64,000 nt of DNA from Paecilomyces variotii. Taxonomy: Eukaryota. The position numbers and the translations under genes are program-made. A model generated the notes under the pieces. The model was given only the letters and a program-made list of their open reading frames with translations. It made no database searches and was not told the DNA's origin. The stretch is taken from the NCBI GenBank assembly GCA_004022145.1, contig RCNU01000001.1; one strand, given 5' to 3'. Below, in pieces: positions 1 through 64,000 of this stretch (position 1 is the stretch's first letter; each line of letters begins with the position of its first letter).

Positions 1-186
1 AAGTCCTCCCAAGTTGTGTTATTTTTTAATACCCTTGATAATTTTCATTGCGTGTTTTTGTTCCAGTTTCATTAGTATATGATACAAACGTCCAAGAGTT
101 TATGGAACGTAAATCTTGTACGTAACGCCATAAATATCGTAACCGCTGCACATATTTGTCGTATTCAACCCGTGTTAGGAAGGCCT

Positions 187-1626
187 CTACAAGGGACCTC
201 TATCCTCAAAAGGTGAATCATGAGTAAAGAATTCAAGTGGACTTGAAGACCCAGACGACCGGACTTCATCCTCTCCGACCCGTACATCGCAGCGTGACTC
301 CATATGCTTCTGGTCATGATCCGGAAGGCCAAGGGCCTTTGAAGACGCCGGTAGCATTTCATGTTGGGAGTTCCTCGACTGGGTCCATGTTTCCATCTCA
401 ATCGTACGCAATATCTCAACTCGCTCGGGCCCGTCGCTACTCGCGTGTTGCTGTGCAGATGATAACCTGGATCGGGAGTCTTTCGAGAGCCCAGTAGACC
501 TCCAGAGTTTTTGCGTACGACCGCTTTGGCCCAAACTTGACGAGGCGAGGTTGCGCGTCGACTGAAACAACCGCGGAACGAAGTGTGCCACCAGTGGACG
601 GAGAGCAGGTGCGGAAGCGCAAATCTTGACGACAGTTAGCAGACACACAATGTGGCAATGGGGTCTCAAAATAACGTACCAGGCCCAGGTTGATTTCAAT
701 AGCGGCCGCAAGGAAAATCGGCCAGCCTACCCATGTTGAATCATACGAGGCGATCAGACTCTTATAAACAAAGGCTGTCCGGATGGCACCGGCCACATTG
801 ACCACGATTCCCACGCCGAAAATGGAGATTACTGCCACGCGTTGTCGGACTGGCAGTTTCAATCTCCAGATCAGAGGCATTGGCAGAACGGTGCACAACA
901 GATCGGTGAAGATATTGACGACACTGGCCGCAAAGACATCGTTATTCCCATTGAGACAGTGGTACGGGTAACTTGGCTCCAGATCCCAAAACGCACGAAC
1001 GGGGCTATAGGCTCGAGGTCAGCGGTCGACAAGTCATGTCGACAGAAGTAAGTAGGGCACGTACTTGCACTGAAAAATCGTCATACAGACGAACGTGATG
1101 CACATCGCTGCGACAACAAACATTGCCGCGATGAGACAGAGATTGAATGACCGAAAAGCGCCCTTAATCCCGGCTCCCAGTAGTCGCCTGCAGAACCACA
1201 GCAATGACAGCTTGGTCAGTGTCGAGGCGAAAGAGAAGAAGACCTGAAACATCATGTTGAGTTTCTCTGAAGTGGGGATCCATTCCAATGGTACATCCCA
1301 GATATGTCGGTTCCAGCCATACTGAGCGGACGCAAGAGAGGTGACAACGGCCATAGCAATCGCAAAGAGCTGCCCCGGCAGTTGTTAGCTCTATAGTTTA
1401 TGGGCAATGTTTCTCGCGGCCTTACCATGCTGACAATGATAGTCGCATCGTCGAGACCAACGCTGCCAGTGATCCTCAGCCTAGTGTAGATGCGCATGCA
1501 AACGACTAAGAACGATAGAGAGGTGAAGACGATATTGACAACTAGCAGTGCACCTCCACGACTCAGAGGATCGATGTAATTCGGCGTTGGCCAGTGGGCC
1601 ATCACGCTTGCAGGAGGCAACTGCAT
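187..1626 (-). CDS. PTH11-like / fungal rhodopsin-domain integral membrane protein (putative GPCR-like receptor), 4 exons
   Basis: ATG at 1626 (MQLPPASVMAHWPTPNYIDP). Family-typical segments are RIYTRLRITGSVGLDD, YGWNRHIWDV, LTKLSLLWFCRRL, LPMPLIWRLKLPVRQRVAV and IEINLGL/ICASAPALRPL. Introns at about 1370-1425, 1005-1064 and 625-679 (the last has an AAG acceptor). Stop at 187-189. Confidence 0.85.
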
Positions 1627-4458
1627 GGTGGCAGAAAGACCGTTTGAACGAAAACCGAAACCCAACGAGCGAAGATGACCGCAGAGCGGTCACTTGGGAA
1701 GGATTGACTCCGATCTGTTATTGCAGCGCAAGAATTCAACATTTATGTCAAAGGGATGACGGTCTCCATATACCCATGCCGGCCGAATCTCCTCCAGCCA
1801 AAGTTTCAGTCAGAAGGGGACTACCCCAGGGACCAAGATTTAGTCGATACCAGCTCCATCGACAGAGACTTTGCCAAAACTGCTCGCAGAGCCGTTCTAA
1901 CGAGAGTATAAGCCGCAGTGATGCATCCACATCTTCCATCATCGCGTGGTACTGTGCAGTGAGGGGGCATTATTGGCGCCCTTAGTGTGCATCGACGGAT
2001 AGTCATCGTTGCCTTGTGGGCCAGTTGGCTTGGAAGTCCGAAGAGCTCATCGCAAGGCCGAATAGTCTGAAGAACTACATGCAGGTCAAACTTCTCTTGA
2101 CCATACGCTAGGGTTCCATCCGTGGTTGGTGCACGCACGACTTCCAAAATGGCAGTCTCTCCGATGAGCCCTGGGAGCCGCGATCTCCAGGGTATTGAAG
2201 GCCCTATGGTGATAGGTAGATCATAGGGCCCATCGGTTCGCAACCGGCTCCACGGAGGGGCGGAAAGGACTTTGATCGCACCCTGGGAGTAGATTATCGA
2301 CCGAAGAGCCCTACAACAGTGTGATGGCCCAGGAACCAGGGACATGTTGGACAGCTCATGTATATCTCGCCCTTGGTAGCTGTCGAGGACATTAGCCGCG
2401 GTATAATTCGGTTATTAGCTCTCATTATCGCTATGGATGGCCGCATCGGTGCCGTATTGCATCTTTTCACCGGCAAAGAAGAGCATCGTAATCGAAGTTG
2501 TTCCTCCACCCAGCCACCACTCATCACCGGCCAAATATCCCACATTATTATTGAAAGCCATGTTCCGCTGTTACCAGGGCGTTCGGCAATCAATGCCATG
2601 AGATCCGTGGGATGAGCACGAAAGGTTCCACCGCTAGACTCCGACCACGTGCAGCCGAGTCTGCGCGGCCTGTGCCGCCCTGTGGCGCGTTGTGAAAACA
2701 AATAAAGGCGGGGGACCAGACCAGCCCAGAATATCGGCAAGAACAGCGATAGATTCCAGAGGAAAGTGTTCTAGAATAAGTAGAAGCTCAGGCAATCATT
2801 CCGTCACTAAGGATTCGCAAGATATACCAGCATTCCCGACATTCGAACCGTCTTAGGTATTATTGCACACTATCTCAGATGTAAAATGCGACGGCCGGGT
2901 TGGAGGAACGAAGTTCATCTGCTATTAGGCTTGAGCGTGGCCACCATCAACCAGGTTGCACAATAGAACTGGCCTAGAAAATCAATCGACTCGATTGATA
3001 TGGTGGCAAGTGACTGTTGCAATTGGGACAGCGCTATATTGGCAGACTTTCCAGGGTAGCTAGGAGTCCTTTTCCTCTTGCTGCAGCACATCCACTGAGC
3101 AGGCGTAGCTGTCCGGGGAGTCACCACGCTGCTCCCTAGTAAGGTTGCATTGATTGACTCCAACCGCACCAGCGTTGTGCAATAGTTGATTAGTGGCAAG
3201 CTATTTGAGCACAGAGAGTTGAGCACAGAGGCGTATTACCTCTTAACTGTGTGATATCGGCCTGCTCTCAGTAAGCCATTTATCGAGCGTTTTCAGTCTC
3301 AGTCGTCTGAAAGTACGGCCTCCTTTCCAATACGACAAAAAGAGCAACAGGGGCCATGCGATGATGATGACCAGACATTCATTGATTTCAGCAAACACAT
3401 GTTTTCTTATTCGCGCAGACCGGACTCCCTGCAGAGCAAATGCAGTCAAGTGCACATTCATAAATCTGGGGACAGACACTCGACGACGCGGCACAGAATG
3501 ACCTTGATATTATTATTACCGTCCGTGCAATCAGGATCATAAGGATGGTGACGGATGACTGACAGAGGACGATCCTATGCAGCTCTCAGGGGTGCCCATA
3601 CTTTAACTGGATGAGAATTTTCCGCGGCCTTCTAGACTCGCCCGTGCGAGTTTCAGCGCCATCGATTTCGTTTCAGATGGCTAAACGGTCGATCTCAGCC
3701 ACTGAACGGTCTCCGTGGGCGCTGTACGGAGTGGAAGCGAAAATAGAATGAGGCAACAGTAGCAGCATGAGTCAATAATGGGCCGCTTGGATAGATGGGA
3801 TGATAATAATAGACCCAGTTGTATTCTTCCCTCTGTCTGTTGACCGTTGGGATGACCGTTTGGCTGCGGATGAGTGGGCTGCGGGTGGCGGCTGTTCCCG
3901 TGTTTTGACATTACCGTGGACAATAGATGTGCAGTTTAGTGCCGCCCCCGGGTTTCTCAACAGAACAGCAGCTTTGAGCAATTCAGAATAATGCTAAACC
4001 AATGGCGTAGTCTAATCTTGCCTTTTCTGGGGTCTGGCAGGGCTGGATCTTGACGCAGAATGTGGAGTAGTGCTCAGACAGGCGCTGGTTCTTGCTCTGA
4101 GACAATGGCCTCTATCTACTAGTATCTAGCCTCTTAACTCTTATCCGGTCTTTTTTTCTTCTTCTCCATCTCATCCCACCTCTTTTCTTTTTGTTTTCAC
4201 CCAATCCATTCGTTTTCCTTGGGTGTTTTCTTCTTTACGTTTCTTAGAGACGGACCTTTTTGTATTTCTTTTCCTCAATGCAGTTGCTAACGTCTTTCTC
4301 TGCTTGATTTCAATTTCTCACCGCTCGTACGGCTAGACGGATCGCCATCGCAACAAGATACGTACGCTTACAGTCCATTCTCCAGCCAGCAACGGAGTAG
4401 CTGCTCATAGCAGGTCTCCAGTGCCTACACAGTACACCATAGGACCCAAACCGGAAAA

Positions 4459-6182
4459 ATGGATCATCAGACGGACCATGACACAGAGCGAGATGTCCAC
4501 ATCGCAGCACTGCCCGCCTTTCTGGAGAATCTCGTGCGCGAGGGACATTTCACGCACCAGCAGCACCACCGGAGCAGTGTTGCTGACCTAGACCGCTATT
4601 TCGTAAGTCTAGAACTATAATCTGCCTTGGCATAATCTAACTGTGGCACAGGTTGGTCCACGAGATCTGGATAAGCATACGAAATGGCCCGCGTTTCTGC
4701 GGTTGCATGGGAGCGTTTTCCCCAAGCTGATCCTACCCTTGATATTTATGGCATGCTGGTCGACGTTGATTACTTGTATATCTGCTTTCGTATATAACCG
4801 TAAGAGAATCCACTTCCCGCCTTAGCAAGAAAACCTTTGACTAATGCATCCCCTGGCATCTAGTCGGAATCGATAATATCCTCCTGACAGTTCTCGGTTT
4901 CGTCGTCGGTCTTTCCTTGTCTCTCCGAAGTTCTACGGCATATGAGAGGTAAAGCGAGAGACAAGCCTTTAGCCTGTCGAATACTCTACTGACATAGTCA
5001 AGATATACTGAAGGACGAAAATACTGGGCATTGCTACTGCAAACCTCTCGTACACTTGCTCGTTTGATATGGGTCTCCATAGCTGAACGGGAGGGAGAGC
5101 ATGGAAAAGACGATTTGCTGGCAAAAGTGTATGGTCTCTCTAAGCGTTCTATTCGATATGGAAGAACTTGAGTCTGACTGCGTCTTAGGAGCTCGTTCAA
5201 CCTGATACTCGCGTTCGCCATCGCCTTGAAACATAAGTTAAGATTTGAGCCTCATGTGGCTTATGAAGACCTCGTCCCTATCGCGGGACATTTGGACACA
5301 TTCGCCAAAAGCGCCCACGACTCAGAGTTGCTCAAACATCCCAAAAAGTCGACCTGGAAAGCTGCAGGGGAATACCTTGGAGTGTCCTTTGCTGAGTCGA
5401 ACCCGAGGAAATTGATCAAGCGTTCCAAAAAGCCGCTTGGTAACCTGCCACTGGAAATCCTCAACCACCTTGCCGCATATATCCAGATGAGCGTAGAGAA
5501 CGGTACATTGACTAGTCCTACTGTCCAGACGCAAGTCTGTAAGTATTCAAGACGGCTGTTGACAATTAGAACTATGTTAACGTGACCAGACACTGCCCTT
5601 TCGCAGTTCACCGAAGTCTTGACGGGTACAGAGAGAGTTTTGAGCACCCCGCTTCCAGCTGCTTACACCATTGCGATCTCTCAAATCTCCTGGATCTATG
5701 TCATGGTCCTTCCATTTCAGCTATATAACTCACTAAAATGGATTACCATCCCGGGAACTATCGGTAAGATTTCTCTGTTGCGCCTCTCATGCAGGCAACC
5801 AAGACTTAACGTCTCTGTAGTTGCCGCATACATCATCCTTGGTCTTGCTGCTATCGGCAAAGAAATCGAAAATCCGTTCGGTCACGATGTCAATGATCTG
5901 CCTCTCGACAATTACTGTACGCAGCTCGGTTCAGAATTAGATGTCATTGCCGCCTCGCCCCCACCTAAAGGAGAGGAATTCCTCTCCAGAAGCGAGAATC
6001 TTGTCCTCTATCCTCTGAGTTTCAGCGGGTACGCTGACTGGAGGGAGCGCAGCGTCGAGGATATCCGAGCTGCGTTGAGAAGCAAAGTGATCGCCAACTC
6101 AGCCCGTACGCCCGGTCTATCCAAAGCGTCATCGATGGTGGATTTATCATTCCATCACAGGGCCTCAAAGCAGGGCGCCTAA
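4459..6182 (+). CDS. Bestrophin-like (UPF0187/YneE) anion channel, multi-exon
   Basis: Spliced ORF pieces read WPAFLRLHGSVFPKL, LTVLGFVVGLSLSLRSSTAYER/YTEGRKYW, ERVLSTPLPAAY and IGKEIENPFGHDVNDLPLD, all bestrophin hallmark motifs. The ATG at 4459 is followed by a GTAAGT donor at 4603; the start is less certain than the rest. Confidence 0.85.
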
Positions 6183-6830
6183 ATTTGATATTTCTTTTTG
6201 CTAGCGATGCGGCCAGTCTGTCACAAGATATCTTGCTCTTCTTGCTTGCTTTCAAACGGATCAAAATTGCATTAACGGAGTGGATGTGTCTGATTTCCGA
6301 GGTTATTTGTTCATTTCAAGTACATGTACTTCTTTTCTTCGCGTTCCTCTTTAACTTCTCTCACACCTGTTTGATGCAGGTGATATCAGACGGCGAGCCC
6401 GTCATTCATTTTTGCAGTTCCTATTACTCTCCTTTATGACATCTTGACCTTTATCACGTATTTAACCCAGACCTGGGCAGAAATTGAACGAGATGCGCAA
6501 GTCTTTTCGGACTGCAGTTCTCTGAGACCGTCGCTATGTAGGTGGATCCAAAGCCCGGCAGTGATGACTTGGCTGCTCCTGGTTGAAATCGCGCGATAAT
6601 TCATCTCTTTATCGCTGGATCTTGAGATCACCTGGCCGTCTCGGTCTTTTGGACGCAGAGGTCCCTGCTCCGTCATCCCAAGGAGAGATGGCACGTCTGC
6701 ATCAGATGACCATTCTTGCAGGCATCTTGCAACTGCACGATCGCCTACCAGCGACTCTGCGTGCATATATCTTATCGAGGGGCGATATTCCCTCTGGCAT
6801 GTAATCTATATCGTAGCCCACCCTCACTTC

Positions 6831-7415
6831 TCATGGAGCAAAAAGATCCGTTCCTGATCCATTCACGAGCGCACCGAGGAAATTCCCTTTTGCACAAACC
6901 CTCCATGCAACATTGCCCGCATTTGCGCCCGAGCTCCCACTCGATTTGCTCCCACCAATCCATGAAGACACCGCTGATACGACCGCCGACGCGTCGTCGC
7001 GCGGAACCCGGATCCACGCGTATTTATTCGTGCCGTCATTTTCGACCTTGAGGAGGTCGATGGAGATCGCTGTGCCTGTGACACCTAGGAACTGGGAGAG
7101 AGCGGAAGAGAGATATGTTCGCGTAGTGAGCTCATCGAGGAGCGTGTTCGCAGAGGAGTAACCAGGTTGTGGGATTCTGTGTAATAAGCAAGGCAAGTTA
7201 GTTGCTTATGTCACTCGTGAGTCTTCAAAGTGATAGTCCTAGAGGCCATGGTAGAGATAAACAGAGAGGAAATTGGAGGAGAAACCATACAACTGCAGTT
7301 TCAGATAACTCCATGGCGGATTCCGAGCCGTGAAATGGATCACTTTGCTATCTTTCTGCTGCGCAGATGATGCCGGCGGGGCTGGAGTGTCTGATGCTTT
7401 GCGCTTCGAAGCCAT
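6831..7415 (-). CDS. POP8: RNase P/MRP subunit Pop8-like protein, 2 exons
   Basis: Exon 1 (7415-7291) reads MASKRK...HFTARNPPWSYLKLQL. Exon 2 (7176-6831) contains LDELTTRTYLSSALSQFLGVTGTAISIDLLK...WIRVPRDD...AWRV, which matches fungal Pop8. Confidence 0.75.
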
Positions 7416-8050
7416 TGTCGCTTATTCCAAAATAAATCTGTCCGGCTCAAGATGGGGTTTTCCTTGTCTGGCGTAGAGATTGCTACCAATAAGGGTTGTT
7501 GTCTTTGGCTTTTTTTTTTCTTGATCTGCAAAGGAATTCTAGCGTAAGTCGGAAATGGCGCCTATCAATCGGGAGCTCTAGGCTTGGCAAGGCTTAACGT
7601 TTAGCGTTTGGCTCCCCCGCATTCCTGGGTGATGTCACGCAGCACGCTATATACAACGATTGTTGTATTTTTATAGAAGTACTGTTTGTCGTAAAGACAA
7701 GACTAGAGTTTGTGCTAAGAGCATTTTGTCATCAGCTTCTGGTAGACATAGAATCGAAACCAAATGCCTCGTTTGCTGCGACTACATCGAACGGACTTTA
7801 TATATTTTGAATTTAGAGTAGGTAGTATGAGACCGCTTATTATTGGCTAAGGTGAATAAAGATCATCGATCATACCAGCGCGGAGTATATATATTCTATA
7901 ACAAAAAGCATTCACGATCAGGTTTCTTTTCCAATCATCAATCGATCGAACAACCAAATATCGAAGCGACCATATCCTTACCATAGAACATTCTACGGGT
8001 AGAAGACAAGGGTAGGTCTCGAGTTTATTTCCCATCAACAATAGCTTCAC

Positions 8051-8504
8051 TTAGTCTCTGTTTGGCCTTCTCTAGGAAATCTGCTTCAGTCTCTCCACCA
8101 ATATCCAATCCGCTTATGGAGAGTGTCTTCTCGCGCGACTTGTGACCGCGGATAATCGCGACATCGGATTTGGAGACATCGAAGACCTAAAGGGTACGTC
8201 AGAAGTGCACTTGGCAGGGATTGGAATTGTACGATGATTTAATGCATGAAGAAATGCATATACTCACATCTGCAAGGACCTTCGATACTGCCGCATTGGA
8301 TTCTCCATCTCTTGGAACTGCTGCCACTGCAATGTCGACGGTTTCAGGCCCCACAGCCAATACACCCTGACGCCGCGCAGATGCGTTGGGCTTTACATGG
8401 CAGGATATCTGCAGAGTATATTTTGGCTGTGATTTGCCTTTCCTGTCGCGGATCTTCGTTGCGCTTTGTATCAAACGGAGCAGAGGTGGAGATTTGCTTG
8501 CCAT
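8051..8504 (-). CDS. DUF167 / UPF0235 (YggU-like) protein, 2 exons
   Basis: Exon 1 has CHVKPNA...VDIAVAAVPRDGESNAAVSKVLAD. Exon 2 has VFDVSKSDVAIIRGHKSREK, the DUF167 signature. Stop at 8051-8053. Confidence 0.8.
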
Positions 8505-8889
8505 GTTGAAAGATAGGTAGAGTCCGCACAGGTCAGGCACTGTTTGCTGGAAGACAGATCCTGATTGACCCATCCGGGGAACCTGTTAGCGGTGTCATGG
8601 ACTATCTATCTACTGTACATGCTAATAATTACTGGGGACGATGGTTATTAGTTGTCGGCGGTGCCTGACCTGACTCTTCACCCCGGACAGATCTCGGCCC
8701 AGCATTTCTCCGGCAGCGGACCCTGGGCCAATATTAATTCTCCAACTCCGAATGACGGCCGCAGGCTAAACCCGCATGGGAAATTTACCCCTCCGTTTTC
8801 CTGACTCGAAGCGCACCCCCGCGATCGTTTTTCGATCTTGCTAATTGAACAGCATCCATTTGGATTAATAAATCTCGCTAGTTCACACA

Positions 8890-10414
8890 ATGGCAGAAGA
8901 CAGCGCTGCGCCTAGCCACGAGCAGGACATCAACCCCTGGTCCGTCGAGGGTGCCCGCACGGAGACCGGAGAGGTTGCCGCAATCGACTATGAGTCGCTC
9001 TCCAAGTATGTTTGCCTCTGATTTCCGGGAGTTCGCGCACCTGGTGTCTGCTGCTGACTGACTGATGATAGGAAATGGAATACCTCGCTCATCGACAAGG
9101 AGCTTCTCGAGCGTTTTGAAAGAGTGACCGGCCACAAGCCGCATCGCTGGCTGCGGCGCGGCCTGTTCTTCAGCCACCGTGACTTCGACAAGATTCTGAC
9201 CAAGTACGAACACGGCGAACCGTTCTTCCTATATACTGGACGAGGTCCGAGTACCGGTAGCCTGCACTTGGGACACACGATCCCGCTGCAGTTCACAAAG
9301 TGGTTGCAAGATGTGTTCGACGTTCCGTTGGTTTTCATGCTTACGGACGACGAGAAGGCGCTGTTCAATGATCAGGCGACCTTTGAAGATACCCTGCATT
9401 TCGCGATGGAAAACGCCCGGGATATTATTGCGCTTGGGTTTGATGTCAAGAAGACTTTCCTTTACAGCGACTTGAAGTACCTGGGCAACCACTTCCTGAT
9501 GAACGCCTGGGAGTTCTCCCGTCTCATCACCTTCAACCAGGTTCGCGGTGCATTTGGCTTCAACGAAAGGTAAGCAGCGCCACTATGGTGCCATTCAATA
9601 TCTAGATCAGCGTACTAATAACATAACGCAGCTCCAACATCGGAAAGATCTTCTTCCCGTCTGTCCAGTGCGTCGCCGCATTTGCAACTTCGTACCCCGA
9701 AATCTGGACAGATGAGCCGCTCCCTGTTCGCTCGCAGAAGATCGCAGATATTGCCTGTTTGATTCCCATGGGCATTGACCAGGACCCATACTTCCGTCTT
9801 CTCCGTGATAACGCCCACCGGATGCGTTACCCCTCCCCCAAGCCCGCCCTGATCCACTCGAAGTTCCTCACTGCCTTGCAGGGAGCTGGTGGCAAGATGT
9901 CGTCTTCCAATCCAAACTCGGCCATTTTCATGACCGATACGCCGAAGCAGATTAAGGTGAGCTCTCCATATTCTCTTCGCCCGTAAGGACTAGTCGCTGA
10001 CCTGTCATGTAGACGAAAATCAACAAGTATGCGTTCAGCGGTGGCCAAGTTAGCATCGAAGACCACCGCCGTCTTGGAGGTAACCCGGATGTCGATGTTT
10101 CGTACATCTATCTGACATATTTCGAAGAAGATGATGAAAAACTAGAAAAGATCTACAATGATTACAAGAAGGGTGACCTACTCACCGGAGAACTGAAGAA
10201 GCTGGCTATCGATGTTCTCACGGAGACTGTGCAGCAGTTCCAGGAAAGGAGAAAACAGGTCACGGACGAGGTTTTAGAACAATACATGAAGCCGCGAAAA
10301 CTGGAGTGGCGAGGAAACCCCAACCCTGTCCCGAAGCCCCCTTCCGAGGAGAAACCTGAGGAAAAGGGGAAGGGCAAGGGAAAGAGCAAGGACAAGAAGT
10401 TGGTGGTTTTGTAG
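8890..10414 (+). CDS. Cytoplasmic-type tryptophanyl-tRNA synthetase, 4 exons
   Basis: Contains [30 protein letters not shown] (HIGH motif), [20 protein letters not shown] (KMSKS motif) and [10 protein letters not shown]. Introns lie near 9006-9071, 9570-9630 and 9957-10012. Confidence 0.92.
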
Positions 10415-12166
10415 ACATAAAAAGCATTGCAGCGGCAGGTAGCAGAGTATGAGGAAATGAGGTCTTCATTTTGAAATGTATTGTCCTGGTTGGAGATATA
10501 TACCCTACCACTGATTGCTAGACTTTGGCTGGTGGTATCACACCACGTGCCCCATCATGCCCTTATCAGGGATTCCCGTCACTGCAGCCATGATTTAAAG
10601 GGCATTACACACAAAGCACGCAATTCTTCTTGAGTTTGAGACTTAGTTGCCAGTTCTACACCCCTCTTTGAAGGACTATATCATGTCTTGAAGGAAAATC
10701 GCGCATAACATCGCTCGCCCAGCCTCCCTTATATCTATCCTTTCATCCTAGAAGATGTCTTTGTTCTATATACTTATTATAACATGTAGATTCATTAAAA
10801 GTTCTAGCAACAAGTTAAGATCCCCTATAACAGAAAATTTATAGTAGTTAATTCTAAGCTCAAAGATTCCTAAGCGCAGGCAGGTAATCACTACATAGTT
10901 ATTAGTTATCAGTACAGATCAGACTCCTGGGATACCTCCAAAATCTCTCGTCTTGTGTTTTGTTAAATTTGTCTCTTATCTACTTTTGTAGATCAGTGTC
11001 CTATCTGGTTAATAAACATTCAATAATCTCTGTAGAAGATAAGTAAAGCCACAATATATCTACAAAAAGGGGCAAGGAGATATACTCGGAGAAATCACGA
11101 CATTAATCCTTGATTCTAGCCACAACTGCTGTCGGTTAGCCTTCCGTGTTGAGGTAATAGAATTAGGAAATTCTCCAGTAGGCTATACCATGTCTGGGTG
11201 AGAATAGAATAGGAAAGATATTACGAGATAGGAAAAGACATGGTAGTACATATGGAGAAGTATGGATGACCGTGATTACTGTACTTCTGTGGAATATCAC
11301 GTCGTTACTTGGAGTGTAGCTATCTCCACTCAAAGGGATTAGAGTATGGATACCCCTTGTGGATAACTGAAGTAGTTTCGTCTCTGGACTTTGCTTTGTA
11401 GAGCTAGGGATATATCCGATTCTACTATTTTCTCGTGGAGACCGGAGTATTCCACCGTTGCTGTTGTTGCTGTCTAAACACTGGAAACTCCGTGTTCCAT
11501 GTTAGCCATCCCAACATACCATTTGCTCCTGACAAGCGATATACTCTAATAGTAGTAAATATAGTAAACCCCGAATCGAGAGATATGACAGGATTGTTTC
11601 CTGGATACTATTAGCAGCTCATAGGATACCAGGAGAAAGGAAATTGACACCTTCCCCTGAAGATCACAACATATAAGAAACATGAAGGACTTCACCGCCG
11701 CGACGGCGCCCGCCGGTACCTATTTGGGCAGTTGTATCAACATCGCTTCTCTTACCTAAAGGGGAACGCGTCGTCCTGGACCCTCTCTCACTTCTCACCT
11801 TTGTTTACCTTTTGTCCAATCCTTTCCCGCATGATGTCCTGAACCTATCTTGGAGAAGAGCAGACACTCCTGGAAATCTTGTTTTGTTTCGTCTGGGAAG
11901 ATTCATACTATCTTTGAAGCCTTTGAATAGGGGCTCCTTAGGGAGGTCCTGGCCGTCTTTCTGGCTTTCTGGAATTTCCAAAGACTGCTGCTGCAAGAAC
12001 ACTTTCGTGAGAGGTTGAGAAGGGCCAAAGAGTGTTTCCAAACTCTCCTTTCCCTTTGACTTTGTTAGCTGAATTCTTGGGACTCCCCTATCCCTACATC
12101 ATTATTTCTTTGGAGGCTCCTTTTGTTTGTTGATCGTCAAATCGTCCTCAGGGGCAATCATTCAGG

Positions 12167-13539
12167 ATGGTTCAGACACGCAGGAGCTCTAGAAAGGTCA
12201 CAAAGGATAAGGGTGAACAAGAGAATACAGCCCATGACAAAGAAGCTCATGAGCAGGATAGGAATGGGTCATCTGCAGCGTCTGCGCATCCCAGCACTCC
12301 TGATGCTGGGGTTTCTGCCACTGGCAATGACTCTACCGCAGCTATGTCGAAGCAAGGAGCTCTTAAGAGCCCTCAGAAGAAGATCAAGTGGAGAGGTGCG
12401 CCGAACGATGATGACTTGACTGCATACCATCCGGAGCAAGTTGACTGGAGCATCGACAATCTGCCAGAGATCATTTATGTCTTGAGGCCCACGGCTAAGC
12501 ACGCCAAGTCAAGGGCCGAAGTCACCAAGACGACATATGAGATTTTCGGGCAGGTCGTGAACGACTTCCCAGTGCTACCCCGTCAGATCTCTTCAAGAGT
12601 GGAAGGATGGAGATGCGAGGCCTGGTCTCGCATGGATCGTCGCATCACGCCGGAAGATATCGTGGCGCGCGTCAATCCTAAATATCAAGTGACTGCCTCT
12701 GATATCGAGATGCGCCGATACCGTTTCAGGCAGGGATTCAAACTGGGTGCTTGGGGTTCTGGATCATCCATCGCTGCTGCCGCACGTATTCTCCAGAAAC
12801 ACGGAATTGATCCTAAGCTGAATAGCACGAGGGGATCAACTCCCGGCCTTATCAGACCTGAGCTCGGAGAAGCGGGTGGACGTATCCCGTTAGCCAATCC
12901 TTTCCCCAACTATGATACAGTGAACCCCCGTCGTTCCAGACAGCGTTTCCCTCTGGGCTATCTTCCTACCCCTAGCCCGGCGCCAAATGAACCAATTGCA
13001 CCGCCTATCAAGCCGAAAGAAGAGGACGAAACTGCTCATAGTACGAAGGCAGAGAGCGAAAAGGATGTGGTCTTCGATTCGAAGAGGTAAATCTCTGAGA
13101 TGATCACCTGTTGTGATATTGAGACTAAACATCTTTCAGCAGCGAATCTACTCCGCCCTCCTTGACCAAAGAAAGCCTGTCCCCTGTCCAGGAGATCTAT
13201 AACAACTTCCCATCGTATCCGGATCCTGAGGAGTATGAGCTTGCCCATCATCGTGGGCCTCCTGCACGTGCCTTCCAGAAAGAGACAGAGGAAAAGCACA
13301 TGACCATGACCTTGGAGGAATACTTGCAGCACAACAATCTCACCTACGAACAATACCTGGAACGGGAGAATGAGCCTCGTGCTCGGAAGAGGCGTAGTCC
13401 GATGCTGTCAAATGGTGACGTTTGCATGTCCCTTAGTAAACGTCTCCGCCACTCTATTGAGGGGCCCCTGAAGAGCTCTGACTCCGAAATGGACGAGACT
13501 GCGAGTGAGATCCTTGGTAAATTCAAAAGCGATCCTTGA
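12167..13539 (+). CDS. Uncharacterised protein, paralogue A of the three-gene cluster (2 exons, 439 aa)
   Basis: Exons 12167-13086 and 13140-13539 join in frame across GTAAAT...CTAAAC...TTTCAG. The core domain DWSIDNLPEIIY...DFPVLPRQISSRVEGWRCEAWSRMDRRITPEDIVARV is shared with the next two genes. A basic, NLS-like RKRRSP lies near the C-terminus. Confidence 0.8.
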
Positions 13540-14276
13540 ATAGGAAATGAATAATGGACGGTGGCTGGGTGAGCAAAGATGTTGAACAAAGAAACAGGGT
13601 GTGGGTCGAGATCTGAATGGAGAGTGGCAATGGCAGGTCAATAACAATAGGATTTTAATGTAGCATGTTGCGAGTTTCTAGGTAGTCAAAATTAACGCCG
13701 CTCACCACTTGAACGCAGGCCATCTTTTCATCCGTAGAGCAGGGTATATAGAAGATAAAGTCTGTATATGCTCCAGAATATCGTCAAAAATACTTCTAGA
13801 TTGTTCTTCGTATAGTATATACCTATAACCAATTGTTATGTACTTACCTAAGTCGTCGAGTCGAGGTTTTTGTATCGTTTCTGTTCTAGCGCAGTGGCAG
13901 CCAGAGCAAAATAACAAGTCTAGGAGCGCACTCTCCGTTAACCTATGTTCAACGTTATCATAGCCAGCCTTCCTATAAAAAAGCCTCAAAGAGAAGTGAA
14001 TAGACTGCCCTACCAGCCACAGGTTTTATAGATCTTTCCTTAGGAGAAGGTAAAATGGATCTTTCTCCTAGACTTCTTCTCCTAGACTTCTTCTCCTGCA
14101 ATTGCAGAGCGTACCTTCTCCTGAACATCAAGATCACCATCCTACATCGTTTTTGAAGAAGAAATAGCTGTTCACTGCGTTGTTGAGCTTCGACTTCAGA
14201 TCCCGTTCCATATCCGAGTCAAACTTGTACAATTCTCTTTGGAAAGCGTTCCTATCGACATCAGAAAGGAGTCAAT

Positions 14277-15862
14277 ATGCTTCTGAACGAACCATTTGAC
14301 TTCAATATGGAACTTGCCATGGGAAATGCCGGCAACGGAGCGACGTCTCCTATCTCTTCTCTCCGTAAGCTGATATATCCTGACGGTGCAGAGGTATAGG
14401 GCTAATTGTATGACAGAGTCTTTTGACGCTCATACTGGCATTGCTATGAACAATGGGGGCAGCGACCTTTTCTCTTCTGACCCTACTCTCCGTAAGTTGA
14501 TATACCTCCAGTGACGCACGTATAAAGGGCTAATTATATGGCAGACCCTTTCAACACCAACTTTAACTTTGCGTTGAGCAATGTCGGCAACGGACCTTCT
14601 TCTGCTGGTCCTGTTATGCGTAAGTCGATATATCCCAACGATGTAGACACATCGAGCTAATTGAAGAACAGAATCCTTCAAAACCAACTTTGATATTGTC
14701 ATGAGCGATGTCGGAAAAGGGCCTTTGTCCGCTCCTGCTGCCATGCGTAAGTTAATATGTGGATTCATTAAACATCTGGAGATATTGGGCTAACTTAGTG
14801 CCTTTGATAGAGTCCTTCCATTGCAACCTGAATATTGCTGCGAGAAATGTCGGCAACAGAATGCTTTCTCCCAACCCTACTCTGCGTGAGTTAATATATC
14901 TCAACAATACAGTTATATAGGGCTAACTGTACTTCTCCTGACAGAGTCTTTCAACAACATCAACACAGACATTGCTATTGGCAATGCCGGAAACGAAACA
15001 AACTCGTCTATTCCTCCTCGGCGTAAGTTCGTATATCTCAAGGATAATATACAGGGCTAACTGTACGGCAACAGAGGCGAAAGCCCCTCGACAGCACAGC
15101 GTCAAGGCCGTCCATGATCCTCGCAACGTCACTGAGTTCCGTCAGGACCAGGCAGATTGGTCTTGGGAGAATCTCCCAGACATTCTCTATACTTTCAAAC
15201 CCCCAAGAGCTCCAAGACAGCCAGAACCGGCGACAATGTCATACCAGATCCATGGCCAGTTCCTTCGTCACCTCCCCATCCTTCCGGACTGTATCTCATC
15301 CGACGTCGAAGAATTCCGCGTTGAAGCCTGGATGCGTCTCGATAGGCGTGTCCGTCTCGTCGATATCACTCAGCGTATGCACCCCGAGTTTCGAATCAAA
15401 CCAAACGCTCTTCAGCAGCGTGGTGTCCGGTTCCGAAAGGCATTCAACATGCTGGCATGGGGATCCGGAAACAAGAAGACGCTGGAAACCGAGGCCGAAT
15501 TGGTCAATAAGATGCGCAGCTGTGGAATCGACCCCGGCGTCAATTCCACTCGTGGAATGACGCCGGGGTTGATCCGTCCTGAACTGGGTGAGACCGGGGG
15601 TAGGATTGCTCTCCCCGAGCAATACAGCAGACGGTCTTTGGCTCCGGCCAGACCTGTGCCCGTTGTTGGTACAGATGCCGGGGACGGTAATGGGGGGGTC
15701 GTCAGCCTCTTCGAAGAGGCCATCGCGGCCTGCCTTTGGAAGGCCGTCGATAGGGAGGCGGCGACCCCTCCAACCGCCTTCGACCTCGGCATCGAGGCAT
15801 ATCTTGCCCACGACAAGATAATGAGGGCGATGGGGGCGGGGATGGGAGATGGAGTTTTTTAA
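14277..15862 (+). CDS. Uncharacterised protein, paralogue B, with an N-terminal array of repeated mini-exons (7 exons, 417 aa)
   Basis: Exons are 14277-14364, 14417-14491, 14545-14619, 14672-14746, 14811-14885, 14945-15022 and 15075-15862. All introns are GT..AG with GCTAA branch sites and all are phase 1. The splice product is one open frame that joins the ORF-track frame at AKAPRQHSV. Core domain: DWSWENLPDILY...LPILPDCISSDVEEFRVEAWMRLDRRVRLVDITQRM. Confidence 0.8.
14286..15074 (+). repeat. Diverged tandem array of six exon+intron units (period about 127-139 bp)
   Basis: Recurrent unit: AG|AGTCYTTCAA...ATTGC...AATGTCGGCAACGG...CCT...C|GTAAGTTRATATATC...GGGCTAAYTGTA...ACAG. Donors at 14365, 14492, 14620, 14747, 14886 and 15023. 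Acceptors end at 14416, 14544, 14671, 14810, 14944 and 15074. Confidence 0.9.
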
Positions 15863-15931
15863 TTTTTTTTCTTTTTCTTTTTTCTTTCTTCCTTTCTTTT
15901 TCTTTTTCTTTTTTTTAAAAAAAAAAAAAAA
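15856..15931 (+). repeat. Pyrimidine (T/C) tract directly followed by a poly-A run
   Basis: About 55 nt of almost pure T/C runs after the paralogue B stop, then about 15 A. Confidence 0.8.
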
Positions 15932-17954
15932 TTGGGAACTGGTTTCGGGGGCCCGAGGGGGCTACCCATGTCACAGCAATAGTTTTTAGTTTGGGGACGG
16001 GAACGGGAACGGGAATGTCATTCTTATTCTTATTTTAACCACATCATTATTGAATTCACTACTGCGTAAGCAAAGCATCGATTCATCCATATTACAAGCT
16101 GGCGACATTCGATTTGGCCCAGAAAGGAGCCATTCGCTGCCGAATCCCAGTCACTCCTATCTTATGTGAAAAGGATATGCATTTCCTTGGACCAGACCCC
16201 TTAATACATGGTGAATATGAGAAGAAGGTCGGGGCATATAAATCCCATGTGAGTATCAGATATATCCTTTTCTTTTCTCTATCTCTACGGAAAAAGCCGA
16301 GTGCCCAATATCCATATGGGCCCAGGTTCTGTCGTGTCCCTCGACGAATGCATTCTCAGAAAGCTTTTCTGCAATTCGACATTTCCTTGCAAGTAGTATA
16401 ACTAACGGCAAGCCCTGACGGCCGCACGCAGTTGCATAATGTTAGAGATCCAGGCAGACCAACTAACAGTTCTTTTTTTCGGTCGACTGGCAGAAAGTCA
16501 TCACATAACCATGTCAGCAAGAGTCGGATACCTATCCAATATTCGTCATCGAAGTTGATGTTCCTATATCAATATAGTGATGCTGTTAAGAAATTTAGGA
16601 TCCTGAAAAAATGAACAGTACAGAAAAGACCTTAGAACAGAAGCTGATATACTGGGAGCAATGTGAATGTATTGTTCAATTAAACGGAGCATGGTAAAGG
16701 AAGCCTGCCGATGACGCTCACTGGTGGCTGTCAGAGTCAAGTGGCGACGTGAAAACAGCTTTCACAATTACTATTCACCAAAAGTAGAGGGTAATCTCCA
16801 TTGAAAATTGGGAGTTACTTCCACGAGGGAACATAACCGCCACCATTCGCTACGACTATAAGCATTGATAAGGGCACTAAGTATTGCAAGCAACGCAGCG
16901 GACAACGAGAACCACGCTATATTAGACACGGATAAACAACAAAAGACACCAGCACCACAAGGGCTAAATGAAAGCCACGAGCAGACGCCGATCAGGTACG
17001 CGAGGCGAAACGTCAATGTGGCTAAGGGCCATCGCGCCAGCAAGTCTATCTCACTTCACTTGTGGTAAGAAGCAGCTGAGGTCAAAATCAGGGTGCTCCT
17101 ATATCGGTCTCGTTACTTGATTCGTGAGTCTATTAAATGCTGCGCGCATGTTGATATCCACTAGACATTTCAGTATATAGTCGATGGCTAGGAAAGGTTC
17201 ATAACTGATGTCACCGCATCTCATAAAGCTCCTGTGTAGCAATACTTACAATATGAAAGATCACACATATGAGTAACAGCTCTTGGCAGTTTTAAATGGC
17301 AAGCGGTCTACATTTATATACTTTCTACAAGAATACATTATCATAAGAACCGCACTTCAGGGAAATAGAAGACCCTTGGCTGCGTACATCAACAAATATC
17401 TTTATGATCTCTTACTATCCAATAAGGGCGCTCAAAATACACAAAATACTGTATCGACTGTGTCCAATCTGGCACTCGTTGACTGCTATGGACGGAGACT
17501 TCCAGCGCGGATTTAGCCGCCAGACTCGTGAATATAGATTGGTGTCTTTATTACACTGTATTCAGAGAGATCTATGAATAAGGGTTCAAGGCTTCGGCTA
17601 TTATTGTCTCTTTGATATTGACAATAGAATTCATGGCATATTGACAGCGCTAGGGGACATTACGCGGAATATCTATCGAGCGTAGGCGGCGTGCGTTCAC
17701 TGAGTCGAGGGCCACAACCTCGAGAGCCCAACACTTCTGATTTTAACATGGTCCCTCTCCTGAGCGAAATGCAACCCCAGTCCCTCTGATAACCAGAGAT
17801 TGAATTAAGCTACATTTCTCGTTACTCAACAGACCTGTGGAGCTCTTGCAAGAGCCATCCAGCCAGCCTCCCCAGATCAAAGGGCCAGCCTCCTGGAAGG
17901 CTGGATATCCTTGGGCAGTGAATGGACCCAGCCACTGATTTGCGCTCTAACACA

Positions 17955-19703
17955 ATGGCATTGAGCGCAAAAGAGACTCCCAACCTCCCCAAGATGGAGG
18001 CTGGTAAGGAAGAGTCTAGAGATAAGAGGTCCCACACCTCGAAGGTGGCTTCTGCCTCTCAGCCAGGTTCTGGTATGATGGACCGCACATGAAACTCGAC
18101 GAAAGAAAGTGGCTGATGTGTTATAGCGAACCACGCGGACACCCGTGTCTTCTGTCCTCGTAAGTTGCTGCTTATATGTGTAGAATTATGACTGACATAT
18201 GTAGATACCAAGGTCCCGGACTGTCTTCACACGTGCACCCATCCCTACCATTCGTCCTATTCGGAAGGATGTCTACCTCCGTTGATTTTCAGGTTGGATA
18301 CTTTGGTTACTGTGAAGCAGTCGTTCTTGGGTCTTCTGATTGAAAACGGAAAGACTGTGGAGGATGCAGATGGAGTCCCGATACGGGACTTCCCTTTCCT
18401 TCCGCGGTACATATCGGTCAAAGTATCAGGATGGCTGCTGGAATACTGGATGCGCACCGATACTCGATTGACGTATCGAGATATTAAAGCTCGCATGACC
18501 GCTCCAGCGAGCGAACTTCCCTTGGATAACACCCTCAATATGCGTCGAGAGCGCGAGGCTCGCACTCCATTGAAGCTTTCTTGTCTCACCACTCGTCGTG
18601 GACAGATATCGAGGAAGGAGGTTGAACGTGTTGAATCTTGGACCCCTGACCAGGTATCCTATAATACCACAATGGACATCGAATACGAATTGGTCGGAGG
18701 AAAGAAGGTTCCGTCTCGTCTGCGCTCGAAAACTTTGACCTCTTCAGAGCCCCGCTGTTACCCCTTGGATACGTTCCTTGACGGTAGGCGAATTCACACG
18801 CCAGGCCCACGTATCATGGAGACTATAGAGCTCTTCTATCAGCTCTCAGATACTGCGACTGCCTTGAATCTGCCATCATGGGTCGACCTCCCTCTGGAGT
18901 ATCTTCCGACTTCTTGGAAGCCACGCTCTTTCCCCTCCAGGACTAAATCGGGACCACGGCGCAAGTACATGACAAAGCACATCACCCTGGAAGATGATGA
19001 TACTGTGGAGCTCAACAGTGATACTGAGCAATATGAGAATGGAACACCGTCAACCGGTGAGGTAGACGATAAACGGAACACCGCAGAGAGTGCGCGGTCG
19101 ATATATGACACGGAATATGAGAGAGAATTGCTGAATCTCTCAGGGCTTCCTGTTGCGACGTGGTATAACGACTCTCTACGTCGTCCTGTATATGGCCAAC
19201 ATGATACTACCCAGCCCAGCGTATCTCAGTCCATCCTACCGTGGACCCCAATCAACGGTCACAAGAAGCAAGAGTCGCCAGTGGCGGATATGGAGCGTCC
19301 CATTAACGCGGTCACAGAACTGGTCAAGATGGAACGCTCGATGTCGCAATTTGGACGAGCAGTCCGGAACGAAACATCGCGTAGAACATTCTCCCCTTTC
19401 GAGTCATCCGAACATGGACAATTCTACGAAGAGGCTCTGAAAATGAACCCAGACGCAGAACTTCCATTCTCCTTGTACGAAGAACCAATCTGGTTCAATC
19501 GCTACCGCTTCAACAGCACGGGGCCTCACTCCATCAGGAATGACAGGAACCACCCATTGAATACTCACACTTTCGAAATCATGCGTCGCAACAATCCGTT
19601 CTTGCCCGAGAACTTGTACAACGACTCGCTGCCTGATTCTTTCGAGCAGTACCTCAATGACTCCATCAGACGCTTTCAGGGTAGTGCCTATCCTTCTCCT
19701 TGA
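17955..19703 (+). CDS. Uncharacterised protein, paralogue C, the most divergent (3 exons, 549 aa)
   Basis: Exons 17955-18072, 18127-18159 and 18205-19703 splice in frame (GTATGA..TTATAG; GTAAGT..CTGAC..GTAG). Core domain: SYSEGCLPPLIFRL...DFPFLPRYISVKVSGWLLEYWMRTDTRLTYRDIKARM...NTLNMRRERE. Confidence 0.75.
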
Positions 19704-20400
19704 GCAGTTCCTTGGATCTGGATCTGTTTCACTCTGGAGCCATTTGATAAAGCCTTTCTGCTCTTGTTTATTCTTGAATGTTGATACCATCTACTTTGGA
19801 CGGAGTTACCAGCTCAGGTCCAGGTTATGATATGATCGCACTCTCGTTCAGGATATGCCAGGATGAGCTCCTCGAAAGAGACGATGTAAATCAGTATCAG
19901 CATGTTTGCATTTTCTTGGCTCTTTAGCTTTCCCCTTCCAAGACAATTCACACGTCCTTGGGCCACTCACAAGTCGTTCTGTCGATCGATAACTCTCAAA
20001 AAAAGTCTCTTTGCTTTCATCATGATTGGTATTTACTTTTCTCTATGCCATTTCCATTTCATCCCTTTCACCATCCACACTTGAGTCCGACATTTTCATA
20101 TTTGATCGGTTTTCTCAATTGAGGTAAATAACACGGTCTCTAATATGGACGAAGGGTCTAATCTGGCCCAAAGTCTTTCAGATTGATTGTGAATATCCTT
20201 CTATCCCCTCTCAGGTTCCCTTCGTGTTTACTTTCATGTGGACCTTATGATGTATTATGGTTCAAATTGGCTATTTTCTCTCTGTCGATTAGAATGAATA
20301 GAATCTCTACGTGTCACGGTTGTATAAGTTTAACGTCTATGGATGACGTAGCACCACTACATGCATACAATCTCGGCCCTTTGATAACATGCCTTCCATC

Positions 20401-22051
20401 CTAGATAAGTATCACGCTGTCAAGTGAGGAAAACCCAGCAGCAACGCCGCCCTCGTTGCTTTCTTTGCCCTTTGTCCTCATTAGCCACCCTCCCTGTTCA
20501 TTGTGGATGATGTCTCCATTATCCTTCCACAATATAGTTCCAAAGACGCCTAGCTCTCCGATGACGTGTCCGCTTAGGACTTGGCCGTCACTTCGGAGAA
20601 CTACGTTCTTCGCTGTGGGAGGAGGCTGAATCATTTCCATCAGAACCCACCGCTTCCAATCAGTCTCCGGGATGGAACGGAGAAATTCAGGAATATCAGC
20701 CTTGTATATGTTATTGCCGCCACCCTCTCGTTGTGGTTTGAGAACGTGTTTCACAGCCGTCTCCGGGTTCAGTGCCAGTTCCCTTCCGCGGCCATTGGCA
20801 GAAAGATCGTACTGGGGAGCGAAGGTTCCCCGCAGATTTGAGATCATGCTAGGCTCTGTGCGTGGAAGAAAGCGGGAGAGATTGTCTGGCCCTGAGGGTT
20901 CAGCAAGGACCTGTTGGATCTTCTTACAGCCTGCCAACTGGTTGAGGACGGTAGGGCACTTGATCGCTGCGGATCGCTCCAACTGAAGTCTGGCATCCCA
21001 GTCACGTTCTGATTTATAGTCGGATGGGGTATAGAAGCTGCGGAGGTAAACCGTTGTAACTTCGAAGGGTGTAGACGGAGAGAACGGGGGTGTGTAAAGA
21101 AGGGGCCTGGACGGATTTGAGCTTGGTATGGACGTCTGGTTTAATATTTCCGAAGTCACTAGACGGAAAACAGGAATCTTATGGAATCTTGTGAGCTGTG
21201 ACGAGAGGGCCAGTTGATCGAAGAGATTTCGTTCGCCATCCTGAACGACGAAGAGCACACACAATGGAAGTGATGGTGTGGACTTGGATGGCCCGTAGGC
21301 TTCATGTGCTGCGGCTAGGCCGGCGGCGAGCGTGGGTACCGCCGTATTCTCCGGAGGCAATCGTCCATCCAGCAAAGGATGCTGAGGATAGCTTATTGGC
21401 TGACCTGGTGGAAACGAAAGGAGTTCTGTATGCATGGCTGTCACAAGGGATGACAGACCACCGAACGAGGAGGAGATGGTGTTGAACTCCACTTGTTTTA
21501 TCGAAGGTGCTGTCGCGTTAGGAGGGACATGTACCATGTAGTCCGACCGGTAAAGCCCCAGAGAAAGAGGCTGGACATAACCCTCCTTCTGTACAGCAAG
21601 GTGGACTTTCCACAGGCTCGAGATGAAGTCATCTACGTCGATAAGTCTACAACCGGGAGGATTTAGCAAGACGATATTTCCTCCAGCAAGGTAAGTGAGA
21701 CACAGTGGAACAAGTTCCCCGTAATGGAGAGACCAGATAGGCGACTCACTCTTCCATAACCTTCTCGAGCCATGCTGTATCGCAGGTGATGTTCGCATAC
21801 AGTTCGTTGTAGGCTTTCTGAAGGGCTGTCGCTTCTTCGAAACATGACTTGGGGAAAAGACTGGGGAACAATGTCACCGGTGCATTGGTTGCCAAGACGC
21901 CTTTCTCATCTGCACCTGCCGGTAGAGAAGCAGGTGAAGGCCTGACAGTGAGGCCATTGTGAATCGTCCAGTCCTTCACCGTCGTCACCAGGAACTGTTC
22001 CTGCGCGGGGTCCAGAGGGGGAGGGTAACTGGAGTAAATTGACTGGTCCAT
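20401..22051 (-). CDS. GSH2: Glutathione synthetase (eukaryotic type), 2 exons
   Basis: Motifs APVTLFPS, LGLYRSDYM, KQVEFNTISSSF, VLKPQREGGGNN, GELGVFG and RTK...EGGVAAGF. Intron at about 21647-21749. Confidence 0.95.
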
Positions 22052-22696
22052 TGATACGATATAAATGCCAGATCTGTGCCGGGTTTTAGTACAGGACTAC
22101 TCCCACGTCCTGACAGCAACTAGAATGAGCGAACAACCTCGTCAGATGTAGCAGAAGAAGAAAAAAAAGGATCATTGAGACGCCATCGAGCCCCTCCACG
22201 GCGCGATTCCTAAGCACACGAGGCGGGGATTTCTCTCCGGGCTCCCCGCGATAACCTCACCGCCCGGCAAAAAAACCGCGTGGGCTTTCTTTATCTCCTG
22301 GCGATCTTGGCCTGCTTTGACGTTCCCGGCTACAAACAGCGTCTAAACGTTGTCTAGGTAGCGTTGTTTTTTATCCTTTCAGTTACTCTCTATCTGGTTA
22401 TTTGTGTTTCTTGCGTCATCTTCAGCTGGCTGGGCAGACTGCATATTCAGATATCGTCATATTCGAAAGTCCTCCAGTTGTCGCGCCGCAACGCAAAGCT
22501 CTAGCTTTACAGGTCGCGTGCCGCTCCACAATATCGACATAGACAGCGACACTAGAATGGTCTGCGTTAAAAAGGCAATCGCCTCAGCTACGGTTTCTTT
22601 GTTTCTGGTGTCTAGGAAGCCGCAGTACGTTCTGTTTAGTCTTGTTCTTGACAATCTCTGGTCCCTCACCTAGCCGCTCCCGCAAGACCAAGAGAT

Positions 22697-25600
22697 ATGT
22701 CCTCGGACGACGGGGACCCTCTCGACTGGACGGTAGATCAGGTAGTCAATTGCCTATGTTACAGCTCCTCTACACCATGGTGCCAATCATTATCGAGTGC
22801 ACCCCGTCCAGATCCGGCTACGTTCGAGGCCGCTCTCAGGGAGAACTTAATTAATGGCGAGACTTTGTTGAATGATGTGGACAAGGATGCTCTACGCCAG
22901 GATCTGGGCCTTAGGGCTCTTGGGCACCGCAGTTTTGTTCTTGCTGCAATACGTTATCTGAGACAAGCCTCTCTCAAATATCGACGTGCCAATGCTCTGC
23001 CGAATTCTCTGCTTGATGACCGCTCGCAGGCAGCTTCTCCAAGCTACTTCCCTTCGACCGCTTCGTTTTCCGCTACAGGTTCTCCTGGCACCCTTGCCTA
23101 CTCACCGCGTTCTCTAGCGGATCTAGCACCACCTCAGCAGCTGGCGCAGTCTGCATTCTCCAATAGTCTCGGGTTTTATACGCGGCCTACCGACGTGGCA
23201 GCTAGCGCTGGCTGCCATATCGCCAGAAAGCCCCCAATCCCGAGCACAAATATTGCTACTATAAAAACACCAACGAGGCTTCAGAGGGAAGTGAGTGGTA
23301 GTGACGGTCCTGGTGAAGCGAGTCAACAACAGGAACGTGCTATTTCACAACAAGCTGATACCCGCGATGGTATCTTCAAGACGTCTAGCCTGCGCCCTCA
23401 AGAGCAATATGTCGTTGGCAGTGATGGAAAGAAACGCAGGCGACTTGATCTTCGGTCGAAGCCTGAAACAGCGGCGAGTGGCATGGCGATCGGGACCTCC
23501 AACTCGCTATACCGGAAGAAGCCCGCCAGCTGGTATATGGGTCCGAACAGAATCACCGCCGATGAACTTTTCTATCCAATCCTTCCAAACGAAGACAATG
23601 GCGACGGTTCTTTTACCATTTTGAGCCCCGGGTTTCCACGCGGTCATCAACTCTTTGTAAAGCACTGTCTTCATCATTATTATCGACAACGACCAGTACG
23701 TCTAAGTGGCGAAAAGGGATACAAAAGATGGGCCGTTGTCCCATATGAGAAGCCCAGAACGCAGGGCGATCCGTACCATTTCACTCTATATTCCTTTCGA
23801 AACGGAAGGGTAACTATGACCCAAGAGGAAGTGGCACGGTGGCCCGAGCTCAATACCAAAAACGAGACGGGACTTGACGACTCAGCACCAGCCTTCAAGT
23901 CTCGGGATCCGTTTGAATATCTCCTCCAAAAGTACCCCGCCAAGGAGGACGACGAAGATGCTCATCCTCTCTATGGTGAATCGGGTTCGGAAGGCGAATA
24001 CGACGACGATACATGGCGTGAGATGCAGGAAGATGAGCGAACGCCATCTACTGCCAAAGAGAAGTTCCTAAGCGCCCAGGAAATCGACTTGGTTATGGAG
24101 CAATGTGTGAAGGAGTATGAGGATAAATGGAGGAATGACCACCTGCCAAGAGAGGAAGCGAAGGCACGCAGGATCTGGATCTTGGCGAGGAAATATAGGA
24201 ACAGAAATCAACAGACGAAGGCGCTGTTTCTTGATATTGGTCTACTGGAACATCGTTTGACGAAGATACAGAAAAATATCCGTCTCAATGAATACACCAA
24301 AGTCGAGGATCTCAAATCACAGTGTCAAAGCATGGAGCAAACAGTCTTCAGCATCCAGGCACAAAAGTGGCGTATCTCCGTCCTTGGACAAGAGGCCTGT
24401 CCTCCGCGGGTTTCTATTATACCACCAAAACCAAAGCGAGTGGCACGGCATCAGTCTGACCTTGATGAAGAATCGCTGGGCTCTGAGTCTGACGAAATAT
24501 ACGACGATGACCTGGATGAATTTATCGATAATGATCTTGCCAGTGTCGACCAGTACAAAGCAGATGAGTCAATGCCGATAGGTGGCTTTTCAAAGCCGAA
24601 TAGGACTCCGTTCTCTTCTCATGCGCAGTTCGACTCTTCTTCTTCTGACAGTGAATTCGACGCAATCAGCCCCTCGGGGGAGAAAATAAAGGTCTTTTCT
24701 GAACGACGTCGCGGTGTGGCAATGAAAATGCAAACAGAAAACAAGGCCACTCTTCCATCACGGCCTCCTCCACCGAGAGATCAAGAAATCCAATGGATCG
24801 ATCTCACACAAGATTCTCCACCTCCGGGTGTCGATAATTTCGACATCACTACACCTCCTCTGAACCCTCTGCGCTCTTCTCCTAACGAGATGACTGGGAT
24901 TCTTCTAAAGAATGAACACCATTCTCGGTCCCCCACGCCCTTGCATCTGGAGGAAGCCGACAACCCCGGAACATCGCCACGGTCCTCGAGGAAAGACAAA
25001 TACGGCAGCGATATTACACTTCCCGGCGTCCTTGATTTCAAGGGTCTCCAGCGGGTTGATTATAGTGTGCTTGAGGACCTGCATGACCGTGAAAGGCTAC
25101 TTTCTAAGCTCTTGGCAAGTTTGCCAGATGAAGAACGAAACCAGGTGGTAGATTATGTGCTATCTTGTCGTACATCGAGCCTTCGTAAGAGGGTAGTCGA
25201 AGCTCTTAGGCTGTGGCTTCGACATGGCCGGATGATCCGGGACTTAGACGAAGTTGAGAATGGGGTTATAATGCGAACAACATCTTTGTATGTCTCGTGG
25301 ACTCGCTGCGTGGCGGCTACCCAGGAGGGAATACCGAGGAGACATATCAGGAATGCTATCAAGCAAGCAAGTAAATTCCCAGAGTTTGCCAGAGAACTGA
25401 CTACGCGTCTCGAAGTGCTGGCAAAATACTATGGTCAGACAGGTGGGACTGAACCCCGCCAGAGAAGTACCTCAGCAATTGCCGGTTCCGAACAAGCTGT
25501 TCGAGGTCCCGACGTCGATATACAGCAAGCTTCGTTTCTTACTCCTCATAAAAAACGCAAGAGGGAAGTTAAAGAGAGGCAGGAGGTGAAGCAGAATCAT

Positions 25601-28256
25601 GCAAGTGCACAGCTCCGAGCAGCAATTCAGGAAGAACAACGTAAACGCCTCGAACAAAAGATGGAAAGCGTTGGTGTCGGTAACGATGATCCTTCTCGTC
25701 AGGCTGTGACATTCGAGACACCAATCATATACCTCGACCCTCATATCGGTCGTCGAGTCAAGCCACATCAACTGAGAGGTGTGCAGTTCATGTGGCGTGA
25801 GTTAATCCAGGATGAGAAACGCCAAGGATGTCTCCTTGCCCATACTATGGGCCTGGGGAAGACGATGCAAGTGTAGGTGCCTGCCTTCATTATCTCCGAA
25901 GAAAGTGCAAGACTGACGTTTGATCAGGATATCCTTTCTAGTCACGATATCTGCTGCTGCTTCTTCGAACAACCCTGGCATTAGAGCACAGGTACCGGCC
26001 TGTTTCCATAGGTCGCAGACGTTGATTCTGTGTCCTTCTTCCTTGATAGACAATTGGTATGAGGAGTTTCTCATGTGGACGCCACGAACAAACTACCTGG
26101 GACCTCTTCGAAAGATCACCAGTGCGAGCGCATTCGGCGAGCGAATACGGGAACTCTCTGCCTGGGACGAGGAAGGTGGCGTGTTGATCATGAGTTACGA
26201 CATATTTCGCACCTGGGTTCACAATAAGGAAACCAAAACTCGCGGCCGACCTTTGGAGTTTGAGGATCACGTGCGGATCAGGGAGCAACTCCTTGACGGC
26301 CCGAACATCATTGTGGCGGACGAAGCCCATAAAATGAAAAATAGGACCGCTGGCATTTCCGCTGCCGCAAGTGAATTCCGATCTAAAAGTCGTATTGCCC
26401 TGACAGGTTCTCCGCTCGCTAATAATCTTGTTGACTACTACGCTATGGTTGACTGGATCGCGCCGGGGTACTTGGGAAATTTCGTGGAGTTCAAGGCCAA
26501 TTATGTGGAACCTATTGAGGAAGGCCTCTACGCGGACAGCACCTATTCTGAAAGACGAAAGTCTCTCAAGAAGTTACAAGTGCTGAAGGAAAACTTAGGT
26601 CCTAAGATAGACCGTGCTGATATATCAGTGTTGGAAGGCAGCCTTCCTCCAAAGGTGGAATTCGTCATTACAGTGCCATTGACTGACCTGCAGAAAGAAG
26701 CGTACGACATGTACGTCAATTCAATTCAGGCGGGTAGATCCGAAGTTGGGACTGCCAGATTATGGTCTTGGCTGGCAATATTATCACTGTGCTGCAATCA
26801 CCCAGCCTGCTTCAATGACAAACTTCTCACTCAGTCGGATCGTCCACGAAAGCAAGGTAGAAAATCAGACGACTTCGATTCAGAAGAGCTACCGGGTGAC
26901 GAATCGCCAATCCAGGCGGGGTTGTCAGAGACGATGATTGCTTCTCAGAGAGAGCTGTTTGCTAAAGTCGATAATCTCAGAGCTCCTGGGCTCTCTTACC
27001 GTGCCGAGATACTAGATCAAATTATTCGCGAATCCGTCAGAGCCGGTGATAAAGTTCTAGTGTTCTCTCATAGTCTGCCAACTCTCGATTACATCGAGCA
27101 CATGTTAAGGCAATCCGAGAGAAGATATCTCCGCCTTGATGGCCATACCCCAATCTTCAGCAGGCAGGCCGCCACTAAGAACTTCAATCAAAGTGGTTCC
27201 GATCAGCAAGTCTATTTGATTTCCACCAGAGCTGGTGGCCTGGGTCTCAACATCCCCGGTGCGAATCGGGTTGTCATATTCGATTTCTCATTCAGTCCTA
27301 CCTGGGAGGAGCAGGCTGTCGGCCGAGCATATCGGCTTGGACAACAGAAGCCTGTCTACGTCTATCGCTTTATCGCCGGAGGCACTTTCGAAGAAGTCAT
27401 GTATAATAAAGCTGTCTTTAAGACACAGCTTTCGTTCCGCGTTGTCGACAAGAGAAATCCAATTCGTTGGGCTTCCAAGTCGGCTAAAGAGTACCTCTTC
27501 GCTTCCAAGCCAGTCAAAACTGAGGACGTCTCTGGATATATCGGGAAGGATCCTGAAGTGTTGGACAGGATAATCCAACGAGATAACCATAAAATGATAA
27601 GGAAGATCGAGCTCACAGAGACTTTCCAGCGAGAGGATAACGATAAGCTGACCGAAGAAGAGAAGAGAGATGTCAGAGAGGAGTTGGACGATGAGATTCT
27701 CAAGAGGAATAACCCGGAGGCGTATTATCAGAAGCTGAGGGAAAGACAGGCAGCTGAAGCAGCGTTGAGACCTCCAGCCTCAACATGGGGAGGGCCTTCT
27801 TCTTACACAGCTCCTGCATTTGGCCAAACGCAGAGCTTTGTCGCTCATGCACCTCTCACCCAAAATGATACCGCTCACTGCCCTCCTCCCCTAGAACCAG
27901 ATATGAGCCTTCTTCGCAGCCAGCCAGCTCCAGTGCCTGGCACTTCTACAGCGAAGCTTTTGAATCCTCTAGCGCATACCAACTTGCCTCAAGGACACAG
28001 TCCCGCCACTCTCGAGCTGGGCGCTTCTGGGGCAGCCCCTATGTCACACGATGATACAGTTCGGCGATCTACTCAGGCACACCACGTAGCAACAGCTACG
28101 CAAAATGAACCTGAAAGCAATGGGATTTTCCAAAACCATGTCCCTTCTACTGCCACAGTAGAGTCAGATCGGACCGCAAACAACGCGGAGTCTTCGAAGG
28201 CTTCTAGTACTGCATCCTCTGGCTATGCAAGTCGGATAAACTGTAAGCAACAATGA
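22697..28256 (+). CDS. Large SNF2-family ATPase of the ATRX/ARIP4 type (possible Neurospora SAD-6 orthologue) with an N-terminal SAM-like domain; 2 exons, 1834 aa
   Basis: SNF2 motifs KPHQLRGVQFMW, GCLLAHTMGLGKT (the AH-MGLGKT variant typical of ATRX/ARIP4), DEAH, LTGSPLANN, LISTRAGGLGLN and QAVGRAYRLGQ. Intron 25873-25927. The N-terminal WTVDQVV...LRENLINGETLL...DLGLRALGHR resembles a SAM domain. Confidence 0.85.
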
Positions 28257-29606
28257 CTCCTGTATTCGGGCAGATTTTCTTCTTGTTCATAGACTTTTTT
28301 TTCTTTCTTTCTTCATTGACCATATAGATACAGCTAGAGATCCTTTGGCGCACATGATACCCAGTGGAACTTTGTGATACCCAGGAAGTCCGATATTCTT
28401 TTTTTTAACAAGAAACCTTACTAAATTTACCTAATGCACTATTCCATTTCGCCCAGTGGCGTCATTTCACTTGAGAAATACTATTTCATGCGGCATAAGC
28501 ACGTTAGTTTGGACACATTGACTTGATGATCCAACCAAGTACTGCCTTGCCGACTCAACTAATTCAACAATTGCAGTCCCTCAATAGACTGCGAAATATC
28601 CTTTGCAACCCCTCAAGCTACGCGGTTCTTGATCTATTTTGCGGATGGGCTTTTCCTTGCATGTTCATTTTGTTCGCTTCTTTTCCAGCAGCTCTGAAAA
28701 TCAAGGCATTGCACACGCTTTCCCCCCCTTTTTTCCTCAAAATATCTCTCAGATACTTAGTTTGTCTCACCACCAGCCGGTCCACGCATCTAATATCTGT
28801 TCTCCGGGCATACTTATCTTCAAAACACCTTTGATTTTAATCTGCATATCTAATAATGAGAAAAAAAAAATACCAGCAGCCAAAATGGAAGCGCTTGGCG
28901 CAATCGGGATGGCGGATGGCGTTCATCAATAATGAGATCATGGAAAATGATGATATGATGACTCTCCTTATGGTTCTTTATCTTGGCTCTACCCGACATA
29001 ATGTGAAGGACGAAGCGGGGAGTTTATTCTCGGTTTATGCCCTCGAAAGCTTTCTATTCTTATGTGTATTTTTCTTTCGGAAGCTTTGTCTTTCTCCTCG
29101 TGCGTGTGTGTGTAATAATTCAATTATGTGGTTGGAAAAAAAAAAAACCATGTTTGCTAATTACAGTGAGATCTTAGATGCTATTTATGTAAGAGATACT
29201 TCCCTCTCCAGTTCCGAGCCCATGGTGACGATGCGTCATCGGTTATTATTACTGTTGCCTCGCTAGTAAAGTGCGCCATGGGGTAAAATATACAACTACG
29301 AAAAGGAACATTGAAAAGAAATATTCATACAGTGAACTATCGAAATATGTAGCCGAAAAGTAATAGGATATCCTCCGCGAAGCAATGGAATCGGTATCAA
29401 TATACATAGTACACGGATATCAAAGTTAAATCGACTAATTTGATTTAGCCAGATAGAAATTAGAAGCCGGTAGGAGAGCAATCGAAACATATGTGACAGG
29501 TGAAAATATTGTGTTTTGTGCAGATGTAGAATCATGGACAACGAAAAGGAATAGCTGTACAGCAGAAATGACCGTCTTGAGTGTTGCCAGGATACAATAT
29601 CCCTCC

Positions 29607-32556
29607 TCAACCGATGAGCTTTTCCAGATCGGCAAGTCTTGCGGCCTTGTCCTCGGCTTTCTTCTTCTTGCCTGTCTCGCGGAACGCAGCCATCATGAGA
29701 TTGCGCTTGGTGTCTTGGATCTCTAGGACGCGGTCTTCAATACTTCCTTCCATGACCAGCCGCCAGATAGTCGTCTCTCGCTTCTGGCCGAGTCGGTAGA
29801 CACGGTCCATAGCTTGATCTTCAATAGCGGGCGCCCACCAGCTGTCCGCAAGAATGACCTGATTTGCTGCAACAAGATTAAGACCGACGCTGCAGACATT
29901 CAGACTAGCGAGCAGGACTTTGCACTCAGGGTCATTGGAAAACTGGTGGGTGGACTTGTCACGTTTGGCAGATTGCATCTTTCCGTCTATCCGAGCGAAA
30001 GATATGCCGTTACGCTCGAGGTGAGGCTCGATGATGTCAAGAAATGAAGTCCACTGGCTGAAAACGACTGTCTTGGTGTCCGGGGCTTGGCCCTTGGCTG
30101 TGAGGATCTTGATGAGAGCTTCAATCTTGCTGCTGGGACTGTCCGGATCGACCTCGCCACTGCCCTCATCCTCTCCCAACTCCACCGCAGGGGATACAAG
30201 AGTAGATGTATCCTCGATCTCCGCACGGCACAGGGGACACTTATGTTGTTTTTCAATGACCTGCTCGATGCATGCACGGCAAAACGGGTGGGCACAGGCC
30301 GTGATAACAGGCTGCTCCAATAAATCCAAGCACACTGAGCAAACTTCTTGACTCTCAATTCTGAGTTGCAGCATGTCCTGGAGTGCTTTGATGTTTTCCG
30401 GTGTCAATTGGACAACTTTGTGCTCTTCCAGCATTGACATCAGCTTGTCAATGCGATTCTTGCACAGTGACCAATGGTTGCAGACTTGGCGCAGCCGAAG
30501 AATAACTTCGAGAAGATGGGAATACGTTGTGTTGCCGTGCTTATCCTTGGACTGATAGTCCAACATCTTGCCCTTCGCCTCGGATCTAATCTCGGTTAGT
30601 CACTGAAGAAACACAATAAGTATGAGGACTCACAGAAACATGTCGTATTTTTCCTGTTCGTGCGGATGGAACTTCACACGCAGGACGTGTGATCTCAGCG
30701 GCGGGAGACGCAGATTGATGAAGTTCATATCTTTCCTTCTCCGCAAGCAGATAGTAGCCATCAGACCCTGAAGAAGAGTGCTTGCTTCCGGATCACCGTA
30801 AGTCAAGGGTCGAATGAGGACACTATTGAACAATGCAAGATCTTCTAGGCCGCCAGAAAGTCTTAAGAAACGGATCTGAGAATAGAGATCTCTCAGAGAG
30901 TTGATAATTGGGGTTCCAGTCAACGTCCAACGGGAATCTGCCTTTAGATTGCAAGCTGCAAGGGCTGCTTTGGACCTGGGGTTACGGATTGTATGGCCCT
31001 CATCCAAAACGACTCGGCGCCAATTAGTCGCAAATAATCCCTTGGTCGGGGTGGCTTTCGAGTCCGGCTTGTACTCTTGGCTGAGCGCGCCATAGCTCGT
31101 GACAACCACGTCGTACTGGCTCAGATTGCCGGCTTCTTTCTTCCCTGGTCCATGATACCTGAGCACGCGGAGACCCCTTTCTTCAGTTGTGTGGGTTGCG
31201 ATCTGATCTATCCAATTACTCATCACTCCAACAGGCGAAATAATCAGTGTTGTCTTTGATCCAGACGTCTTCGGTTCTGAGTTGGCCAGGATCAGAGAAA
31301 TAATCTGTATAGTCTTTCCCAAACCCATGTCGTCAGCAAGAATCCCACCGCTAGCAAGAGGCGGCTCTTGTCTGGTCGAGTAATTCGTAGCAATATTGGT
31401 AAAATAGCTCCCGTTTCTCTTCCAGAGCTGGACAATAGCCTGTGAACCAGGAGCGGGCAAGACTGGAGACTCCTTTTCAATCATCCATGCCAAACCCTGA
31501 CGCTGGTAAGGGAGTAACTCCGTCGTCAAGCCTGCAGGGTTCTCAGCCATGGGCATATTTTCCAAATCCGTCTCGTCGACACCAAATTTCTCCACAACTT
31601 GGCCCATCTCTCTAGGATTGAACGTGCTACTTTGCCCGATAAGGTCTTCCAGGCTCTCCGCCTGGCCCTCTCCATCCGGAGTCGAGAGATTGGCAAACAT
31701 TGGTTGACCCTGGCTGTCCCATTGTACTCCCTTTCCTTTGGCAAGGGAGCGAGATCGTTTCTCAGCTTCCTTGCGCTCCTTTTCTCGCTGCTTCTGGAGC
31801 CTGAGCTCTTCCCGCTCACGTTTCTTTACTTGGCCCAGTGGGAGTCTATCCAGTTCCATCCGGGCCTTGAGTTCTGCCCGCCGTTGCGGATCATATGGAC
31901 CATAGAGTTTCAAGAGCACAGGGCAGTCAAAATCTCCTTTGGGTCCGCTCAGAATTCCCTCTATGAGAAGATCTCTGGAATCCTGCAATCGGTTACCAAG
32001 TGTGCTCGTCCTCTATCGGGTGATATCGAGACTTACCATATATTTCGCCAGTTTGGCTGCCGTATTACGAGGAATATGGCCAATCTGATGCCCCATGACA
32101 TTATCCACACGGATAGCATTGCGATCATAGGGGTTGCCCGGCTCTCTTTTGAGAATGACATGTTCTCCAACAGTAGCCTGCCCTCGATAGTAGCGCACGC
32201 CGACAATCTTCGTAGGGAGATTATCTGTGCGATGTCAGCGGACGACACCACTAGCCTTATCAGATATAATAAGGATTATGTGCTAGTATACCGTAAAGTT
32301 GATACTCGCTGTACGTGGCATCCTCAAAACCCTGAGAACCAGGAATCAACTCGACAGCGCCCGCATCATCATCTTCGTCCTCCAGACTCGCTTGGCTCAA
32401 CGGTAGAAAGGCGGCATTTACGCCAAAACGGCTGCCACTGCTCCAACTTTCGCGTTCCTCAAGCTCCGCTCTTGTCTTGCTGGGACGAGCAGAAGTTCCG
32501 CTGGTATCCGTGAGGTCGACGACATCGATCTTACGCTTGCCCGAAACTCTCGCCAT
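29607..32556 (-). CDS. Rad5/HLTF (SMARCA3)-like SNF2 helicase with HIRAN and RING domains, 4 exons
   Basis: HIRAN: IVGVRYY...[19 protein letters not shown]2: [27 protein letters not shown]3HC4 RING: CSVC...CAHPFCRAC...CPLC. Helicase C-terminus: [21 protein letters not shown]. Confidence 0.9.
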
Positions 32557-33186
32557 TTCCCCAAAACGACTGATGAGTGGCCACTTTGCTATACCCTGAG
32601 ATAGAAACAGATATCGGATTCAAGGAAGAATTGGATATCAGCAGCGGAATAGCGCAACCGTGACGCGCCGCATTGATACTGTGTGCTGAGCTATCTTAGG
32701 AAATATCAAACATTAAATTAATGATAGGATATCTATCCTCGAATTTCCCATGGAAGGGATGAATGACAGTCCTTATCCAAATCGCTTTGGAGAGTATGTG
32801 GAGGAAGGTATGCTGACTAGGGGAACTCTGGGTTGTTGATAGACGCGCACTGATTCGGACAAAGAAGCAAGCGCGCTAAGTAGAGTCGCGACTCCACATG
32901 ATCGATCAACACCAACTTATCTAACGTCTCGCGATCTTCGTCCAAGTTTCTTTTCGACAACTCGGACCAACGGCCCGTCCTAAAGCTACCATTTCCTTTC
33001 GCTTTGTCTTCTTGGCATTTGCATGGCGTTCAGTCTGTCATTTCTGTCTTCTTGGCTTCTAGCAACTAATGAGCCATGACCTGCTCTCGTTAGAATTATT
33101 CCCGTGCACTTCCGGGCACAGCTCACTTCTACAGTTTAGCTCCAAGACCCCGAGAGCTTTTGGCTCCCAGTCCTGGATCTATAGAA

Positions 33187-34821
33187 ATGGAGATCACGAA
33201 CGTGAACACTTACCGTGACCTTATAGCACAAAGGGGTAAATACGTCGAGGATGTCTTACGGAGCGGAGAATATGACCCTTTTCTTCTGCACCATTCCTTC
33301 CTACTTTTGGCACTGCCACTTGCTGCCTTATTCATTCCTCACAGAAATGCTCTTCTGCGAGCATCTCGATATATATTCTTTCCATTGATTCTCGGTTTGG
33401 GATCCTACATTATCGTGTACACCAAGGCCTCCGCAGTTGGCAATGGCTACTGCATCGGCCTTGTTACCACATGGTGGATTCTTTGGTCTGCCATTATGCT
33501 TATTATGAATGATGTCCAAAAGGACTTCAAGAGAATTGAAAAATTCTCAGTTCCTGCCAGTGATGATGCAGACAGGCAACGAGTCAACCGTACTCCGGAG
33601 CCTCCACGCATGGATTCAAGGGTGAACGGCAATGACTCGTCGGTCAGACATCGTCATACTTCAACTACACAGGATCCTCCTCCACCGGGAACAGACAAAA
33701 ATTATAAAGAAGTGCTTCGATGGCAATCATATCCTGAGTCGCTTGGACACCGTTTCAACTGGATCCTGGGCCTGCTGTTCAACTTTCGAGGCACGGAGTG
33801 GAACTGGAGGATATCTGTTGTTCCCGCATTTCCACAACCCATAGCTGACCAAATGGAAGGGAATTCCTCTAGTGTGGATACGTCCGAAGTCATTGATCTT
33901 CGGGAATCTCGAGAGTGCCTCAAACAGGCCACTTGGAGATTCTTGAGAGACTACATCGCTCTTGACATAATCAAAGTGATCATGATGCGTGATCGCTACT
34001 TTTGGGGCCTCATCTCGGACCCAACCCCGCCCCTTTTCCCTTTTGGCATACTAGCCTCGATCCCTCTGCTTCTCCGTCTCTATCGTCTGGTTTTATCCTG
34101 CATTGGGGTCTTCGTCGCAATCGATTTCGTGACGTGCCTGAATCCCATCTTCTTTCTCGGTTTCTCTCTGGCCTTTCCAAATGCTTCGCGGGCTATGACG
34201 AGCGTACCCCTTGAAGCTGCGTGGCTTTACCCTGACGAATTCGGACCTTTCAGACAGTCCATATTGGACCATGGCATCGCTGGCTGCTGGGGTATATGGT
34301 GGCACCAGCTCTTCCGCTTCAGTTTCTCTGAACCCGCCAGGTGGCTATCGTCATTCCTTCCACGCGAACTACGTCACAATGGAGGCCGGCGTGTCGTCTA
34401 CTTACTCGCCCCCTTCGCCATAAGCGGCCTGCTTCATGCATTTGGAAGCTACTGCCAAACAGCAGCAACCGAGCCGTGGTCTGGTCCGTTTCCGTTCTTT
34501 TTCCTACAGAGCGTTGGCCTCGGTGTACAACGAGTCCTAGCTAAACACGTTTTACCAAAGATACTGCCATTTCAACCACCTTCATGGCTGCGCAGAGCGA
34601 CAAACCTCACAGTTGTTATCGCGTGGTTTGTTTTCACGGGCCCTGTTGTCACAGATGACTTTGCAGCTGGTGGAGTGTGGTTAATTGAGCCTGTTCCGAT
34701 TAGTGTTGTTCGCGGATTGGGATTTGGAGCTGAAGGTGATGGTTGGTGGCGCCTTCGTGGACATTGGCTCGAGTGGTGGAATGGGAAGACATGGTGGCAG
34801 AGTGGAATTCGGTTCGTATGA
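33187..34821 (+). CDS. Membrane-bound O-acyltransferase (wax synthase / MBOAT_2 domain)
   Basis: Single ORF with many hydrophobic helices and the motifs FRGTEWNW, GIAGCWGIWWHQLFR and AISGLLH (catalytic His). First ATG is at 33187. Confidence 0.85.
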   Translation: MEITNVNTYRDLIAQRGKYVEDVLRSGEYDPFLLHHSFLLLALPLAALFIPHRNALLRASRYIFFPLILGLGSYIIVYTKASAVGNGYCIGLVTTWWILWSAIMLIMNDVQKDFKRIEKFSVPASDDADRQRVNRTPEPPRMDSRVNGNDSSVRHRHTSTTQDPPPPGTDKNYKEVLRWQSYPESLGHRFNWILGLLFNFRGTEWNWRISVVPAFPQPIADQMEGNSSSVDTSEVIDLRESRECLKQATWRFLRDYIALDIIKVIMMRDRYFWGLISDPTPPLFPFGILASIPLLLRLYRLVLSCIGVFVAIDFVTCLNPIFFLGFSLAFPNASRAMTSVPLEAAWLYPDEFGPFRQSILDHGIAGCWGIWWHQLFRFSFSEPARWLSSFLPRELRHNGGRRVVYLLAPFAISGLLHAFGSYCQTAATEPWSGPFPFFFLQSVGLGVQRVLAKHVLPKILPFQPPSWLRRATNLTVVIAWFVFTGPVVTDDFAAGGVWLIEPVPISVVRGLGFGAEGDGWWRLRGHWLEWWNGKTWWQSGIRFV

Positions 34822-35255
34822 TGCGATACCCACGTGCAGTATACCTTTTGGATCTGTGTAAGAGGACGAGACGAAGGATCTGCTCGTTCCAAGCGGGCTC
34901 TATATATTATCGTTATTATCATTGTTACTCGTATCAATCATGATCCACCGTTCACCATCCACAAGGTTACCGTGCGTACGTATATAGTTCCCTGATGAGA
35001 AAAAAGGATCAATGATACCCTAACAAGTACACCATGAGAGTACTAACTTGAGACCACCAACAAGAACACGCATCCATCTCGACTTAAGATTCGGAATATG
35101 CCGGCCGATTGATGGTGTCGCTGGCATCTCCGAACTCTAGAGTAGTTATACAATGATGCAAGGTACTGTATATATATATATACTTTTCCTGTTCTATCAT
35201 TCGATCTATTTCGTTGTACTTTAGCTATTTATACAGAAAATTATGATGTGCACTT

Positions 35256-37801
35256 TTATCCCTCCATGTCGACATCCTCTTCATCTTCGTCATCAGTATC
35301 CGGTTCAATATTCAAGGCTGGCAGTTCGTCATCACTGTCTTCATCATCTTGGGTAGCGGCAGCTCCGCCTTGAGCTCCCGTGGCTTCAAACCTGGTAGCA
35401 ACGGATGCAGGGACGGAGACACTAGGGTTAGACACAGATGGAGCGGAAGGCCCAGATACTGAAGGAGCAGTAGCCGGCGTTGCACTAGCCTCTGACAGGG
35501 TTACCGGAACTGTTGCAGCGGCACCTTTATCAGTGGCTACGATGCTTGATGCGGCAGGGGTTGGAAATGTCCGTTCAAGAAGTGTTGGTGCATTGGCGGA
35601 TTCGAGACGCATTTTCTTTGACTCCCCGTTGGTGATGGCGGAGGGTCTGGGTGCGTCAGTTTCCATGGCGTCTCCAGGGTACGTCCTCTTGCTATGAGCG
35701 TTTATCAGGTCTTGCGCAACTTCAGCTTCGACAGCTACTTGGTTGTGGGAAGCTGGGAGGAAGCGATCAAGGGTGTCTGTTGCGGGTCTGGCAGCTTCAT
35801 ATTTTGGTGCAGTGACCTCATCTTCTTCCTCATCTTCTCCGTCGATCATGGACATGTTTCTCTCGGGACCGCCGAGTAGGACGGGCATTCTAGGTCGCAG
35901 GAGCCCTTCGACTTCTAGTTCAGCACTATACTCTCTGGCCAAGAATGGCATGATGCTTGGGTTTGCTCTCCGGCCCTTAACGACAGGAACTGGGTTGAGG
36001 ACACTAGCCAGCATGGCTTCCTTGTTTTGCGTTAGGATCACTGTCCGGTCAATCTCAGCCCGTAGTGGTGGAGGTACATGCTCAGCAGGGAGCCAGACGA
36101 GTAAGACTGTCAGAAGTCGAGAAGCAGCGAGTTGAAGACCTTGAACTGATGCAATGTCTCGGAGTTGTTGGATCTTTCTGACGTCTGCGTTCAAGAAAGC
36201 ATCGGCATTCAAACTACCCTGCTTAGACTTCGATTTTCCTTTCGACTCCGACTGTTGGTTTTGCGCAGATTGTGTATCGACACTTGATGGGAGGAGGTCT
36301 TGGCAGCAAGTCCTGATCAGCGGACTGAGAGTAGAAATATGTTGTTTCCTCATTGAGCGGCCGACCAAGGGAAGCAGGCGGTACAGCAGTGCGTACAATG
36401 CGGTGCGGACGTCTTTGTTGAATTTCTCCGAATCGAAAATCCAGAGCGCCTGCTCCAGCATGTTCTGGGCAACGGGTACCACACCCGTCTCCAACAAGTC
36501 GACCACCGTCATGAAAAGCTCCAGGCAAGCAACATGGATGCGAGGGAGTTCACTCCAGAGGCTTTCACGTTCATCTCGGCCAATCTGTGGATTCAGCTGC
36601 ACAGTACTCTCAAGTGTGTCTTTTCCTTCTGGGGGCACTGTAACAGAGGCCAGCCTAGATGTTAAGTCCAGTATTGACCCCAGAGGGATATTCACAGTAG
36701 CTGCTGTCCGCGTCGAGATAAAGCCAGAAAGAAGATGTAGTAGATTTGTCAGCCTGTCAGACCCAGCATGAATTCCTTGCCATCCTGGAAGACCCAGAGG
36801 ATCGGATTCCCAATCCCCAGCTTGTTGGCTGTAGTCATGGGGCCTTGCGACCTGTCGCAGAGTGGAATCGGTGGACTCCCATTGCTCGACGACAGCTCTA
36901 AAGGTGTAGTCGGCGGCTCTATGAGTGGAAGAGATCGTCAATCGGAGGGCTGCCTTCCATTCTTCACCGTGGGTATTTTTCGGGGCGCAGTTGTGAAGGG
37001 ATATGAACAGTCGATGTGCCAATCGGTTAACAGCTTCCGGGAAAGACTGGCCTGATGTTCCAATGATAGCGATGAGAAGGCTATGAATCTGAGCAGAGAA
37101 GGGACGCAGTACTGTCGGGTGTCTTGCGATCAGGTCTGTGAGAGCATGCAGGACGGTTTCGAGCAGCGACGCATTCGGCTTGAGCACTCTAGTCGGCTCC
37201 GACGTTGGTTTCACAGAGACGGCATTCAGACACGATGTGATAAAACCAGGCAGGGAGGGAGTAGTTATTTCTCGAACCAACGTCTGATATTGGTATGTAA
37301 GGTGGAATATCCGCGTCAACGTGATGATGCAAAGTTTCTTGGTCGATGTTGGGTCCGGTTTCTAAACAGATGGGCTTCAGCAAGCGGCTACTTGATAAAC
37401 GTGAAATCTGAAGTTGCGAGAGAGGGCCTGAAATATTAAAGACGACCAAATTCAGAAATACGCACCCCAAGCACGCTCAACAATCCGCGCACCCATGGCT
37501 CACATCCGCGCAGAATCTCCCATCGACCAGCTTCTATTGTGGCCTTCACCAAGATAACCGCCGTCCATCGTCCTTCAATACTGCGGTCCTGGAGCAAGCC
37601 CGTCAATCGAGTCTTGAGCTTGTGGACCTGGAGAGAAGCATCCGACTCCGATCGCGCATTATTCTGGGATTGAGGTGCAGAGAGGATATCAGCGCAGTCC
37701 CCCAAGGCTGTCGCAAGAAAAGCAGCAATCTGAGGCAGCTGATTCACGGGAGTCGTCGTTAATCGATGCGTCACGGCGCGAAGAGTGGTGAGGGACGCCA
37801 T
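35256..37801 (-). CDS. RIX1: Pre-rRNA-processing protein Rix1
   Basis: N-terminus LRAVTHRLTTTPVNQLP...HKLKTRLTGLLQDRSIEGRW, then QYQTLVREITTPSLP and HPTVLRPF, with an acidic C-tail. One intron at about 37384-37464. Confidence 0.85.
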
Positions 37802-38199
37802 TGAGACTTTGGGGTTTGAGATATCGCAGGATAATAGAAGTCGCCTGTGAAGGATCTTCTTTCTCCCCGTCTGAATGAAGAAAATTCCTCTTTCGCATCA
37901 ATCTGAAGCTCGACAAAGACCGCGGGGAAGAAAAAATATTGAGCACAGACCACCACAGCTGTGGTGTAACTTACAGTGTAATTTTGGTCACCGCATTACA
38001 CAGCGTTAGCGGTCACAGGCCGTCTGGGCGGTAATGATGATCATCCCGAGGCCAGTGAACCCGTTGGGGGATCTAGCAGGTGGTCAACTCGCTGCTTATG
38101 AGATGATCTAAGGGCCCCCGACCTTTCTGTGCGAGTATGGGCGTGAACGTCCCTGTCATTCCTGTCTAGAGTGCTGCCCCCGCAGACCAAACCAGGATA

Positions 38200-41100
38200 A
38201 TGAGTGTAAGTGTCCTCCCGGTGTGAACAATTGGCCTCCTTACGCGTCCTTAAACAGTGCATGGAGGGGAGCAACAACTGACATATGCAGCAGGGCAAAG
38301 ACAACGATAAGGCGCATCGCTATATCGCCGCCTTGGACGATGCACGCTGCCAAGATAGATGGAGTGAGATTCCAGAGTTGATTAGGAAAGTTACCAAACA
38401 TGCGCCGGAGAGGAAATGTAACACTATACTGTCCAATAATCCCTGTTGCTTGGACCGAACGCTAACTTGTGGTATGATTATTAGGTCTTCTACAGGTAGC
38501 CAGCGCAGAAAGCCAGGTAGTGGCTTATATCAACAGTCGACCTTCCACAGCAGCAACGTCGAATTCAGGGTCCGCATCTACCCAACTATCAGAATTGATA
38601 CCTACCCTTCTATCGGTCATTGAGGAAGCACAAGGGACACCGCAGGATGTCTTCCAGGCCCAGGTTTGTCTGGGATGGGTACACTGGGTGTTGTCAGAGC
38701 CGGCTTTGGCTGCTGCTCGCCTGCCGAAAGATTTCTATGCTACCGTACAGACACTCTCAGGAGAGGGTGAGGCACTGTCACCATGGACGGAGGTCTGCCT
38801 GGTGAAAGGGTGCTACATAAAGGGTAAGACTACTGGCAAACCAAAATGTATGTCCACTAGCTAACATGTAGCAGGTGCAGGCCAATCCATCGTGTCGACA
38901 GCCGATGAAGCGATGCAGACTTTCAGTTCTGTTCTACCCTGGCTCGCCGCCCTCAACCAGGCAACGACTTTCTCTCCACAGCTTCTTTTCTGGACCGAGA
39001 AGCTTCTAGCTAAAGCAGCATTAATATCAAGCGGAGAGGCCCAGGCTCAGGGGCCTGCCGCAAGCGAAAAGACCATCGAACTGGCTCTTAAGTCGTTTAG
39101 ACTGTGGTCCGCCCATCCTAATGTCAAATCTGAGTTGGCGCCTCAGAATGCATTTCCGGTAGAAGCACCGCTGCAGTCTTCCGTATGGAGGTCTTACTAC
39201 GATCTTCTTTCAGCAATCCTGCAAAGAGGCCTGGTCTATGTGCCTTCCTCAGAAGGATCAGCACGCCTCCAACTGGCCAGCGAATTCAGACGGGTAGAAG
39301 GTGTCTGTGAGAGCAATCTGCTGAAGGAAGTCAGATTCCCTGTTGCAAGCGCCAGAGCGCCGCAGGTAGAGGCATGGGTCGAACAGGTTATCGGAAATTG
39401 GGAAGTGCTCTGTGGCCCGGACTGGACGGATGAAGACCTTGGGGAAGGAGGTCAGAATGCACTAAGTAGGAATGTTGTCGATGTGAGTGTGAAAATACAG
39501 CAGACTAATGGCTGATCAGATGCACTAACTTCGTCTTCAGATCCTTTATCGTGCCGCTACCAAATCATACCATTCGCACCTGATCCTGCGACGCCTGTTT
39601 CACGTCCATTCTGCTCTGGCTGATTTTGACCTTGCTATGAAAGCTCTAGATTCGTATGTCGAGATTGTTCTGAGCGCGAAGGATAGAGCAGAGAAAGGCG
39701 CAGAGTTAGGAGAACTCGAAGATGAAGAAGTCCTGCTAAAGACTATCTCTGAAGGGGTCCTCATGCTGTGCTCACTAGGCGCTTTCAGCGAAGCTGAAAA
39801 GGCCAAGAAGCTGACTGAAATCCTCGTGGATTGCGTCGAGAAAGACCTCCGAGGAGAATCCCCAGGCAATAAACAACAAACTGTCTCCCCTCCTGTGATT
39901 GCTATGGCCTACAGGGCTATTGGCATCGGACTTGCAAATTGGGCGAGGTGGACTCCAGTCAACGAATCTCGTGATGACATCAGGGCTGAGGCCCTGGATA
40001 ACCTCGAGCGGAGCATCGCCCCGGAATGGGAGGATCAATTCAACATTTCGAGCTATTTTGCGCTGTCGTTGCTCTTGGCTGAAACTAGGGATCTCGATGG
40101 TGCAATTGACTGCGTCAAATCAGCATTGGCATGGAACAGCCAGTCCCTCAGCGAGCATGCTGTCATGGATTCAAAGAGGCTTTCCAGAGAGCGTGACCTA
40201 GTGCCTCTATGGCACCTGCTTGCGCTTTTGCTCAGTGCTAAACAAGACTTTGACATCGCGGGCCGCTCGTGCGAAGCAGCATTCGAGCAATTTCCAACCG
40301 CTGTGAACGCCTTCGGTCAGAATGGACGTTCTGTGGACCGAGACTCAGCCGGTTTTGCGAAGGTACTGATCGATCAGCTCAGCGGGCGAGAGAAAGAGCG
40401 CATAATTGAGACACGCATGACCCAGCTGGCGTTGGTTGAGGTCATGGACGGTGCTGAAGTTGCTCTTAACCGTAGTGATCAGTTATTGAGTCTTTTCGCT
40501 GCATTGTTTGGGGAGCACGATCTTGTCGAGAAGACTACCCCAACTACCCCGACGACACAAAATGGCACAAAGACGGAGCAGCTTGAGATACCCAAGACCT
40601 CTGCTGGTAGTGTCAGAAGCTTCCGTGGTAGCATATTTGGCCGAAAAAAGAATGCTCGACAACATGACAGTGCTGCTGACAATGACGGAGAGCGAAATCT
40701 GCCAACGCGCTCAGGAAGGTCAGGCTCTCTGCGGCACAGATTGCACAGACATGAGGACAGCAAGACCACCCACCCCGAGGCTCAGCACCAGAATTTGAAA
40801 GAAACTAATGGTGTTGGACCGATTGAGCCCAAGCAGGGCGCCGAACAGCCACAGTCTCCGGAGACGGTAGGCATTGCAGTTTCAGATCACGCCCCCTCGC
40901 CCTCCTCTCCTCAAAATGAAAAGCAAAGCTCAACGCAACCCCTGCCGCCGGTTGCTCATAATATCAAGCACAAAGATCTGCCGCCGCCGGCAGGTCACGA
41001 AAAGCAACCTCCTGAACAGGATGTCCGATTGCCAATTTCTGACAGGTTCGACTCGCCTACGGGTGCAGTTATACGATTCCCTGCTGTGCAAGCACAGAAG

Positions 41101-41883
41101 CATGCCTTGGTGATTCTCGTCAAAATCTGGCTACTGATCGCTGGTCTCTACCGACGATCAGGGCTCTTCGAAGATGCCAGCGAAGCCTGCGAGGAAGCAT
41201 CGAAGCAGGCTGCTCGGTTTGAGGCGTTGGTCGCATCCCAGGAATTCTCTGCAAAGAAGTTCTCTGAGCGTACCTGGGGAACCGGCAAGAGCTCTGAGGA
41301 ACTCTGGGGAGACGTCGAAGCTGAACGGGGTGCGATCTCCCTCGCTCAGGGGCTTCCACACGAAGCAATTAGCCATCTTGAGAGTGCTTTGATGCGCTTC
41401 CCGGACCATCCCAAGGCAACTATCTTGTTAGGGAATTTGCTTCTCGATATATGGGACAACAAAATCCCAGCGGAACCACGATCTCCCAGCCTCCAACCCG
41501 ACTTCGCTGACCTGTCACTTTCCGATTATGTGAAGCTTCCGGGTGCTTCTGAAAAGAGTGGCAAAAAGCCTTCATCTTCTTCTGATGGATACGCGCAATC
41601 CAAGCAGACACCTCAGCGTGACATTCAGCCAGCCGAAAAAGATACCCCTCAGATCCTTAGCCGCCTTGCTGCTCGCGACAGAGCCTATATGCTGGTCTCC
41701 ACGCTAACCAAGTTGGGCACGTCGTGGGATAACTCTGAGGCGTGGTTTACCTTGGCCAGAGTCTACGAGGCCGGAGATCAGCTCGAAAAGGCAAAAGAGG
41801 TATTGTGGTGGGTTGTTGAGTTAGAAGACCGAAGACCCGTCCGGCATTGGTGGGATCTGGGCTCCGGTGGTTACGTGTTGTAG
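38200..41883 (+). CDS. YPP1: TPR-rich Ypp1/TTC7-like (Rhf1 'filamentation') protein, multi-exon with a 6-nt first coding exon
   Basis: ATGAGT|GTAAGT at 38200. Motifs KAHRYIAALDDARC...RKVTKHAP, ILYRAATKSYHSHLILRRLF, WHLLALLLSAKQ and LTKLGTSWDNSEAWF...ELEDRRPVRHW. Confidence 0.8.
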
Positions 41884-42160
41884 GATTGTACATATCGTTG
41901 GCATTTTACCTCTTTACTGTTGGACTGCTTTATTGTCCCCGGGTTACTATTGTCGAAGGTGCAGCTTTTTGATTCCAGGTCCTCGCTGCATATAGAGAGT
42001 TATTTATGGAAAATCGAGCGAAAGCGGATACCATAGTTTGTCCGTAGCGTTTAGTGAAATTGATCTAGCAGTCGCACATATATACAAGTTCTCCAACAAA
42101 CCTCAGCAGCCAGGGCACTCTGTGAGTGTAGAACGGAATGGACGCCTCTTGAGGGAAAAT

Positions 42161-42985
42161 CTATCGCTCAGCAGCGACAGGAGTCCAGGCCTCAATCTTC
42201 GGCCGCGTACTGGTCACACTGTCAGTCTATCCCTGCAAGCATAGCGCCATTGACACCATAGCCGAGGGAAACTTACGTCGAGTACGTCTTGTAGGCAGCA
42301 CGGCTGAGGGTGAGGTTAGGCCTGTGCTCAGGCAATTCCCAAGCACGGATACCAGTCTGCATGACTCTGTCTACGGTTGGGGGAGCGTCAACCATGTAGG
42401 ACAGCCAAGCGTGCCTATGAAAGGTACCAGATCAGCATTCCGGCTCAAATTCGACAAATCGACTTCCGATGCAGAGCGTAGGGGGAGTCCTCACCAGCCA
42501 GGCTCAATCTGGGAGGGGTCGTATTCCTTCTGCTTGTAGTCGACCCATCGTGTCCGGACTAAGTTCACCCATATCAGCTCACGGAACTGCCAAGTCAATT
42601 CGACTCCCCTCAGTCTGCTACTTACGAGGAAGCTCCTCCTCGAAGTTCTCGTAGTACTTGTTGCCGTAGCGGTCGGTCGCAATCAAGGTACCGGCCTTGG
42701 TATCACCTGTCGCATCCGTCAGTTTGGGGGGCTGTCCAGAGGGACCAATTCTCCAACAGACTAACCGATGTACTGTATTTATCGCAGACAGAGCTCGCAG
42801 TTAACCCTCCTGTTTCAATTGACACGATATCCGTCAGGCGCTTGCGCATGAACATACCTGCATTTGGTGGCCATATTCCTGTAGAAGACGGGCGTTAGCA
42901 ATGATTAACCGGTACTGAACGGGAACAGTCGAACCTTGAGGCCAATCCTTCTCAGGTTCCGCAGCGTACGGAGAATAGTCGACAT
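42161..42985 (-). CDS. NADH:ubiquinone oxidoreductase subunit NDUFA12 (B17.2/N7BM), 7 exons
   Basis: Hand-spliced product: MSTILRTLRNLRRIGLK/EYGHQMQ/YIG/DTKAGTLIATDRYGNKYYENFEEELPL/RTRWVDYKQKEYDPSQIEPGW/HAWLSYMVD...PNLTLSRAAYKTYST/TRPKIEAWTPVAAER*. Confidence 0.9.
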
Positions 42986-43257
42986 CTTCGCGGTGTGTGC
43001 CCTTGAATGTGTCGTTCGACGGAGAGAGTCGTGAAGTCGTCACGGAAGCAGTCGAGCCAGAGCGGGATTGCAGGGCCGCCCGATCGGGTATAGCGTGATA
43101 TCGGATTTGTTATGTTTGCAGTGATTGGCCAGAGATCCGCCGCGCGCAAGATAGAGTATGGTAGATTGGTTAGCGCGCATATCGTTTCGAAGATCGAGAT
43201 CAATAATGGGTTGTATGTAGACCGTCTTCTGATCGAGAAAGAAACTGGTCTGGGAAC

Positions 43258-44978
43258 ATGATGCTCTGCCGAATTGGAGGACACAGCTTTCGCTGCTCAG
43301 CACGGCGGTCCGTTGCTACAAGAGGCAAGCTTGCGGGTCGCAAATTCTCAGTCTATACCAGCTCCAACGCGGCTGCTCCTTCGACTGCGTCGCCATTAGG
43401 CGGGCTGACGGTCGAATTGGACCGTATCGCGCCTCGGTTTGAAGTGTCTGCCTCTCAGATCACAATCCTTGACTCTCCAAGCTCTTTCTACCAGACGTTG
43501 AAGGTTTGTCGCGAGATCACGATGGCAATGGCTCTGGACAGGACTAATTGGTTTCTATTGGCAATAGGATAAGATACGACATGCGAAGCGGCGCGTCTAT
43601 CTATCTACTTTGTACATTGGGAAGACGGAATTCGAACTCATTGAAACGCTCGACCAGGCGCTTGGCGAAAACCCACGGCTGCAGGTTTCCATTCTGACCG
43701 ATGCTCTGAGAGGAACTCGCGAAACACCCAACCCATCATGCGCGTCACTGCTCGTTTCATTAGTATCGAAATACGGGGCAGATCGAGTGGAAATACGAAT
43801 GTTCCATACACCCAACCTTACTGGTCTGAGGAAAAAATGGGTACCACGAAGGATAAACGAGGGTTGGGGCCTGCAGCACATGAAGCTATATGGCATTGAT
43901 GACGAGATTATACTTTCTGGGTGTGAGCTCCCGTTTGCATAACATACTTGATACTAGCTAATTCTTCTGGTCCAGAGCAAATCTCTCGGATGATTACTTC
44001 ACCAACCGCGTCGACAGATATCATGTCTTCAACTCCAAAGAGCTAACGAATTACTACGCCCGCATCCACCATGCAGTCTGCAGTCTTAGCTTTCAGATCT
44101 TACCAGATCCACACAGTAACGCAGGATACCTGATGGATTGGCCGGCTGCGAACATGGGACCTTCGCCACTGGATGATCCAGAAGATTTCATATCCTGCGC
44201 GTCGGCAGTTCTGCACCCTCTCATACAACCATCCGACTCGAAGTCACTCGTCTCCTCGAATTCCTCAAAACCGACATATGTATACCCTGTAGCGCAGTTT
44301 ACGCCGCTACTAAAACCCGATTCATCTACCGAATTTCCAGCAGTGACGACGATTCTCAGCCTTCTCACAAAATCCCCTTCCCTGGCCAATTCTCGCTGGC
44401 TTTTTACGGCCGGCTATTTCAACATCCATCCTGTGCTATCCTCCCTTTTGATAGCAAGCACATCCTCGACCCCTCAAGCACCCTTTCAGACACAGGGAAC
44501 TGTCCTCACGGCATCACCCTGGGCTAACGGCTTCTACGGCTCTCCCGGAATTTCCGGCATGCTGCCAGCAGCTTACACTCATCTCTCTGCACGCTTTCTC
44601 GATAGGGTCGCAGAAGCTCAGAGGACTAACTCAATTCAGCTCAAGGAGTGGCGTCGCGGAACAGTAGGTGAACCCGGTGGCTGGACCTACCACGCCAAGG
44701 GTCTCTGGATCACACTTCCCAAGGAAGAACACCCCAGCTTAACCTTCGTTGGAAGCAGCAACTACACGAAACGCTCTTACAGCCTCGACCTGGAAGTTGG
44801 AGCGCTAGTAGTTACAGAAGATGAAGCCTTGAAGAAGCGACTAGGTGAAGAAACACAATGGCTGCAGCAAGATGCGCAGCCCGTGTCGAGAGAAGATCTG
44901 AGGAGAACAGAAAGGAGAGTTGGATGGAACGTCCGACTCGCCATGTGGATTGTGGAGAAAGTGGGAGGTGCATTGTGA
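43258..44978 (+). CDS. PGS1: Mitochondrial phosphatidylglycerophosphate synthase (PLD family), 3 exons
   Basis: Motifs LSTLYIG, DALRGTRE, GLQHMKLYGIDD (HKD-like), ANLSDDYFTNR, WTYHAKG and VGSSNYTKRS. Confidence 0.92.
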
Positions 44979-45298
44979 TAAAAGAAACAAGGCATAGACA
45001 AACCATTGGTTACATATTTGTACAGTATATACGTCGATAGCAACATCTAGATGCTAACTTAGTTGTATGATACACATTCGTATAGTTACTCGGGCTGGAA
45101 TAGAGAGACATACTATCTTTCTTCGAGAACAAGACCATGGTATATAATCAAAGCTAATGAGGGTAATACTGCATCATGATCTAAAAACCATAAACAAAAA
45201 GAAAAACCGAACAGATGCATTCCGGAAAATAGAAAAAGAAAAACGCCTCGGACCCTTTTTGGTTCACGTTGATGGTCGTCGAATTCATTCAATTTACT

Positions 45299-46822
45299 TC
45301 AAGCATTGCCAGAAATTTTCCCAGGGATTCTGGCTGGACCCAAGCCCTGCCTGACCTCATCCAGCATCTTGATACCAATTGCTTCGTTTCCGTTCTTGCC
45401 TCTCTTTGCCTTTGCGCCTTTCCTCCGGGTTTCCTTGGAGCGATCGGTCCATCCGGACAGGAAACTGTCCATGACTTCGTCAAAGTCACTGCGTAGAGGG
45501 ACGTTTCCGCTCTGGGAGACGAAGCTGGGAGCCTGGGAGACACCCGTCGCGCCAGTCATGCCGGTCATGCCGCTGACGACAGACATGCCATCTTCGTATT
45601 CTTCGCCTTCCTCATCTAGAGCGTAGAGAGCCTCTATCTTCTCGAATCGGTCGTCCAGGAGCCGCAGTCCTTCGGTACGAACAAGGGAAGAGGAGGTCAT
45701 GGAGTATGCGGAGGGGTTTGTCAAGGCACCCTTGCGCTTCTTCCTCCGGATGGGGGTGCCACCAACGGTGAACATGGTAGATGCAGCCGTTCGACGCTCA
45801 GACTCTGTTGGCGCTGCGGGGACGGCCTTGGACTTTGAGTCCTTCTTGAACTTGGCAAACTCGCGCATCCAATCCCCGTCTTCGGGCTTCATGTCGGGAA
45901 CGGGGGCATCTTCGCTGGGCAACTCCCCTGAGACCTCTTCATCGTGGGACGAGCTTGTCTGCGACTCTTGTTGTGGCCCTGACTCAGAGGTACTTTTCTG
46001 AACAGGGGCTTTCTCTGTAGCATCTGACTCCCAGCCATCGTCCTCATCTCCATTATCAAACAGGGAGTCTTCCCACTCTTCAGGGTCAACCTCCTCTCCT
46101 TCCTTCGTAAGGGCACCGAAAACATCTTCGTCATCCTCATCGACGTATGCTTCGTCCTCAAGAGCCTCCAACACCTCACGCAGTCGAGGGTCCATATCTG
46201 GCTTGAAACCCGCAATCGCATCGGGCACATCCTGTTGGTCCTGGTACGTAGGCTTTTTCACGTACGAGGAGGCAGTAGATCTGCCATCGTAGACAGAGCC
46301 ATATTCCGAACCATAGACACTAGCACCCCCAAACTCACTCCTGGAGTCATCAAGCGACAGACCGTCCCGGAGCGCGTCTTCGAGCTTCTTTCCCTTGCCC
46401 TTTGTTTTCGCCTGCGCAGCTTCGATGAAGTAAGAGTTTCCACCGCCACCGCCCAGTTCGCGCAGATGCTGCATGTAATCGTACTTGCTGTCATCGTAGA
46501 AAATTCCATAGTTCGCCGCTTCACCCTCATTCTTGCGGACACCTGAAGTGTCGATTTCTTGTTCGAGATCCGCGAGGTGCTTGATCGGCCTAGAGGAAGA
46601 GGACTCGCCTGATTCCGAGCCACCAGTGCGTGGCTTAGAGACTGGAAAGAGAATACGGTCTTGCGCCTCCGGATCGTGGATTAGCGGGTCATTTTGCGAT
46701 CGGTGGAAGAGCTGATAAGTCGTAGCAGACTTTTTATCGCTGGAAAACGAAGAGACAAATTAGCATCGGGGGAGAATGGTGGGTCGACGATCAACATACA
46801 TCCACTGCTTCTTCGGAGCCAT
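45299..46822 (-). CDS. LTV1: Low temperature viability protein Ltv1 (40S biogenesis), 2 exons
   Basis: MAPKKQWI/SDKKSATTYQLFHRSQNDPLIHD, NEGEAANYGIFYDDSKYDYMQHLR, GFKPDMDPRLREVLEALEDE and SMTSSSLVRTEGL-LLDDRFE. Confidence 0.92.
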
Positions 46823-47321
46823 CTTTGCGTATTGAACAACCCTTCAATTCTCTAGTTGGACGTTTGGTGTCTCTGGTCCATCAGGAAATAATTTCATTTT
46901 TCGGAGTGGGATGTTCAATATGCAGTCACGTGAGGTGTTATCTTATCGGCATTTTTTCTACAAGAAAAACTACGCACAACGGGCACATTCGGTAAATCGA
47001 AGAACATGACGACAAGTAATAGAATGGGTGGATTGATCAGATATCATATATATATCATGTCAATTATAGATTATCATATGCAGTTTATCTATCAACAAGC
47101 CTCCAAGCAACTGAATTGAATCGAATTCCGGATGGGGACTGGCATGGCTGACTAATTTCGTTATCTTATCCAGTGGGGAGGGGAAGTTCAGATTTCAAAT
47201 TCACCACTTATTTTGCCTCCGCGCCCTGTCCACATTTGCCGGAGAGCACAACCATCGATTCTTTCCCAAAGGACACTGAGAACCAGACAATTGCAGGTGA
47301 TAGAATCGTCCATCAGTCACC
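46823..47321. promoter_or_regulatory. Bidirectional promoter between LTV1 and LSG1
   Basis: Head-to-head starts 499 bp apart. GTCACGTGA (Cbf1/E-box-like) at 46925-46933. Identical GTTATCTTATC (tandem GATA) at 46937-46947 and 47160-47170. Confidence 0.55.
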
Positions 47322-49367
47322 ATGGTTCTTGCGAAGTCCAAAAACTCCGTGGGGCTGGGTAACAGCCTCATGAACGATCGGTTTGGCAAAGGAAAGGCAT
47401 CTTCGCAGAAGAAAGTCTCTCACAACCAAGCCATCGCTCGAAAGGGCGTCAACGGCGAAACCTACCTTACCAATGCGCCCAAGGAAGCATCATGGGTTAA
47501 AATGCGCAGTATCACCGAACAGGCGGCACTCGACGAATTTTTGAGTACCGCTGAGCTTGCGGGCACCGATTTTACCGCTGAAAAAATCAACAACGTCAAG
47601 ATCATCCACGCAGACCAAAAGAACCCCTACCTTCTCTCAGCTGCCGAGGAGAGGTCGGCTGTCAAGAAGCAGCAGAAGAACAAGGGACGGCTTACCGTTC
47701 CCAGAAGACCAAAGTGGAATGAGAGTACAACTCGGGAGCAGCTCGATGTGATGGAGAGGGAAAGTCTGCTTCAGTGGCGGCGAGGACTTGCAGAGTTGCA
47801 GGAGAATCAGGATCTGTTGATGACACCTTTCGAGCGAAACCTTGAAGTTTGGAGACAGCTGTGGCGTGTCATCGAACGTTCCGATCTTGTCGTGCAAATT
47901 GTCGATGCTCGAAACCCTCTTCTCTATCGTTCGGAGGATCTGGAGCATTATGTGAAGGAAATTGACCCTAAGAAGCGGAACCTCTTGCTTGTCAACAAAG
48001 CAGATATGCTGACGCCCAAACAACGAGAGATGTGGGCCGACTACTTCGAGGAAAATGACATCAGCTATCGATTCTTCTCCGCCCATCTTGCCAAGGAACG
48101 CAACGAGGCTAGACTCCTTGAGGAGGACCGGTCTGAGAGCGAAAGTGAAGACGAGGACGAGAAATTGGCTGAAGCGACTGAGAAAATGCGCGTCCAAGAG
48201 AAGCAGGAGGAGGACGAGGAATGGTCGAGCGAGGAGGACCTGGAGGAGGAGCATGGCGGAGCGAAGATCCCCAAGGGTTCCAACGATTATAGGACACGGA
48301 TTCTCGACGTTGAGGAACTGGAAGAGCTCTTCCTTTCAAATGCCCCCGATCGTCTCCCGCAGAGCGACGACCCAGAGCAGCAGCAGCAGCAGCGAAAGGA
48401 CAAGACAACGATCGGACTCGTCGGTTACCCTAATGTCGGTAAATCTAGCACTATCAACGCTCTTCTAGGAGCTAAGAAGGTCTCTGTCTCTGCCACCCCC
48501 GGAAAAACGAAGCATTTCCAGACGCTTTACCTCTCTCCGAATCTCCTTCTTTGTGACTGCCCCGGTCTGGTCTTCCCTAATTTCGCTACCACCAAGGCGG
48601 AGTTGGTCGTCAACGGCGTCCTGCCTATTGATCAACAGCGTGAATTCACCGGTCCAGCTGGTCTGGTTGCTCACCGTATTCCGAAGCACTATCTCGAGGC
48701 CGTCTATGGTATGAAGATCCACACCAGACCGCTCGAAGAAGGCGGCACAGGCATACCAACTGCCAGTGAACTTCTTCGCGCTTACGCTAAGGCTCGAGGC
48801 TTCTCTACCCAAGGTCTGGGACAGCCTGATGAGTCTCGTGCTGCGAGGTACATTCTGAAGGACTATGTGAATGGAAAACTGTTGTTCTGCCACCCACCGC
48901 CTGCTTCGTCGAAGGAGGATGCCGAGGAAGGTCAGGAGCGGATGGACCCTCTCGAGTTCAACGAGGGCCACTACGATATTACGAATCTCCCAGCCAGACG
49001 ACAAGCCATGATAGCGAAGGCTGCAGCGTCTGAACTAGATCGTGCTGACGATGCATCGTCCGACATTATGTCTCTTCCTGCAGCTAATGCGATTCCTGAG
49101 GGCCCACGCTCGCGTAAGATTGACACCCGCTTTTTCGGACCCCCGTCACTGAGGTCTGCCGGCCACTTGACGATGCCGTTCAATCACCAGTATACCGAGC
49201 AAGGACAGCAGCAGCGGAAACAGCTGACTGGCCGAAAGGAACGGCAGATGATCGCTTTGGAAAGGGGTGTCGATGTGTCGGAGGTCAGAAACACGTCGAA
49301 AAAGCACTTTAAAGGCGGAAAGAGAAAGGCTAAGAAGGGAAGAGCTGCTGCTGATGATGACTTTTGA
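47322..49367 (+). CDS. LSG1: Large subunit GTPase Lsg1 (60S export)
   Basis: Intronless 681-aa ORF with circularly permuted GTPase motifs NKAD, GYPNVGKSS, TPGKTKHFQT and DCPG, plus TPFERNLEVWRQLWRVIERSD. Confidence 0.95.
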   Translation: MVLAKSKNSVGLGNSLMNDRFGKGKASSQKKVSHNQAIARKGVNGETYLTNAPKEASWVKMRSITEQAALDEFLSTAELAGTDFTAEKINNVKIIHADQKNPYLLSAAEERSAVKKQQKNKGRLTVPRRPKWNESTTREQLDVMERESLLQWRRGLAELQENQDLLMTPFERNLEVWRQLWRVIERSDLVVQIVDARNPLLYRSEDLEHYVKEIDPKKRNLLLVNKADMLTPKQREMWADYFEENDISYRFFSAHLAKERNEARLLEEDRSESESEDEDEKLAEATEKMRVQEKQEEDEEWSSEEDLEEEHGGAKIPKGSNDYRTRILDVEELEELFLSNAPDRLPQSDDPEQQQQQRKDKTTIGLVGYPNVGKSSTINALLGAKKVSVSATPGKTKHFQTLYLSPNLLLCDCPGLVFPNFATTKAELVVNGVLPIDQQREFTGPAGLVAHRIPKHYLEAVYGMKIHTRPLEEGGTGIPTASELLRAYAKARGFSTQGLGQPDESRAARYILKDYVNGKLLFCHPPPASSKEDAEEGQERMDPLEFNEGHYDITNLPARRQAMIAKAAASELDRADDASSDIMSLPAANAIPEGPRSRKIDTRFFGPPSLRSAGHLTMPFNHQYTEQGQQQRKQLTGRKERQMIALERGVDVSEVRNTSKKHFKGGKRKAKKGRAAADDDF

Positions 49368-49834
49368 TGCCAGTCACTCGCTGGCGAGTGCTCTCGTTTG
49401 TTGCGGAGGTTGTAATCCTGTGTCTATTCAGATATGATTTCTGCAAACCAGGTCCTGAGGTTCATGATTTAGATTTTCTCATTATGGTTACGCGTTAGGG
49501 TCTGCATCTAGGCCGCTCTTCTCGGTGATATTCTTGGGAATATATACATATTGCATTTCCCGTGCGGAAGTACGATATGCCTAGCATTTATCTTTGATCC
49601 TCGCATTCCGAATTTAGAAGGTGCACCGTAGAGGTTCATTACTAGGAAACAGCGTAGAAAGCAGGTTTCCTACTTCCGTCAGGGAGGGACGTACGTAGAA
49701 GAAGCCTGCAACACATATCAGACTACACCTAAGACTCCTACGACATTGTACGATATATTCGGATATCAAACAGCATCAATACTCAAGGAGGCCCTTCCAT
49801 TGATCTTCTCTCCGCTGATACTGCGCTTAATGGA

Positions 49835-51472
49835 ATGGAGTCCACCATATTCAACATCCGAAGCGTCTTCTCCACATGGCTGAAGCCTTCTAGAGCAGAA
49901 GCCACACAGGGTCCGACGCTTCTACGCAACGATGAGCTTATCGACGAGGAGACAGTACCGGGCTATGATTCCACAGAATACTGCCCTGTCGGTCCCGGAG
50001 ATGTATTCAACGATCGTTACAAGATGGTAGTTAAGATGGGCTGGGGAGGTTCATCGACAGTGTGGTTAGCTCGTGATACAAAGCGGTATGAAGAGCCAGC
50101 CCACTGATGTACAACAAACTCGTGGGTCTAAGGGTCGATTTCACTAATATGCGCGCCAATTCATGCAGAAATATCTTCCAACGCTCTCGTTTCGTTGCAG
50201 TCAAAGTTCATAACAGCAGTCAAGGAAGCAGCGACGAAGCTATCGGGGAACGGGACCTTGAGCAATATATTGCAAGGAAGAATCCATTGCATCGGGGTCA
50301 CGCGTTCATTCGGACCCATGTAGATGCATTCGAGGTGCCTGGTTTGAGCAGACGGCATCTATGTCTGGTGTATGAACCTATGAGGGAGCCGATTTGGCAG
50401 CTTCGACAACGATTTCCTGGTGGGAGGTTTCCTCCCTCCCTCGTGAAGGCGTATATCTTTATTCTGCTTCATGGACTGGACTATCTGCATTCAGAGTGCG
50501 GAGTGGTGCATACCGGTGAGATCCCTGTTTGTCTTGTGTGGAATAAATGGATGGTTGATTGATGAGGAGGATGAATAGACCTGAAGCTCGAAAATATTCT
50601 TGTGAGCTGCGAGAATCCTGCGGCTATCAAGCAGTTTGCTGAGAAGCAAATGAAATGTGGTATGCAAAGAAAGATCGACTCAACTGGCCGCGCTGTATAT
50701 CTGTCTGTAGGGGACTTTGGGCCACTCAACATTAGCGCCTTACGTCTCCTTGTTCCTACCATCACAGATTTTGGACATGCACAGCGGGTGACGTCCGGCG
50801 TTTCTGGCTTTGCTGCTATACAACCGGACCAGTACCGCGCTCCTGAGGTTATCTTAGGCTGTGGCTGGACGTACAGCGCAGACATATGGAATGTCGGTCT
50901 TCTGGTAAGCTACACCGAGCAGTATGGCTATACTGCAGGGTTGATTCCATTCTGTCACTTATGAAATCGTGGTACCATAGATGTGGAATCTCCTAGAAGG
51001 CAAAGACTTGTTCAGCCAAGTACACGATGATCAAGGGCGTTATAGCAGCTGGATACATCTTGCCGAAATGGTTGCCGTATTAGGTCCGCCGCCACGACGA
51101 GTACTGGACCTCTCAACTGAACGGCTGAACTATAGGTGGCAGCAACCTATTGAGAATCCAGAAGGAGAGCTTTGCTATAGACCACGAGAGTACTTTGGAG
51201 GGCCCTTCTTTAATAGAAAAGGTATGACATATATTGGCTCACACATATATTTCAATTTTCAAGAGTCTCAGGCTGACCAGCCAGGTGCTTTTTTGAACAA
51301 AAAGCTCATCCCAAACCGCAAACTGGAGGACACGCTCCCGTCGCTGTCAGCGGAAGAGAGTGCCGTTTTCTTGAAGTTTGCGCGGTGTATGCTGCGATGG
51401 GCGCTTGACGAGAGGAAAACCGCAAGACAGCTGTTGACTGATCCTTTCTTCGATGGACTATGCGAGGAATGA
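49835..51472 (+). CDS. SRPK-like (Sky1-related, fungal-expanded) Ser/Thr protein kinase, 5 exons
   Basis: Motifs KMGWGGSSTVWLARD, VAVK, HT/DLKLEN (spliced across 50516-50578), TDFG, YRAPEVILG and ADIWNVG. The catalytic motifs appear intact. Confidence 0.85.
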
Positions 51473-51889
51473 TATTATTATTATTAAATAGTGGTGTTTT
51501 TTCTGGTTTTAAGGCGCGATGTTCCATAACCAGACTTACCACAGGCTAGAGTCGGTAGAATATATATAGACTCATTTTGTATCATCGGGTTTCGTCCGAC
51601 TCCGTGACTGGAACGAGGGTAAAAGACAAACTCGAGCTTTACAAATTACTTCGAAATGTAGATTTAATGTGTTATGTGCCTCCGAGAAGTATTCATATTC
51701 AACCTGATTCAGGACTGTGGTGATAGTGGTCCGGTTTTTGGAATGTCCCAGCCAATAATAACGGCTTCATACAAATTTTCATACCATAACTGTATCCTGC
51801 TACAATTCTCGAACCAAACATTGTGAATACGTAAAAACGGTAGGAAAATAATATAATCATAAAGAGAGGATAGTTATATATATCACGCA

Positions 51890-53532
51890 TCACAGATGGC
51901 TAATCCTCGGCTTGAATCCCTTTTCCGCCAATAGCCGCTCCGACTGCTCCTTCTGCCACTTCAACTTAGCAGTGACGAACTGTTTGCGGGAATTATTCTC
52001 CCTGCGACCCAGCTGCTGCAGATGCACCTCATCCGGACCATCGGCGATACGCAGCGTTCGGATCAAAGCCCAGAGATAAGCCAGTGGCGTATCCTGCGAG
52101 ACACCGGCAGCACCGAAGGCCTGGACGGCGCGATCGATGACGGTCAATGCGGTCTGAGGAACGAGTACTTTCGCCTGGGCGATTTCCTTCAGGGCGGATT
52201 TGGCGTCGCCGTTATCGATCTTGATTGCGGCGTTGAAGACGATGAGACGCGCGGCGTCGATTTCGAGACGGGATTTAGCGATCCATTCGAGAATGACGCC
52301 GTGGGAGGATAGGGGCTGTCCGAAGGTTTTCTTGCGCTCGTCGTTGACGCGAGCGATGAGCCATTCGATGGCGCGCTCTGCGGCGCCGATGGTGCGCATG
52401 GCGTGGTGAATGCGGCCGGGACCGAGACGGCCCTGGATGATTTCGAACCCGCGGCCTTCGCCGAGGACGATGTTCGAGATGGGCACGCGGACGTTCTTGA
52501 ATGAGATGTGGCCGTGGCCGTGAGGGGCGTCGTCGTAGCCGTAGACGTTGAGCATGCGGTGGATGGTGATGCCGGGGGTGTTGGATGGGACGAGGATGAC
52601 GGATTGTTGCTTGTATTTGTCTGGGTTGGAAGCGTCTGTCTTGCCCATGACGATGTAGAGTTTGCATCGAGGGTCGCCGGCTCCGGAGGACCACCATTTC
52701 TGTTATTCATATCAAGTTTTAGTTACTGTACGGCACTTATTATGATTCTTTGTGGGTTTTCCATCTTTTATGATGGACGAGAAGGAAGGAGGGATCTGAC
52801 ATACCGAGCCATTGAGAAGGTATTCGTTTCCTTCACGACGGATATTGAACTGGATATTGGTAGCGTCACTCGAGGCGATATCCGGCTCTGTCATCAGGAA
52901 CGCAGAGCGAATCTTGCCATCCAGCAGAGGAGCCAGCCACTGCTGCTTCTGAGTGTCGTTTCCGTACTTGGCCAGAACTTCCATATTACCAGTATCAGGG
53001 GCGGCATTATTCGTGGCCTGGATGAAGCACATATCCAACATCAATCAGTAAGTATATAAACCAACCTCCCATCAAACAAAAGCAAAGATAGAAATTCCCA
53101 CCTCCGGCGCAACGGTACTCTTCCCCAAATACTCCGCCATCAAACCATACTCGAGATTCGAGAATCCCGCACCCTGGCTGAAATGGTTCTTGGGCAGGAA
53201 CATATTCCACAAGCCCAGCTTGCGCGCCTTTTCCTTCAACTCCTCCATGATGGCTGGGTTGGTCGTCCAGCGCTGCTGGCCTTCACCCAGTTGTTCCCGA
53301 AACACGGCTTCGGCGGGGATGCATTCTTTCTCGACGAATTCTTCGACCTGTTATGTAGGAGGAGGGGTTGTTAGTTTTTGTTTTAATTGAATAGAATACT
53401 ATCTATCTATCTATATGGAATGGATGGATAGATAGTAAGGGAGGGAAAGGAACATACCAAATCCAACGTCTTCTTCGCCTTCTCACTGACAAAGGGCAGC
53501 GCGATAGGCGGGATCTTCGAGGAGGCCGACAT
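51890..53532 (-). CDS. Acyl-CoA dehydrogenase (ACAD10/11-like), probably peroxisomal
   Basis: Motifs [59 protein letters not shown] and [11 protein letters not shown]-terminal SHL is a PTS1-type signal. Confidence 0.92.
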
Positions 53533-54785
53533 GGTTAAGTAAAACGAAGCCAATAAACTCGATATACAGATACAGATAGAGATAGCGATAAACTGATTCC
53601 CTCTTCCCCGAGAAAGAAGAAGTCGCCACGAATGCGAATGAATGTTCTTAAATAAATAAGAATCTCTTTTCCCCCGGTTGTTGACCCCGACGCGCGGGGA
53701 GGAGTCAAGGCAAGTGATGCTCAACCAGACTAACCAAGCAAAGGGAGTTCCAGCTGGTGTGGAGTAGCCGAGCTGGGTCTGGATCGAACCTCGGCTTTTA
53801 TCGATCGGCCTCTGTTTTCCGGAGATGATCGATCTTGCGGTGATTTTGATGTCGGGTTTTTTATTATTACACAGAGTGATCATGGGAATTTTAAATAGAT
53901 GTTGGGTATTATGATCGGGGTATTATTGATTCTGGCTTTTTTGTGTTGGTTCGATTGGAGTTGTTGAGCTCATACGAAGTCGCGATGGGCGTAACTCCGC
54001 ATTATTATTACTATCGGCGAGTTCTCCGAAGACTCGTACTGACCAACACATAAATAAATACAACAAAACAGACTATTCCAGTAACTCGCACAGGGCATAC
54101 AGACTAACCGAACGGTGCCCTATAATCTACACGATCATCTAATCAAAGAACACAAAGCGTAGCCAGTTCCAGTTTTCGTTTCATTCGAATATGATACAAG
54201 TCCTGCTAAACAAAAAAGACAAAACAGAAAAGAAAAGAAAAGAAAAGTCATCGTCGCAGGTATTAAAATAAAAAAAAAGAAAATACAACCAGAAAAAAAC
54301 TCAACCTGGGAACAAACCAGTCAACCAGAACTCTTTCGAAATCCTTCCGATAAGCCCACATTTCACTCCAAGTATTCAGCCAACCCAGGGGTGGAACTGA
54401 CAAAAACAGACTGAAAGTCCACACAATCCTAGTAGCACGGGACTTGTTGTTGAAATGGCACTTTGAGCATCAGAAGGGGGAATAATAGAGTCCAGAGACC
54501 AGCACAGAGTGTGACAACCTAACCTAACCCCACGTCAAAGTTCCGTTCCTTTCCCAATGTGTTTTAATAAAACTGCCCATCCTATCCGTTCCCTGTGTAA
54601 AAAAGACCCAAAAGAGATAAAAAAAAAAAAGAAAAAAGGAAGGCATTCCAATTCTCAGTCTAAGAAGAAGGAAATGCATAAGAAGCCAAGAACCCAGAAA
54701 CCCGAAGAAAGACGCATGGTTTGCTACCAGAGCATAACCCAATCCATGACGCAAAACAAAGTGTGTGAAATTTCATTTCGTTGCT

Positions 54786-55213
54786 TCATGCTAGGGTTTG
54801 CTCTCGAGGTGCAGAGGCCTCTTCGGCGGCCGAGGATTGTTCGTAGCTCTTTTTGCCCAGCTTCGCGAAGAGGGACTGTGGCTTGCCGGCACTGTGAGGA
54901 AAGATAAATGTCAGTTTCATCGATTTCCTTGCTGTGTGTGTGGAAGATATCAACCACAGGCAGACTAGACTGACTTCTTGAACCGCTTTCCCTTCAGATC
55001 ACTCAGCTTCTTTGTGCAAGGGCTCTGGATACCGTCTGACGGTGACACGTAGGTTCCCTGGGGCCTGTGTTTTCGAAGACGTTAGTTAGAGACGATGTCC
55101 ATAATCTTCCAGGGCCATTATTGAGCGACATACTTCTCCTCAAAAGACTGGAGGTGAGTGTTGGTCGGGCGGTCTGCCAGGGGCTGAGCCTGCGCAGCTG
55201 TCGTAGCGTCCAT
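54786..55213 (-). CDS. SPO12: Spo12-family protein (mitotic exit / FEAR), 3 exons, 91 aa
   Basis: Exons 55213-55134, 55064-54975 and 54891-54786 give MDATTAAQAQPLADRPTNTHLQSFEEKPQGTYVSPSDGIQSPCTKKLSDLKGKRFKNAGKPQSLFAKLGKK...LA*. The segment YVSPSD-I-SPCTKKL is the Spo12 motif. Confidence 0.85.
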
Positions 55214-55761
55214 TATGATGTGATGATTGTGTTTCGAAGAAGAAAGATGAAGCGAAAAAGTTCAAGTTGGCTGGAAATGCCACTCCTCGTCTTCGCAATT
55301 AAAACCAAGATGGAAGAAATGGCTTAAGCCTTAGTCTAGTCCGGGTTAAGAACTGGGATTCGTTTCAACGGCAGAAGATCTCAATCACTTGTAGATAGCG
55401 GGAAAAGGCTCGTCGATCGCAACACAGAAAGAGCAGATGAAGCGTGAGTGACGGTCAAGAGAGATAGACAGGAGTCCTCGAGATGGAATTTGTATTCGCC
55501 GTTTTGTTTGGCAGCAGACAACAAAAAATGCGACGGGTGGAGAGAGTCCTGAGTTTATCGGGATAATCCAAGTAAAAAAAATAACAAGGGCCGATTGTCG
55601 TCGGGGCAACGCACCGCCACGCCTTTTCCAGCAATGTGGATAGCGCGGGTCGAACAAGACATTTTACTCCGTCAACGAGGGTCACAAGGCGCGATCGCCC
55701 GGAACGACGTGAAGTCAATTCCCTGGTGGCTGATTTCTAGAATCTGCCTGTCTGTTTACGT

Positions 55762-55778
55762 GGGGGGGGGGGGGGGGG
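55762..55778 (+). repeat. G17 homopolymer
   Basis: Seventeen consecutive G in the spacer between Spo12 and Slp1. Confidence 0.9.
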
Positions 55779-56516
55779 AAGCAACATGGCTGACGTCGAG
55801 TGATCGGCCTGATGATCCTCGTTGTTTCGTGTTTAGTTTATACTGGTAATGGTATAGGTAGTCTCATTATGCATTAGCCGCTAGAGTTTAATATACACAA
55901 ACGCCTCGTGAAGAAGACAAGGGTCAGAAAATAAACACTTGTCCAGTATATACAGTACTGTGACAATAATGGCTGGTCCGCTCTGTGATGATAATTAATG
56001 ATACAGGGGTATATGTTGTGTATGTGTGCTATGACCACAATAGACGGCAGCATATCCTTACCACCGGCAGGGGCCGTCGAATATGTCGTCCAGGGCAATT
56101 CCCTTCTGCCCTGTAGTAAGAGTCTCTTGGACACATTTTGTGAGTCATAAGTTCGCTCATAAATTCGCGTCAACGGCAGGGTTGGCGGTTTACCAGCCTC
56201 AGCCTGTCTGTTGATTGACGACGGCTGGGGTCTAGTGCAACATCGCCAGCGTGGGATTGTACCCAGAGAGAGCGTAGTCAAATGAGTAGCAACAGTCCAT
56301 CAAACTTATGCCAGGCTGTGCATACGACTACCAACTCATCCTTTTCGCAGGGTGTAGCTGGCAAGTCATTACAGCAATGCCGGTCGAGCCAACGAAATGA
56401 GAGTCCCGACCATTTCTGAAACGACACGGCGTAACCTCAGAAGCGCGGATGTCTTGTTGATGCGTGACTTAGCCTCCCCGACTCGTAGACGTAGACCACG
56501 AAAAACAATCCATCGG

Positions 56517-59150
56517 CTAGGCAGGCGGCTGCCGTATATGCGACGGCGAGAGTAGCTGTGGTGATTCCAGCTCCTCTTCCGGCTCTACATCGTGCGGGCG
56601 TCCACTCAATGTAGGCGGACTGCTACCCGGCCGGAAAGTAGGCGGATCCGGAGTAGGGACCCGAGAGGACTCAGGCGTCAGCCGCATCTTGTCATCTCCG
56701 TCAGATGGGCTTCCTGTGTCCGAGGATGGTGTAGGAGGAGAATAGGCAATAGTTGGGCTGATAGGACCACTTTGAGAGTCCTGAGAGTCCTCAGAGATGT
56801 TCCTCCTGTGACGGGCTTTCCGATCATAAGAAGACGGAGACCTGGTAGATGTCGGGCTCGCAGAAGGCGACGCGAAGGAAGGGGAAGAGGACCGCAGACT
56901 GTACGATCGCGATCGCACCATATTCTGCACGCTGGGGAATTCCATGTAGCTTCCCACTGCATTCCGCGAGAAAAGCACCAGGCCGAAACATATCAAAACG
57001 AAGATGCTCTGTATGACAGATATCCGCTTCTGGAACACAATCTCATCTGCCAAGACTCCCAGCTGCGAAGCCATCGACTGAATCTCCTGATGATACTGAA
57101 TGCGCTGGTGTTCGAACTGGACAGCAACCGACCTCCATACGTGATCGTACTGGTCACGGAACTCCTTCAGTTCGTTGAGGACAGTCGTGTTAAGATTCTC
57201 GAGAAATGTCGTCGTCTTGGCCAACTGGCGTTTCTCGACCTTGTTGAATGCATCCCGCAGTATACGAGATTGCTCTTCGATGTAGAGGAGAGAAAGAGAG
57301 GAATTCGACTCCAGCATTTGCAGCCGTTTGTTGACAGACTTGAAAAAGGACTCTTGGGTGGTCGGGTTTGCAGCTGGTGGCTGTGGAACAGTAGCTTTCA
57401 CCGGCTCTGGAGGCACACTCTGCTCTTCTTTTGTCGCTGTCACTGTCGGTCTGCTATCGGTTTCCGTTTGGACATCCTGTTCACTTCTGTCTGTTTGAGT
57501 CGACCAACTCGAAAAGCTAGCAGGACTGGGCCCCGGCTTATCAGTCCTTTTCTGGATTTCGCTAGCTTCCCCTGAGGCGTCATCCACGAATACCGTGCTG
57601 TTGGTTGTGTCTGTTGAGGTCGAAGTGCCATTGGTAATGCTGGTAGAAGCCTGAGTCACATCCTCAGCTCTTCCAGAAGGCAGAGGAGCCTCGTCTATGG
57701 TACAGACGTCAGTGACTTCCACTAGGAAACTCAACACGGATTCTGTCTTTTCCAACGGGCACATCCCGGAATTAGTGCCATTGTGCGAGGTCGCTGCATC
57801 AGTTATATTCCCCACGGATGGCGTAGGCTCATTGACTGCTGCACCATCATCTGGCTCCGTCGGTTGGACAACTCCAGGCTCCTCAGCTTGCTCTATGGCC
57901 AGATCAACCACCTCTTCCTCTCCACGGCCTATGTCGCCTTCATGTTTATACTCTTCCAACATGGTGGTGCCGTGAACCCTGACCAAACTAACCGGGCAGT
58001 AGAACTCGTTTCCGTAGTGCGTCAAGAACTCGATCTTGACATACCGCGCCCAGATAAGCGGGTTCTCCACTGCAAACGCCTGGATCTCGCGTGTATTCCG
58101 AGCCTCGTAGACACCTAGTTCCTTCCACTCTTTGGCCGGATAGCGATCAGAGACACTGACCCTGAAGGTGCGGAATATCGAACTGAAGAACTCATAGTTT
58201 GCAAGGACAATAGTATCAACTAGGATATCGTCGCACAATTCCAGTATGAGAAACTTATCCTTCGCTCGGCACTCGTTCAGCATATAGCTATCCTTGTTCT
58301 CAATAAGCACGGAGGATGACCCCGTACATTGCGGGTTCGTCTTTAAGACAGTAGCAGCGCAGTCGAAAGAAGCGTAGTTGAACCTCTCTTTACAGGTCGT
58401 GCCAGCATCTTTCCTTCGTGCAGTTCCTCTGCGCGACACTCCTTCAGCCTCAGCATCGCCAACTGTACCTTGATAGACATGGCCAGTCGTCGCTTCTCCG
58501 TCGCTGGACGGTTTCGTTCCCCATGCGGCACTTTCCGGCGCCTCGGCGCCAAATCCAGCGAAATCCAATTCAATCTCCGCATCCTCCCCCAGTGAATCGA
58601 GAGCATTATTGATCCCGGTCGGTCTCCGTCGATTCTCTTGTTCTCCTGCAACTCCTTGTCTATGCCGGCCAACATTCTCGGCCGACTGGCCTACCCTGGC
58701 CAGATTCTGCTTCTTCCAATCCTCAAAGGAAAGGAAATTTGAATTATCAAGAGGTGACTCTGTATCCAGCTCATGATCCGTAGCTCCCGTTCCAGTTGGG
58801 CTGCTATCAGAGCCAGAGGAAGTCGTCGACGCAGTGACTGTTGTCGTCGAGGCTGAAACTCGATCCCCATCCTCCTCCAGCAGAGCCTTCCCCTTCCCCC
58901 ATCTCATCTCCAGACATACGGGAGGTTCGAATAACCCCGCTTGAGCTGTCTTCCAACTCTTCGCCGGACATATCGGAGACGATAAAGTCTGCGTCGTCTC
59001 AACGACGCCCTGTCCATTATGATGGCTCGTCGCATCAGCGGTAGGCGTCGTATCCGCCCAAACCAACCCAGCCAGTATCAAAACCAACAGTCCGAGCCGC
59101 CCCAGGTACGACTCCATCCTTGTATCGGGTAACATTTTGCGCCTGCGCAT
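56517..59150 (-). CDS. SLP1: Mid-SUN (Sad1/UNC-like) ER membrane protein Slp1/SUCO-like
   Basis: Signal peptide, FLSFEDWKK, KERFNYASFDCAA, ENKDSYMLNEC, LANYEFFSS, HYGNEFYCP, the coiled coil ESFFKSVNKRLQMLESN and a C-terminal TM helix. The start could be a downstream Met. Confidence 0.9.
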   Translation of the reverse strand: MRRRKMLPDTRMESYLGRLGLLVLILAGLVWADTTPTADATSHHNGQGVVETTQTLSSPICPAKSWKTAQAGLFEPPVCLEMRWGKGKALLEEDGDRVSASTTTVTASTTSSGSDSSPTGTGATDHELDTESPLDNSNFLSFEDWKKQNLARVGQSAENVGRHRQGVAGEQENRRRPTGINNALDSLGEDAEIELDFAGFGAEAPESAAWGTKPSSDGEATTGHVYQGTVGDAEAEGVSRRGTARRKDAGTTCKERFNYASFDCAATVLKTNPQCTGSSSVLIENKDSYMLNECRAKDKFLILELCDDILVDTIVLANYEFFSSIFRTFRVSVSDRYPAKEWKELGVYEARNTREIQAFAVENPLIWARYVKIEFLTHYGNEFYCPVSLVRVHGTTMLEEYKHEGDIGRGEEEVVDLAIEQAEEPGVVQPTEPDDGAAVNEPTPSVGNITDAATSHNGTNSGMCPLEKTESVLSFLVEVTDVCTIDEAPLPSGRAEDVTQASTSITNGTSTSTDTTNSTVFVDDASGEASEIQKRTDKPGPSPASFSSWSTQTDRSEQDVQTETDSRPTVTATKEEQSVPPEPVKATVPQPPAANPTTQESFFKSVNKRLQMLESNSSLSLLYIEEQSRILRDAFNKVEKRQLAKTTTFLENLNTTVLNELKEFRDQYDHVWRSVAVQFEHQRIQYHQEIQSMASQLGVLADEIVFQKRISVIQSIFVLICFGLVLFSRNAVGSYMEFPSVQNMVRSRSYSLRSSSPSFASPSASPTSTRSPSSYDRKARHRRNISEDSQDSQSGPISPTIAYSPPTPSSDTGSPSDGDDKMRLTPESSRVPTPDPPTFRPGSSPPTLSGRPHDVEPEEELESPQLLSPSHIRQPPA

Positions 59151-60739
59151 TGTCCCTGCGATCAGATATCGCTCTGCGTTATCTGTGATCTATGCCGTCT
59201 CAAAAGAAAGTCCCTGGAAAACACGTCCTCGCGTGGTCAGCTGTGTGCCCGTGGAGAAAGCTTTCCGCGCATAGGGGAATGATTAAAGACAGATGATGGC
59301 ATATTGCATCGTCAACTCATGCACTGACAACAGGATATATCGCTGCCGGTGCCGGGAAAGACAGTGTGGGAGACGGGGTTGGTGGCGCTAAATGACCCTT
59401 ATCTCTCACGGGATCTTTCAACGCGAGAAAAAGAAGCGAAATTGAGGCAACTCACCATCCTCTTGATTTATCAAATATCCCAAAATCACGCTTATAAATA
59501 TGAACACATGGGAATGGGGAATGCCATCGCCTTTTTCCAGGACGAACAGGCAGTTGTCTCTTCCCAGGAGGCTAGAGCTTGCCGCCCAAGAGCTTGCAAC
59601 GCAGCAGCGGAATGAAAATCTGCTCTTGCGGTCTAGCTGGTCGCATAGTTAGCACTCAAGATGTGCAGGTAAAGATGCAAATGGCGAGAAGCTAGTCAGC
59701 GACCATTCACCTCTCGCTGGGGGATGTTAGGATCATAGTGGTTAGAGTGCCTACACCGTTTGCCGCGACTGGCGAATCTGGCCTTTGCCTTTTCTCCACA
59801 CGCGGAGTCTCCCCCATCGATTTCACCTAGACAGTGACTACCGCTTTCACCGCCTCAGGGAAAGGATATGATTAAGGGATGCTGTTAGTAGTTACTCAAG
59901 ACAGATCCTACTCATTATTATTCTACTTGATTACTATGGAAACAAGTGTTTGAGAAGAGAAAGCATTGACACGATCGCTTTTCCGTTCTCTCTATCTCCT
60001 TTGAAGCGTAGATCTACCTAACTAGCTACAATACAGGCCCGTTCCATCCCAGTCCTGTCCAGTAAGCAGATTCGATCTCAACGAGGTAGATCTAATGAAC
60101 GAAGCATTCAGAAAGGAGAGTAGCGCGATAAACTCTTCATAGCTGTCCCCTGGCATCTCCTTCCACTTTTCCACGTTGCAAACTTCAAGAAAAGTGGCTG
60201 ACGGCTGATTCGCCGTCACTGGCCTTTTTTTGGTTTTTTCCTTTCCCTTTTTTCCCTCCAAATCAAAAACCAATCCTCTTCTAACATACTGCTGCTGTGC
60301 TTGCGTCGTCAAACAAAAACAAAATCCCCCATAAGAAAGTGAAATCAGCTTTGCAAACGCCGCTCGATGATGATATGTTGATGTTGTCATCCCGCTTTCG
60401 TGGTAGCATTTTCCGCCTCGCTGCATGGTGACGATTGCAGAAAAGAAATTGTAATATACAGAGACAGTGCAGCATCCCAGGATCAATGCCCGCACGGCAC
60501 GATACAAGGTCTTGACAATTATAATTGGGAAAGAGTATGTGTGGTTGTAAAGATGTCAACGAAGATCATGAAAGCGAAGCAAAGGCGAGAAGTAGAATGT
60601 CAAGAAAGGGTGCGTCAATCGGATCATGGAAGGCAAATAGCAAGCAGGATCAGCAGCAGCAGTAGGTTTGAGGAAAGGTAGAAGCGGGAAAGTCATTAAT
60701 ATAAAAAAAAGGAATAAGAAGAAGTGGGGAAAACTAGAA

Positions 60740-62713
60740 CTACAGCGGCATATCATGCCAGCCACCGACCAGGTCAAGGTCCTCGTCAACGCTGCCATCG
60801 TAGCCATGGTAGGGAAGCTTGGACTTCTTTGGCTTGATGGTTTCGAAAGCATCACGACGCCAGTCCTTGTCGAGGTAAGCACGACGATGGCGATCATTGG
60901 TTGGCGAAACATCTTTCCTAACCGTCGGAGCAGAGTCGAGGCTTGACGATGCAGGACACCAGTCCCGTCTCCAGCTCGCCATGATCGACTGCTGCTTCTG
61001 AGGCCTGGAGGGCTCCTTCGGCTGGAAATTCCTCCTCTTGTTCCCGAGCGCAGCCCACTTGTCGAAATTCGACCTCTTCGGAGGGGAATAACGCAATGTA
61101 CGGAAGCGGCTGCTCGGGGTAGGCGACTCATTCTCCCCATCGGAGGTGTTTCCCGGGACTCGGATGCCCTTGGGACCAGATTCTTCCGGTGAGCTGGGGA
61201 TATCCTTCGGGCCCTGCGAGCGAGAATTGACAAATGCAGTGGACTTGTGCTCGCAGAGTCCTGTTGGACGAGATGAAGACTCTCCATGTTTGCTCTCCTG
61301 ACTCCAGCTACGCGAGTTCTGCTCACGTCGCTGCTGTAACATAACATCCTCGTTCTCAGACTCCTCTTCTTCCTCATCCCAAAGATCACTCCAGCTCTTT
61401 GAGATCTGGTCACACTTCTTGCGCCCAAAGACCATGGACATAGAAGGCAAAGGCTTCATGGTGCGGTTCGGCAGCGATCCGCTAACAGGAACCGGATCCG
61501 ATTGGGGAGGATAGCGCTGTTCCTGGGGGCGAATCGCCAATGACTTGAACGATTCACCCAGAGCTGAATCCAAGACAGAGGCCATCGATGGGGTAGCCGG
61601 AGCTGGAATGGAGAACCACGATGTACCAGCAGTCTCGGACGGCGGGAACAGATCCTCGGTGTAACTTTCGTTGTCCGGGATAACGGATAGCTGACGAACA
61701 GGTTGCGGAGGGCTTGCCTGAAGCGCCTTGGCCCAGGGGAAGGAATCGCCTTGGTTGATCTGCGGGCTCTGGATCGACGGAGTCCTGAGCGGTTCGCGGT
61801 TGGCACTGGCAGCCACAACATCGCGATCTTCCGTGCAGAAGTCATCCAGAACATCGTCATCGGTGGTGAAGGACACTGCTCGCAGGATGGCCTCACGGAC
61901 ACCAGACAGGGAGCGCTTCTCCGGATCCAGAGCCAGAGCATTGCTCAGGATCTCAAAGGTGTCCTGCGACATGTTGGGGAAGACATCAAACAGTGACTGT
62001 CGGTCACGAACATAGTCCGCAAAGAGAACATCGGATTCTGTAGGGGTGACGAAGGGATTGCGAGAGAACAAGATGTTGAGCAGGCAAATACCAACAGCCC
62101 AGACGTCAGCCTTGGCAGGGGAGTAGCCGGTAGTGGACGGTTCATATTGCTCCGGAGCCATATATCGGTCACTCCCGACGCAGGCCTCGTAGCACCAAGG
62201 GCTACGGGTAGCAAGGCCAAAGTCGCCCAGCTTCATGGCCCCATCCTGGGCCAGAAAGATGTTCTCTGGCTTGATATCACGATGATAGAGCCCATGTGCA
62301 TGCATAAAATCGACAGCACTGATCAGCTGCAACATGAAGTCTCGCACATGTTCCGTCTCCAGAGGACCCCGGTTGAGCCTAATGGCCTCGTACAGATCAC
62401 CATTGGCGCAGTATTCCAAGACAAGATAGATGTGCGCAGCAGTCTCGAACGAGTGGATCAGGTTGACTATATTGGGATGATGGCCAAGACGTCTGTGGCA
62501 TTCAAGTTCCTCGGACCGGTCATCAACGGCCACCGGAGAATTGGGGTCGGTGGATGATGCCTTGGTGAGGCACTTGATAGCAACGTCCCGGCCAGTCTTG
62601 GTATCTTTAGCAAGGAAGACCATCCCAAACGAGCCATGGTTCAAGGGAGCCACCGTCTGGAACCGCCCATCCAGGAGCTGGCCCTCGACGAAGTTGTTCT
62701 TCAAGCACTCCAT
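60740..62713 (-). CDS. KSP1: Ksp1/Ran1-family Ser/Thr protein kinase
   Basis: Intronless 657-aa ORF with LNHGSFGMVF, VAIK, LEYCANGDLYEAI, HRDIKPEN, DFG and VGSDRYMAPE, followed by a low-complexity tail containing SWSDLWDEE. Confidence 0.85.
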   Translation of the reverse strand: MECLKNNFVEGQLLDGRFQTVAPLNHGSFGMVFLAKDTKTGRDVAIKCLTKASSTDPNSPVAVDDRSEELECHRRLGHHPNIVNLIHSFETAAHIYLVLEYCANGDLYEAIRLNRGPLETEHVRDFMLQLISAVDFMHAHGLYHRDIKPENIFLAQDGAMKLGDFGLATRSPWCYEACVGSDRYMAPEQYEPSTTGYSPAKADVWAVGICLLNILFSRNPFVTPTESDVLFADYVRDRQSLFDVFPNMSQDTFEILSNALALDPEKRSLSGVREAILRAVSFTTDDDVLDDFCTEDRDVVAASANREPLRTPSIQSPQINQGDSFPWAKALQASPPQPVRQLSVIPDNESYTEDLFPPSETAGTSWFSIPAPATPSMASVLDSALGESFKSLAIRPQEQRYPPQSDPVPVSGSLPNRTMKPLPSMSMVFGRKKCDQISKSWSDLWDEEEEESENEDVMLQQRREQNSRSWSQESKHGESSSRPTGLCEHKSTAFVNSRSQGPKDIPSSPEESGPKGIRVPGNTSDGENESPTPSSRFRTLRYSPPKRSNFDKWAALGNKRRNFQPKEPSRPQKQQSIMASWRRDWCPASSSLDSAPTVRKDVSPTNDRHRRAYLDKDWRRDAFETIKPKKSKLPYHGYDGSVDEDLDLVGGWHDMPL

Positions 62714-64000
62714 GTCTGTGAAATGCCCGAGTTGAAGGTGATGTCCAAGGATTAAAAGAGAAGAGTGTATATGGAAACCCCCGGGTGGTTTGCTGGGAGG
62801 TGGTCGTCAAAAAGTATAAGGCGAATCGACCAGACAAGCTGAACCAGAGCAGCCGTCAAATGTGGTTTGCGCAAGAGTAAGAATAAACCAGGTCTGCAAT
62901 CACGCCGGATTGAGGCAGCCGCCAAAGACCAAAGAGAAGCGAATAAAAACTCAACAAACACCGGATCGTTGGCTCATATAAATACGGCAAAAATGATATG
63001 TCGACAAAGGGAAAGGAAACCGATCGGCCGGATGGTACAGCGCGGTACAGGTACCCGCGAGGGTAATGACGATAAGGAAATTGAAAGAGAGCGTTATAGT
63101 TGCATTGGTATATGTTCGACGATGGACAGAGCGGGAGCCCGGTGAAAAGATAATGACAATGAAAGGTCGCGCGTCGAAGAGATCAATGGATACCCGACGG
63201 CAGTCGAAGAAACGTAAAATCGGTCAAAAAGTTGAAATGCAATCGCTTCGTAAGATCGTGACAATAATTCGAAATAAAAAACAGCTGGGTGAGGGTTGTT
63301 TCGAGACCTTCAAACACCTGGTCGGAAGGGATGGTTGCCTCAGCGTAGGTTGACGAATTTCCGGAAAACGCTAAGACATATATAAATGGAGCAGCAACCG
63401 GATGCAGGCTATTTAGCTGGACTGCAGACGTTGAAAGTAGATTCCGTTCGACAAGGGTAATGTCGTATACTGTTGATCGATGATGCGATGTATCAGGGCT
63501 CAACCTCAACCAACAGTGACCCGGGTCTGGTTATCTGCTTCGAAGGTCCAGATATGACAGAACTGTCAACCGCAACACGGTATGCTTGCAATTGAGATCC
63601 GATCACGACTGAGATGTGTATCAGACAGACGCTATTGACCGGTGGTTATTGACTTCTGGTGCCGGAACGTCAATCAGGATGGAAGCCTCGTTGTCACCAC
63701 AGCTTTAGGTAGCACGAATTATGAACTGGTGGGATCACAAGAGAGGTAGCGAAGAGGATGTGAGGAGGAGAAGGGCGGAAGTAAAGAAGGCAGAGAGCAG
63801 TACACTCTGGAGAGTAGATCGGATGGAAATCAGATCTATCTAATGCTTGATCGAGAGCACTGCTATCCTTGGGTCTGAATGGGAATCGGGGAGGCGATAA
63901 CGGTCGGAAGCGGACGGAGGATAAGAAGAGAGGTGAGGAGAGATGAGAAGAGCAGGAAGCAGGAGGGAGTCGAGCGGATGAGGAGAGCGGGAGGAGGAGC

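Follow-up and report, generated by a model that had tools for sequence, protein, structure and literature searches.

Internal tandem duplication of an exon–intron unit in a Paecilomyces variotii gene, with antisense transcription of the same DNA

How does a fungal gene come to carry six short introns that resemble one another, and what does the part of the gene that holds them encode? We asked these questions of a Paecilomyces variotii gene at positions 14277–15862 (plus strand) of the window, by which we mean the whole 64-kb stretch of genomic DNA analyzed here. The 5' half of this gene consists of six diverged exon+intron units arranged head to tail. The gene is protein-coding, specifies 417 amino acids, and is annotated publicly as a hypothetical protein. 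Its neighbors are of housekeeping types (glutathione synthetase, SNF2-family helicases, a RING helicase, a tRNA synthetase fragment, and a bestrophin). Through the anatomy of the gene, the significance of the repeat, the single-intron state in another genus, and strain comparisons, we demonstrate that the locus is a real internal tandem exon–intron duplication, ordinary in kind. The explanation that we favor, and consider probable, is that tandem amplification of an exon–intron unit produced the six cassettes and, with them, a disordered tail placed before a conserved domain, with an antisense RNA made from the same DNA besides.

The reading frame opens with an ATG at 14277 and closes with a stop codon at 15860–15862. 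Once spliced it is open over 417 codons; without splicing, stops are numerous along the array in all three frames. Exon 1 (14277–14364, 88 nt) contains the start codon and unit 1, whose homologous part is 14290–14364. It is followed by intron 1 (14365–14416, 52 nt), exon 2 (14417–14491, 75 nt), intron 2 (14492–14544, 53 nt), exon 3 (14545–14619, 75 nt), intron 3 (14620–14671, 52 nt), exon 4 (14672–14746, 75 nt), intron 4 (14747–14810, 64 nt), exon 5 (14811–14885, 75 nt), intron 5 (14886–14944, 59 nt), exon 6 (14945–15022, 78 nt), and intron 6 (15023–15074, 52 nt), with exons 2–6 corresponding to units 2–6. The last exon (15075–15862) encodes a conserved domain of ∼190 amino acids, a variable tail, and the stop codon.

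All six introns have a donor, a CTAAY motif, and a YAG acceptor. The donors, at 14365, 14492, 14620, 14747, 14886, and 15023 on the plus strand, read GTAAG followed by T or C in five of six cases and GTGAGT in the remaining one (intron 5), and the branch motifs (CTAA followed by C or T) lie at 14402, 14530, 14657, 14790, 14923, and 15057. Every one of the six junctions is in phase 1 (C/AG, C/AC, or C/AA), and the array exons of 75 or 78 nt are symmetric in phase. Splice signals and frame support all six introns; intron 2 is in addition used by NCBI models, introns 3 and 5 are found in public models, and intron 6 matches in position and phase the single intron of an ortholog described below. 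Intron 4, which carries a one-base insertion in another strain, has an alternative in-frame acceptor at 14798, which would shorten it to 52 nt and is the one chosen in the strain model P0075. The coordinates, exon and intron lengths, phases, and six peptide units that an earlier note on this DNA had proposed were all reproduced exactly.

The similarity between units was well above chance. Global alignment scores for all 15 unit pairs ranged from 2 to 39, each higher than the best of 1500 shuffles (0.0; mean −30.2) and higher than any of 120 comparisons with flanking 130-mers (maximum −17). An ungapped autocorrelation of the window gave base-match peaks at lags 127 and 255 that stood above every shuffle. 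Aligned to one another, the units have 38 invariant columns and a mean column identity of 71%. Introns are on average 67% identical between units and exons 60%. Tandem Repeats Finder did not report the array, even at a minimum score of 30, so that calling it hidden, as had been done, is fair wording. When the intron motif was searched for within the 64-kb window, six of the eight matches fell inside the array, against 1.22 expected by chance. The transition/transversion ratio between units (408 to 300) gave no clear sign of repeat-induced point mutation.

We then looked for the origin of the unit in related genes. A metagenome locus (L001) encodes a Thermoascus-like ortholog whose domain is 73% identical. 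Its first exon has 26 codons and is followed by a 59-nt phase-1 intron, and the codon split by this intron lies four codons before a conserved P-R-Q-H-S, which matches intron 6 of the window in both place and phase. The adjacent paralog (12167–13539, plus strand) shares the conserved domain and is 45% identical over 165 amino acids; it has no array and no intron at the intron 6 site, and its one intron, of 53 nt, is at 13087–13139. Because L001 has one phase-1 intron at the intron 6 site, we read the array as copies of a pre-existing exon–intron unit. By this comparison of sequences, the ancestral state was one exon plus one intron, a unit that Paecilomyces multiplied. The proposal that the array records intron gain by tandem duplication is thereby upheld in a specific sense, namely, that an existing intron was copied together with its exon: L001 has a single intron and the paralog has none there. 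A repeat upstream in L001 showed no detectable homology to the window units (local scores within the null on both strands); this L001 array was missed by Tandem Repeats Finder, and its ungapped autocorrelation was not significant. The array introns have little in common with the L001 intron or the paralog's intron beyond generic signals.

The preferred explanation can be set out as a series of steps. An ancestral 5' unit, made up of a short first exon and a phase-1 intron, would have been duplicated in tandem as a segment of ∼127 nt until there were six cassettes. Each copy would bring a complete intron (donor, branch site, and acceptor) and a symmetric 75-nt exon, so that each duplication would add 25 residues in frame and one intron. 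All six introns would be removed from the sense mRNA, a splicing pattern that is predicted here, and the resulting tail may act as a multivalent flexible extension ahead of the ∼190-amino-acid domain.

Gene models, which exist for many P. variotii strains, allowed us to follow the units within the species, with the caution that these models are automatic predictions and not independent evidence. All six units are present in models P0002 (417 aa) and P0077 (419 aa). Others begin further in: five models of 395 aa at a Met that has arisen within unit 1, and P0068 (378 aa) and P0070 (380 aa) at a Met of unit 2. The whole of P0068 is identical to the C-terminal portion of the window's six-intron spliced product, and it therefore uses introns 2–6 exactly as had been predicted from the sequence. 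Together with the open frame and the repeat scores, the presence of the same introns in public models bears out the view that tandem exon+intron cassettes code for a modular N terminus. The number of units proved uniform between strains, at six in every P. variotii model that covers the array (nine models with canonical units), and the strain models differ in exon length only by two residues, in unit 6. One model, P0075, can be read from the window sequence only with one extra base early in unit 3, as inferred from its protein. The earlier statement that no stop or frameshift occurs thus holds for the window and fails for the sequence implied by P0075. The array is omitted from three public sequences (P0071 and P0078, 208 aa each, and P0072, a RefSeq/JGI model of 232 aa), and these short models are without the conserved N-terminal third of the domain. 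Used as a query, the array region matched only P. variotii proteins; P. lecythidis apparently has five longer units rather than six, as parsed by eye from a predicted protein.

The protein encoded by the gene has two contrasting parts. The tail encoded by the array is ∼150 residues long, rich in N, S, G, and P, and built from six repeats of 25–26 amino acids with the recurring core S-F-x2-N ... A-M-x-N-V-G-N-G ... S-x2-P-x-L. In a structure prediction for P0077, residues 1–147 (the array) had pLDDT < 50, with a shallow alignment for the tail, and no secondary structure, versus pLDDT > 90 for the domain. The tail is accordingly predicted to be a repeat-built disordered extension, and we infer that it may serve as a carrier of multivalent motifs or as a spacer.

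The conserved domain occupies the first ∼190 residues of the last exon. It is Eurotiomycete, with 288 representative clusters at E up to 0.001, and AlphaFold2 folds it with a pLDDT of 94.1 and a pTM of 0.89 (96 aligned sequences). The best matches of the last exon are P. variotii strain proteins (99% and 91%) and P. lecythidis (74%), followed by Thermoascus, Aspergillus, and Blastomyces. Pfam searches returned no family for the last exon and the paralog at E up to 1, none for three full-length forms at E up to 10, and, for 20 longer homologs, neither a family for the domain nor a Clr5 match at E up to 0.01. A likeness to the Clr5 domain exists as a UniRef name on some Aspergillus homologs only; the window protein, the strain forms, and the 20 homologs have no Pfam match to it. 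Searching the PDB by sequence gave no match within the domain, with weak matches in the low-complexity tail only (E 0.099–0.83). Structural searches were similarly empty: Foldseek gave nothing at E up to 0.001 (best PDB E 1.7), the ESM Atlas gave nothing, and the best Z in a wide VIA-align search was 2.8. Helix-turn-helix-like rows over residues 76–131 in the wide VIA-align search were weak, and we do not trust them.

Is the array constrained as coding sequence? Comparison of the units shows codon position 2 to be the least variable (0.28 versus 0.45 and 0.49), and the pooled values are 0.37 for pN, 0.55 for pS, and 0.51 for dN/dS. We also compared the window with the strain of run X16, classifying 40 of the 44 listed differences. 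The array had eight synonymous and 10 non-synonymous changes, the last exon 10 synonymous and one non-synonymous, and the introns six substitutions in 332 nt. By our own arithmetic, in which about a quarter of sites are taken as synonymous, this puts the dN/dS of the array between strains at ∼0.4, and overall it is about 0.4–0.5 in the array versus about 0.03–0.1 in the last exon. Both indels between these two strains are single-base and lie in introns 4 and 6. Unit 6, the one that varies most between strains, is hypervariable, with seven of the 10 non-synonymous changes in the array and a two-residue indel polymorphism. The purifying selection that the earlier note had argued for appears weak: The dN/dS between units is ∼0.5, and between two strains the ratio of synonymous to non-synonymous changes is 8:10 in the array, set against 10:1 in the last exon. 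Indirect evidence says that the array is coding sequence under weak constraint.

The gene also seems to depend on splicing. Retention of any one intron leads to a stop at residues 41–168, and the last exon's first in-frame Met comes after the beginning of the conserved domain. In the window, an ATG at 14984 could open an unspliced ORF that reads through intron 6. A one-base insertion in intron 6 of other strains breaks this read-through, and in the X16-like strain only 17 codons of open unspliced frame precede the last exon, with no ATG among them, so there the start codon requires splicing. Since retaining an intron always brings an early stop, and the domain lacks its own start codon, we take the splice signals to be kept by selection.

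These results bear on a different reading of the array, in which the cassettes are decaying relics or an untranslated leader, the product starts downstream, and the frame is open through chance and the choices of gene predictors. The high dN/dS of the array relative to the last exon fits such decay, as do the omission of the array by P0071, P0078, and P0072, the one-base insertion in unit 3 implied by P0075, the predicted disorder of the tail, and the lack of sense junctions (0/6) in the four RNA runs considered below. However, the splice signals of all six introns are complete and all six 25-codon frames are still open at a synonymous-site divergence of 55%, and indels between strains are of one base in introns and multiples of three in exons. 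The short models miss the conserved N-terminal third of the domain, the read-through above the last exon is not conserved, and synonymous changes are enriched over the non-coding expectation (eight of 18). We therefore regard decay as unlikely, and tandem amplification of a coding exon–intron unit as the better account of the array.

We turned to RNA for direct evidence of splicing, comparing four of the 24 listed runs (X7, X16, X17, and X18) as contigs, which drop rare forms and cannot show absence. In these contigs none of the six predicted sense junctions was seen, nor any joint omitting a unit, nor any sense-spliced transcript at all; because contigs cannot show absence, this result does not refute the six introns predicted in the earlier note. 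The contigs of X16, X17, and X18 run unspliced through the introns that they cover. A 176-kb record indicates that the X16 library contains DNA, and we treat the contigs of all three runs as uninformative on splicing. X7 matches the window strain at no less than 99%, and it is probably RNA, given a longest record of 15.9 kb and uneven depth.

X7 revealed splicing on the other strand. Its contigs read unspliced through sense introns 1, 2, 3, and 6 and contain four joints and one loose end, all five being GT..AG or GC..AG on the minus strand when ambiguous bases are allowed for. The loose end resolved into a GT..AG intron of 94 nt at 13920–14013. A GC..AG intron of 66 nt with a GCAAGT donor, at 14252–14317, takes the sense start codon region out of the antisense RNA. 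At 14356–14466 there is an alternative GT..AG intron of 111 nt, of which the unspliced form is also present. The remaining two introns overlap sense introns: a GC..AG intron of 67 nt at 14735–14801 overlaps sense intron 4, and a GT..AG intron of 56 nt at 14877–14932 overlaps sense intron 5. Junction depths were 39–139, and no X7 contig covered 14251–14316, 14734–14800, or 14876–14931. The same DNA is also transcribed antisense, and the spliced antisense RNA dominated the one informative RNA data set, X7. The longest spliced antisense ORF, of 158 aa, has two synonymous and nine non-synonymous strain differences and loses its start codon; given this lack of conservation, the antisense RNA is apparently non-coding. 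Its 3' ORF had no relative among proteins of 39–125 aa.

The antisense RNA explains an oddity of the RefSeq/JGI model P0072, which joins window positions 15114–15131 to 15182–15862. The 50-nt "intron" thus removed (15132–15181) is CT..AC on the sense strand, and on the minus strand it has GT..AG ends and a CTGAC branch motif; it was not seen as a joint in the four runs. Frey and Pucker (2020; PMC7072748) attribute CT-AC annotation artifacts of this kind in fungi to antisense transcripts.

Sense and antisense signals at the locus are partly the same letters. Read as reverse complements, sense donors supply two branch-like motifs of the antisense introns (TTAACTTAC and TTAACTCAC), and a sense branch region supplies one antisense donor. 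It is conceivable, if quite unlikely, that the cassettes are two-way splicing modules whose intron motifs act on both strands. If so, duplication would have built both the modular tail and a multi-intron antisense RNA, which could compete with or silence the sense mRNA and so provide a sense/antisense switch.

A more radical form of this thought is that the conserved intron-like sequences exist chiefly for the antisense RNA; the array would then be a module of a spliced antisense regulator and the sense frame secondary. The five canonical minus-strand junctions in X7, the gaps in contig coverage at three of them, the shared motifs, and the higher conservation of introns than of exons could all be taken this way. 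But the antisense introns touch only three of the six units (units 2, 3, and 6 are read through), and the antisense sites are not at homologous positions in all units. We estimate, moreover, that ordinary sense splice signal makes up about a third of a 52-nt intron, enough to account for 67% versus 60% identity, and the sense frame has a codon-position structure that the antisense ORF does not. We judge an array built for antisense RNA to be very unlikely. The least credible proposal, which we hold to be highly improbable, is the earlier idea that the symmetric cassettes generate isoform or allele diversity through skipping or unequal recombination: Skipping any internal exon does keep the frame, as had been claimed, and unit 6 and the apparent five units of P. 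lecythidis show variation, but no skipped joint appeared in the contigs of the four runs, unit number did not vary among the nine P. variotii models with canonical units, a unit identity of ∼60% is a poor substrate for unequal recombination, and in fungi exon skipping is rare and intron retention predominates.

Tandem amplification of an exon–intron unit, the explanation that we prefer, makes this gene a clean, datable example from a filamentous fungus in which intron number rose from one to six by exon–intron copying, and in which a repeat-built disordered tail arose at the same time. Examples of this sort make it easier to tell intron gain by copying apart from genuine de novo creation of introns. 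The locus also illustrates how spliced antisense RNA can mislead annotation, as in the CT..AC intron of the RefSeq model, and it draws attention to a domain that is widespread in Eurotiomycetes (288 representative clusters) and has a confident predicted fold, yet matches no known family or structure. None of these findings on the array, the antisense RNA, or the domain overturns current views.

The closest known system is tandem exon duplication, or internal gene duplication, which Gao and Lynch reportedly treated in 2009 and for which animal examples exist. Here too, copies lie head to tail within a gene, the phase symmetry of the exons lets the product lengthen by a repeat, and intron number goes up with each copy. 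What differs is that the unit is tiny (127–139 nt, an exon plus a ∼52-nt fungal intron) and present six-fold, that the product is a disordered tail and not a folded domain repeat, and that no mutually exclusive or cassette splicing was seen. A surface-level search of the literature turned up neither an account of this gene nor a comparable array in fungi.

Two other routes to new or similar introns invite comparison. In the AGGT model, as given in PMC3443670, duplication of an exonic AGGT provides new splice sites, between which duplicated exon sequence turns into an intron. Tandem duplication within a gene adds an intron in both cases; here, however, a complete pre-existing intron was copied, and the boundaries are C/GT and AG/A, not AGGT. 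The intron in L001 and the non-AGGT junctions rule out de novo intron creation by this model. Introner-like elements and proliferating sister introns in fungi are, as described in PMC4457414 and PMC8469720, dispersed among unrelated genes, and the introns of PMC8469720 have long terminal inverted repeats. Our locus is like these accounts in having several introns of one genome that are clearly similar in sequence, and unlike them in that, within the 64-kb window, the similar introns are confined to the array and their flanking exons are duplicated too. No unusual folding was found for the six introns (z −1.20 to +1.33; hairpins not significant), so that, judged on the features tested, they are not introner-like.

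The antisense transcript, finally, belongs with the spliced natural antisense transcripts and CT-AC artifacts described in PMC7072748, to which the CT..AC intron of P0072 and the opposite-strand GT..AG or GC..AG junctions are alike. Antisense introns that overlap the sense introns of an array were not found described in a surface-level search of the literature. It is in this respect that the present locus differs from those cases: Its antisense introns overlap the sense introns of a tandem array and reuse the sense signals in reverse complement.

Variation within the array is concentrated in its last cassette. Unit 6 (14945-15022) is a hot spot that holds seven of the 10 non-synonymous differences separating the window from the strain of run X16, and it carries a two-residue insertion in some strain models. 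Introns in the array are more conserved than exons, the opposite of the usual pattern. This holds between units, where introns (14365-15074) are 67% identical and exons 60%, and between strains, with six changes in 332 nt of intron versus 18 in 466 nt of exon. Ordinary splice-signal constraint probably explains the higher conservation of the introns. To obtain the public protein model P0075 (strain DTO207G8) from the window sequence, one additional base is needed near the start of unit 3 (14545-14560). Read from the protein model, this implies that the strain carries a putative frameshift allele with units 1 and 2 out of frame.

The gene is also covered by RNA of the opposite polarity. On the minus strand, run X7 (window strain, probably RNA) contained a spliced antisense RNA spanning the whole gene (13891-15853), with five junctions whose ends are GT..AG or GC..AG on that strand. 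Two of the antisense introns coincide in part with introns 4 and 5 of the sense gene, and their splice signals are reverse complements of sense ones. The RefSeq/JGI model of the gene (P0072; 232 aa) has a 50-nt intron with CT..AC ends at 15132-15181, which is an antisense-polarity intron inserted into a sense model; the model has no array and is missing the initial third of the conserved domain.

That domain (∼190 aa; 15077-15661) was found in 288 representative clusters. Its fold was predicted with high confidence (pLDDT 94), and no match was found in Pfam, in the PDB by sequence, with Foldseek or with VIA-align. Helix-turn-helix-like rows over residues 76-131 were weak, with Z no higher than 2.8. 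The domain may represent an undescribed fold.

Neighbors at 20404-30599 are core genes, among them a minus-strand glutathione synthetase, a DUF7607 plus SNF2 helicase divided between two ORFs (22652-28253) and a minus-strand RING-helicase (29610-30599); neither a secondary-metabolite cluster nor a mobile element was evident near the array gene. The 5' flank of the array gene holds a perfect tandem repeat of 14 nt in 2.5 copies (14063-14097), and directly past the stop codon (15855-15931) lies a T-rich tract of 60 nt followed by A15, at which read alignment was truncated.

A tandem paralogue on the same strand (12167-13539) has the same domain at 45% identity. Its N-terminus differs from that of the array gene and is devoid of cassettes, and its single intron (53 nt; 13087-13139) is in phase 2 by our count. 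Immediately 5' of the start codon of the Thermoascus-like orthologue, at a metagenome locus (L001, 2180-2809), we found four tandem units of ∼150-160 nt each, whose pairwise scores were 35-58, whereas null scores did not exceed -10. No ORF runs consistently through these upstream units, and similarity to the array units of the window was not detectable. Repeats at the same relative place are independent in the two genera.
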